Position numbers and translations under genes: made by a program. The notes below the pieces were generated by a model. It searched no databases, was not told where the DNA came from, and was given only the letters and a program-made list of their open reading frames with translations. 64,000 nucleotides of DNA from Dendrobates tinctorius (lineage: Eukaryota): contig NW_027361696.1 in NCBI RefSeq assembly GCF_039654945.1, forward strand, positions 89,652,001 through 89,716,000. The letters are read 5' to 3'. Position 1 is the first letter of the stretch. Every line of letters starts with the position of its first letter. This document shows positions 1 through 64,000 of this stretch, one piece after another.

Positions 1-31
1 GCGAGCCGTCAAGCAGATTGACCCAGACAGT

Positions 32-592
32 GTGAAAGATGGAGACGGACTGCTAAAGGAGCAATTTATTGAAGGACTCCTATCCAGTACCCACAGAGCA
101 CAGCTGCGCATCATAGTCCTACAGAACCCTGATCTAGACTTTGCTGATTTCAAAGACAGGGCTATCCGGGTGCTGCATGAACCGAATGTAAGCCATCCAG
201 CGCCCCCTAGGCACCCAGCTTTTACATACCACCAGGAAGCTACATCTTTCCCTTCCATCCCTGTGGAGGCTGATGCACAGACTCTGAACAAAGATCCATC
301 TGCAGAGCTGCGTCTTCAGGTCCAGGAGTTGACCAAGGGTATGGCTGCACTTGCTAAAACCGTGCAGTCCCTGCAGGTATCCTCCAATGAGAAGATCCAG
401 CTCACCTCCAGTCCAGAGGATGTCCCGTGGCTAAAGAAGAAAAGGATCCCGCCACTCCGAGGATGGAACAATGATCGCTATGACAAGGACGGACGTCCCA
501 TCTGTCGTCACTGCCACAAGGCAGGCCACCTTGCAAGATTCTGTTATTTAAACAAGCAACCCCTGGGGCAGAGGGCCAACCCCCAGGAGTAG
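32..592 (+). CDS. gag: Gag C-terminal part with CCHC zinc knuckle (5' incomplete)
   Basis: CRHCHKAGHLARFC is a CX2CX4HX4C knuckle and lies just upstream of pol. Confidence 0.85.
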   Translation: MKDGDGLLKEQFIEGLLSSTHRAQLRIIVLQNPDLDFADFKDRAIRVLHEPNVSHPAPPRHPAFTYHQEATSFPSIPVEADAQTLNKDPSAELRLQVQELTKGMAALAKTVQSLQVSSNEKIQLTSSPEDVPWLKKKRIPPLRGWNNDRYDKDGRPICRHCHKAGHLARFCYLNKQPLGQRANPQE

Positions 593-605
593 GACCACAA
601 GGCCC
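547..605 (+). other. Putative -1 programmed ribosomal frameshift signal (slippery heptamer plus pseudoknot)
   Basis: T TTA AAC at 547-553 is in gag phase, and the -1 frame is open from there into the protease. Stem CCTGGGG(562-568)/CCCCAGG(581-587); loop GGGCC(573-577) can pair with GGCCC(601-605). Confidence 0.7.
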
Positions 606-651
606 AAAGAACTGGCGAGCCAAGTATGTTGGAGGGAGACCAGTCCTCCCA

Positions 652-3600
652 GTGGTGATTGACGGCATCCCCATGAACGCTTTGCTGGACATTGGCTCCC
701 AGATGACAACTATGCCCTATATCCTTTACAAGCGGTATTGGGCTGATTCTGAACTTACTCGCGACCCAAGTGATGAACTCACAGTAGTTGCCAGTAATGG
801 TCAGTCTTTACCACAAGTGGGATGTAAAGAAATTACTGATAAAGTGGGTCGAGTAGAGTTAAAATCTCAAGGTCTGATAGTTGAGGATACTGATCGACGA
901 GAATGTAACCCAATGATGACTCTTGGTACCAATGTGATTGAAAATTGTCTTTCCGAGGTTATTGTCTTGTTGCAACAAGTGGCTGAGACTGTTGGTTCCA
1001 GTGAACAACGAGTCCTGCAGGAGATCAGGGCCCTGATGCAAAGACAGCAGATAGAACTGTCTGGCGGAGAAATTAGCAGCGTCAGAGTGAGTGATTCTTT
1101 CCCCATTGCGATACCCCCCAGATGTGAAATGTTGATTTGGTGTCGGGCAGCCATAGGCCTCAGAGGAAAAGATTACCAGGCAATGGTAGAACCAGTGTAC
1201 TCTGATAGCAGGCCCACTATCCTGACAGCCAGAGGGGTAGTTGATGTCTGTAAAGGGAGTGTACCTGTACGTCTCTTGAATTGTGGGGAGGAGGAGGCCA
1301 CAATACCTTGGTATGCCACAGTTGCTAAACTGCTTACTGTCAGTAACAATGCAATACGGGCAGCAGAGCCCTTGGTCTCATCCGACCAGGTGGTGGACAA
1401 TGGCTCTGTAAAGCAGCTGGAGGAGTGGTGTCAGCAGCTGCAGGTGGGAACTGACTCCACCCCTTCATACCAAAAGAATGGGGTTTACCGGGTAACCCAG
1501 GAGTATGAGCGGGTATTCAGTAAACACCCTCTAGATTTTGGGAAGGCAAAAGGGGTTCAACATCGTATCCCCACTGGAGATCATCCACCCATTAAAGAAA
1601 GGTACCGGCCTATATCCCCAACACAATATCAATGTGCCAAAAGTATGTTGCGGGAAATGAAGGAAGCTGGGGTGATCAGAGACAGTTGTAGCCCATGGGC
1701 AGTTCCCATAGTCTTTGTGAAAAAGAAAGATGGTACCATGAGAATGTGTGTTGATTACAGAAAAATTAACAGCATTACACATAAAGATGCCTACTCATTA
1801 CCAAGAATTGAGGAGTCCTTAGCTGAACTTAAAACTGCTAACTACTTTTCCACCTTGGATCTCACTAGTGGGTATTGGCAGGTTCCTGTGGCAGAGGCAG
1901 ACAAGGAGAAAACAGCATTTACCACCCCAATGGGTCTCTGTGAGTTCAACTATATGCCATTCGGGCTCTGCACCACCCCAGGAACATTACAACGGCTGAT
2001 GGAGTGCTGCCTGGGACACAAGAACTTCGAGACGGTCCTATTGTACCTTGCTGATGTCATTGTTTTCTCCAAGACTTACGAAGACCATCTGGAGCACCTG
2101 GCTGAGGTGTTTGAAGCCTTGTCCAACTTTGGCCTGAAGGTGAAGCCTTCCAAATGCCACCTCCTGAAGCCCAAGGTTCAGTACCTCGGTCATGTAGTGA
2201 GTGCAGAAGGTGTGGCACCGGATCCTGATAAAGTCACAGTCATCCAGGACTGGCAGAAGCCCAGCAACCTCCATGAAGTACGTCAATTACTTGGGCTGAT
2301 AGGCTACTACCGAAGGTTCATCAAAGGCTTCACTGAGATAGCCACTCCTATGCAAAATCTTCAGGTGGGACAGCCCAAGAAGGCCAGAAAGCAGAGTCCT
2401 ACATTCGAATGGAATGAGGAGCTGGAGAGGTCCTTCACTCGACTGAAGATGGCTCTCACAGGAGATGAAGTTCTGGCCTACCCAGATTATGACCAACCAT
2501 TTGTGTTGTATACTGATGCCAGCAACGTGGGACTGAGTACACAATGGCAAAGAAAGAGTGATCTCCTACGCCAGCAGGAAGCTTCGTCCCACTGAAAGGA
2601 ACCCTGACGACTACAGTTCCTTCAAGCTGGAGTTCCTTGCCATAGTCTGGGCTGTGACTGAACGATTCAAGCATTATCTAGCTTCAGCCAAGTTTACCAT
2701 CTTCACGGACAACAACCCGTTGACTCACTTGGAAACTGCAAAACTGGGTGCACTGGAGCAGCGATGGATGGCCCAGTTGTCTAACTATGACTTCACCATC
2801 AAGTACCAAGCGGGACACAAGAATGCTAATGCTGATGCGCTGTCCAGAATGCCCAATCTGCCAGATGCAGGAGAAGACCCTGAGGCACTCGAAGAAATAG
2901 AGTTACCTGCCTTCCACCGGCCAATTGCGGCCCAACATGCCCAAGGAGTGAGAAACAGACTGTCTATCATGAAGCAGGCCACCCTAAATCCATTGTCTCA
3001 TCATGACTGGGCAGAAACCCAAGATAGCGACCCCGCAGTCCGCCTGGTGAAAGAGCTACTGTCACAAGCTGACTCACTCCCAGAGTCGGATGCTCCTGAA
3101 GAAACCCAGCAGTTGTGGAAGGAAAGAGGCAGGCTGTTCATTTATGAAGGAAAGCTGTGTCAGAGCTGTGTCAGAGGAGTATCAATGCCCGCACTCACGA
3201 GTTGGTCTGGCAGGTAGTAGTCCCGAAGAAAGAGGCATCAATGGTCTTGGAAGCATATCACAATGGAGCTGGACACTTTGGATGGAAGAAGTTGGAAGCC
3301 TTGCTCCGGGAGAGATTTTACTGGGCTGGTATGAGGAAAGCCATTGAAAATTGGTGCCGGGAGTGTGGACAATGCAACCTGCGCAGAAAGGACCGAAACA
3401 GCCAGCGAGCTCCTTTGCAGCCAATAATAACCAAACAGTCACTTGAGTTGGTTGCCCTGGACCATGTGAAGCTGGTCCCAAGCCATTCGGCTACATTTAT
3501 GCTCTTACCATTGTTGACCACTACTCAAGATTCTTGGTAGCTATGCCTGTCAAGGATCAAACAGCCAGGACAGCAGCCAGAGCCTTCCAACAGCACTTTT

Positions 3601-4646
3601 GTCGACCACACGGATACCCCGAGCGAGTGCTTACAGATCAAAGTCCAGCCTTTGAGGCGGAAGTGTTCCAGGAATTCTTTAACTTGTACGGTTGCAAGAA
3701 GATCAGGACAACACCGTACCATCCACAGACCAATGGCATGTGTGAAAAGATGAACCAGGTGGTGATCGACCTACTGAAGACCTTGCCTTTGGAAGAGAGG
3801 AATCTGTGGCCAGAAAAGTTGCCAGATCTGGTAGACCTCTACAACCACATTCCTGTGAATTCCACCAACTGCACTCCAGCCTACCTAATGAGAGCGAGGC
3901 CTGGCAAGTTACCTATTGATTTGGATATGGGAGTCCTTACACCTGAGGTGACATCCCCAGATGCTGACTGGGATACAGACCGGCAGCAGCAGTACCGTAG
4001 AGTACAAGAGTGTGTAGAAAAGAGTCTAGCTCAAGCAAGACAAAAACAAGAAAAGCACTACAATCAGCATGCACCTGCAGTTCCCTTGTCACCAGGAGAA
4101 CAAGTCCTAAAAAGGAAGAGGAGGATGCATGAATTGGATGACCAATGGGAAGCTGAACCCTACACCATCTTACCATCAAACTTCGATAACACCAAGGTGT
4201 GCCTTATCAGTAAGGATGGGGGAGAAACCTCAGCAGCACTATCAAGGGATCATTTGAAATTGTGCCCTGACCAGTTAAAAGAAAGAATGGAAGAGCAAAA
4301 CAACATCCAACCCATAGACAAAGAAGAAAAGGTCAGCACTGTACTTGGAGAATTCCCTGTAAATTGGACTAGAGCAAATAATGCCATAGTGGTGCCGGTT
4401 TTGACCTTTCCCCAACTGGTAGTACAAGAAGTGACTCAAGAGAACTCTGAAAATCAGGAAGTTCAGGTAGCAGATGCCACACCAGCAGTGGAGCCAGAGA
4501 ATCCTCACCCTGCCAGTGGTGAATCTGTCATGCCCATGGTGAGCCTAAGAGTTTGCAGACGGCTACTACCCAGTTTACCCACACCAGAGCTAAGTAGGTC
4601 TGTCCGTAGTACCCAAGGTATTCCACCCCTCACATATCATGTATAA
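652..4646 (+). pseudogene. pol: Gypsy pol (protease, RT, RNase H, integrase), broken into four frames
   Basis: Protease ALLDIGSQ. RT motifs CVDYRKIN, LDLTSGYWQ, MPFGL and YLADV (catalytic YLDD mutated). RNase H YTDAS and TDNNPL. Integrase HHCC (HNGAGH...CRECGQC) and DDE core (LDH, LTDQ, TNGMCE). Frameshifts near 2550, 3170 and 3500. Confidence 0.92.
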
Positions 4647-5005
4647 GTCAGTTAATGTAAATGTTAAATTGTATGTATATATGTAATGTTTACGTTTTGT
4701 GCCTACAGAGACTCTGTAAGAAATCCCCTTTTTGAATTTTCCAGTTTGTTTTGATGAACAATTGGGCCACAGGACTAGGTGTGGTCAAAAACTTCTTTTG
4801 TACATAGTTCACCATTTGCCCAGGAATGGACCATGGACATGGACGCATGGACTAATCGTCACAAGGACTATTTTTTGGAGCCTTTGGTTTTTTGTATTTT
4901 TCATTTGTTTTTCTAAATCTTGTACATTTATAATTGTTTATTTGTTTAGATTTTCATATGTTGTTTTTCCTCAGTCCAGGAGTACTGAATTGCACTAGGG
5001 GGGAA

Positions 5006-6923
5006 TGTGGTGCCCCCAGGAGTATGGTCGCCACACTGGCATTGCCTTCCTCCAGGGAGGGTGATGTCAGGCTTGGAAGCAATGAAGGGTCTCTCTGGCA
5101 GTTAACCATAACATGCAACACAGTTCCCACTCCGGGCCAGCAGATGGAGCTCTGAACCAGAATTGGGGGAGGAGTGCGCTCTGAGGGCCAGGAGGGGAAA
5201 TTAGGAGTTAGTGTGAGGAGGCTGAAGTGTGTAGACGTGGAGAGAGAAGCTTGGAGACTGAGCGGAGTTGAGAGCTCGTTCCCAGCTGGAGCGCATGATC
5301 TGGAGTCTGGTCTGTTATGAATGGTTCGCCAAGGAGGAAATAAAAAACAACACAAGCTAAGTCTCAGAAAACCAAGGAGGTTGGTAACTATGCAGACTGC
5401 AGACCCCTGATCCTAACACGCAACTAGCAGCAGTCGTGGAGCGTTCCTACGGTGGTCCTAGATGCCTCATCACAACCGGAGAGCTAAATAAGCCTAAAGC
5501 AGGAAAAGAGGAAAGCTAACTGCCCCAGAGCAGACCCCAAAGGAAAGACAGCCCCCCACATGTATTGGCGGTGAAACAAGATGAAAACACAAACAAAGGC
5601 AGGAAAATAGGCTGAGCAAATGATGGGGCCAAACTAACTAGAAAGGACAGGAAAGGAAAGCCACTGTCTGCAATCTGCCAAAAACCCTACCAAAAATAAT
5701 GTCCAACACAACTGATAGCAAAATTAACCCTGAAGTCACTAGACCTCTCCCACTATATCAGCACTCTTAAATATTCTGAGACAGAGCAAAAAGAGGCCAA
5801 TCTAATAAGGGACAAAAAAAAGGCAAATTGGCAAATACAGATAAATAAGAGTGGAAATTCAGCACAGCCCAGCCGGGCTGGCTGACCACACAAAAAACTG
5901 AATTGACCAACAAGAGCAAGTGTGAACATTAGCAAAAACAAACTTAACTTGAGAAGACTGGAACAGAGCTGAGTCCAAGACCTGAGAAGCAGACTGAATC
6001 ACCAGCACCAGGATAGGGCGTCGGCTGTCTTATATCCTGTCTGATACTCCAGAGATCCAATTGTTATCTTCCTCACCAGGTGGCAGATCACTACCAATTA
6101 AACCAACCTCACTACCTCCTGTCACCACCAGAGGGAGAACGGAAGGAGAACTCTCAACTGGTGGAGCAGAAAATGAGCTGATAACACTGGTCTCCACGGT
6201 TGTAGGGATACTGAAGGTCCTGCAACAGAAACCAGAAGAACAGGAAGCTGTAAATGCTCTATTCCCACCTAAGACTCGGAGGCACAACAGCAACGGGTGA
6301 GCCGAGAGAAGAGATAGAAGGCTACAGCTGTCTGCCATACGAGGTAGATCTGAGAGGGAACAAGATGGAGGAACTTCAGTGTAAGACAGTACTGCATGTA
6401 CCTCAAGTGAGCACTAGGAAGGAGACTACACAACCTATCTGCATAGAGAGATTCCTGAGTTGCTTCCAGGCTAATTAGCTCCTGTGCCATCTGTAATCGG
6501 GACCCTGGACTGCATTTGCCAAGCCAAAGTAAAGGTAAAGAAACTTCACCCTGTTGTGTCCTTGCCTTCTTCCTACAAACTCTCCGGCACTGCTACATCC
6601 CGGCGCCTAACCCTGCACCCTCTTCCCCAACACCTATCTACACTGCCCTGGGACCAACAGCCCTACCTGTGGAGGGCTATAACATCTTTACTGCACCACA
6701 CCATCTGTCCCAGAGGATCTGTCTACAGCGTCGGCTTAACACCTTCATTGCCGAACACCACAGGTGGTGTCACGAATCTTCCACTCAAAAACTTTATTCC
6801 ATCACTTTAACCCTTTGACATGGGTGCCCAGGGCCATGGACTGGGTTACCGCTGCTGTGACACCTGCCTCTGAGAGAGACCGTCCCAGTACCGAGTACTC
6901 CACAGCCCTGGGAGGGCGACCCA
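5006..6923 (+). repeat. 3' LTR of the Gypsy element (about 1.04 kb once the nested insertion is removed)
   Basis: TG...CA ends with a PPT upstream; collinear with the reverse complement of 11249-12293. Confidence 0.9.
5313..6186. mobile_element. Solo LTR of an unrelated LTR retroelement nested in the Gypsy 3' LTR
   Basis: Ends TGTTAT...ATAACA. Perfect 6-bp TSD CTGGTC at 5307-5312 and 6187-6192. The segment is absent from the sister LTR at 11249-12293. Confidence 0.85.
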
Positions 6924-7133
6924 TTAATCCAAGCACATATGTAGTATTGGACTCTTCTTATCAGAAGTCCATCTAACCACATGACTACACATTTAGCCTT
7001 CGTCTCCTTTTACCAGAAAATATTCAAAATCAAATAATAATATGTAAGCTATACATAAGTAAAAATAAAGTATATATTAAAGACATTCCTGTTTATGTAG
7101 CAATAGTTTCTATGAATCATCTTTAGCAGAGGC

Positions 7134-8234
7134 CAGGGGTGTACCGTACATAGTGATAGACCATACCACCAGTATGGGGTTCATGAGCTTCGGGGGCACA
7201 GTGCCAGTGTCACAGTCCCCCAACTCATCCCTGTCTGTCATCACAATGTCAATGATATCTGCACGATAAGTAGAGCGGTACATCACAGAGCCATCAGCTC
7301 TCTGCCGTACCATTCTGCCAATGCATCTGAGAGAGACTCAGTAAAGCATAGTGTCATCAGATCTCACATCCTGCAGTGCACAGACCAGAGCAAACATCAA
7401 TAGAACAGCAGAAATTGAGTAGTTTGTATTTTTTTTACTATGAGTATTTGTGGGTAGAAATTATGTCTTATGGGGGAGTCATACTGTGTGTGTGGGGGGG
7501 CAAGGACAGCAGGGTAAACAAACTGTGTGGAGATCCTTATATTGTGTTTGGGGCAGCTGGGTCCCCCATACTGAGTGGAATGCTGTGGGGGCCCCTTATA
7601 CTGCCTCGTGGAAAGCATCCTATTGAATGTGAGGGCGCTCATAATGAGTAAGGGCTGTGGGAGCCTTTTTGGAGTCTTTGGTAGATATAATAGTGTGTGG
7701 GGCCCTCATACTATGTATGGGGCTAGGGAACTTCATGCTGCCTGAGACAGCTGAGAGGGACATCATATTGTGTTTAGGGGTTCTCATACTGTGTAACGGA
7801 CTGTGGGAATCCTCATACTGCTGGTATGGGACATTATATTGTGTGTTTTAGGGCCCTCATACTGCCTGTTTGGGCTGTGAAGGGCATCATATTGTGTGGG
7901 GGCCTTCAAGCTGTGTGGGAGCTCTCATGATGTTTGAGGGGCTATGGAGACCATGATATTGTATGTGGAAACTCTTATAATGCCAGTTTGAGAAATCACA
8001 CTGTCTTTGGGGGTTGTTGTGTCATCATGTGCATAAGGGGATGTGAGGCCATAATAAGGTGTATAGTTGGCTTGTGGGGGTCACAATACTGTGTTGTGGA
8101 CACTTTCAAGGCATAATACTATAAGAGGTGCTATACTGTATTGGGGTCACTGTGGCAGTGACATAATGTGAAGGAGGGCTCATTTAGGACTTTTGCTATG
8201 GTGCCCTTTGATTTCTGTATACTGTATTCCACTG
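7134..8234. mobile_element. Old non-autonomous (hAT-like) element with degenerate internal CATACTGTGTGGGG-type tandem repeats
   Basis: Ends CAGGGGTGTA.../...TATTCCACTG; internal decayed minisatellite at 7480-8150. The end motif TTGCTATGGTG-CC-TGATTT is shared with 26100-26135. Confidence 0.35.
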
Positions 8235-8555
8235 GCTGTGACCAACAGGAATAGATGCCAATAGACACAAAATTATTATTTTCCCCCCCCAAAAAAACAA
8301 ATAAAACTGTTTTGCTCCAATAATACAAATCTTGCAAGCAGAAAAAAATATTAAAGTCTTTACTTAAAGGGGTATTCCTTTTTTGACATTTGTGCTAAAT
8401 TCACAGGTTATGTTAAAAATGGCAAATCCAGTTCCAACATCATGGGTGCACAGCTACCTCCTGAAATGTGGTCTTTGGTTTTACCATCGACAGCACCTCA
8501 TAAATCAGCGTCTGCCTGCCGCACCTAGGTAGAGACTGAATGGAGAATTGCCTGC

Positions 8556-8728
8556 ATATGTATGCACACTCTGGGCTCTGAAAATATACCCCGGCAGAAT
8601 TTTTGCTTTCTTGGCCTTTTTTCAGAGAATATGAATGATGACACCAAAACTTTTTCTTCACTCATGGTTAGTGGTTGGGTGAAACCATTTATTGTCAAAC
8701 TACTGTGTTTTCTCTTTTTAAATCATGA
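8556..8728. mobile_element. Tc1-like terminal fragment
   Basis: Near-identical to 15416-15575 (GGCAGAATTTTTGCTTTCTTGGCCTTTTTTCAGAGAATATGAATGA...). Confidence 0.6.
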
Positions 8729-9305
8729 TACAGGGAGGATTTTACTCCTTTTCTCCCAGACTGTGGGTACAAACAAAATACAAAGGGATTTTTATTTTAA
8801 TTTTTGCAAGCAGAAAAAAAGATTCAAAATTCCATTCTTCACATGATATTGTGAAACCACAGCAAAGAATGAAGTTTACTCATCTCACTCATTTTAGATT
8901 TATGTCCTGATAGTACCTCTGAACTTAAAGCTCAGAGAGGCATCAGTGCTGACAGTTGTCTATCTAAAGTTATCTCAGAATACATCTAAATATTCTTGCC
9001 TAGACTGTATGATTGTAGATACAGTTGACACTATGCATTTACTTTACAACAAAAGACATGAATTGTCAAGTTCTATATGTCTGTCATTCAAAGATAAACA
9101 CTATAAAAGATTGGGGTGTGGGATTCTGTGCTGTCCTAAAAAGTGTGATAGTCTAAGCTTTTTATGGATCTGGATATTTTTTTCTAACCATATACTGCGA
9201 ACTCAATGACGAAATTATAGTATGAAGAAAGTCTACTGATTAATTCACAATGAATTATGTCTCTCCAGTGAAGTGTTGAGAGACCCTAAAGTCATAGTCA
9301 GCAAG

Positions 9306-9402
9306 TTGGCTCTGTGGTTAGCACTGTTTCTTTACAGCACTAGGGTCCAGGGTTCAAATCCCAATAAAGACAACAACTACAAGGAGTTTGTATGTTCTCC
9401 CT
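9306..9402 (+). mobile_element. tRNA-derived SINE 5' fragment
   Basis: A-box-like GGCTCTGTGGTTAGCA, B-box GGTTCAAATCC, and core AAGGAGTTTGTATGTTCTCCC shared with 16038-16270. Confidence 0.6.
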
Positions 9403-9499
9403 GATGTTGATTTGGAGGACAACAGTTGAGATTTTCTAAACCATCCAGTGGTTGTCCAAACCCTTTAAAAGTAGGAAAATGAAATGTTGGATTTAATGG

Positions 9500-9756
9500 T
9501 AGAGTTGCTGAGAATCGATTTGCAAGGACCTGTTCCATAGGCCATGTCAGTAATCTGTGTCCTTATGGGCAAAAGCCTTTTTTGCCTAGTGGCCTTCATG
9601 GCTGTGCTTTGATTAGCCAATCTGGAGCACCAATTTGGTTATCCAAGAGGAGCTGCGATAGCGTCAGATAGGTGGTTCTCAAATGACCCACCAGCAACCA
9701 CAAATTATTAATGTGGCTGATGGACCGCGTTCTGCAAATCGATTTACAAAAACTCT
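9500..9756. mobile_element. MITE with TAGAG-type termini
   Basis: Imperfect TIRs TAGAGTTG...AATCGATTTGCA and TGCAAATCGATT...AACTCTA. Confidence 0.45.
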
Positions 9757-10879
9757 ACTTAATAATTTTATAAAGTAATAAATAATAACCTATGTAAACT
9801 GAACATAACATTCCAATAATAGTCAGATTTTTCTCTTAGTATAAGTCTGCAGGAAAATTAAGTTAAGAAGATAGAATATTTAAGAATCCCTTCAAAATGA
9901 ATATATAACTTAATTAAGCGTTTTAGTCTCATAAAAATGAAATATGACCTCTTGTAAACAGCTATAAATAATAAATGCGTGACGGATGCTTGGGAGGAAG
10001 GAAGCATGTGGCAGGCATTTTACCTTCCCTAGAGTAATGCTGCTCTTTAACCCAACACTCACTCAATATTCAAGTATATATGTCACATTTACTAAACGTG
10101 TGATGTGTGATGTTTGGGGGAAAACATAGTCATGCAAGATTAATGCTGACACAGATCCTTGATTTTAATGTGTAATCATCCTTCATGGCAGCAGGAATGC
10201 ACAGAACATCACCGAGCTAAACACGCAGGACCGCTTAATAAGAAGCGCCCAGCAGCCGCCTGTCAATAGACAAGCTTAAATGCTTCTCAGCACAGCAGAC
10301 AAGAAATACCTCATGTAATGCAACAGGATACACACTTCTTATACAAAACTGTGGAAATAAGAAGGTTATGTTGGATTAAGGGTATGCTTAGGGAGGTTTA
10401 AAGAAAGCTTAATCTACAGGGAAATTCACTAGCGTTGCACATATATGTTGAATCCGTTCTTTTCACGCATACAACACGTACCCATTAGAATCTATGGTGC
10501 TACTCACATGTCTGTGATTTTCATAGACTGTGTGTCCGTCCAAAATACATGGAGACGTGTCTAATTTTTTTATGGCAACATGGGTGTCAAGGGCCAATAT
10601 ATGTCTATGGGTCCATAAAAAAAACTTACTGCACATGGATGACATCAGTGTACCATCTGTGTGCTGTCCGTGCTTAACATTGCACAGCAGATGAGAAGCT
10701 CTGTAATTTATTTATTTTTCCATCCCTGAAAAATGCTGATGACACATTTGTGTTAAAACCGGACACACTGATGTCAAAAAAGGACACTCTGATGGTAAAA
10801 ACGGACACACATAGCCATTCACCCATTCACTCAACTACTAATCAGGATGGTAGCGTACAGTTTTAACAGCGTATCTTCA

Positions 10880-12350
10880 TGGTGTGAAATGATTCTTTGA
10901 CCCCACTATGAACACCAATATTTGCTTTGACATTTTGGAACAATTCCTGAATCAACTGGATGACCATGAGCTAATGGAAGGTTACTTCCAGCAATATGGA
11001 GAAAAGTGTCACGCATCATCAAGGAGCATAGTGGAAATGGAGTTCTTTTTTGGCAACAGAGTAATTTCAAAGCAGCTTTTGCCTTCAAGGTCGCCATATT
11101 TGACACTACCAGACTTCTTTTTGGATATGCTGAAAGGAAAAGTCTATTAGAATGAGCGTCTAGTTGTGGAAGAGTTTAAGGAAAACATCCAATGTGAAGT
11201 TGCTGCTATTCCCCCCCCCAGATGTTTGCCGATACGTTCAGGAACATGTGGGTCGCCCGCCAGGGCAGTGGGGTACTCGATACCGGGCCGGTATCTCAGA
11301 GGGAAGTGTCACAGTAGCGGTGACCCGGTCCGTGGCCCTGGGCGTCCATGTAAAAGGGGTTAAGAGTGGCTGGTTAAAGTTTATAAGTGGATGATACATG
11401 ACGCCACCTGTGGTGCTCGGCAATAAAGGGGTTAAGCCGACGCTGCAAACAGATCCACTGGGACAGATGGTGTGGTGCAGCAATGATGTTGTAGCCCTCC
11501 ACAGGTAGGGCTGCAGTCCCAGGGCAGAGTAGATGAAGAGGATAGATGTTGAGGAAGAGGTAGTAGTGTCTGGCACAGAGGTGTAGCAGTGCTGGAGAGT
11601 TTGCAGGAAGGAGGCAAGGACACAATAGGGTGTAGTTTCTTTTACCTTTACTTTTCTTGGTAAATGCAGTCCAGGGTCCAGATTACAGATGGAACAGAGG
11701 CTGGCCGGCCTGGAAGCAACTTAGGAATCTCTCTATCAGATGGGTTGTGTAGTCTCCTTTCTAGCGCTTATTTGAGGTACATGCAGTACTGTGTTACACT
11801 GAAGTTCCTCCTTCTTGTTCTCATTTAGAACTCCCTCATATGGCAGACAGCTGTAGCCTTCTTCTTCTTCTGGCTCACCCGTTGCTGTTGTGCCTCCGAG
11901 TCTTATATGGGAACAGAGCATTTACAGCTTCCTATTCCTCCGATTTCTGCTGCAGGAACATCAGTATCCATACAACCTTGGAGACCGGGCTCCAGATCAT
12001 GCGCTATAGCTAGAAGTGAGCACTCAACTCTGCTCAATCTTCAAGCTCCTCTCCTCCATGTCCACACACGTTGCCCTCCTCACACGAACTCCTAATTTTC
12101 CCTTCCTGGCCCCCAGAGAGTAGCTCTTCCTCTAATTTTGATTCAGAGTTCCCTCTGCTGGCCTGGAATGAGAACTGTGTTGTGTGTCATGATTAACTGA
12201 CAGAGAGACCCTTCATTGCTTCCAAGCATGACATCACACTCCCAAGGAGGAAGGTAATGCCACCATGGCGACCATACTCCTGGGGGCGCCACAAATGGAG
12301 AGCTACATCTAGCAGAAAATGGAGATCCCTTCCAGCATCGCATGTACTGC
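10880..12350 (+). pseudogene. Tc1/mariner (DDxD, rosa/maT-like) transposase relic split by a solo LTR
   Basis: YFQQYGEKCH and LLPSRSPYLTLPDFFLDMLKGKVY resemble the FQQDGAxxH and WPPRSPDLTPLDFFLWGYLK motifs. The reading resumes after the LTR as ELHLAENGDPFQH, the typical C-terminus. Confidence 0.7.
11249..12293 (-). mobile_element. Solo LTR of the same Gypsy family as 1-6923
   Basis: Reverse complement starts TGTGGCGCCCCCAGGAGTATGGTCGCCA and ends GGCGACCCA. Flanks CATG/AATG form an imperfect 4-bp TSD. Confidence 0.88.
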
Positions 12351-13520
12351 AATCGATTACACATATGTCAAAGTATATATCTTATTATGTACTGGGGATA
12401 ACAATTCCCTGTTCTGTCAATAAGCACAGGTACCAGAAGTTGGACCCCCGCCAACAAGTAAGTTGTTACCAATAATGTGGTTATAACTTGTTTTCACTGG
12501 ACAATCCCTTTAATGAAGAGATGACTACTTTCTATGTTTATTATACAATTGTACAGGACAGATGTCCCCATTTCAAAGGTGCAGTTCATTCACGATGCAG
12601 GGCTCTGGTCTGGCACATAGCTGCTGGTGTGCCCAGACTTGCTAATTACGGGCCTCAATTGAATAACATTGAACATGGTGGACTTATTTAATGGTGAAAT
12701 ATGCTAATAAACAACTACTACCATACTTTTAGAGCACTAAGAGTTATGCACACATTGAATTTTGATCTGCATTACTGCTGTACACACACTGCACTTATAA
12801 TGTCAGATATTTAGCACACATTTTGATCAAAATGAATGGGCCCATCTGCTAGTGCACCTTTGATAGAAAAAAAAATTGTCCTCTTGATTTTATATGGTCC
12901 AGATGTTGAGTCCCCCACTGACCACTCAAAGTACTACTGAGAACTGTGCATCTCAGGAGATAGGAGCACACAGCTCCCGTCTGAGCAAACACACAGAGCA
13001 GAGCTAGGATTCAATAGAAAGTCAATGCTTCATTTTGCATTTGTATTCTGCTCTTTGTGCACACACAGGCAGTTGTTTTTTGAGTAATTAGTGAGTATCT
13101 CTGGACCTGGAACCACACCAAACTCCTTGCAATTAAAAGTATGAAAAAATATAAAAGATGTTTTTAAAGGTTTAGTTGCTCTATAAGTGGGAACCTACAC
13201 TAACAGACTGCTCTCTCCTGGAACAAAATCTAACAATTAAAGGTCAGGTAGGATCCAGTTCAAACTAAAAACAGTTTTGGATAAATGGGAGGAGTGCTCA
13301 GACTGTATGGAGCCATTTAACCCCAAATGCTCATTGCTAAAAATGAAATTGAGAAGTACCACCTAGCAAAGAGAAATTCATGTGCAGGCGCAAGTCACAT
13401 TCCTTTCCACCTGTTCCCATGCTAAATATTAGTTACATAACAATCCATCAGCAGCTACAGTATGTTCTGGAGCAGAAGTGCTGGTCAGAGAAGTGGGCCT
13501 ACTAATAACTGCAAATCTTA

Positions 13521-13825
13521 GGGGGGTTCACATTACTGTCAGTGGTTCTGTTGGACCTTACATCTGAAGCCCTTGAACGTAGGTTCAGACTTTTGCGTCA
13601 ACAGGTCTATTGACTTTTATTATGCAAATTGAGTCACATTGTGTTCTGTCGGACATAATTATGGCCAATATCCACCTTTTTCGATCGGCAGAAAGATGTG
13701 GTTAATTGCGTCTTAGTGCCTACTTAAAACAGGTCAATACTGTCAAAAAATGATTTTCGACAGAAGCACAATGCGATCCTCATGTTCTTCATTAAAGTCA
13801 GTGACCCCACAATGTGAAACCCTCC
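13521..13825. mobile_element. Old Harbinger-type MITE
   Basis: TIRs GGGGGGTTCACATT / AATGTGAAACCCTCC, preceded by TTA. Confidence 0.5.
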
Positions 13826-13911
13826 TTTACTCTAGTCCAAAGGACAGGATGAAATGAAACAAAATTTAGAAGTACCCCTTTTACATTACTATCATAAAAA
13901 TACTAAGCCAC

Positions 13912-14401
13912 TGTCACAATTCCACAGCTCAGTGAGTTTGGACGCAGTAACTGATAGCTCTGTCACCCAATCTAGTGCAGGTGCGTGCTGAAGCTGTAGG
14001 AATTTTAACAGATCAGCCATCCAATCTGAACTGGGAGGTGCTGAACTTCCTTTATGTATTCCCTGTTGCAAGTGATTGCCTAGCTAGTTAACTTAGCTGT
14101 CAGTCCCAGATCGCAACCAGTCATAGCTTTTAGTTCTCTGTTGCGTGTTCTCTGTTCTTTGTGCTCTGAATTCAGACATACTGATCTTCTGTTGCTGGAC
14201 CTTGGATTTGCCTATTTATAACCCGTTTGTATTACCACTTTTACCTTGATGCATTCTGACCTTGGAAGTCTGACTCTGGACTGTGACCTGCTATGGCTTT
14301 GTCTCTTCCCTCTGTTTATGATGTACCTCCTGGCTCTTGACCTCAGACTCCTTGACTCCCCTGACACAGGGCTTGTCCATTAGGAGTGACTCAGTGTCAT
14401 A
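13912..14401. mobile_element. Probable solo LTR
   Basis: Starts TGTCAC and is flanked by the direct repeat GCCAC (13907-13911 and 14402-14406). The terminal CA appears decayed to TA. Confidence 0.5.
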
Positions 14402-15415
14402 GCCACATTGCAGCCCACTGTCAAGTATTATGTCACTGAAGCTCTAAAAATACTTTGACAGTCACATAGAATAACTATTTGAGGAAATGTCTTGTGCTTA
14501 CAAGGAGAAAATTATCAACATTTATTTAAAATGTCATGTGGAAGGTAGAAATAAAATGAAATGACTGCACTTTGTGAGAATAAATTGATCTAATGCAAAT
14601 GGAACTGAGTCGGAAAAGAAAGATATATTGATGTTTAGCGGCTCTCACAGTTCTACTCAGACAATCTTCATTCATTACTAGAATTTATAAGAACTGGAAT
14701 GTTTGTCTTTAATGTTCTGTATGATAAACAAATGGAGGCAATCGCTCCACTGTGTAGTCAGCATGTGTACGCCAGAATAATTTATTCACATATATATTGC
14801 TACTATTTCATGCAGACACGAACATACATGCACAAAAGGAGCATACCCTGAAACCTGTGATGTATGGTGGTGACATTAAATCACATTTCCTTCCACCGTG
14901 CCAGTGAGTTTTGCAAGGCGCTAACATTAATGTGCTGCTGATCTTGCACCAGTTAAATTAGATTACACTTTATATGTTAATAAGCACAGACTGAACAGAA
15001 GTCTGATTCATATAGGGGGTCACTGCGGCTTCATTTTTTATTGTTACTTGCTGCAGCAAGGACATAATACAAATGTATCTATGAGGATAATGTATCAAGG
15101 CACAAGCTGGGAAAATGCCTTTTTTTCCATTTTGATATACAGTGTTTCCAATTAGTATCTTGTTACTATTGTGTTTTGTTTCTGTCATAAATTAGTAATT
15201 TATGGAAGTGTGGTACTCGTATAATGGTACTTCATAAAAAAAGAATGGCAATTATATTATGTAAATAAGACCACTAGGTTACAAGCATCAACAATAGCAT
15301 TTAACATTATGATTTCATAATATTGGGTATAGAGGACTTGGCAATGACACGCCTCATTTCTCCAAATAAAGGTAACTTGCCATGAGATGTTTCTGTCCCA
15401 AACGAATGCCATCTA

Positions 15416-15680
15416 CAGTTGTGCTCAAAAGTTTACATACCCTGGCAGAATTTTTGCTTTCTTGGCCTTTTTTCAGAGAATATGAATGATAACACCAAAA
15501 CTTTTCTCCACTCATGGTTAGTGGTTGGGTGAAGCCATTTATTGTCAAACTACTGTGTTTTCTCTTTTTAAATCATAATGACAACCCAAACCATGCAAAT
15601 GACCCTGATCAAAAGTTTACATATCCCATTTCTTAGCACCGTGTATTGCCCCCTCTAACATCAATGACAGCTTGAAGTAA
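15416..15680. mobile_element. Tc1-like terminal fragment (IR/DR end)
   Basis: TA followed by CAGTTGTGCTCAAAAGTTTACATACCC; internal direct repeat TCAAAAGTTTACATA at about 15609. Confidence 0.65.
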
Positions 15681-15957
15681 AATACATATTGTTCCATTCC
15701 ATAAAGGCCTCTATCAGTAACCATGCATGGTAACACTCCAAAATGGCCACTGTCAAGGGGCATATATTGCTTTACTCCATTTTGGAGTGGTATGACATAT
15801 GCTCAGGAATTGTGGCCATTTTGGATCAATGATTTATGCCTACTGTTAGTGGCAATACTGGTATACAATCACACCTGGTGGGTAGGTGGTGGACATTTAG
15901 CAGTGGATTAACAAGTACTTTATAATTGCAGTTATTTTGGCACAGAATGATATATAT

Positions 15958-16270
15958 GATGATAATGTGTGCAAACTGTAAAGCGCTGCGGAATATGTTA
16001 GCGCTTTATAAAAATAAAGATTATTATTATATATAGCATGATGGATCAGTGGTTAGCACTGGTGCCTTGCAGCTCTGGGGTCCTGGGTCAATATCTGCAA
16101 GGAGTTTGTGTGTTCTCCCTGTGTTTCCAAGGGTTTCCTCCAAGTTTTCTGTTTTCTTCCCACACAAAGACATACTGATAGGGAATGTAGATTATGAGCC
16201 CCTTTGGGGACAGCAATGATGATAATGTCTGTAAAGCGTTCAGGAATATGATGGTGCTATATAAGCAAAG
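15958..16270 (+). mobile_element. SINE 3' tail followed by a nearly full tRNA-derived SINE with an L2-type tail
   Basis: Tail TGTAAAGCGCTGCGGAATATGTTAGCGCT...TATTATT. The SINE at 16038-16270 has CAGTGGTTAGCAC, core AAGGAGTTTGTGTGTTCTCCC and tail TGTAAAGCG...GGTGCTATATAA. Confidence 0.7.
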
Positions 16271-16316
16271 TATATTATTGCATCCATTTTGAAGTGGTAT
16301 GACATATTCTTAGTAA

Positions 16317-16572
16317 TAGTGAGCAGTGAATGTGCTCAGATAAGGTGTTATCCGATCATGCTCTGGTGCTAACTGAGGGTCTTCGGATTGCTGGAAAAAT
16401 ATGCTTGAGTCACTGCACCTGCATGTCCCATGGCTGTTCGGTAGCTACAACACATGCAGGGATTGCCTAACAGGCAAGGGGAGGGGACTCAAACATATTT
16501 TTCGAGCACATCGAAGTCACTCGGTTAGCACCCTCGGCTAACACCTTATCTGAGCACGTTCGCTCATCATTG
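16317..16572. mobile_element. Palindromic MITE
   Basis: Inverted repeats GTGCTCAGATAAGGTGTTA / TAACACCTTATCTGAGCAC. Confidence 0.6.
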
Positions 16573-16907
16573 CTCAGTAACACTGGCCATTTTTGAGTAA
16601 CACAATCTAGGCCTGCTAAGTCATCATCATTCAATCCAGCACATGTGCACCTTAAGATCTCGGAATGCTGAGTCCATCTTTGCCCACCATCATGCAAATC
16701 AGGTAATTTACCCAATTATATTTTTTTAATTGTTTGGTATATAAAGCACCCTCCTGGCCACTGAACTTTACCTCTGAGGAAGCCAACTCCTGCGGCGCTA
16801 CAAATGGTTTCTGGTGTCCCATATTACTGTATGCTTCTTTGAGCTAATTTACCTAGTGACTATGCGCATGACACTTTATTGTACACATCTATTGCTTATC
16901 TTTTATA

Positions 16908-16913
16908 CATATA

Positions 16914-16947
<34 letters not shown>
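16908..16947. repeat. (TA)n microsatellite
   Basis: Direct reading. Confidence 0.9.
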
Positions 16948-18157
16948 CTGTATATGTATACTTTGGTTCCTGCATTATTTAGTGTCTGTACATGTGCATC
17001 ACACCTCTCTTCTTTACTGAATACCACTTGAAATCACTTTAGAAGTAGCGTCCATTCATGAGTATCTCGGATATCCACCACATTTACATGGCTCTATATT
17101 AGTTAATATGCCTATTTTATGGATTGTGTCCAAGTTCCATTTTTTGGCCTGGGAAACATGTTCCGCTGCAATTACACAATTTTAAATGTTTTTGTTTTGT
17201 ATTGTCTAGTCTTTTTTGTTTGCTCCTAATAAATAATTAGAATGTTCAAATTTATTAAGTGCAACCGTTTTTTTGTACTTACTTTATAATCCACCACGGC
17301 ATTGCTTTGGAGCGCTAAGTGGTTAAGGAGATTTGGTTTATGTCAAACTTTACATTTCTCCTTGTACAGGTCATAAATATCACTGATCTTCTAGTGTCTA
17401 GTCATTAATTGTTACAAATGATAATTTCATGCCATGCAGGAAATGCATAGCTAGAGTATCTGCTGCAACCTTCACGTCTCAACCTCTCATAAGAAATTGA
17501 ATATTATAATTTGAGTCTAAATAGCATCTACCATCTAAAGTATCACTTATTGTTTTTTTTTTAATTTCCCCATCAGTAATATATGTTAAGTTTTTTCCTT
17601 AAAATTCTTATCGGATGCTGTCTTTTGCTGTTTACAGCACTGTTCCTTTCCTTCTTCCAGTATCATATGGCTGCAATTGTGACCGGCTCACACAGCATTG
17701 ATTACTTTCTCAATGTAAGTCTCTGGGATTCACAATGAGGATCTCATAGACTTACATTAAGAAAGTTAGTAACTTCTCTATGCTCTGTGAACCAGCACAT
17801 GATGAAGAAGAGGGATTGGAGCAGAGCTGGGAACGGCAAAAGACTGCAATCAGTAAATATTATATAATGCGTGCACTGCACATACATTAGTGATAGCTGA
17901 CAAATAGGGAAATTAAATTAAAAAAAAAAACCTGGAGTGGTACTTTAAAATCAAGAAAGTGGTCATGAAATACATAATCTTGCATCAACTATTAATCACC
18001 TACAGATCGAGAAACACAAAGATTGAAGACATCTACATGGCAAGCAGGATTTAATTATTTCAGAACAGATCCATCATGTATTACTTTAAACATAGAACAC
18101 AAAATTATTATTTTGGTTATTTATGGTAGGTTGCTCTAATACAGACTTGGTAATATA

Positions 18158-19056
18158 CACTCACTGGCCACTTTATTAGGTACACCATGCTAGTAACGGG
18201 TTGGACCCCCTTTTGCCTTCAGAACTGCCTCAATTCTTCGTGGCAGAGATTCAACAAGGTGCTGGAAGCATTCCTCAGAGATTTTGGACCATATTGACAT
18301 GATGGCATCACACAGTTGGCGCAGATTTGTCGGCTGCACATCCCTGATGCGAATCTCCCGTTCCACCACATCCTAAAGATGCTCTATTGGTTTGAGATCT
18401 GGTGACTGAGGAGGCCATTTGAGTACAGTGAACTCATTGTCATGTTCAAGAAACCAATCTGAGATGATTCGAGCTTTATGACATGGCGCATTATCCTGCT
18501 GAAAGTAGCCATCAGATGCCTGTTCTTAGCTGAGAGGAGTGGTACCCAGTGTGGTCTTCTGCTGCTGTAGCCCATCTGCCTCAAAGTTCGACGCACTGTG
18601 CGTTCAGAGATGCTCTTCTGCCTACCTTGGTTGTAACGGGTGGCAATTTGAGTCACTGTTGCCTTTCTATCAGCTCGAACCAGTATGCCCATTCTCCTCT
18701 GACCTCTGGCATCAACAAGGCATTTCCGGCCACAGAACTGCTGCTCACTGGTTTTTTTTTCTTTTTCGGACCATTCTCTGTAAACCCTAGAGATGGTTGT
18801 GCGTGAAAATCCCAGTAGATCAGCAGTTTCTGAAATACTCAGACCAGCCCTTCTGGCACCAACAATCATGCCACGTTCAAAGGCACTCAAATCACCTTTC
18901 TTCCCCATACTGATGCTCGGTTTGAACTGCAGGAGATTGTCTTGACCATGTCTACATGCCTAAATGCACTGAGTTGCAGCCATGTGATTGGCTGATTAGA
19001 AATTAAGTCTTAACACACAGTTGGACAGGTGTACCTAATAAAGTGGCCAGTGAGTG
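18158..19056 (-). mobile_element. Internally deleted Tc1 transposon
   Basis: Perfect TIRs CACTCACTGGCCACTTTATTAGGTACACC with TA TSDs. Transposase N-terminus MGKKGDLSAFERGMIVGARRAG (18384-18908, minus) has a deletion through the catalytic domain near 18515. Confidence 0.92.
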
Positions 19057-20155
19057 TATTTCATGTGTGTATTTTTTTTTTAATTTTGATCTAAACCACA
19101 GAAAAATCTCTCAGCATTTAAAGTTATTAACTTGTAATAACAAATATACCTCTTTATCCTGTTCATGACCAGACAATTTTTCATTTTTTGTTTTGTTTTT
19201 ACCACTTGTTCTTCCAAGAGCAATAACATTTTTCTTATTTTTGTGTTGTTATAGTTACTGTATTTTTCAGATTATAAGACGCACTTTTATGATCTCCAAA
19301 ATTAGGGTGAAAATGGGGGTGCGTCTTATAAATGCAACACTGTTCCTACCAAGGGGTCAATGCTGTGGGCCCAGAGCTAGTGGTAATTGTGGTGGTTGTG
19401 AGGTGGTCCTGCGGTGTGCAGTGGTGGTACTGCAGCAAGCGGTGTCCTATCGTGGTGGTACGGCAGTGAGCGGAAACCCTGGGGTGGCGGCACATGGCCA
19501 TTGCAATTCTTCTTCCTTGGTCCGGCTTCCGGCTTCTCACTCAGCGTGTCATGATCCAGGTTGGATCTGACAGAGTAAATGCACAAAGTAACCTTTTTCT
19601 TTCCCTTGGATGTGTGCCAAGTAGTGTTGAGCATTCCGATACCGCAAGTATCGGGTATCGGCCGATACTTGCTGTATCGGAATTCCGATACCGACTTCCG
19701 ATATTTTTTCAATATCGGAATTCGGCATCGGAATCGGAAGTTCAGTTGATTGACGGCCTGACGTCATCATGATGCGCGGTGTGTGCGCATCATGATGCGC
19801 CGTCATTTCGGGCCTTCCGGGGGTCTCTGCCGGCCTGCCGGGGGGCTGTGCCGGCCTGCCGGGGGGCTGTGTGGACTGCCCGGGGTCTGTACCGGACTGC
19901 CGGGGGGCTGTGCCGGCCTGCCGGTGGTCTGTGCACCCTGTGGGGGTCTGTACCGGCCTGCCGGGGGGCTGTGCCGGCCTGCCGGGGGGCTGTGCTGATG
20001 TCCGGGGGTCTGTGCAAGCATCGTCCGATGGGACTACAAGTCCCATCGGGCGATGCCTGCTACCATGACAGTGATTGACACATTAGCCAATGATGGGACA
20101 GTAGTAGTCCCATCATCCGGCTAATGTGTTAAATGTTAAAAAAAAAAAAAAAAAA

Positions 20156-20780
20156 TACTACATACATACTACATGCATGCTACATACATACTACATGCAT
20201 GCTACATACATACTACATATATACTACATACATACTACATACATGCTACATACATACTGCATGCTACATACATACTACATACATACTACATGCATGCTAC
20301 ATACATACTACATATATACTACATACATACTACATACATGCTACATACATACTGCATGCTACATACATACATACTACATACATACTACATGCATGCTACA
20401 TACATACTACATATATACTACATACATGCTGCATGCTACATACATACTACATACATACTACATACATGCTACATGCATGCTACATACATACTACATATAT
20501 ACTACATGCATGCTACATACATACTACATGCTACATACATACTACATATATACTACATACATACTACATACATGCTACATACATACTGCATGCTACATAC
20601 ATGCTACATACATACTACATACATACTACATACATACTACATGCATGCTACATACATACTACATGCATGCTACATACATACTACATGCATGCTACATACA
20701 TACCACATACATACTACATGCTACATACATACCACATATATACTACATACATACAATACATTCATACAATACATACATAG
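20156..20780. repeat. Compound TACA/TACTACA/TGC microsatellite (left arm)
   Basis: Direct reading; mirrored at 21405-22167. Confidence 0.95.
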
Positions 20781-21404
20781 ACATACAGTACATATAACAT
20801 AGAGTAACATACTTACCAATACTTGTCACATTGTTCCCCGAAGCCATTGTCTATTCCGGGATAAATATTAACATAACAAACCACAAAAATACTCACCCAC
20901 GATCCGAAGCAGTCCACGAGTGTGTCCCACGACGATCTTGGGTAGAGAACTGCAGCATCAGATGATGCTGCCGTTCTCTACGGGCTGCAGGAATCCAATG
21001 ACGGAAGGTAGGTATCCTTCCGCACTGTATTCCTCCGCCACTTAAAAAAAAAAAGTCCCTAGTCTCACTTTATGCCATTGCTGTGTGGGAATTTCCCACA
21101 CAGCAATGGCATAAAGTGAGACTAGGGACTTTTTTTTTTTAAGTGGCGGAGGAATACAGTGCGGAAGGATACCTACCTTCCGTCATTGGATTCCTGCAGC
21201 CCGTAGAGAACGGCAGCATCATCTGATGCTGCAGTTCTCTACCCAAGATCGTCGTGGGACACACTCGTGGACTGCTTCGGATCGTGGGTGAGTATTTTTG
21301 TGGTTTGTTATGTTAATATTTATCCCGGAAAAGACAATGGCTTCGGGGAACAATGTGACAAGTATTGGTAAGTATGTTACTCTATGTTATATGTACTGTA
21401 TGTC

Positions 21405-22166
21405 TATGTATGTATTGTATGAATGTATTGTATGTATGTAGTATATATGTGGTATGCATGTAGTATGTATGTAGTATGTATGTAGCATGCATGTAGTATG
21501 TATGTAGCATGCATGTAGTATGTATGTAGTATGTATGTAGTATGTATGTAGTATATATGTAGTATGTAGTATGAATGTAGTATATATGTAGTATGTATGT
21601 AGCATGTAGTATGTAGCATGCATGTAGTATATATGTAGTATGTATGTAGCATGTAGTATGTAGCATGCATGTAGTATATATGTAGTATGTATGTAGCATG
21701 TAGTATGTATGTAGCATGCATGTAGTATATATGTAGTATGTATGTAGCATGTAGTATGTATGTAGCATGCATGTAGTATATATGTAGTATGTAGCATGTA
21801 GTATGTATGTAGCATGCATGTAGTATGTAGCATGTAGTATGTATGTAGCATGCATGTAGTATATATGTAGTATGTATGTAGTATGTATGTAGCATGCATG
21901 TAGTATATATGTAGTATGTAGCATGTAGTATGTATGTAGCATGCATGTAGTATATATGTAGTATGTATGTAGTATGTATGTAGCATGCATGTAGTATATA
22001 TGTAGTATGTAGCATGTAGTATGTATGTAGCATGCATGTAGTATGTAGCATGTAGTATGTATGTAGCATGCATGTAGTATATATGTAGTATGTATGTAGC
22101 ATGTATGTAGTATGTAGTATGAATGTAGCATGTATGTAGTATGCATGTTGTATGTATGTAGCATGT

Positions 22167-22167
<1 letters not shown>
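21405..22167. repeat. Compound TGTA/TGTAG microsatellite (right arm)
   Basis: Reverse-complement counterpart of 20156-20780. Confidence 0.95.
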
Positions 22168-22199
<32 letters not shown>

Positions 22200-22895
22200 T
22201 TTAACACATTAGCCGGATGATGGGACTACTACTGTCCCATCATTGGCTAATGTGTCAATCACTGTCATGGTAGCAGGCATCGCCCGATGGGACTTGTAGT
22301 CCCATCGGACGATGCCTGCACAGACCCCCGGAGCCTGCACAGACCACCGGCAGGCCGGCACAGCCCCCCGGCAGGCCGGCACAGCCCCCCGGAGCCTGCA
22401 CAGCCCCCCGGCAGGCCGGCACAGCCCCCCGGCAGGCCGGCACAGCCCCCCGGAGCCTGCACAGACCACCGGCAGGCCGGCACAGACCACCGGAGCCTGC
22501 ACAGACCCCCTGGCAGGCCGGCACAGCCCCCCGAAAGGCCCGTACAGACCCCAGAGAGGCTGTACAAGGGCAGGAAAGGGTTTTTCTTATTCCGATACCG
22601 GAAGTCCCATAGACTTGAATGGGACTTCCGGTATCGGAATCGGCGATACCGATACTTTTTTTAAAGATCGGCCGATACCATCCGATACGATACTTTGAAG
22701 TATCGGACGGTATCGCTCAACTCTAGTGCCAAGGGTAGTTTTCCCCCCGGTGGCCATTAGGGTCATTGCACTTTGGTTACCTTAGTTTGTGCACGTAATT
22801 AGGTAACAGGTGTGATAGCTCTATTAGAGAGTATCAGGTGTGTTAATCACTGTTGGTGATAAAGTATTCATTTGTAAGCAAGTCTGGGTGAAGGA

Positions 22896-23648
22896 TGGAG
22901 CTAAAGGAGAGTCACGGGCAGCTCAGTAAGATCCCTGGAGTGTCAGCTATGGTGTCTGCAAGGAGTGCTGGCATAGCGTGGTGGGTTTTCAGCTGTGGTG
23001 TCGGCAAGGAGTTTGTGCATGGATTGGTGGAGTGGCAGCTGCGGTGTAGAGCTGCACTCAAATGCTGGACTTGGTTGCTGAGAGCTGGACTCAAGTATGC
23101 TGGACTTTTTGGCAGAAAAGCTGGACTCATTTCCGGGACTGTTTCTGGACAGCTGCACGCAGGTGTGGACTCTGTTTGCTTGGAGCTAAAGGAGAGTCAC
23201 AGGCAGCTCAGTGAGATTCCTGGAGTGTCAGCTATGGTGTCTGCAAGGAGTGCTGGCATGGCGTGGTGGAGTCGCAGTTATGGGGTCAGCAAGGAGTTCA
23301 TGCATGGATTGGTGGAGTGGCAGCTGCGGTGTAGAGCTGCACTCAAAATGCTGGACTTGGTTACTGAGAGCTGGACTCAAGCATGCTGGACTTTTTGGTA
23401 GAAAAGGTGGACTCATTTGGGGGACTCTGTTTCTGGACAGCTGCACGCAGGTGTGGACTCTGTTTGCTTGGAGCTAAAGGAGAGTCAAGGGCAGCTCAGT
23501 GAGATTCCTGGAGTGTCAGCTATGGTGTCTGCAAGGAGTGCTGGCATGGCGTGGTGGAGTCGCAGTTATGGTGTCAGCAAGGAGTTCGTGCATGGATTGG
23601 TGGAGTGGCAGCTGCGTTGTAGAGCTGCACTCAAAATGCTGGACTTGC
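22896..23648. repeat. Tandem repeat, about 286-bp unit x 2.6
   Basis: Units start TGGAGCTAAAGGAGAGTCA at 22896, 23181 and 23469. Confidence 0.9.
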
Positions 23649-24524
23649 CGCGTCCTGTTGTATCAGTTACCGGCCTGCTGGCCGCATCACTCAGGACGGG
23701 GCACGTGACACAGCGCAGGCGCAGATGGAACAAAGCCGAGATCTCTATCTGCACCTGCCTCTACGAGATGTCTCCAGGAAAATGGCCAAGGATGCGGTGC
23801 AGGCGCAAATGGAGACCTAGGCACCAAGATCTCAGGAGATGAGATTTCAGCGCCAAGATCTTCATCTGCGCATGCACCGCCCCTGCAGTCATTTTCCCTG
23901 AGTCCACCGCATAGTGAACAGTGCGGTGGCTCTGGGCTTTCACAAAATGTCAGCAGAGCCCCCGCACCACCGAACACCACTCTTGCCTCCTCCAGCAGTG
24001 ACCCTGCTCCACTGCGACCTGCACCACCGAACACCCACAGCATTGCACATCCAAACACCTCTTTCTCCCAGTCTCGGTCTGCAGCATCGCCCCACTCCTG
24101 CCTCCGCCAGCATGACCCTGGGACCACTCTTCACGCAGCAATTTGTTAAAAAATTTATTTTTTCTTTTTTTCTCCTCAAAATTTGGAATACGTCTTATAA
24201 TCCGGTGCATCTTATAAACCGCAAAATACGGTATATGAGGGCATATCTTTTGCAGGTCAAGTTATAGTTTTGATTCACATCCTACATTTTTCCAATATGC
24301 TGTGCCAGAAAAAAAATTCTATGTGGGATGAAAATGTTAAAAACTGCTAGGTTTTGATTTTACAGCATTCACTGTGTGATAAAAAATGGCAGCGTGATCA
24401 CCATGGCAGTAGTTAGATTAAAAAACTACAAATAAATAAAATCTTTATAAAAAGAAAATTTGGTTTATGCTACCATTTTTTGAAACTGGTAACATATTAA
24501 TTTTTCTGTCAATAAGCTGTGTTA

Positions 24525-24895
24525 GGCTGTGTGCACACGATGCAGATATCCAGCGGATTTTACCGCACAGAAACGTTGCTTATCTGCATTGTGATGTACA
24601 GTAGCATGTTAGTCAATTGAAAAAAAAACGCTGTGCAGACGCTGCAGATTTTTCAGCACGGTTTTCCTGCGGTACAAAATCCGCAGCATGTTACTTCTTT
24701 TGTGCGGTTTTCCACCTCCCCTGTCTCCAAATCCGCAGGGGGAAAACCGCAGTGGAAAACCGCACAAAAGCCGCAAGAAAACCGCAGGAAAAACGGAAGA
24801 AATCCGCATGAAAAATGCAGGTCATTTGACCTGCGGATTTCTTCAATTCTGCACGGAAAAATCCGCAGTGGCAAAAAGTATGTCTGCACTCAGCC
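24525..24895. mobile_element. Harbinger-type MITE
   Basis: TTA TSD; ends GGCTGTGTGCACAC / GTCTGCACTCAGCC; repeated AAATCCGCA motifs. Confidence 0.75.
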
Positions 24896-25164
24896 TTAGG
24901 GGTTTGCTTTTTGCACACTAACTAATGATTTTATTGAGACCAATTTCCCGTGCATACAATGTATTGAACTCCTTTTATTGCATTTTCTGAGTTGAATATG
25001 ATGACAGAATAATAGCAAATCTGACATTCAGATTTTTTTTTCTTTTTAGCGTTCAGCGCATGGTTAAATTATCTTATACATTTGAAAGATCAGACTTTTA
25101 TGGAAACAACAATACCTAAAATGATTATTTGATTTATTTTCAATTGGAAAAAAGGGGATGGTTT

Positions 25165-25202
<38 letters not shown>

Positions 25203-25269
25203 ATATTTTTATAAATGTTTTCATTTTTTTGTCCTGTTTACAACCTTCTATTTGGAATCTGCATCATCA

Positions 25270-26136
25270 GTATCTGTGGGGACCATAAAAATGAGTGGGG
25301 GACTAGGGGGCTATTAAATTGAGTTAGGGTTTGTGGGAGCCAAAATACTGAATGGGGAACTTTGGGGGCTATTATACTGAGTGGGGGACTGAGGGGGCTA
25401 TTATACTATAAGTAAGGGGCTGTGGGAGTCATTTTGCTGAGTGAGATGTGGGCTGTGAGGACCATATTGAAGGACTTTTTGGGGTCATCATATTAAGTGG
25501 AGAACTATTGGGGCCATAAAACTGAATTAGGAGCCATCAAACTAAATAGAGGCTGTGGGAGCATCATACTGAGGGGCCATTATACTGTGTGGGGTGCTTT
25601 GTGGGGTTTATACTGTATGTATACTGTTTTATACTGTTTGGGGGTTTATAGGAATGTTGTACTCAATGGGGGCCATCATACTGCATGAGGGTCATTATAC
25701 TGGCAGGCTATCATACTGTGTGAGGGAACTCTGGGGTCAACATACTATGGGGAGAACTTTAAAGGCATCATGATGTGGGGGTGCTATACTGTTTTTGTGG
25801 CACTGTGGAGTCATCACACTGCATGTGTAGGTGGGCTGTAGGGTGAAATTGTGGGGGGAATTACTGTGGGAATATCACACTGTATGCAAGCTGGAGCATT
25901 TTTGGGACCATCATACTCTATAATGGCCACGAAAGTGGTATCATGGGTGAGGATACTAAGGGGCTTCTATAAGTGCATAATATCATGTACTGTTTGAGCC
26001 ATAACACATGTTCCTTTCTCTGTTTAGAAAAGTTGGGAGATATGACCTCTCCTTCTTTATCATATATTTTTGTGGGGAGGAGAGCCCCAATTAGAACATT
26101 TGCTATGGTGTCCCATGATTTTTATGTATGCCGCTG
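25270..26136. repeat. Degenerate minisatellite-bearing element related to 7134-8234
   Basis: Repeated CATCATACTGTGTGGGG-like units and a shared end motif. Confidence 0.4.
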
Positions 26137-28430
26137 GCACCTAGCGATGGTGTCAAGGGGGAGATGTTGGGAGCCGATACACAATCACATTATTTAAAAG
26201 CCACTGTCAGCTATTGATTGATTGAACAGCAGTAATCATATATAACAATGGTCACTGCTGTTATAGGCTGAGCTCCTGAGCCCACAGGATTCATGTGCAA
26301 ACTGACAGTGATGCAACTGTTGTCAACATTTTAGTTTTTCTGGCCAGGTTATCAAAACATCAGGAGCAAACAATATTTTTAGGGACCCTTGGGAAAACCA
26401 TAATAAATTATTATGATTATCAGTCATATACAGTGGGGGAAATAAGTATTTGATCCCTTGCTGATTTTGTAAGTTTGCCCACTGACAAAGATATGAACAT
26501 TCTATAATTTTAAGGTTAGGTTAATGTTAACATTGAGAGACAGAATATCAAAAATAAAATTCAGATAAAAACATCATATAAATTTTAAAATTTATTTGCA
26601 TTTTGCAGTGGGAAATAAGTATTTGATCCCTCTGACAAACAAGACTTAATACTTGGTGGCAAAACCCTTGTTGGCAAGCACAACAGTCAGACATTTTTTG
26701 TAGTCGATGATGAGGTTTGTACACATGTCAGGAGGAATTTTGGTTCACTCCTCGGTGCAGATCATCTCTAAATCATTAAGATTTTTAGGCTGTCACTTGG
26801 CAACTCAGAGCTTCAATTCCGTCCATCAGTTTTCCATGGGACTAAGGTCTGGAGACTGGTTAGGCCACTCTATGTGCTTCTTTTTGAACCACTACTTTGT
26901 TGCCTTGGCTGTATGTTTTGGGTCATTGTCTTGCTGGAAGACCCAGCCATGACCCATTTTTAATGTCCTGGTGGAGGGAAGGAAGTTGTCACTCAGGATT
27001 GTACGGAACATGGCTCCATCCATTCTCCCATTGATGCAGTGAAGTAGTCCTGTAGCTTTAGCAGAGAAACACCCCCAAAAGATAATGTTTGACAGTGCGG
27101 ATGGTGTTCTTTGGGTCATAAGCAGCATTTATCTTCCTCCAAACACGGCGAGTTGAGTTAATGCCCAATACCTCAATTTTTGTCTCCAAAGAAAAAAGAC
27201 AGTCGACAGCACATCAGATAAACATAAGGATGCACGCTCCAAGTCCATAGACCCAATTGGACAAAATGACTCCAAATAGAAGAAGGGGAGGAACATAAAG
27301 ACCGATTTTGGTCAAAATGTTGTATTATGGAGGAATAAAGTTTCTTTTATTTTTTTCACCTGGATTGGATGCTGCTCCTCCCCTTTTCCTATTTGGAATA
27401 TTTTTGACAACAGCACCTTCTCCCAATCACTCACAGAATCATCCAGGTGTTCATTGGCAAACTTCAGATGGGCCTGCACATGTGCCTTCTTGAGTAAGGG
27501 GACTTTGAAGGCACTGCAGGATTTTAAACATTTATGGCGCAATGTGTTACCAATGGTTTTCTTGGTGACGGTGGTCCCAGCTGCCTTGAGATCATTAACA
27601 AGTTCACCCGTGTAGTTTTAGGCTGATCTCTCACATTCCTCATGATCAAGGATACCCCACAAAGTGAGATTTTGCATCGTGACCCAGACCAATGTCGATT
27701 GACAATCATTTTGTGTTTCCTTCATTTTCTTACTATTGCACCAACAGTTGTCGCCTTCTCACTAGTGTTGAGCATTCCGATACTGCAAATATCGGGTATC
27801 GGCCGATATTCGCTGTATCGGAATTCCAATACCAAGTACTGATATTTTTTCAATATCGGATACTGGAATCGGAAGTCCCCATAATGCAATGAGCCACTGT
27901 TGTGGCTGTGATTGGCTGCTGAAATGATGTCATCATGATGCGCGGTCTGTGCGCATCATGATGCGCGGTCTGTGCCGACAGCCGGGGGTCTGTACGGGCC
28001 TGCCGGGGGCCTGTGCCAGCTGCCGGGGGTCTGTACGGGCCTGCCGGGGGCTTGTGCCGGCTGCCGGGGGTCTGTACGGGCCTACCGGGGGGCCTGTGCT
28101 GGCTGCCGGGGTTCTGTACGGGCCTGTGCCGGCTGCCGGTGGTCTGTACGGGCGTACCGGGGGCCTGTGCCGGCTGCTGGGGGTCTGTACGGGCCTGCCG
28201 GGGGTCTGTGCCGGCTGCCGGGGGTCTGTATTGGCCTGCCGGGTGCCTGTGCCAGCTGCCGGGGGTCTGTGCGGGCCTGCCGGGGGTCTTGTGAGTGTGC
28301 AGGCATCGTCCGATGGGACTACAAGTATGTACTCTATGTTATATGTACTGTATGTCTATATGTATGTATTGTATGAATGTATTGCATGTGGTATGTATGT
28401 TGTATGTATGTAGTAAGTATGTAGTATGTA

Positions 28431-30038
28431 CAGTGGGGAAAAAAAGTATTTAGTCAGTCAGCAATAGTGCAAGTTCCACCACTTAAAAAGATGAGAGGCG
28501 TCTGTAATTTACATCACAGGTAGACCTCAACTATGGGAGACAAACTGAGAAAAAAAAATCCAGAAAATCACATTGTCTGTTTTTTTTTCATTTTATTTGC
28601 ATATTATGGTGGAAAATAAGTATTTGGTCAGAAACAAGCAAACAAGATTTCTGGCTCTCACAGACCTGTAACTTCTTCTTTAAGAGTCTCCTCTTTCCTC
28701 CACTCATTACCTGTAGTAATGGCACCTGTTTAAACTTGTTATCAGTATAAAAAGACACCTGTGCACACCCTCAAACAGTCTGACTCCAAACTCCACTATG
28801 GTGAAGACCAAAGAGCTGTCAAAGGACACCAGAAACAAAATTGTAGCCCTGCACCAGGCTGGGAAGACTGAATCTGCAATAGCCAACCAGCTTGGAGTGA
28901 AGAAATCAACTGTGGGAGCAATAATTAGAAAATGGAAGACATACAAGACCACTGATAATCTCCCTCGATCTGGTGCTCCACGCAAAATCCCACCCCGTGG
29001 GGTCAGAATGATCACAAGAACGGTGAGCAAAAATCCCAGAACCACGCGAGGGGACCTAGTGAATGAACTGCAGAGAGCTGGGACCAATGTAACAAGGCCT
29101 ACCATAAGTAACACACTACGCCACCATGGACTCAGATCCTGCAGTGCCAGACGTGTCCCACTGCTTAAGCCTGTACATGTCCGGGCCCGTCTGAAGTTTG
29201 CTAGAGAGCATTTGGATGATCCAGAGGAGTTTTGGGGAGAATGTCCTATGGTCTGATGAAACCAAACTGGAACTGTTTGGTAGAAACACAACTTGTCGTG
29301 TTTGGAGGAAAAAGAATACTGAGTTGCATCCATCAAACACCATACCTACTGTAAAGCATGGTGGTGGAAACATCATGCTTTGGGGCTGTTTCTCTGCAAA
29401 GGGGCCAGGACGACTGATCCGGGTACATGAAAGAATGAATGGGGCCATGTATCGTGAGATTTTGAGTGCAAACCTCCTTCCATCAGCAAGGGCATTGAAG
29501 ATGAAACGTGGCTGGGTCTTTCAACATGACAATGATCCAAAGCACACCGCCAGGGCAACGAAGGAGTGGCTTCGTAAGAAGCATTTCAAGGTCCTGGAGT
29601 GGCCTAGCCAGTCTCCAGATCTCAACCCTATAGAAAACCTTTGGAGGGAGTTGAAAGTCCGTGTTGCGAAGCGAAAAGCCAAAAACATCACTGCTCTAGA
29701 GGAGATCTGCATGGAGGAATGGGCCAACATACCAACAACAGTGTGTGGCAACCTTGTGAAGACTTACAGAAAACGTTTGACCTCTGTCATTGCCAACAAA
29801 GGATATATCACAAAGTATTGAGATGAAATTTTGTTTCTGACCAAATACTTATTTTCCACCATAATATGCAAATAAAATGAAAAAAAAAACAGACAATGTG
29901 ATTTTCTGGATTTTTTTTTCTCAGTTTGTCTCCCATAGTTGAGGTCTACCTATGATGTAAATTACAGACGCCTCTCATCTTTTTAAGTGGTGGAACTTGC
30001 ACTATTGCTGACTGACTAAATACTTTTTTTCCCCACTG
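28431..30038 (+). mobile_element. Full-length Tc1 (IR/DR type), copy A
   Basis: About 205-bp TIRs CAGTGGGGAAAAAAAGTATTTAGTCAG, TA flanks; near-identical to 45709-47313. Confidence 0.95.
28798..29821 (+). pseudogene. Tc1 DD34E transposase with a single +1 frameshift near 29235
   Basis: ORFs 28798-29256 and 29198-29821 together equal the 340-aa ORF at 46076. The extra G is in TTTTGGGGAGA versus TTTTGGGAGA. Confidence 0.92.
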
Positions 30039-30071
30039 TATGTTTCATAGAGGGTATCTCATTGTTCTAAT

Positions 30072-31778
30072 ATGTTTTCAATGCTAGTCCTCAATCCTGG
30101 CTTTGTTCTCAAATATCTGCGGGATGTAAAGTCTGATAACATCAGGGACAGTTTTGGTCAACAACCCCCAGAGCCCTTCCTCCCGACTTCCCAGCCCTCC
30201 ACCTTCAAAACCAACTTCTCCACCATTACAGAAGATCGACTCTCCACTCTACTCTCAAGATCACATCTCACCACCTGTGCACTCGACCCGATCCCATCCC
30301 ACTTCATCCCAAACCTCACCACAGTCTTCATCCCAACCCTAACCCATCTCTTCAACCTATCACTAACAACTGGTGTTTTCCCCTCAAGCTTTAAACATGC
30401 CTCCATCACACCTATCCTCAAAAAGCCCTCTCTTGACCCATCCTCTGTATCTAGCTATCGCCCTATATCACTTCTCCCATACGCCTCCAAGCTACTGGAA
30501 CAACACGTCTACCTTGAACTGTCCTCCCATCTCTCTTCTTGCTCCCTCTTCGACCGCTTACAATCTGGCTTCCGGTCACAGCACTCCACTGAAACTGCCC
30601 TTACTAAGGTCACCAATGACCTCTTAACTGCCAAGAGCAAGCGACACTACTCTGTCCTCCTCCTCCTGGACCTGTCGGCTGCCTTTGACACAGTGGACCA
30701 TTCCCTATTATTACAGACCCTCTCATCCCTCGGCATCACAGACTTGGCCCTCTCCTGGATCTCATCATACCTAACAGACCGGACATTCAGCGTCTCCCAC
30801 TCACACACCACCTCCTCACCTCGCCCCCTATCTGTCGGAGTCCCACAAGGTTCAGTCCTTGGGCCCCTGCTGTTCTCTATTTACACCTTTGGCCTGGGAC
30901 AGCTCATAGAATCTCATGGCTTTCAGTATCATCTTTATGCTGATGACACACAGATCTACATCTCTGGACTAGATATCACCTCCCTACTAACCAGAATCCC
31001 TCAATGTCTGTCCACTATTTCATCCTTCTTCTCCACTAGATATCTGAAACTCAACATGGACAAAACAGAATTCATCATCTTTCCCCCATCTCACGTGACC
31101 CCCCCTACGAACCTATCAATTACAGTAAATGACTGCCCACTCTCCCCAGTCCCAAAAGCTCGCTGCCTCGGAGTAATCCTTGACGCTGATCTCTCCTTCA
31201 AACCACATATCCAAACCCTTTCCACTTCATGCCGACTTCAACTCAAAAATATTTCACGCATCCGTTCATTCCTCACCCAAGAATCTGCAAAAACCCTAGT
31301 CCATGCCCTCATCATCTCTCGCCTTGACTACTGCAACCTCATGCTCTGTGGCCTCCCCTCAAACACTCTCGCACCCCTCCAATCTATTCTAAACTCTGCT
31401 GCCCGACTAATCCACCTGTCCCCCCGCTATTCCCCAGCTTCTCCCCTCTGTCAATCCCTTCACTGGCTCCCCATTGCCCAGAGACTCCATTACAAAACCC
31501 TAACCATGACATACAAAGCCATCCACAACTTGTCTCCTCCATACATCTGTGACCTCGTCTCCCGGTACTTTCCTGCACGCAACCTCCGATCCTCACAAGA
31601 TCTCCTTCTCTACTCCCCTCTTATCTCCTCTTCCCACAATCGCATACAAGATTTCTCTCGCGCATCACCCCTACTCTGGAACTCTCTACCACAACATATC
31701 AGACTCTCACCTACCATCGAAACCTTCAAAAAGAGCCTGAAGACCCACCTCTTCCGACAAGCCTATAACCTGCAGTAA
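30072..31778 (+). CDS. L2 ORF2 reverse transcriptase and C-terminal region, no endonuclease; first ~21 aa derive from flanking DNA
   Basis: [58 protein letters not shown]. Confidence 0.85.
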
Positions 31779-32006
31779 CCACCGATCGACCAAACCGCTG
31801 CACGACCAGCTCTGCCCTCGCCTACTGTATTATCACCCATCCCTTGAAGATTGTGAGCCCTCGCGGGCAGGGTCCTCTCTCCTCCTGTACCAGTTATGAC
31901 TTGTATTGTTTAAGATTATTGTACTTGTTTTTATGTATACCCCTCCTCACATGTAAAGCGCCATGGAATAAATGGCGCTATAACAATAAATAATAATAAT
32001 AATAAT
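30138..32006 (+). mobile_element. 5'-truncated L2-clade LINE
   Basis: RT ORF, 3' UTR stem-loop AGCGCCAT-GGAATAA-ATGGCGCT and (TAA)n tail. The empty insertion site is visible in reverse at 45601-45620. Confidence 0.93.
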
Positions 32007-32471
32007 GATCCTGGACACTGAACCCTTCTCTAACTCTTGTGCACAGCTCAGTTTCTGGATTTCTTCTTCTACAGCTTATGAGGAGTCTTTTCTCCCTTGC
32101 CCGCTTCTTACCCTGAAAATATCCCCATTATCTACACCCTATGTGATCTTCCCCACCTGAGAACTTGAATGGTTTCCCCCTCATGCTTCAACCTAATCTG
32201 CCATGTACAACCTCCTCTCCTGACCAGCCGCTATCTCTAACCTCTAACACAGAGAGAGTGGAGACAGTGAGCAGTGAGAGTCAGCACCAACAGAAGTGGC
32301 ATGTTGGCAGATTCATTGCAGAAGCAATAAATACTTTTTTGCCCCACTGTATGTATGTATGTATGTTGTATCAATGTAGTATATATGTATGTAGTATGTA
32401 TGTATATATGTTGAATGAATGTAGTATATATGTAGTATGTATGTATGTATGTTGTATGAATGTAGTATATA

Positions 32472-33982
32472 CAGTCATATGCAAAAGTTTGGGCACCCCT
32501 ATTAATGTTAACCTTTTTTCTTTCTAACAATTTTGGTTTTTGCAACAGCTATTTCAGTTTCATATATCTAATAACTGATGGACTCAGTTATATTTCTGGA
32601 TTCAAATGAGGTTTATTGTAGTAACAGAAAATGTGCAATCTGCATTTGATCAAAATTTGGCTAGTGCAAAAGTATCATTTTCTTGATTTGAATACTCCTA
32701 ACTACTTTTTACGGACTTCCTGAAGCACTAAATTGCTTTTGTAACCTCATTGAGCTTTGAACTTCATAGCCAGGTGTATCAAATCATGAGAAAAGGTATT
32801 TAAGGTGGCCACTTGCAAGTAGTTCTCCTTTTTGAATCTCCTATGAAGAGTGGCAACATGGGCTCCTCAAAACAACTCTCAAATGATCTGAAAACAAAGA
32901 TTATTCAACATAGCTTTTCAGGGGAAGGATACAAAAAGTTGTCTCAGAGATTTAACCTGTCAGTTTCCACTGTGAGGAACTGACAGGTTAAATCTCTGAG
33001 ACAACTTTTTGTATCCTTTCCCTGAAAAGCTATGTTGAATAATCTTTGTTTTCAGATCATTTGAGAGTTGTTTTGAGGAGCCCATGATGCCACTCTTCAT
33101 AGGAGAGTCAAATAGGAGAACAACTTGCAAGTGGCCACCTTAGGCTGGTTTCACATTAGCGCTTTTTAAGCGCACGCACGGCCGGGGGTGGCTCCGCCCC
33201 CGAGCCGGCTCTCTGCCCGGCGTTCCCGCCCCTTGCTTGTAGCGCCGCCTCCTAGCGCACAGCGGCGCCTGTGATCGGCGCACCCTATCTTTAGCATAGG
33301 GTGCGCAGATCGTGCACAGGCCGTGCGCTAGTTGCGCTTTGACTTGCGCTGCGCACTTTTGACGGTGCGCCGTGCGCGCCAAAATCCGAAAAGTTTGATT
33401 TTGGCGTGCACGGCGCACCGTCAAAAGTGCGCAGCGCAGGTCAAAGCGCAACTAGCGCACGGCCTGCGCACGATCTGCGCACCCTATGCTAAAGATAGGG
33501 TGCGCCGATCGCAGGCGCCGCTGTGCGCTAGGAGGCGGCGCTACAAGCAAGGGGCGGGCACGCCGGGCAGAGAGCCGGCTCGGGGGCGGAGTCACCCCGG
33601 CCGTGCGTGCGCTTAAAAAGCGCTAATGTGAAACTAGCCTTAAATACCTTTTCTCATGATTGGATACACCTGACTATGAAGTTCAATGCTCAATGAGGTT
33701 ACAAAACCAATTTAGTGCTTCAGGAAGTCAGTAAAAAGTAGTTAGGAGTGTTCAAATCAAGAAAATGATAAGGGTGCCCATACTTTTGCACCAGCCAAAT
33801 TTTGATTAAATTCAGATTGCCCATTTTCTGTTACTACAATAAACCTCATTTGAATCCAGAAATATTACTGCGTCCATCAGTTATTAGATATATGAAACTG
33901 AAATAGCTGTTGCAAAAACCAAAATTGTTAGAAAGAAAAAGGTTAACATTAATAGGGGTGCCCAAACTTTTGCATATGCCTG
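32472..33982. mobile_element. Fold-back Tc1 derivative made of two left ends joined head-to-head
   Basis: TA-flanked ends CAGTCATATGCAAAAGTTTGGGCACCC / GGGTGCCCAAACTTTTGCATATGCCTG. Each arm carries the transposase start MGSSKQLSNDLKTKII (ATG at 32858). Turn-around at about 32968-32980. Confidence 0.88.
33143..33639. mobile_element. 497-bp GC-rich palindromic Harbinger MITE, copy 1
   Basis: TTA TSD; TIRs GGCTGGTTTCACA / TGTGAAACTAGCC; nearly perfect hairpin over its whole length; sister copy at 55876-56372. Confidence 0.92.
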
Positions 33983-35542
33983 TATGTAGTATGTATGTAG
34001 TATGTATGTATGTTGTGTGAATGTAGTATGTATGTATGCTGTATGAATGCAGTATATATGAAGTATGTATGTAGTATGTATGTTGTATGAATTTTGCATA
34101 TATGTAGTATGTATGTAGTATGTAGTATGTATGTATGTATGCTGTATGAATGTAGTATATATGTAGTATGTATGTTGTATGAATGTAGTATGTATGTAGT
34201 ATGTATGTATGTTGTATGAATTATGTATATATGTAGTATGTATGTATGTTGTATGAATGTAGTATATATGAACTATGTATGCAGTATGTATGTTTTTTAT
34301 GTTTTTTTTTTTACATTCAACACATTAGCCGGATGATGGGACTACTACTGTCCCTTCATTGGCTAATATGTCAATCACTGTCGTTGTAGCAGGCATCGCC
34401 CGATGGGACTTGTAGTCCCATCGGGCGATGCCTGAACACACACAAGACCCCCAGCAGGCTCGTACAGACCCCCGGCAGCCGGCACAAGCCCCCAGCAGGC
34501 CTGTACAGACCCCCAGCAGCCGGCACAAGTCCCCGGCAGGCCCGTACAGACCCCCAGCAGCCAGCACAAGCCCCCGGCAGGCCCGTACAGACCCCCGGTA
34601 GCAGGCACAAGCCCCCGGCAGGCCCGTACAGGCCCCCGGCAGCTGGCACAAGCCCCCGGCCGGCCCGTACAGACCCCCAGCAGGCCCGCAAGACCCCGCC
34701 CGCACACACAGACACGCACAGTGTCCGCCCACGCACCGCCCACACTCTTCCCCCCTCCCAAACTGGATGTGCAAGGAAAGAAAGGGTTTTTTTAATTCCG
34801 ATATTTCTGTCCCTATGACTTGAATGGGACTTCCGGTATCGGAATCAGCGATACCCGATACTTTTTTGGGTATCGGGACGATCCAATCCGATCCGATATT
34901 TCTCAATATCGGATGGTATCGCTCAACACTACTTCTCACCCAACGTCTTACATATAGTTTTGTAGCACATTCCAACTTTGTGCAGGTCTATGATCTTGTC
35001 CCTAACATCCTTAGAAAGCTCTTTTTCAGTGGGCAATATCAACAAGTGATAAAATACTTATTTCCCCCACTGTATATCTATAGATCATAATTCTGATATA
35101 AAAACATCAGCTATATTTACTGTAAACCATAAAATGATGATAATTACAGTCAAAATAAGGCCTCTTTCACACATCAGGTTTTCGCCGTCAGGCGCGATCC
35201 GGCGCTTTTGACAGAAACCGGATTCGGCGAAATGCAATGCCGGATCCGGTTTCCCCCCAATTGACTTGCATTTGCGCCGGATCGCGCCGGATGGCCATGC
35301 ATTTCATCCGGTTTTCGCCGGATCCGGCAATGTGTCGCGATCCGGCGTCTGGAAAAAACGTCTACTGTAACGTTTTTTGTCTCCGGCGAAAAAGCCAGAC
35401 ACGCCGAATCCGGCGCGTCCGGCTTTTTCACACAATGAAAGCCTATGAGCGCCGCAATGCGCCGGATCCGGCGAAAGCCTGATCCGGCGGCCGGATCCGG
35501 TTTTTTGGTCTGAGCATGCTCAGTAGCTCTGCCCACAAGACA

Positions 35543-35552
35543 TATATAAAAG
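35543..35552 (+). promoter_or_regulatory. TATA box upstream of the Harbinger MADF gene
   Basis: TATATAAAAG about 40 bp before the ATG at 35584. Confidence 0.5.
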
Positions 35553-35583
35553 CAAGACAGTGGGACCCACAGCCACACCCAAC

Positions 35584-38447
35584 ATGCCACCCAAGACAGC
35601 AACCAGGCACAGGAGAAGGCAGGAGACATCTGCAGCAGCACCATCAGCACCACCCCAATTGGAGCAGCATGCTGAACAACGGGAGGGGAGTCCAGCAGAA
35701 GATGAGAGACGGTAATTATCAAATCACCCATTCCTCCAAACTAGGGCTATTGAATATCAAGATATTCATTGGCCCTTTGTTTCTCTTTATTCAACAGCCG
35801 CCCAATAGATGCAGCAGCAGCAGCAGCAATGGCAGCAGCTGGAACACCACCCACAGGCATGGAGTGTGGCCACCAGGAAGACAGCACATCATCTTCTGGG
35901 AGCCCTCCCTCGCATCGTCAGCGTTTGACGGTAAGTTTTTATTTCCAAAATCCATCTTCTCTGTAATATATGTCTATTCATGGCCTTTTATTTCAAAACA
36001 GGAATCACAAGATGAAGAGGAGCTCCCAGAAGAAGAAGGAAGGGGTGGACAGACACCTGGAGTGGGCTCACAATTGGTAAGTTTTTTGCATCAAACGCAG
36101 AAACACAACATCACACTACACACAACACATAGAAAACAATGTTCTGCAGACCACACACAGCAAACAAATGCCTACATCCAAAGACATAACTTTTTTTGTT
36201 TTCTTCTCTAGTCTTCCCAATCTGGTGCTTGGCCAAGAGGTCCTCGCAGTGCCTCCCAGGGTCGTCGGCGACAGCAACGCGGCGGTCACCAGCGTGTAAG
36301 TATAAATATTTTTGCTTTGTTTTTTTGCACTTTTTATTTCATTTCTTTTGTGGAGGCTAATTATGTTATTTTTGTCTTTTTCTTTAACAGCCTTCACAGC
36401 GTGCTCCCGACTCTGACGTTGAGGATGGAGGGATTGATGTGGACCGCCTCATCGATCTCGTCAGAGAAAGGGAGCCGCTCTGGAATATGGCTGACCGCCG
36501 CCACGCTGACCTGATCGTTACCCGACGACTCTGGGAGGAAATCTGTTCGCTCCTTGTGGGCCGCTGGGAGGACCTCGATGTTCGGGCCCAGATTACAGAG
36601 CGTAAATATATACAGTTTGATTTAAACCAGTGTTTCCCGAACTCCAGTCCTCGTGGTCCCCACGGATCATGTGTTCAGGATTTCTATTTACTATGGAAAT
36701 CCTGAAAACATGACCCCTGGGGACCATGAGGACTGGAGTTTGGGAAACACTGATGTTGTATACTAACCACTCCTTTCTCGTTTCAGGGAACAGAATTGTG
36801 AATCGGTGGCGGTCTGTGAGAGATCGTTTCAAGAAGGAGTTCAATAAAGAGATGCGGGCCCCGAGTGGATCTGGAGGACGCAGGAGCAAGTACAAGTACG
36901 CAGAAGCCCTGTCGTTCCTCCGGGAAACAATGGTCACCAGAAGGTAAATATTACACACCACATGTGAAAAAAAATGTTAGATGTAAATTTTTTTTTCAGC
37001 CAGGGCCATACCATGTCAGTATTTTAATTGTTTTTTTTTCTCTTTATTCCACAGCACGGTGAGCAGCACTCGGGAGCCGGCACGATTGGACCCTTCTGAG
37101 GCGATCCCTGAGGAGACCGGCACCGAGGGACACTTCGACCACCCCGGTACATCTGCACCTTCCCAGCCTTCCAACACATTCGACCCATCTGTCCCATCCA
37201 CCAGCACAGGAGCATCGTGGCCGCCTACATTACATGAAGCTGCTGGTGAGGAGATCGCTTTCCCTTTACCCCACCCTTCTGCCCCTGCCACCTCTAGTAC
37301 ACCTGCGGGTACTGGGCGGCAGCGGCAGAGGGGTCAGGAAAAGACTTATGCGCCAGAGTTCTTGCATCTGAATGCATCTTTCCAGAACTGTCTAAAAGTC
37401 TTGTCAGAGCAAATCTCCGCAGGCTATCAGCAGATCAACTCCAGCATTCTGGAGGTGAAGACACTTCTGCAAACCATGCATTCAGAAGCAAGATCTTCGC
37501 CAAACCACACCTTTTTCAGGTCTGTTGTGGAGCGCATGGAAACGCTCTCTCCTGCCCAGCAGATGCATGTAATGCATTCATGCCACGCTGCTCTCCAGCA
37601 AGTTACCTCCCAACCTCCTCCTCCTCCCACCACAGTAGTTCCTCCACCTGCACCCCCTCCAGCCACTTTCCATCCTCCCCCTCCTATTACATCTACACCC
37701 CCTCCAGCCACTTTCCATCCTCCCCCTCCTATTACATCTACACCCCCTCCAGCCACTTTCCATCCTCCCCCTCCTATTACATCTACACCCCCTCCAGCCA
37801 CTTTCCATCCTCCCCCTCCTATTACATACCATCCACCTCCAGCCACTTTCCATCCTCCCCCTCCTATTACATACCATCCACCTCCCCAGCACCATCCACC
37901 TCCCCAGCACCATCCACCTCCCCAGCACCATCCACCTCCCCAGCACCATCCACCTCCCCAGCACCAGCAACCTCCCCAGCACCAGCAACCTCACCAGTAC
38001 CAGCAACCTCCACAGTACCTGCAAACTCCCCAGTACCAGCAACCTCCCCAGTACCAGACATCTCCCCACTTCCAGCAACCTGCCCCGTACCAGACATCTC
38101 CCCACTTCCAGCAACCTGCCCCGTACCAGACATCTCCCCACTTCCAGCAACCTGCCCCGTACCAGACATCTCCCCACTTCCAGCAACCTGCCCCGTACCA
38201 AACTCCTTCCCCATACAACTTGCCATCAACATCATCTGCTCCTACAGTCCCTGCCCAACCCTCCACTCCACCACCCACCACCTCTTCTGCTTCCCACATG
38301 TCCACCCATTCTGTAGTTTTTTCCACACCTTCACCTCTAACTGTTCCTTCCCCACCACGATCCCAGTCCTCTCTCCACACTCCCAGTGTCGAAGTGTCCC
38401 GCAGCCCCTACAGCAGTATTTCCACCACACACTACACAGAATTATAA
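35584..38447 (+). CDS. Harbinger accessory DNA-binding protein: MADF/Myb-SANT, BESS-like motif and Pro/Gln/His repeats; 7 exons, 726 aa
   Basis: Hand-built GT-AG model with consistent phases: 35584-35711, 35798-35930, 36002-36076, 36212-36295, 36391-36601, 36787-36943, 37055-38447 (2181 nt). MADF signature LIDLVREREPLW...RRLWEEI...RWRSVRDRFKKE...YKYAEALSFL. AATAAA at about 38460. Confidence 0.8.
36628..36752. mobile_element. Small hAT-like palindromic MITE inside intron 5 of the MADF gene
   Basis: TIRs CAGTGTTTCCC-AACTCCAGTCCTC / GAGGACTGGAGTT-GGGAAACACTG; no clear TSD. Confidence 0.65.
37650..38200 (+). repeat. Coding tandem repeats (42-bp PPPATFHPPPPITS-type, 18-bp QHHPPP, 36-bp YQTSPHFQQPAP)
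   Basis: In-frame repeats within ORF 37059-38447. Confidence 0.85.
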
Positions 38448-38947
38448 TGTGTGTATTTAAATAAAAATGACCAGTTTTATGGTTTCAGTTTTATAGTTTC
38501 AAATTTTTATTAAACATGTTTATTAAAATTTTAAAAAAGTTTACTTAAAAAAACATTTTTCAATAAAAGTTAAATTATTTTACACTGGTTGTCTGTCATT
38601 TCTTTCTGCGGCGAAAAAGGTTAAATACAGGGTATTTAAAAGGTGAAATGGTATTCAAAACTAGGTATATAACTGTGGGTAAATTTTAGCTTTTTGCCAC
38701 AGTTGTGTTCCTGGTTGTGTTTGAAGCAAAGTATTTCACCTAAAAAGTTGTGTTTATTGTTGGTGATTTCCTAACAATGTACACAACTTTTGTTAAAAGG
38801 TGAAATACTTTGCATAAAACACAACCAGGTACACACCTGTGGCCTAAAGCTAAAAATAGAGACCATGACAAGATAGCCAACTTTGGTTGGCAAAGGTATA
38901 TACTGTTGGTACAGAAGGTACACAAGTTTGGTTAGGGCACAAATCTT

Positions 38948-40330
38948 TCACACTCTGTCATCCTGCCAGTGTACTCTGCCTTGAGGTGACATAAAGTATA
39001 GTGCAAAATTGTCCCTCATTACTGAAACCGTCACAGAACTTCTAGTGGTAATGTCATGGTAATCTTGCAAGGTGGTTTCTTCAGAGGTGTCCTCAATGGA
39101 AATGGGTTCCTTGCAATTAACAAAATTGTGGAGTACCACGCACGCTTTGATCACCTCGTCCACAGTTTCTGTCTTGAGGTTGATCGCAGTCAATAGGACC
39201 CGCCATTTGGCTGTCAGAATACCAAAGGTACATTCAACCATTCTTCTTGCTCTTGTGAGGCGGTAATTAAAAATGCGTTTTGGTCTTGTCAATTCTCTGC
39301 TAGAGTACGGTTTCAAAAGGTGTTCTGACAGCTGGAAGGCTTCATCCCCTACACAGACAAATGGCATAGGTGGACCAGATGTTTGCGGCAGCGGTCTAGG
39401 TGGTGGGAACTGGAAGGTGTTTCCATACAGTTTACGCCCCATGGCAGACAGTTTGAAAACTTGAGAGTCATTGGAGCGGCCATTGGCCCCAATATCAACC
39501 GCAATAAATTTGTATTCCGCGTCATCGATGGCCATGAGGACAATTGAAAAATATTTCTTGTAATTGAAATATTCCGATCCCGATCCAGCTGGCTTTACAA
39601 TGCGGATATGTTTCCCGTCCACAGCGCCCAAGCAGTTTGGAAACTGACATATCTGTTGAAACTTGTCAGCAATTTCAATCCACCTCTCTGTTGTGGGCTC
39701 TGGTAAAAACTCTTCAGCTAAGGAGTCCCACAGTGCACGGCATGTGTACTTCACAATTCCAGATATGGTGGAAATCCCGAGTCTGTACTGGAAATGCAGT
39801 GACGAAAGGGATTCTCCAGTTGCAAGAAATCTGTGGGGAATTAACAAACAATAAATTAGTTTTAAATCACAGCATTACATACCAAAACTGACCTATAACA
39901 CTTGGAGATACAAATTACCACCAACAAGATTGCAGTGAAAGTGTGCTCTGATGCGATCATATCCAATAAATGTGGCTTACCTTAAAGTCACCATCAGACG
40001 CTCTGCGGGTGAAACTGAGAAGCGGCAATAGGTGTCCGCTTTTCTTATGAGGTGTGCAATGCGCTCCACCAAGTAATCAAAACTCTCCATTTTCATCCTA
40101 ACATATCCCAAAAATTTATCCGGGTTTCGTCGAAGGTCCATGCATAGTGTAGAATAGACCCCACGCGTCATTCTCTTGGCTGTGATGGGGTGGATCCACA
40201 AACGTCGTCTACGATGCCTGATGCGCTGCTGTCTCGCTCTCTCCTTCTCCAGAACAATCACCCTCAAACGATTTGCCTTCGCTGTAAAATCCGCCAAATT
40301 CTTCAAAATATTTCCAATGACAACATCCAT
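38948..40330 (-). CDS. Harbinger (HARBI1-like) DDE transposase, 2 exons, 410 aa
   Basis: Exon 1 at 40330-39981 (MDVVIG...LWIHP...ERLMVTL), GT-AG intron at 39980-39831, exon 2 at 39830-38948 (RFLATG, GAVDGKH, YFNYK, VGDEAF, FNYRLTRARRMVECTFG, LHN). Total 1233 nt, no stops. Confidence 0.9.
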
Positions 40331-40940
40331 CTTCGCCAGTACTTGCTCTTCTCTCCAACCTGCACTTTCTCCTCTACAACCTGTCAAAGAAGGGCTGTAG
40401 GAACATGCTATATATAGTTTTCCAGTAGCCAATCCCGTTCGGAAGGCCACAAGGGTCAATTTTAAAAACCGGATCCGGCGTAATCCGTCGAAAAACGGAT
40501 AGAAAAACGGATGAACCGGATGAGACGGATCCGGTTTTGTCTGTCAAGAAAAAGACGGATCCGGCAGAAAACCGGATCCGTCACATCCGGTTTTACTAAA
40601 CATTTGCCGGATCCGGCGTTCCGGCACGACGCCGGATCGCGCCTGACGCCGAAAACCTGATGTGTGAAAGTAGCCTAATATGTATAAGTTTTTTAAGCTT
40701 CAAAAAAATCACAGTCGCCTTACATTTTTTTGCAGACAGGTTAAGAACGTGTCCTATCTTTTCTGACTGTCCTGAAATTTTTGGACAGTTGGCGCCCCTA
40801 AATGATGGACAGTTAAATCAGGGTGTGCAAAGAGGTTAAAATAACAGAATGCCAAAGTTGCAGTTGAAATCAATGTCATTTAGGGTCAATCCCTTGCCAC
40901 TTGGATTTTGCAAATAACCCTTTAAGTCTTATTCATGCTA

Positions 40941-41514
40941 TGTCCTGACACTGTGGGTATTGTGAGGGGTTGACTCACTCTGCTGCTTCCAAAGGTAGAC
41001 ACAGGAATGCATCTTGTGGTAAATCACTTGCTGGTTTATTGTGGAACAGCATAAACCATAGCAGGGTTCAGCAAAGTAAACATGGCCTTCCCGGCATAAC
41101 AGCATAACAAAAACATAACGTATAGCAAAGTCCAATTGTCTGAGGGTTTCGCTCACTCAGACCACCATGTGTCTTCAGCTCCACCTGGAGCCCCTGTTTG
41201 GAGTTTACTCTCCAAGTCACAACACACCAACTGTCTCTCAAGTAAAGCTATTTAAACTCAGTCCCTTTGACTGATCACATGACTATGACATCACACAGGT
41301 CCTGTCAGCACACGACTGTGCTGACTCCGTAGGTGTAGATAAGGTGGACGTTCTCCCACCCAATGTCCACATAAAACCAGCCCATGTATGCAACTTTAAT
41401 TTAACCCTCACAACACGTAGTGTGCTGGAAGAAAATACTCCGTTTTCACATCACTGACGCTATTATGCGCAGTAATACATATACCTCATATTCTGTGACA
41501 GTGACCCTGTCACA
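40941..41514 (-). mobile_element. Possible solo LTR
   Basis: TGTC...GTCACA ends and a minus-strand AATAAA near 41035; no clean TSD. Confidence 0.35.
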
Positions 41515-41539
41515 GTATGATGATGACAAAGATTACAAT

Positions 41540-41842
41540 TAGCGATGAGTGTAAGTGCTTGTTACTCGTGTTTTCCAAGAGTGCTTGGGTGTATGCCAAG
41601 TATCGCGGGTGCTCGAGTAACAAGTTCGAGTTCCCGCGCCTGTATATTTCACATCTATTAGACAGCCACAAAACATGCGAGGATTGTCTGTGTATGTCAG
41701 GAAATCCATGTAGGTTTTGTGGCCATCTAACAGCCGTGAAACATACAGGCGTGGGGACTCGATTATATGTCACTCAAGCACCCTTGATACTTGGCCCATA
41801 CCCGAGCATCCTAGGAAAACCCGAGTAACTAGCACTCACTAA
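41540..41842. mobile_element. Palindromic MITE related to 16317-16572
   Basis: Inverted GTGCTTGTTACTCG / CGAGTAACTAGCAC and CTTGGGTGTATGCCAAGTATC / GATACTTGGCCCATACCCGAG. Confidence 0.55.
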
Positions 41843-42117
41843 TTACAATGTAGAGTAGACGTAGGTGTTCTGTAGGAATGTCAGGGGAGTCACAACTGAT
41901 ATATGAACTGTGAAAACAGCAAACCCGTAGGAGCCACTTAACCATATAGTTGTACATATACTGGCACATGCAGGCATACCGCCAGAGTCCAGATGTATTA
42001 TTTTAATATTTTGAATTTGTATTTATACACCGCCTCCGACACTAGGAAGAACAGAAACTGCCTGCAGAATTCTGCAACATTAAAAAAATAGCAAGTAAAT
42101 GCAAATATATATATATA

Positions 42118-43108
42118 TTAGCTGAAGAGCCCGGGGTTGCCTGGGCATAGTAACCAACTGTTAGTTATAATGAATTATAGTGATTATATTGCACATAAAA
42201 ACCGTGCATCTAATCCTATTCTGTGTGATACTGACTGCTGAGCCGTGTATCTAATCCTATCCTGTGTGATACTGTCTGCTGAGCCATGTATCTATTCCTA
42301 TCCTGTGTGATACTGACTGCTGAGCTGTGTATCTAATCCTACCCTGTATGATATTGACTGCTGAGCCGTATATCTAATCCTATCCTGTGTGATACTGACT
42401 GCTGAGTTGTGTATCTAATCCTATCCTGTGTGATACTGACTGCTGAGCCCTGTATCTAATCCTATCCTGTGTGATACTGGGCTCCCTCTGCAGTCTGTGT
42501 CAGAGGGTGGTCTGTGTTGGCACGGTAATATATTGTGTTATTTCCAACTTTACAGAAGGACGATAACATCATAGAAATGATAAGAATATTAGGCCTCAGT
42601 TACCACAACTGTCTACAAAGAAAACTGTTGCTGATAGCAACCAATCACAGCTCATTGTTCATCTGTTAAACAGCTCTGGGACAGCGTGGCAAGTTTTTAG
42701 TGGTGACTTTTGTGTTTCGACTTTTATGTGGTGAGGTTGGTGTATGTGTGGTGAAATGTGTGCTGAGGGTGGTATATGTGATGAAGCACGTGGTAGTGTG
42801 TGGCACATTTTGTGTGTGTGTTCATATCCCCGTGTGTGGTGAGTATCCCATGTCAGGGCCCCACCTTGTGGCTGTAGCTACGACGGTGCAGATGCCAATA
42901 CATACATACACTTTTTCCCCATTATGTAGATAGGGGCAAAATTGTTTGGTGAATTGGAACGCGCAGGGTTAAAATTTTGCCTCACCACATAGCCTATGAT
43001 GCTCTCTGGGTCCAGACGTGTGACTGTGCAAAATTTTGTGGCTGTAGCTGCGATGGTGTGGATGCCAATCCCGGACACACATACACACATTGAGCTTTAT
43101 ATATTAGA
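42118..43108 (-). mobile_element. Non-autonomous Helitron
   Basis: On the minus strand: 5' end A|TCTAATATATAAAGCT; 3' hairpin GCCCAGG-CAAC-CCCGGGC then ...CAGCTAA|T (CTAG-like). Inserted between A and T with no TSD. Confidence 0.7.
42205..42479. repeat. 41-bp minisatellite (about 6.5 units) inside the Helitron
   Basis: Unit GTGTATCTAATCCTATCCTGTGTGATACTGACTGCTGAGCC. Confidence 0.9.
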
Positions 43109-45286
43109 TATATACATTTTTTTTTTTTTTTCAAAGGACAGAGTAGAGAACACAGGGTTCCTTTAATGATGTCCCTGAAGTGTTTTCTGATTTTTATATG
43201 CAATAATGCACTATTCTTATACAATGCAGAATCCAAGGTTTCCGTGACCCCAGAGCTGCTGTCATTTTTCCTGCAGGAGAAATAGCTCTGTTCACGCTGG
43301 CTTCCCATCTATAATTCTATAAGTCGCTGCTAGATGGCTAACACAAGTGTCTGCTGTAAGTAAGAAGTGATTGAATGCTGCACTGCAGCACGGGTCCCTC
43401 TAGCGCTGTATCACAGAAATATGAGTACACAACTTGGTGCCTCTGCTTGAATTGGAGTCTCTGCCAGTTTGGGTTTGATACTGTAAGAACCATTGCTTCG
43501 TTTTTGTAAAATGCCATTCAGTAATCAGGGGTCAGTGTAAAAGCTTGTGTTTTAGCTCCAGCTGAAGATAACAAAATCTTTTATATCGGCAAAATGTAAC
43601 CCACAAGGACAACACTATTAGAGATTTTTACTACCTATACACACTGTATTGTATTTCTTTTAGTTTATTGATAGAGAGTAAACTAAAATTAAGGAAAATA
43701 CAATCCAATTGGTGAAAAGGTACAATACTTGATTGTATCCAACCAGCCAAACAAAAGTTTGAAGACACATGAATTTCTTTTTTATCTTTATTGAAATGTA
43801 CACATTGCAAATTCAGACTAAAGGCGGCAAAACCAAGAAACAATGGGTAAAAAATTACGTGTGAAACAAACTAGAAGTGTGGTAAACCTTAGATTCCTCA
43901 ATGTTGTGGTCCTTCTGCAGTTTTATATATCTTTTAAACAAAAATAATATCACATACTGAGCCCCTGATTTCCTATATGTCATGTAACACTTGCTCCACA
44001 ACAAAGTAGATCTGATGACTTTGGTATTGTCTATCAGTCCAGTGTAATGCCTGTATTCCCTGCTTCATAACCTTCACGACAACCTCCCATTGAAACAATG
44101 CCCCAATTAGGACATGATACAGTTTGGATAATTTGGCCACAGCAGTCTTTAGATAATTAAATTCAAAACATTCAATAATGCGTAAGATTGGTAAGGTCCT
44201 TGAATCTGTCAAAATCTGGTGATAACCAAAAAACGTAACCATAAACAATAACAATTCCCAGCCATTACCCCACTGGCTCGGGAACACCACAACCCCAAAA
44301 AGGGATCCTCTCTAATCCAAACTTCTGAGGATCGGACATTAGATTGTTGCTAGTCCCCCCAAAAAACATAAAATCAAAGACAAACTTTTGCCAATTGTGG
44401 AATCCATGTCCTAATCAATTAATCAGACTAATTTAGAACCAAGTTCAAGGACCCATCCAACTGCTACAAACCACCATGACCCAAGAGTTGCACTCATGTA
44501 ACCCCATTCCTATACATCTTGCAAAATTAAGAGAGGACGGACGTGACTGCGAACTTCGCTGGGATCTGGATAATGTAAAACCTCATCCCCTTTTTCTGCA
44601 TTTATAACTCCTTTCTCCCAGCCTCTTACTGCCCACTTAATAACAATAACTCCACCTTCCCTCCAACCCATCATCATGCTGGCCTCCGCTCATGCTATTG
44701 CGGCTGCTCCAGCCTTTCCTTACAGAAAAAGTTATAGGCATTGAATACCTTTGAAAAAAAATGCTAAATTAAAGCAAACCTGTTATTACATTCACTTCTT
44801 GAAACACTGGCAGCATGAATCAAAGCCTGACTGCACTATTGTATAAAGGTATACATTTCTTTGAAAAGTCCCCATTGGGACTCACAATCTAAATTCTCTA
44901 CCAGTATGTCTTTAGAGTTATATTATAGGGGGATGACTAATCTTTCACCCCACTTCAGTTGATTGACAACTCTCTCTCATGTGTGTAGTTAGGAAAATCA
45001 ACTGAAGCGGTGCAAAGAGAAGCTGACCGGGAACTGCACCAGACAAGTTAGGTCCCTTCTTATAGTTCCCGTCTCTTCAAACTAAATTTTCAATGACAAG
45101 CTGCACTGTTTCAGGAACACGTGCCTGGCTTCATTCATGCAGCAGGGTTTTGATTCATCCCAGTGGTTCAGACACAGTGAATCTAGTGACAGGTTCCCTT
45201 TAAAGAACTTTCCATATTAATTAAAATGTCCTAACATTTTACTGCTGTAGATCCAGTATAACGTCTTTACGTAGATGGAAGTCCTG

Positions 45287-45708
45287 TTGCTTCTGCAATG
45301 AATCTGCCAACATGCCACTTCTGTTGGTGCTGACTCTCACTGCTCACTGTCTCCACTCTCTCTGTGTTAGAGGTTAGAGATAGCGGCTGGTCAGGAGAGG
45401 AGGTTGTACATGGCAGATTAGGTTGAAGCATGAGGGGGAAACCATTCAAGTTCTCAGGCGGGGAAGATCACATAGGGTGTAGAAAATGGGGATATTTTCA
45501 GGGTAAGAAGCGGGCAAGGGAGAAAAGACTCCTCATAAGCTGTAGAAGAAGAAATTCAGAAACTGAGCTGTGCACAAGAGAGTTAGAGAAGGGTTCAGTG
45601 TCCAGGATCATCAGACTTTACATCCCGCAGATATTTGAGAACAAAGCCAGGATTGAGGACTAGCATTGAAAACATATTAGAACAATGAGATACCCTCTAT
45701 GAAACATA
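45287..45708. repeat. About 420-bp segment duplicated in inverted orientation at 30039-30137 plus 32007-32327
   Basis: Near-identical reverse complement; both copies give the same ORF prefix MNGFPLMLQPNLPC. Confidence 0.95.
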
Positions 45709-47313
45709 CAGTGGGGCAAAAAAGTATTTAGTCAGTCAGCAATAGTGCAAGTTCCACCACTTAAAAAGATGAGAGGCGTCTGTAATTTACATCATAGGTA
45801 GACCTCAACTATGGGAGACAAACTGAGAAAAAAAAATCCAGAAAATCACATTGTCTGTTTTTTTTTCATTTTATTTGCATATTATGGTGGAAAATAAGTA
45901 TTTGGTCAGAAACAAGCAATCAAGATTTCTGGCTCTCACAGACCTGTAACTTCTTCTTTAAGAGTCTCCTCTTTCCTCCACTCATTACCTGTAGTAATGG
46001 CACCTGTTTAAACTTGTTATCAGTATAAAAAGACACCTGTGCACACCCTCAAACAGTCTGACTCCAAACTCCACTATGGTGAAGACCAAAGAGCTGTCAA
46101 AGGACACCAGAAACAAAATTGTAGCCCTGCACCAGGCTGGGAAGACTGAATCTGCAATAGCCAACCAGCTTGGAGTGAAGAAATCAACTGTGGAAGCAAT
46201 AATTAGAAAATGGAAGACATACAAGACCACTGATAATTTCCCTCGATCTGGTGCTCCACGCAAAATCCCACCCCGTGGGGTCAGAATGATCACAAGAACG
46301 GTGAGCAAAAATCCCAGAACCACGCGGGGGGACCTAGTGAATGAACTGCAGAGAGCTGGGACCAATGTAACAAGGCCTACCATAAGTAACACACTACGCC
46401 ACCATGGACTCAGATCCTGCAGTGCCAGACGTGTCCCACTGCTTAAGCCTGTACATGTCCGGGCCCGTCTGAAGTTTGCTAGAGAGCATTTGGATGATCC
46501 AGAGGAGTTTTGGGAGAATGTCCTATGGTCTGATGAAACCAAACTGGAACTGTTTGGTAGAAACACAACTTGTCGTGTTTGGAGGAAAAAGAATACTGAG
46601 TTGCATCCATCAAACACCATACCTACTGTAAAGCATGGTGGTGGAAACATCATGCTTTGGGGCTGTTTCTCTGCAAAGGGGCCAGGACGACTGATCTGGG
46701 TACATGAAAGAATGAATGGGGCCATGTATCGTGAGATTTTGAGTGCAGACCTCCTTCCATCAGCAAGGGCATTGAAGATGAAACGTGGCTGGGTATTTCA
46801 ACATGACAATGATCCAAAGCACACCGCCAGGGCAACGAAGGAGTGGCTTCGTAAGAAGCATTTCAAGGTCCTGGAGTGGCCTAGCCAGTCTCCAGATCTC
46901 AACCCTATAGAAAACCTTTGGAGGGAGTTGAAAGTCCGTGTTGCCAAGCGAAAAGCCAAAAACATCACTGCTCTAGAGGAGATCTGCATGGAGGAATGGG
47001 CCAACATACCAACAACAGTGTGTGGCAACCTTGTGAAGACTTACAGAAAACGTTTGACCTCTGTCATTGCCAACAAAGGATATATCACAAAGTATTGAGA
47101 TGAAATTTTGTTTCTGACCAAATACTTATTTTCCACCATAATATGCAAATAAAATGAAAAAAAAACAGACAATGTGATTTTCTGGATTTTTTTTCTCAGT
47201 TTGTCTCCCATAGTTGAGGTCTACCTATGATGTAAAGTACAGACGCCTCTCATCTTTTTAAGTGGTGGAACTTGCACTATTGCTGACTGACTAAATACTT
47301 TTTTTCCCCACTG
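45709..47313 (+). mobile_element. Full-length Tc1 (IR/DR type), copy B, intact
   Basis: TA TSDs; about 205-bp TIRs with an inner direct repeat AAGTATTTGGTCAG. Confidence 0.96.
46076..47098 (+). CDS. Tc1 transposase, 340 aa, DD34E
   Basis: Paired-like HTH, RSGAPRK, WSDE, WGCF, and QHDND...PDLNPIE with 34 residues between the second D and E. Confidence 0.95.
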
Positions 47314-47399
47314 TATATAAACATCAGAAAGCTAGAGATAGCCTATATCTTCATAGAATTAGACATGGTAAAAATTGACTCATACCAAGTTTTATGCAA

Positions 47400-48430
47400 A
47401 AAAGTATCAAGAAAATTATTTTTATTTAAATACAAAGTAGAGCAAAAAACAGGGGAGTGCATATAATAAACACCATGTAGCACATACAAAATAGATAAAA
47501 GACAGGTAGATAATGATGCAACTATGGTGTGACTAGGCAGATAAAATAAATGAAGTCAGTGAACATAAAATGGCGTTACAAAAATTACATCAAAGATAGC
47601 CGATAGTTCCACGGAAATGGGTAGAAATAGTTAATCCAAAAAGAGAGAGGCGTTACGTGATACAATTGTAAAGAAAAAGGGGAGGGGAGAGGAGACACTG
47701 AAGTGAAGGCAGCTCCTATGTAAACAAAGGAGACAGGCCGAGTCTATCACAATTGTGTGAAACACTTCAGAGAAAGTCTACCAGCCCCAAATTATCCATA
47801 CAGATCAGGCCAATCATCATTTACGTTACATCGAGATATACGAAACTATAAGGAAAAAAACAAAAACATACCCATAATGTCCGCCAGTCACGCCGAGGCC
47901 CCGACGTACATTTCGCTGTACCGCTTCCTCGGGGGGCAGTGTGTTCCAGTGCCAAGTCATTGCTTTAAATATCCCTCCCAGATAAAATGGTCCAATTCCC
48001 AGGCCACCCAGGTGAAGGTAGTAACGCGCCGCATCCAGTCAGCGCAAGGATACAAAATACCCGGCCCCACTACGTCACTTCCGGCGTCAGGAATGCCGCG
48101 TGTCAGGAACAAAGGTTCTGGTGACGTCAATGACACGCAGCATCCTGGATAGACCCCGCAAGGGGCGGAGCCATACCAGGAAGATCGTGGACATGCGCAG
48201 GTGCGGCGCCCACAAACAGGTCATAGGCACAGAAACGGCCATGATTAATGAGGGAATACACCCGATGTCAAGAAGTAAAGCCAATATCAATATAATAGAC
48301 TAAAACTAGAGAACAATGCCCATAATCTAATATATCCCAAATCCAACTAAGAAAGAGTAACAGGACCCGTTGAAGCGCAGTTGGCATGAAACGGCCATTG
48401 TCCACAGTTCACACATATCTCCCGAGCCTA
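47400..48430 (-). mobile_element. Penelope-like element pLTR/3' fragment
   Basis: Contains a minimal hammerhead; A-rich composition and a minus-strand AATAAA; layout parallels 61850-62800. Confidence 0.5.
47898..47937 (-). ncRNA. Minimal type I hammerhead ribozyme-like motif
   Basis: Minus strand reads GCCCC-CCGAGGA-A-GC-GGUACA-GC-GAAA-UGUACG-UC-GGGGC. Confidence 0.65.
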
Positions 48431-48997
48431 TGCTTTTTATCTGAAAAGCAAGCAGCACAGAAAGTGATGCAGCACAGGAATCAGGATTCCTGCCCCTACA
48501 TCATACTGCTCTCAGCTGAAATAGCAAAAAGCTGATGACAGATCTAATATATACTTATCTTGTAATGTCGCCACATCCTGTTCCGTTCAGATGTGTCCGG
48601 ATCCCAGAATTCCAAGCAGAGGAAGTTCACCGACCGCCATATTGGGACACCCAAGTGATGGCTGTCTCACACACACACTGTATATGCCGTGTGCACCACA
48701 CACAAACACACACTGTATACGCCATGCACAGCCTCTTGCATGGTACCACCAGCGAAACACCATTGCGAACATGCCACTGCCGGGATCAGCCGAATGATTC
48801 ATTGACCGCTGCCATCTTTGTACAGGTGGAGTGCATGCGCAGTTTTAATGTGACCGCCACTATCTGTTTGCACAAAGATGGCGGTGGTCTGATTTAATGC
48901 GCCTGCATGAATTCCGTGCAGGTGCAGTGAATCATTTGGCTGATCCTGGCGGCAGATGTGTGACATGTCTACAGGAAGAGGAAGTCGGTCACATTAA

Positions 48998-49286
48998 AGG
49001 GGTTTTCCCATGAATGAAAGTTAATTTTAAAAGTTGTCTGTGTCTGACAGAAAATACCACATCTCCTGGGCAGGGGAGGAAGCAAAAGACAATACTGACA
49101 TTACAGCAGGAGATCACAGAGGATTCATTTTGTGAGATAAAATATTTCACTGACTGTTTTTAAATAATATTTTACCTCACAAAATGTATCCTCTGCGTCT
49201 CCTGCTGTAATGTCAGTATTGTCTTTTGCTTCGTCCCCTGCCCAGGACAATTTTTAAAATGAACTTTCGTTCGTGGGAAAACCCCT
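48998..49286. mobile_element. Kolobok/T2-type MITE
   Basis: TTAA TSD; TIRs AGGGGTTTTCCCA / TGGGAAAACCCCT; long internal inverted repeat. Confidence 0.85.
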
Positions 49287-50062
49287 TTAAAAGGCAAATA
49301 TCAAAGCCAACATGACTCCTCCTAAAAAGTATGCCACTGACAATGAAAGGAGAGCAGCATATGCACAACATTGAAGACAAGAGAGAAAGCGCATAGGGGT
49401 GAGAGAGACAGAGCACAGAGGGGAGACAGCTCAAACGAGACAGCACATGAGGGGAGAACACAGCACAGGAAGGAGAGAGACAGCAGACAAGGGGGATAGC
49501 ACATGGGGTAGACAGGTAAAATTCTGTTTAAATACTGAGGTAAAATACTGACCAAACACTGAGGTAAAATACTGACCAAATACTGAGGTAAATTAATGAC
49601 CAAATATTAACCCCTTCACTACCAAGGGTGGTTTGCACGTTAACTTCCGGGCCAATTTTTACAATTCTGAAGACTGTCCCTTTATGAGGTGATAACTCTG
49701 GAACGCTTCCATGGATCCTGGTGATTGTGACATTGTTTTCTCGTGACATATTGTACTTCATGTTAGTGGTAAAATTTCATTCAAATAACTTGCATTTATT
49801 TGTGAAAAAAACAGAAATTTGGCGAAAATTTTTAAAATTTCACAATTTTCCAACTTTGAATTTTTATGCCCTTAAATCACAGAGATACGACACACAAAAA
49901 ACATAATAAATAACATTTCCCACATGTTTACTTTACATCAGCACAATTTTGGAACCCAAATTTTTTTTGTTAGGAATTTATAAGGGTTAAAAGTTGGCCA
50001 GCGATTTCTCATTTTTGCAACACCATTTTATTTTTACGGACCACATCACATTTGAAGCCACT

Positions 50063-50195
50063 TAGAATCATAGAATCATAGAATCATAGAATCGTAGAGT
50101 TGGAAGGGACCTCCTGGGCCATCTGGTCCAACCCCCTGCTCAAAGCAGGATTCGCTAAATCATCCCAGTCAGATGTCTGTCCAGCCTCTGTTTGA
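50063..50195 (-). mobile_element. CR1 LINE 3' end fragment
   Basis: (ATTCTATG)n 8-bp terminal repeats and the GGTCCCTTCCAAC 3' motif on the minus strand. Confidence 0.85.
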
Positions 50196-50286
50196 GGGGA
50201 GGCTGAGGGGTCTATATGATAGAAAATACCCAAAAGTGATACCATTCTAAAAACTGCACCCCATAAGGTGCTCAAAACCACATTCA

Positions 50287-50465
50287 GGCTATGGGCCTGA
50301 TGCGATTCCGCCACGGAAAAAAGCGCAGCATTAGCACAGCATGTGCGGAATGCCATAGGAATACATGGGGTGTGTCATGTACAAGATTTTTAAACATTTT
50401 CGCAGCGTTTTCGCACCGAAAATCGCAGCAAAAATGCTTAAAAATCGCATCGTGGGCACACAGCC
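50287..50465. mobile_element. Small Harbinger-type MITE
   Basis: 3-bp TSD TCA; ends GGCTATGGGCC / GGGCACACAGCC. Confidence 0.65.
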
Positions 50466-50469
50466 TCAA

Positions 50470-52350
50470 GAAGTTTATTAATCCTTCAGGTGCGTCACAG
50501 GAATTTTTTTGAATATTTTAAAAAAAATGAACATTTTACTTTTTTTCACAAAAAAATACTTCAGGGTCAATTTTTTTTATTTTACCAAGGGTAACAGGAG
50601 AAATTGGACTGCAAAAGTTATTGTGCAGTTTGTCCTGAGTACGCTGTTACCTGATATGTGGGGGGAACCACTGTTTCGGCACATGGCAGAGCTCAGAAGG
50701 GAAGGAGCGCCGTTTGACTTTTTCAATGCAAAATTGGCTGGAATTCAGATCGGACGCCATGTCACGTTTGGAGAGCCCCTGATGTATCTAAACAGTGGAA
50801 ACCCCCCACAAGTGACCCCATTTTGGAAACTAGACCCCCAAGGAACTTATCTAGATGTGTGGTGAGAACTTTGAACCCACAAGGGCTTCACAGAAGTTTA
50901 TAACGTACAGCGGAACAATTAAAAAAATCATATTTTTCCACAAAAATGATCTTTTCACCCCCAATTTTTATTTTCCCAAGGGTAACAGGGCCCTAAAAGT
51001 TATTGTACGATTTGTCCTGAGTATGCTGATACCCCATAAGTGGGTGTAAACGACTATTTGGGCGCATGGCAGAGCTCAGAAGGGAAGCAACGCCAATTGA
51101 CTTTTTTGGCTGGAATTGAGATCGGACACCATGTCGCGATTGGAAAACCCCTGATGTACCAAAACAGTGGAAACCCCCCACAAATGACACCATTTTGGAA
51201 ACTAGACCCCCCCAAGCAACTCATCTAGATGTGTGGTGAGCACTTGAACCCCCAGTGCTTCACAGAAGTTTCTAACGCCCGGGCGTGAAAATAAAAAAAT
51301 CGTATTTTTTCCACAAACATGATCTTTTAGTCACCAATTTTTTTATTTTCCCAAGGGTACCAGGAGAAATTGGACACCAAAAGTTGTTGTCCAATTTGTC
51401 CTGAGTACGCTGATAACCCATATGTGGGAGAAAACTACTGTATGGGCACACGTCTGTGCTCGGAAGGGAAGTGGTGACGTTTTGGAATGCAGACTTTGAT
51501 GAATGGTCTGCGGGTGTCATGTGCGTTTGGAGAGCCCCTAATATACCTAAACAGTGGAAACCCCCCACAAATGACCCCATTCTGGAAACTAGACCCCCTA
51601 AGGAACTTATCTAAATGTGTGGTTAGCACTTTGAACCCTCCAGTGCTTCACAGAAGTTTATAACGACCGGGTGTGAAAATAAAAAAATCGTATTTTTTCA
51701 GCAAACATGATCTTTTAGTCCCCATTATTTTATTTTCCCAAGGGTAACAGGAGAAATTGGACCCCAAAAGTTGTTGTCCAATTTGTCCTGAGTATGCTGA
51801 TACCTCATATGTGGGAGAAAACTGCTGTATGGGCACACGTCAGGGCTCAGGAGGGAAGTCGTGACGTTTTGGAATGCAGACTTTGATGGAATGGTCTGCG
51901 GGTGTCATGTGCGTTTGGAGAGCCCCTGATGTACCTAAGCTATTGAAACTCCCCACAAGTGACCCCATTTTGGAAACTAGACCCCCCCAAGGAACTTATC
52001 TAGATGTGTGGTGAGCACTTTGAACCCCCAAGTGCTTCACAAAAGTTTATAACGCCCGGGCGTGAAAATAAAAAAATCATTTTTTTCCACAAAAATGATA
52101 TTTTTGCCCCCAATTTTTTATTTTCCTAAGGGTAACAGGAGAAATTGGACCACAAAAGTTGTTTTGCAATTTGTCCTGAGTAGGCTGATACCCCATATGT
52201 GGGGATAAACCACTGTTTCGGTGCATGGCAGAGCTTTGAAGGGAAGGAGCACCATTTGACTTTTTCAATGCAGAATTGGCTGGAATTGAGATCAGACGCC
52301 ATGTTGCATTTGGAGAGCCCCTGATGTGCCCAATCAGTGGAAACCCCCCA
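50470..52350. repeat. About 370-390-bp tandem array (about 5 units) inside the piggyBac-like element
   Basis: GGAAACTAGACCCC recurs at about 50825, 51197, 51585 and 51972. Confidence 0.9.
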
Positions 52351-52361
52351 ATTATAACTCC

Positions 52362-52470
52362 AACCCTAACCCCAACACACCCCTAACCCTAATCTCAGCT
52401 TTAACTCTAGCCCTAACCCTAGCCCTAACCCTAACCCTGCCCTAACTCTAACCCTAACCCTAGCCCTAAT
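52362..52470. repeat. Degenerate telomere-like (CCCTAA)n tract
   Basis: CCCTAA/CCCTAG/CTCTAA hexamers. Confidence 0.85.
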
Positions 52471-55400
52471 GGGAAAATGGAAATAAATACATTTTTTTTA
52501 TTTTATTTTTTTTCCATAACTAAGGGGGTGATAATGGTGGTTTTGATTTACTATTTATGGCGGTTTTGATGTTTGGCAGCTGTCACATACTAAAAGACAC
52601 TTTTTATTGTTAAAATAGTTTTTGCATCACCACATATTGAGAGCTATAATTTTTTCAGATTTTGATGCACCGAGTCATGTGAGGTCTTATTTTTTGCAGG
52701 ATGAGTTGACGTTTTTATTGGTACCATTTTCAGGCATGTGACATCTTTTGATCGCTTTTTATTCCTATTTTTGGGACGCAGAATGAACAAAAACCAGCAT
52801 TTCATGAATTTCTTTTGGGGGGTGCGTTTACACCGTTCTGCCTGCGGTAAAATTGATAAAGCGGTTTTATTCTTTGGGTCAGTACGGTTACAGCGATACC
52901 TCATTTAGGTCGTTTTTTTATGTTTAGGCGCTTTTATGCAATGAAAACAATTTTATATAAAAAATAATTATTTTTGCATCGCTTTATTCTGTGAGCTATA
53001 ACTTTTTTATTTTTTTGCTGATGATGCTGTGTGGCAGCTCTTTTTTTGCGGGACAAGATGACGTTTTCAGCGGTACCATGGATATTTATGTTTGTCTTTT
53101 TGATGGCTCGTTATTGCACTTTTTGTTCGTTGGTATGATAATAAATCATTATTTTTTGCTTCGTTTTTTATTTTTTAAGAGGTTCGCTTAAGGGGTTAAC
53201 TAATGGGACAGTTTTATAGGGCGTGTCATTACGGACGTGGCGATACCAAATATGTGTACTTTTATTGTTTTTTTTTATTTCCAAAAAATGAATTTATTTG
53301 GGAATATTTTTTTTTTTCATTTATTTAGCTATTTTTTTAAATTATTTTTACACTTTTTTTTTAACTTTATTACATTGTCCCAGGGGGGGACATAACTGTC
53401 ATGTGACAGATCGCTGATCTGTCACATCACAGATCACTGTTACAGATCAGTGATCTGTCACAGGCACTGCACAAGGCTTCCTCCTTGCCTGCTCTTTGCA
53501 GGCACTGAGGAAGCCAGCTCCCTGCAGGCCCCCGTCACCACCTTGGATCCGGGGACCTGCAGGGAAAGAGCCCCCCGTAGCAGCGCTGCACATTGCGCTG
53601 CTGTAGGGGGCTCAGGGAAGCACGGAGGGAGCCCCCTCCCTACCGATGCTTCCCTTTAACTCCCGGTACACCGCGATCGTGTTTGATCGCGGTGTGCAAG
53701 GGGTTAACGTGTCGGAGACGGTCCATGACCGCCCCTGACACATTGTGCCGGTTGTCAGCTGTGATAATCAACTGACACCCGGCCGCGATCAGCGGCGCTC
53801 ACCACTTGGGCGCTGCTGATCGCTGTGACGTAATATTCCGTCCATGGGAATTAGGTCCAGGGTCACATGGATGGAATATTACGTCCATTGTAGGTAAGGG
53901 GTTAAGGTAAAATACTGATGAAACACTGAGATAAAATACTGACCAAATACTGAGGAAAAATACTAAAACACTGAGGTAAAATACTGACCAAATACTAAAG
54001 TAAAATACTCACCAAACACTGAAATAGAATACTATCCAAATACTGTGGTAAAATACTAAAACACTGAGATAAAATACTGATTAAATAGTGAGATAAAATA
54101 CCAACCAAACACTAAGGTAAAATACTGACCAAACTCAGAGGTAAAATACGGACCAAACTCAGAGGTAAAATACTGACCAAACACTGAAGTAAACCACTGA
54201 CCAAATACTGAGCTAAAATACTGACCAAATACTGAGGTAAAATACTGACCAAACACTGAGGTAAAATACCGACAGAACACTGAGGTAATATACTGACCAA
54301 ACACTGAGGTAAGCCACTGACCAAATACTAAGGTAAAATGCTGACCAAATACTGAGGTAAAATACCGACAGAACACTGAGGTAATATACTGACCAAACAC
54401 TGAGGTAAGCCACTGACCAAATACTAAGGTAAAATGCTGACCAAATACTGAAGTAAAATACCGACAGAACACTGAGGTAATATACTGACCAAACACTGAG
54501 GTAAGCCACTGACCAAATACTAAGGTAAAATGCTGACCAAATACTGAGGTAAAATACCGACAGAACACTGAGGTAATATACTGACCAAACACTGAGGTAA
54601 GCCACTGACCAAATACTAAGGTAAAATGCTGACCAAATACTGAAGTAAAATACTGATAAAACATTGAGATAAAATACTGACCAAATACTGAGGTAAAATA
54701 CTAAAACACTGAGGTAAATACTGATTAAATACTGAGGTAAAACACTTACTAAACACTGAGGTAAAATACTGACCAAATATATGGGAGCACCTATGGGAGC
54801 GTGGAATAATGCGCTCCCTTTTGGGCATGTGTTAAACATCGCTGTCAGAGATTGACAGTAGGATTTAACAGGCTAACAGCCGCGGGTAGAGCACATGATG
54901 GCTGATAAAATCACCTGTCGTGCAGAGAAAGATGCGAGCTTGACTTGTGAGCCTGCATCAAAGGCAGAGATATGATGTAAGTTTACATCATATGTTGTGA
55001 AAAGGTTAAGACAAACATTTAATCATAAATTGTTAAATTAATATTCACCTAATACTAAACCAATGTGGAAGATATTGATAAGGTGATTTGCTGCAAGGTC
55101 ATCTTCATTGGCTCCATTCATGTGTTTTGTAACCTCCAAAGGATTTTCTGGAGACCAACCCTGAATCATTTATCCCATGGATAAACCATCATAGGGCTCA
55201 ACGTCCAGTATTTAGGGAGTAGAGAAACAGTACAGTGCCTTGTGTCGGGGTCTTTTCCGATTATTTAGTGTTACCCATTGTCCTTCACGAAAGGCAAAGA
55301 TCCTGCAGAATGTGACAAACGTGACCTTCAAGTGCATATTTGATGTTCTAGGAGAAAAATGTACATTCAAAAACCAGCAATGCATAGTTATAAAATAATC

Positions 55401-55875
55401 AATGTGTTGTCAGACTCGGAAGAGAAAAAATAGTGCCTGAGCAGGTAAATGTGTTGTGTTATTGATCTCCATGTGCTGCGAGGGTGATATAATGCTTGAT
55501 CTGTGGTTAGCGATTACAGATCACACAATACATGAAGAGAAGCCAGGCTTGTATTTCACGAAAGCCAATGAGCAAACCATTAAAATAAACAAAGACGTGA
55601 AAAGCATAAACACACACGTAAAATATGCCAATAAAATCATCATGTGATCCTTGTTTTGTCCAAACGCATCTGATATTTTCCCATAAGCCTTTACTGTAAT
55701 GTGTAGACCATATTTGCACACTATGGATTTTACCGACATCCATAAGCCAAAAACTCGGATTTCTGCTACAGATTGACTAGTGGATTTGAACACGTATTAA
55801 TATACAAGACCTCACATTGCTGGTATATTTGCATTCTGTCAGGAGTCAGGCATTGATTGTGTGAACACAGCCTTA

Positions 55876-56372
55876 GGCCGGTTTCACACTAGCGCATTTT
55901 CAGCGCGCGCACGGCCGGGGTAGCTCCGCCCCCGATCCGGCTCTCTGCCCGGCGTGCCCGCCCCTTCCTTGTAGCGCCGCCTCCTAGCGGACAGCGGCGC
56001 CTGCGATCGGCGCACCCTATCTTTAGCATAGGGTGCGCCGATCGTGCGCAGGCCGTGCGCTAGTTGCGCTTTGACCTGCGCTGCGCACTTTTGACGGTGC
56101 GCCGTGCGCGCCAAAATCCGAAAAGTTTGATTTTGGCGCGCACGGCGCACCGTCAAAAGTGCGCAGCGCAGGTCAAAACGCAACTAGCGCACGGCCTGCG
56201 CACGATCGGCGCACCCTATGCTAAAGATAGGGTGCGCCGATCGCAGGCGCCGCTGTCCGCTAGGAGGCGGCGCTACAAGGAAGGGGCGGGCACGCCGGGC
56301 AGAGAGCCGGCTCGGGGGCGGAGCTACCCCCGGCCGTGCGCGCGTTGAAAATGCGCTAGTGTGAAACCGGCC
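55876..56372. mobile_element. 497-bp GC-rich palindromic Harbinger MITE, copy 2
   Basis: TTA TSD; TIRs GGCCGGTTTCACACTAGCGC / GCGCTAGTGTGAAACCGGCC. Confidence 0.92.
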
Positions 56373-56709
56373 TTAGTTTGACAGCACCACAGTCTTACAG
56401 ATCCCATATACAGACAATATATGAATAAAATGGAGAAAACTGGTAAATACATTACATTATTGATCTTGCAATGATTCTGGCTGCATTATAAGTAATGAAG
56501 CCAAGATACATCTGAGGGCATTATTTGTCTTGACTTGGCTGCGGCACTGACGTCAGCATAGATGGCAATGTCATGTGCTGTGTATGACACCAAGGACGTC
56601 AATAAAAATTGGTCGAAGGCATTGGCACTATGACAATGGCTTATTATTTAAAGGTCAGTATTTCAGTATTTGTTATACTGACATATTAGGAAGATGGAGC
56701 CTGACTTAA

Positions 56710-57111
56710 ACAAAATCTGTCAGCAGATGATTTTTTATATGTAATCAGAGAGCAGCAGGAAGTTGGAGCAGAGACCCTGATTCCAGCGATATATCACTAA
56801 CAGGGCTGTGCTTTGTTGTTTCAAAAAAAAAAAAAAATAAGTGTTTTATCAGCAGGAGTTTATCACTACAGGACTAGGTGTCCTGTTCCTCATAGTCCTA
56901 CCTCACACTTTCTACTGGTTAGCAGCTTTCTATCAATATATAGTGTACACAAAAAGCAGCCAATCAGTGGTGTGGGCAGAGTCATACAGGAGCTCAGCAT
57001 TCAGAGCTCTGATAGATCTGTAGGATGGATAAGTGATGCATCACTGGGAATCAGGGTTCTTAGATTATGCTGCACTCACATTATATAGCAGAAACCTGTT
57101 TCACATTCCCA
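56710..57111. mobile_element. Decayed Kolobok/T2-type MITE
   Basis: TTAA at both ends; AATCTGTCAGCAG-like terminus; inverted ACCCTGATTCCAGCGAT / ATCACTGGGAATCAGGGT. Confidence 0.5.
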
Positions 57112-58030
57112 TTAAATGGTTTTACTATTTTCATTAAGGGCTCATACTCATATGTGTAAAAAACAGACAAGTGCAATCTGATAAAAAAAAATCGGATTGC
57201 ACTATGACTAATGTTATTCTATGATTCCCCGCCCATTGCAATTTTTTCTTCAGCTCAGATCGGGCTGAGAAAAAAATAGCAGCATGCTGCAATTTGCCGC
57301 ATATATCAGACGAGACTGGCCAATGCAAGTCAATTGGTGCGGAAAAAAAATCACACACTACCCAGACCATACATGTCTAGTCCAATTTTTACGCACTCAT
57401 ATCCCTAGAAAACCCGACATTTCATCAGCCAGTAATACAGTAAATTCACTGTATGACCCGACAGAATGGAATAGATATATACATTGAATAGATAGATAGA
57501 AAAAATGTCAGTAACATATATAATTAGTGCAACGCATGTGTAGTTTAATGTTCATTTATTTAGCTAATAAATAACTTAAAGAAAATAATGGAGTCGCGTC
57601 CCCTGAAATTTTAATAACCAGCTGAGGAAAAGATGATAGCAGGGGGCCGATGTTTATAGCCTTGGAAGGGGGTAATAAACATGGAGCTATCTAAGCCATT
57701 AATGTCAGCTGACAGCTGTATACTTAGCCCTTACTGCTTATTAAAATAGGGGGCCCCAAAAAAATGACATGGAACCCCCCTATAATTAGAAACCAGAAAA
57801 GACTAGGAAGACAGCTGGGGACTTATATTAATAGTCTGGGAAGGGGCCATGGACCTTGGCACCCTCCCAGACTAAAAATATCAGCTCTCAACTGCTCCAG
57901 AAATGTCACATCCATAAGATGCACCAATTGTGGCTCTTAGCCTCCACTCTTCCTACTGGCCCTGGTGCTAGTAATGAAGAGGCGTCTATAAGACACCCAC
58001 TTTACTAACCCCCCATAGTCAAATTGGTAA

Positions 58031-58846
58031 GGCTGGAGTCACACTACCATAGAATACGGCCGAGTGCTATGTGAGAAAACATCGCATAGCACTTCGCCCA
58101 GTGATAATATATGGGGCAGCTAACATCAGCGTTTATTTTCTCAACCGTATTCAGCGTGCATGTAAAATCGCAGCCCCCTTCCCAGGCTATAAACATTGGC
58201 CCCCAGCCGCTGGCTTTCCCTCTACTGGTTATGAAAATTACACGAGAGCCCACACCATTTTTTTTTCAGAAAAATTATATTTTAATAATTAAATACATAT
58301 ACAGTAAGCTGCACACACACTGTGTTGTATTTGTCACAGACATCTGTATATCTACTTATTCTATGTTTAGTTACTGTACTGTATGTAATCCATCTCTTCT
58401 ATCCTGGCGATTCATGCTGTGATTTTACACTACGCGGTTTCTGAATTGCTTTTCACCTATCTATCTAATTTATATACATATATACAGTATGTGTGTGTCA
58501 CTGACATCTATATATCTATTTATTCTATGTTTATATATCTATTCTATCTATTCTATTCTAACCTGTCACTCTGTGATTTTACTGCACGTGGCACATGAAT
58601 TGCCGGCTGTATTTGAGTGTGTGTCTTGATGAATATTTCATTTGAAAACGATGTGTAAATGACAGAGACGTGCTCTATCTAAAAGCTCATGTTAAAATCG
58701 CATTGCAATTGGATAGCAATCGCACTGCATTCGGATGTAAATTGGATGTTAGGTGTAGAAGATCGGATTGTACTCGCATGACAATTGTGCAACTCTCGGC
58801 AGGGAGACTCGGACCAATTTTTCATACATTTAGTGTGATTCCGGCC
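58031..58846. mobile_element. Harbinger-type non-autonomous element
   Basis: TAA TSD; TIRs GGCTGGAGTCACACTA / TAGTGTGATTCCGGCC. Confidence 0.75.
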
Positions 58847-59999
58847 TAAGAAAGAAAACACACAGCCACAGTGTCACAAACACAGCATCAGTATCTCATG
58901 GTGATGTGAATAAGGTGAGCGGAGTTCGCCGATGTCACCGCTAGTGGTGTGAGAACATTTTCAATCTAGCGGTGATGTCAGTGAAATGAACAGAGTTCAT
59001 TAGCTATTCATATCACCACAAAACACTTATGCTGTGCTATCACGTGCAGCTCAGTGTCTCTGCTGGATGCCAGGCTGAATGCTCACATCATTCCAACATT
59101 CAGCATGACATCAAAATGTAGAAGAGCTATACTCTTTGTGTGACAAATTGATTATCTTCTCATCGGACAGGTGAGGAATATGGTGGTTTAATATTTTCAA
59201 TTGTTCAATGATAAATGAGTAAAAGAGGGTGGGGAGTCTTTATTTCAAATAAGGGACTTTATTCAGGCTGGTTTTTTTTTCAATTTGACTATCTGGTTAG
59301 TAATGGTGGTGTGTTATAGGTGCTTCTCCATTACCTACCCTTGGGCTTGATGTCAGCTGCCAATACAAATCTGACATCAACGAGCAGAGACTAAGCAGAA
59401 GAATTGTCTCATTTCTGGGGCTACTGAGAGCTGATGTTTTTATTTTGGGAGTGGGCCTATATCCATGGCCGGTTCCTAGCCTATTAATATCAGTGTGCAG
59501 CTGTCTTCCCAGCCTTTGCTGGTTATTAATTATAGGGGGGCCCCATGTTATTTTTGGGGGCAAGCACTGTTGTGAAGCTAGCCAGGATCACTAGAGAGCT
59601 CTGTTACTTCGTAATGCTGGCCAGCTTCATTCAGCACAATGCTTACTAGCTAGACCACAATGGTGGTTGTTCTCAACAACAATCAAGCAGAAAAGTGTTA
59701 ATATCACAAGATTTTAATAAGGAGTAAATTGTAAAAGTGTTTGTTTTTACAAGTACTATCTAATAATATAAATTTATAAAGATGGTATTAACCCTTTAAA
59801 GACTTGACTAGGAGAAATGCTTTAGGAACTGCTGATACTGAGGGCTGGAGATTGTCATAGTATAGGACTGATAAAAAGCAGCTTGGTCAGGGACTGATAA
59901 GGAAGAAGAAATGAGTAAGTATCTAATTGCTGTGTACAAATCAATGGGCTGTAGAGAGATGACTGGGATCTTTGAGTTAATTCCTCTCCTAGAATGTAA

Positions 60000-60587
60000 G
60001 GACCCCATCACACATAGTGACTCACCAGCAATCCCGACAACGATATCAACGTGTCAGGATCGCTGGTGATTCGCTACATGATCGCTGGTGAGCTGTCAAA
60101 CAGACAGCTTCACCAGCCATCAGTACCAGCGACGCCGAGCGCGCGGCATCGCTGTGTACTTTAGTTACCAGCGCGCTGATGCAGGGAGCTGGCAACTAAG
60201 GTGCACATTGGGTTTCTATGGAGCGTGCGTCACTTAGAAACCCGATGTGTACCTTGGTTACCAGCTCATTGCATCAGCGCGCTGGTAACTAAGGTACACA
60301 TTGGGTTTCTAGGCGCTGCGCGCCCCTTAGAAACCCTAGTTACCAGCTCCTGCTCACTGGTCGCTGGTCTCCCGCCTGTCACATGCAGCGATGTGTGCTG
60401 GCCAGTGGGAGACCAGTGACCCCAAAAATGTCCAGAGGTTTCCACAGCGATCAGCGATACCGGCAGGGGGGGCGGTTGCTGATAGCTGTCACACACAGCG
60501 ATCTCGCTGGTGAGATCGCTGTTGCGTCACAAAACTTGTGCCTCAGCAGAGACCTCGCTAGCGAGATCGCTATGTGTGACGACTTAC
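60000..60587. mobile_element. Harbinger-type MITE with internal repeats
   Basis: TAA flanks; inverted TCACACATAG / CTATGTGTGA; internal GTTACCAG/CTGGTAAC and ATCGCT repeats. Confidence 0.65.
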
Positions 60588-61985
60588 TAATACTCAGCCA
60601 ATCCCTGGCTGGCCAAGATTTTTGCCAACAAGCTGTACACTATGTAAAATAAAAGCTCTCATTGCAGGAGAATAAAAGCACATGGGAAAAACAAGAAATC
60701 ACAATCTTATCTCTTTTCATGCATTCTAACAAACTAAAGCAATTTAATAACATGAGATCACCCCTTTAAGGGTTAGAAAGGTGACATTATTTTGTTGGTA
60801 GAGATTGTTTCATTTCAACTTTGCACGATTGTAGACAGTATGGAGACTTTAAGCATTAATTGAATAAATTCTAGCCACAATCATGGTAGCAAGAAAACTC
60901 ATGAAGTCCTAATGTTATCTAACTTGCCACTATATAGTCAAATTATTGCACCTATTTATGCACTAAGTATTAGTTTTTTCTTTTTTTCTAAAATATTCCC
61001 TATTACAAGATGGTCGTAACAGCTGTGTTTTCAAAATATATAATATTTCAGCAAAATCATGACATTATGCAAATGTACTATGCTAACATATGTTTGAAGT
61101 ATCCAGCATCATCATAACAACAGGCAGATTTATTATGCCACTGTATGTATATACATGCGACACTGCAGTACCATAAAACCAACAAACAATCGCAATGTGG
61201 TAATTTATGCAAAACATGCATCAAGGCGACATGCGGTCTCATGATAAGTCATTGTTACTTCTCATGCCAGCAGTCATCTTATTCTATCACTGCATGTACG
61301 GTGCATTTCCATTCTATAATTATCTGATTTATAATATGTCTGTCACATGTCCAAAGCATGCAAAAATCTCACTATGATACCTCAGGCAAAGCATGCCATA
61401 TTGCAGCAGCATTACAAAATGCAGGTACCTTGCATGTAAATGTCTTTATGTAACGTTACAAATCTATTTTACCTCTGCTTGCTCATGCATCATTTTTTTC
61501 TGTCATTTTTTTAAAAGGGTTGTCCATTTCATATTTTTTATTAAAAACTGTGATGGGGCACATATATATTCCAGGTTTCAAAGTTCATATCAGCAGCCCA
61601 CGTGTGGGCTTTTATTACTTCCATATATGCAAGCAGCTTCTGTAACCCCCACCTCCAACTGTTACATAATAATGAACCACTCCCCCCCCAGTTTACATTC
61701 ACCTATTACCTTAGTACAACATAGGGTATCAGACCTGCCATTATCAATACATCTTAAAGACTGGGCAACTCCCTATAATGATAAACCTACAAAGAGACAC
61801 TGGAGTCCAAATGCCCCAGAAATATATATACAAAAATCTCTCTTTCTCATGAAAATGTTATTTTATTAGAAATTACATATAGTATAGTACAAACACAATA
61901 AAAAATGAGTGTATTATCCCAGGTGGTAAGACACAGGAGGAATGCATCAGGAGTTTTAGCGGGGTCCTGATGCACCTCACTAACG

Positions 61986-62021
61986 CCCGACGAGTTTCGC
62001 CCAGCAGGGCTTCCTCGGAGG
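61986..62021 (-). ncRNA. Minimal type I hammerhead ribozyme-like motif
   Basis: Minus strand reads CCU-CCGAGGA-A-GCCC-UGCU-GGGC-GAAA-CUCG-UC-GGG. Confidence 0.7.
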
Positions 62022-62815
62022 GGTTGTGTGGCGACTGTTTCCAGCATCTGCATCCTTTATATGGGGGCAAGAATTGAGGAGGAACATGCCATCTTTCAAA
62101 CCCGCGCATGCGCAGAAGGACCCGAAAGTCCCGACACACCACTTCCGGCTATCTCGGAGCTTGGTGCACATCAGCGTGATGGTCGTTGCCATAGTCATGC
62201 GGATATGCAGCGGGGCCGTGCAGATGCCTTCAGAGGCGCGGCAGGCAGGGCACCACCTCACATGCGGGGGAATGACCTCACCATGAATATGAAGGTTACG
62301 CCAGCACTTATTATGATCACATATATAAAGCGGCCACAAGGATCAGAGGGAGTGAATTTTAAATATATCACCAATTGGTGATTAACCCTCCGAACCCCAA
62401 CCAAACTGCACAGATATGAATCAGCATTATATAGAGATATAATAAATATATAGTGATCAATTTTTAACCTCATAAATAGAGGAGATGACAACTCATATGC
62501 AGTGTAAAAGCAATACATGCATAGTGTAGATCTGTAAAGTTATTTATACAATAAACAAAAACAAGAACAAAATCATAATAAAAACATACAATTCTACACA
62601 ATACAGTGCTGAACACATTAATAGACTTTAGTCAATAAATGGCTTTCAAAGCTGTATCAAGGATCCTCCACAATCATTGATTCCCAAGATAATGCAGTTA
62701 AGGCCATACATCCAAGTGTCAAAGGATCAAAACCTCATTGGAGCAACTAAATAAACAAACATAAAACAAATTAAAAACAAGCATACAAATGGAAATTAAA
62801 AGCGAGGACTGAGGA

Positions 62816-63550
62816 CTATTCGAGAAAAGGTGTAAAAGATAGTTGCTCATTAAGCCCCATTGGGGACATCGTACCCAGAGTCACTATCCACCGGCATTCC
62901 AATTGTGCCAATGCTCTTTTATAATTTCCACCTCTGACTCCACAGTGGTTTCTATCTATACCTCGAACTGACAAACCAGCCGGGTTTGAGCCATGGCACA
63001 ATTTGAAATGCCTGGGGATTGTCTTTAGGCATGAAATATCAGTCGAGTCCTTTGCCGCCAATATGTCCCTCACGTGATTGCGTGTCCGAATGCGAAGTTC
63101 TCGAGATGTTAAACCCACATATATCAATTTGCACGGGCATAGTGCATAATAGATTACAAATCTTGTACTGCAGGATATGAAGGACAATATTTGGTATTCG
63201 TTCTTACCATCAGCTGATGGAAATGAGGTTGCACGACAGATATTTGTACATGCTCGACACAAGCCACACGGGAAACAGCCCCAACTCTTTTTTGTCTGAG
63301 ACCTCAAAAAATCCCTTGAGAGGGCTGCCACATAGTGGCTTCTAATCAAAAGATCTTTAAGGTTCCTACCCCTTCTCGCTGTCATTAACGGGTGTGGCGG
63401 AAGAACCCGATTTAGGGATGGGTCAGTCTGGACTACTGACCAGTGTTTCTGCAAGATTAAAGGATGCAGATCCTGGAAACATGAAATGCATCGGGCGTTA
63501 GTGAGGCGAATCAGGACCCCACATGGGTGAGAAATTTTGTACTTTAGCAT
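62816..63550 (-). CDS. Penelope GIY-YIG endonuclease (C-terminal fragment of the element ORF)
   Basis: CFPCGLCRAC linker, FVIYYALCPCKLIYVGLTSR (GIY-YIG), RNH, HF..CH, E..WI..L.T..P.GLN. The RT domain is absent. Confidence 0.85.
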   Translation of the reverse strand: MLKYKISHPCGVLIRLTNARCISCFQDLHPLILQKHWSVVQTDPSLNRVLPPHPLMTARRGRNLKDLLIRSHYVAALSRDFLRSQTKKSWGCFPCGLCRACTNICRATSFPSADGKNEYQILSFISCSTRFVIYYALCPCKLIYVGLTSRELRIRTRNHVRDILAAKDSTDISCLKTIPRHFKLCHGSNPAGLSVRGIDRNHCGVRGGNYKRALAQLECRWIVTLGTMSPMGLNEQLSFTPFLE

Positions 63551-64000
63551 TTTTTACTTTGAGACTTTGGGTAGTGTTTGCTCTGGCTCAGTAATGGTAC
63601 AGGGACACCTCTCTTTATATCCTCTTTCAGTCAGTCCCCCTCGACACTAACTATTGCTGAGGGATTCGTGTGGACTATCTGGTTGTCTATAATTATAGGG
63701 TTACATATGTGACGTCTAGCAGCCTTTATTTGGGATATTTTGGATGGTTTGTCCAGCAATTTTTGATATATTCTGTAAAACCTACCATTTTGTAATAATG
63801 TAACTAATATCTGCTATACTAAAACTCCTGATGCATTCCTCCTGTGTCTTATCACCTGGGATAAAGTACCGGTGTCCTGAGCAGGCAGGGACACCGGCGC
63901 ACTATGGGACCAGGTGCCGGTATCCACTTGCTCAGGGCCCTGGCACCTGTGATATTCACTTGTCCCTGTTCCACTGCTGTGCGCCGCTGTCTTCTGAGTC

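What the first reader, a model, noticed from the sequence alone, without database searches (positions are those of the whole stretch)
28431..32349. Composite Tc1 that has captured ~420 bp of its neighbour's flank and gained a third terminus
Seen: copy A is followed by TA, then the reverse complement of the DNA abutting copy B 13 kb away (45287-45708), then an extra ~21-bp TIR tip (AATACTTTTTTGCCCCACTG) and TA, after which the host microsatellite resumes. The extra tip carries the CAGTGGGGC variant found only at copy B's left end. The flank adjoins the left TIR in B but the right TIR in A. Inference: local hopping or alternative transposition (or templated gap repair) moved flanking DNA, giving Pack-type transduction by a vertebrate Tc1 with donor and product both visible.
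Basis: partly seen in the sequence, partly recalled or inferred. Interest (0 to 1): 0.7.

Follow-up and report, generated by a model that had tools for sequence, protein, structure and literature searches.

The report
Tc1 end patched with neighbour's flank
In a poison-frog-like genome, a break at the right end of one Tc1 jumping gene was most likely mended by copying 420 bases of flank from a second Tc1 copy 15 kb away; this is a clean single example of a known repair accident, not a new way of moving host DNA.

Summary
Copy A (28431-30038) is followed by TA, then by the reverse complement of the 420 bases abutting copy B's left end (45287-45706). A 22-base terminal-repeat tip (32328-32349), a TA and the same (GTAT)n microsatellite follow.

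- The segment is low-copy: contig depth is about 5, against 1e5-1e6 for Tc1 and the LINE. It has no Pfam or Rfam match.
- The Tc1 body is inverted relative to the segment in A versus B. Flank and transposon were therefore not copied or moved together. The join between A's own DNA and B-derived DNA lies within or at the tip of the 208-base terminal repeat.
- Best model (about 0.68): a break at A's right terminus, invasion of B's mirror-image left repeat in cis, read-out into B's flank, then end joining.
- The tip cuts the outer transposase-binding repeat and lacks the inner one, so it is probably dead.
- The C variant is the family's ancestral state, so it is weak as a marker.

This fits single-copy Pack-TIR formation by gap filling (Tan et al. 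2021). The scan had already found other Tc1 repair accidents in this genome (s1-389122, s1-377011). Junction-spanning reads were not obtained.

The parts
28325..28430 (.). Left part of the host (GTAT)n microsatellite; its last two bases (28429-30) are the TA beside copy A's left end
   Evidence: Tandem Repeats Finder; sequence
28431..30038 (+). Tc1 copy A, 1,608 bases. Terminal repeats are about 208 bases (28431-28637 and 29831-30038). The transposase frame is broken by one extra G at 29234. Both termini carry A at repeat position 9.
   Evidence: Pfam domains shown on the intact copy B
30039..30137 (-). TA plus the first 97 bases of the captured segment, the reverse complement of 45610-45708; 100% identical to the donor
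30138..32004 (+). Later insertion: a 5'-truncated non-LTR retrotransposon with a reverse-transcriptase ORF and an (AAT)n tail. A 2-base AT duplication sits at 30136-37 and 32005-06. It is absent from the donor copy, which serves as its empty site.
   Evidence: Pfam RVT_1 at E=1.2e-36; alignment; contig depth 1e5-1e6
32005..32327 (-). Remainder of the captured segment, the reverse complement of 45287-45611; 98.5% identical (3 substitutions and one 2-base indel); low copy
   Evidence: Depth is 4.9 (X1) and 4.5 (X6) in bin 32008-32174, and contig record 8 has 0 mismatches
32328..32349 (-). 22-base terminal-repeat stump (positions 22 to 1, C at position 9), joined to the segment without microhomology. 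It cuts the outer binding repeat.
32350..32471 (.). TA (32350-51) and the continuation of the same (GTAT)n microsatellite
   Evidence: sequence
45287..45706 (+). Donor segment X: 420 bases of anonymous low-copy DNA left of copy B, followed by TA at 45707-08
   Evidence: No Pfam or Rfam match. No match in 107 kb of Ranitomeya imitator
45709..47313 (+). Tc1 copy B, 1,605 bases, with an intact 340-residue transposase ORF at 46076-47098. The left terminus has C at position 9 and the right terminus has A. Its left repeat is the inferred repair template.

Best explanation
Copy A was already sitting in the microsatellite, and copy B was already sitting next to segment X, 15.6 kb to the right, with its left end facing copy A's right end.

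Inferred sequence of events:

1. A double-strand break, or a stalled and disengaged replication end, arose at or within about 22 bases of copy A's right terminus.
2. The element-side 3' end paired with copy B's left terminal repeat. That repeat is a near-perfect mirror image of A's right repeat over about 208 bases.
3. The end was extended outward, past B's tip, through the TA, and 420 bases into B's flank.
4. The flank-side end carried 22 bases of terminal repeat. Most simply these were copied from B's left tip, which has C at position 9. Priming would have been on the 8 bases (ACATACAG) that the two junctions share.
5. The two ends were joined without microhomology.

The product is a full Tc1, a TA, the inverted neighbour flank, a dead 22-base stump, and the original TA and microsatellite. 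A 5'-truncated LINE landed in the captured piece later.

Shown directly: the anatomy, the inverted orientation, the low copy number, the donor's empty LINE site, and the exact match of the predicted junctions.

Inferred: the initiating lesion, the order of strand invasions, and the source of the stump.
For: 1. A product predicted from 'A's own element + reverse complement of B's TA and flank + reverse complement of B's first 22 bases + A's flank' differs from the observed sequence (LINE removed) at only four later mutations, all inside the segment. All three junctions match exactly.
2. The Tc1 body aligns to a 'copied together with B' prediction only in reverse orientation. The switch between A-derived and B-derived DNA must therefore lie inside or at the tip of the symmetric repeat, where homology-guided invasion would place it.
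3. The inner terminus keeps A's own state (A at position 9), while the stump has B's left-end state (C). This model needs no extra mutation.
4. The segment is low-copy and A's version is single-copy. The donor lies about 13 kb away in cis. That matches the cis bias under 15 kb reported for single-copy Pack-TIRs made by transposition-independent gap filling, western clawed frog included (PMC8277862).
5. Both flanks are one microsatellite with TA on each side, as expected if copy A's original insertion site was kept.
6. Template switching from one terminal repeat to the inverted one during gap repair is already proposed for a Tc1/mariner element (PMC3814204).
7. Two other Tc1 repair accidents were noted in this genome (s1-389122 and s1-377011).
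Against: - No read or contig was shown to span the Tc1/segment junction or the segment/stump junction. All runs were contigs, and none of the few contig pieces listed bridged them.
- The flank-side priming rests on only 8 shared bases. Five of them (TA plus CAG) are present at every Tc1 end, so the match is compatible but not significant.
- C at position 9 is the ancestral family state. The stump could therefore be A's own old end, in which case one extra change at the inner terminus is needed.
- IR/DR-type elements are reported to suppress single-ended cleavage (PMC5224488). A transposase cut at one end only is thus not the obvious initiator, and a fork stall at the microsatellite or a random break is equally possible.
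- No 'copy A alone' allele or orthologue was seen.
Confidence: 0.68

Rival explanations
1. Pack-type transduction by transposition. A composite of stump, flank and Tc1 formed at or near copy B's locus. It was then cut out by transposase, using the stump and a full end, and pasted as one unit into a TA in the microsatellite.
For: The whole 3.9-kb block is bounded by Tc1-type termini in the right mutual orientation and by TA on both sides, inside one continuous microsatellite. An intact transposase gene sits nearby in copy B. Multicopy Pack-TIRs that moved by transposition exist in frogs (PMC8277862).
Against: - The Tc1 body is inverted relative to the segment compared with the donor locus. The inner terminus also lacks B's C variant. 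Extra steps (a flip or re-insertion, plus a mutation) are therefore needed.
- The stump has only 22 bases. It cuts the outer binding repeat and lacks the inner one. IR/DR elements mobilise such truncated ends poorly (PMC5224488).
- A's version of the segment is single-copy by depth.
- The present B locus shows no stump left of X.
Confidence: 0.12
2. Transposase-catalysed aberrant (one-ended or alternative) transposition. The cleaved 3' end of copy A's right terminus attacked the TA beside copy B's left end. The branched intermediate was resolved by copying and end joining.
For: The A-right/TA/segment junction lies exactly at the natural cleavage and strand-transfer position and uses a TA. Short-range hops are typical of Tc1-type elements (established knowledge). 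Imprecise or asymmetric cleavage has been reported for Sleeping Beauty (bioRxiv 10.1101/659086).
Against: - The other two breakpoints are not at a terminus or a TA target: repeat position 22/23 and the left edge of X, where no TA is present.
- Nothing but repeat homology explains why, of all the TAs in 15 kb, the one touching B's terminus was hit.
- IR/DR architecture is reported to suppress single-ended reactions (PMC5224488).
- The product is the same as for the repair model, so this differs only in the first chemical step.
Confidence: 0.1
3. Independent Tc1 insertions into the same TA of a repeated sequence X.
For: Tc1 always inserts at TA, and the two Tc1 copies lie in opposite orientation relative to X, as independent hits might.
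Against: - X is low-copy: depth about 5, against 1e5-1e6 for true repeats in the same stretch. It has no match in 107 kb of a related frog.
- This reading leaves unexplained why A's copy of X ends in a Tc1 stump and sits inside a microsatellite bounded by TA.
Confidence: 0.03
4. Assembly artefact: a false join through the 208-base inverted repeats, or mixing of haplotypes.
For: The region is packed with very high-copy repeats, and no junction-spanning read was seen.
Against: - A false join through the repeat would run on into B's left flank, not into a 22-base stump, a TA and the resumed microsatellite.
- A's copy of the segment has four private differences and a private LINE insertion. It is recovered with 0 mismatches in an independent contig set (record 8).
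- No further A/B homology exists.
Confidence: 0.04

Closest known systems
Single-copy Pack-TIRs made by transposition-independent gap filling (Tan et al. 2021, Nat Commun, PMC8277862)
   Same: Host DNA sits between the termini of a TIR transposon. It is single-copy, the parental copy lies in cis within about 15 kb, and the original TSD is kept. Frogs are among the richest animal genomes for such cases.
   Different: - The template switch went through the terminal repeat of a second copy of the same transposon. The filler is therefore that copy's flank, entered exactly at its terminus, and a whole extra terminus is retained.
- The break lies at or near the very end of the element, whereas their breakpoints are skewed toward the interior.
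- One junction has no microhomology.
- The captured DNA has no recognisable gene content.
Abortive gap repair with template switching between inverted terminal repeats (model for the Goblin MITE from the Tc1/mariner element Ozma, PMC3814204; Rubin and Levy 1997 for Ds, as cited there)
   Same: A newly made strand ending in one terminal repeat invades the inverted repeat and is extended. The released ends are then end-joined.
   Different: There the switch is within one element and yields a miniature derivative. Here it goes to a different copy 15.6 kb away and runs out into host DNA, leaving the full-length element in place.
Ectopic repair between dispersed Tc1 copies in C. elegans (Fischer, Wienholds and Plasterk 2003, Genetics 164:127; seen only as a reference in PMC13148408, content from my own knowledge)
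   Same: Broken Tc1 sites use other Tc1 copies in the genome as repair templates.
   Different: That work describes sequence exchange inside the elements. Here synthesis overshot the template element's end and copied its flank.
3' transduction by LINE-1, and multicopy Pack-MULE / Pack-TIR families
   Same: Flanking or host DNA ends up carried next to a mobile element.
   Different: Those cases arise from, or are followed by, real mobilisation and give multiple copies with different target-site duplications. This case is single-copy, and its extra end is probably non-functional.
FoSTeS / MMBIR replicative template switching
   Same: A short inverted duplication is copied from a nearby template after a fork stall. 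The adjoining microsatellite is a plausible stall site.
   Different: Entry here is guided by about 208 bases of repeat homology, not by microhomology. Whether the lesion was replicative or a break cannot be told from the sequence.

Membership tests
IR/DR-type Tc1 element (Tc1/mariner superfamily) | TA target-site duplication and terminal inverted repeats starting CAGT | tested here: met
   TA lies on both sides of copies A and B. The repeats are about 208 bases and 98.5-99% identical.
IR/DR-type Tc1 element (Tc1/mariner superfamily) | Transposase with paired-like HTH domains and a DDE domain | tested here: met
   Copy B's ORF of 340 residues matches HTH_SB, HTH_Tnp_Tc3_2 and DDE_3 above the curated cut-offs. 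Copy A is frameshifted.
IR/DR-type Tc1 element (Tc1/mariner superfamily) | Two direct-repeat binding motifs in each terminal repeat | tested here: met
   The outer core is at positions 14-27 and the inner core at 188-201. Binding itself was not tested.
Pack-TIR, single-copy gap-filling class (Tan et al. 2021) | Non-transposon host sequence lying between the termini of a TIR element, with a parental copy elsewhere | tested here: met
   The segment at 30041-32327 lies between copy A's left end and the stump. The parent is at 45287-45706. It is low-copy.
Pack-TIR, single-copy gap-filling class (Tan et al. 2021) | Single copy, with the parental copy close by in cis | tested here: met
   Depth is about 5 for A's version. 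The donor is about 13 kb away in the same window.
Pack-TIR, single-copy gap-filling class (Tan et al. 2021) | The transposon without the filler exists at the orthologous site of outgroups (capture came after insertion) | not testable with these tools
   No whole-genome search of relatives is available, and the single read-laying run gave only contigs.
Pack-TIR, single-copy gap-filling class (Tan et al. 2021) | Microhomology at breakpoints | tested here: inconclusive
   One side has about 208 bases of full repeat homology. The segment/stump junction has none. The 8-base match at the flank-side priming site is largely forced.
Transposition-dependent transduction (multicopy Pack-TIR or composite transposon) | Several copies with different target-site duplications | tested here: not met
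   A's version of the segment has single-copy depth, and no second composite exists in the window. The whole genome was not searched.
Transposition-dependent transduction (multicopy Pack-TIR or composite transposon) | Two complete, transposase-competent termini | tested here: not met
   The stump holds 22 bases, cuts the outer repeat core and lacks the inner one. Function was not assayed.
Transposition-dependent transduction (multicopy Pack-TIR or composite transposon) | Product colinear with the donor arrangement | tested here: not met
   The Tc1 body is inverted relative to the segment.
Alternative transposition (reversed-ends or sister-chromatid type, as for Ac/Ds) | All rearrangement breakpoints lie at element termini and at a new target site with its own duplication | tested here: not met
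   Only one of the three junctions is at a terminus. The others are at repeat position 22/23 and at a non-TA site at 45286/45287.

The most novel reading that the evidence does not exclude
The block is, or once was, a mobilisable Tc1 carrying its neighbour's flank. More broadly, ends of very abundant Tc1 copies may routinely prime read-through out of paralogous copies into their flanks. That would be a homology-guided 'flank transduction' route that seeds short dispersed duplications in giant, transposon-rich frog genomes. The three Tc1 repair oddities now noted in this one genome hint that such events are not rare there.
Probability: 0.12. Interest if true: 0.55.

Novelty: new member of a known kind. 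Interest (0 to 1): 0.3.

Why it matters
This is an unusually legible natural record of how a cut-and-paste transposon picks up host DNA. Several things survive together in one 64-kb window:

- the donor;
- the product;
- the entry point, which is a paralogous terminal repeat;
- the synthesis tract, 420 bases long;
- the end-joined exit;
- a later LINE insertion that gives relative timing.

It supports the view that single-copy captures in animals are repair by-products and not transposition products. It also shows a specific variant in which the template is the flank of another copy of the same element. It does not reveal a new mechanism or a new mobile unit, and the captured DNA has no recognisable function.

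Tried and rejected
- **Common-repeat reading rejected.** Segment X is not a common repeat independently hit at the same TA. Depth is about 5, against 1e5-1e6 for real repeats. It has no copies in 107 kb of a related frog and no other copy in the window.
- **Larger duplication rejected.** There is no homology between the loci beyond Tc1 and X, so this is not a haplotypic or segmental duplication.
- **Co-copy models rejected.** Models in which X and the Tc1 were copied together from B predict the wrong orientation of the Tc1 body.
- **Other break and template models not favoured.** These are a break at repeat position 22/23, a 22-base staggered cut, and repair off the sister chromatid. With today's letters at repeat position 9, each needs at least one extra change there, so they are kept only as sub-variants.
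- **Simple inversion rejected.** An inversion between A's right repeat and B's left repeat, or mixing with an inverted haplotype, predicts B's left flank after the segment, not a stump plus microsatellite.
- **LINE-type insertion with a 22-base target duplication rejected.** There is no poly-A at either end of the insert, and it would not explain why the insert starts at the TA next to B's terminus.
- **Family sampling in this species failed.** Exact-protein look-ups with B's transposase and with A's N-terminal ORF found nothing. The frequency of C versus A at repeat position 9 in this genome therefore stays unknown.
- **Read-level confirmation not obtained.** All four runs were contig sets.
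- **Gene content of X: none found.** Pfam and Rfam gave no match.
- **Literature.** Fischer et al. 2003 is not held in the library.
Full report
**What is there**

The window holds two copies of one Tc1 family.

- Copy A is 28431-30038 and copy B is 45709-47313. Both lie on the + strand and are 99.13% identical, with 14 differences.
- Each has terminal inverted repeats of about 208 bases and TA on both sides.
- Copy B keeps an intact 340-residue transposase ORF (46076-47098) with HTH_SB, HTH_Tnp_Tc3_2 and DDE_3 domains.
- Copy A has one extra G at 29234 that breaks the frame.
- The closest database proteins are 97% identical and come from Ranitomeya imitator. Catfish and salmonid copies are 85-89% identical.
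- This fits an earlier scan note that this is a frog genome. It also fits the report of very abundant, fish-related Tc1 elements in a poison frog (PMC6278860).

**Check of the observation**

The 420 bases plus TA left of copy B (45287-45708) recur in reverse complement directly after copy A's right terminus.

- The two pieces are 30039-30137 (100% identity) and 32005-32327 (98.5%: 3 substitutions and one 2-base indel).
- Between the two pieces A carries a 1,867-base, 5'-truncated non-LTR retrotransposon (30138-32004). It has a reverse-transcriptase ORF (RVT_1, E=1.2e-36) and an (AAT)n tail.
- Copy B's locus is the empty site for this LINE, so the LINE arrived after the duplication.
- After the segment comes a 22-base stump (32328-32349) equal to repeat positions 22 to 1. 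Then come TA and the same (GTAT)n array that precedes copy A.
- The segment/stump junction has no microhomology.
- Nothing else links the two loci.

**Is the segment a repeat, and is it an artefact?**

Contigs of four public runs were laid on 28000-33000.

- The bin 32008-32174 has depth 4.9 in the best holder and 4.5 in a second species. Tc1 and the LINE reach 1e5 to 1e6.
- One contig (record 8) matches 32018-32327 with no mismatch. It therefore carries all four sites at which A's version differs from B's.
- A's version is thus a real, single-copy sequence.
- X has no match in 107 kb of R. imitator and no Pfam or Rfam match.
- No listed contig bridged the Tc1/segment or segment/stump junctions. 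Read-level proof of those two joins is still missing.
- A false join through the repeats would have continued into B's left flank, not into a stump and the resumed microsatellite.

**The decisive anatomical point**

Relative to the segment, the Tc1 body is inverted. X touches the left repeat (the 5' side of the transposase gene) in B, but the right repeat in A.

- A prediction in which stump, X and copy B are copied or moved together aligns to the observed Tc1 only in reverse.
- X and its Tc1 neighbour therefore did not travel together.
- The change from A's own DNA to B-derived DNA must lie inside or at the tip of the symmetric repeat.

**Best model**

A break, or a disengaged replication end, arose at or within about 22 bases of A's right terminus.

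- The element-side 3' end paired with B's left repeat, its mirror image 15.6 kb away and facing it.
- That end was extended past B's tip, through the TA, and 420 bases into B's flank.
- The flank-side end carried 22 bases of repeat.
- The ends were then joined bluntly.

A sequence built from 'A + reverse complement of B's TA and flank + reverse complement of B's first 22 bases + A's flank' equals the observed one, once the LINE is removed. The only exceptions are the four later changes inside the segment.

With the letters as they stand, this version needs no extra mutation. The inner terminus keeps A's own A at position 9, and the stump has B's C. The flank-side end and B's junction share 8 bases (ACATACAG). 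Five of these are present at every Tc1 end, so this is compatible but not significant.

Variants remain possible. In these, the stump is A's own old end, from a break at position 22/23 or a staggered cut. Each costs one extra change at position 9.

**What the C variant is worth**

C at position 9 is found at 6 of 6 termini in R. imitator and in a catfish relative. It is the ancestral state, and A is the derived one. Sharing C is therefore weak evidence of descent from B's left end. Its frequency in this genome could not be measured.

**Is the third terminus functional?**

The repeats have an IR/DR layout, with the outer core at positions 14-27 and the inner core at 188-201.

- The stump ends at position 22, so it cuts the outer core and lacks the inner one.
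- For Sleeping Beauty-type elements this layout enforces synapsis before cleavage, and it suppresses both single-ended reactions and the mobilisation of internally deleted copies (PMC5224488).
- The stump is therefore probably dead. Together with the single-copy state and the inverted body, this argues against Pack-type transduction by transposition.
- The same paper also argues against a transposase cut at one end only as the initiating lesion. A fork stall at the adjoining microsatellite or a random break is as likely. Imprecise cleavage has nonetheless been reported for Sleeping Beauty (bioRxiv 10.1101/659086).

**Comparison with what is known**

- Tan et al. 2021 (PMC8277862) found 370 Pack-TIRs in 100 animal genomes, 25 of them in the western clawed frog.
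- They concluded that single-copy ones arise by transposition-independent gap filling, with a strong cis bias: 57% lie within 15 kb of the parent.
- This case meets their definition and their cis bias.
- It differs in that the template was reached through a second copy of the same transposon. The filler is that copy's flank, and a full extra terminus is retained.
- Switching from one terminal repeat to the inverted one during gap repair was proposed for a mosquito Tc1/mariner element (PMC3814204).
- Use of dispersed Tc1 copies as repair templates is known from C. elegans (Fischer et al. 2003, seen only as a reference; content from my own knowledge).
- The scan had already logged two other Tc1 repair accidents in this genome: s1-389122, a spliced-mRNA patch at a broken end, and s1-377011, a fold-back of two left halves.

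**Timing**

- X and its copy differ by four events in 420 bases.
- The two Tc1 copies differ by 0.87%.
- At three A/B differences the family majority has B's letter, so those are private to A.
- The inferred order is: both Tc1 insertions first, then the capture, then the LINE insertion.

**Verdict**

This is a clear new example of a known kind of event and is of modest interest.

Noticed in passing
window 46076-47098: Copy B has an uninterrupted 340-residue Tc1 transposase ORF with all three expected domains and near-perfect 208-base repeats, so it is a candidate autonomous element. Its protein is 97% identical to Ranitomeya imitator copies and 85-89% identical to catfish and salmonid copies. 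This is in line with the fish-frog horizontal transfer proposed for poison frogs.
   Followed up: partly
window 29234: The extra G that frameshifts copy A may not be private. In the laid contigs only 19-49% of summed depth lacks this base in four runs of three species. Many family copies might therefore share the frameshift. However, depth from contigs is not a copy number, and the site lies in a G run.
   Followed up: no
window 30138-32004: A young, 5'-truncated non-LTR retrotransposon with an open reverse-transcriptase frame up to its stop and an (AAT)n tail. Its family is as abundant as the Tc1 (depth 1e5-1e6) in all three frog species laid.
   Followed up: partly
window 26591-27090: A fragment of a different, older Tc1-like element on the minus strand, 71% identical to positions 938-1446 of copy A.
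   Followed up: no
window 33138-33642 and 55871-56375: A 500-base sequence that matches its partner in both orientations (93-94% identity), so it is a palindromic or fold-back repeat present twice in the window.
   Followed up: no
   Followed up: no
L001, L002 and L007, each about 9632-11242: The three Ranitomeya imitator gene models that brought in these loci are fusions of host exons with a full Tc1 of this family (about 98% identical to copy B in L001 and L002). These 'proteins' are annotation artefacts of transposon ORFs inside genes.
   Followed up: partly
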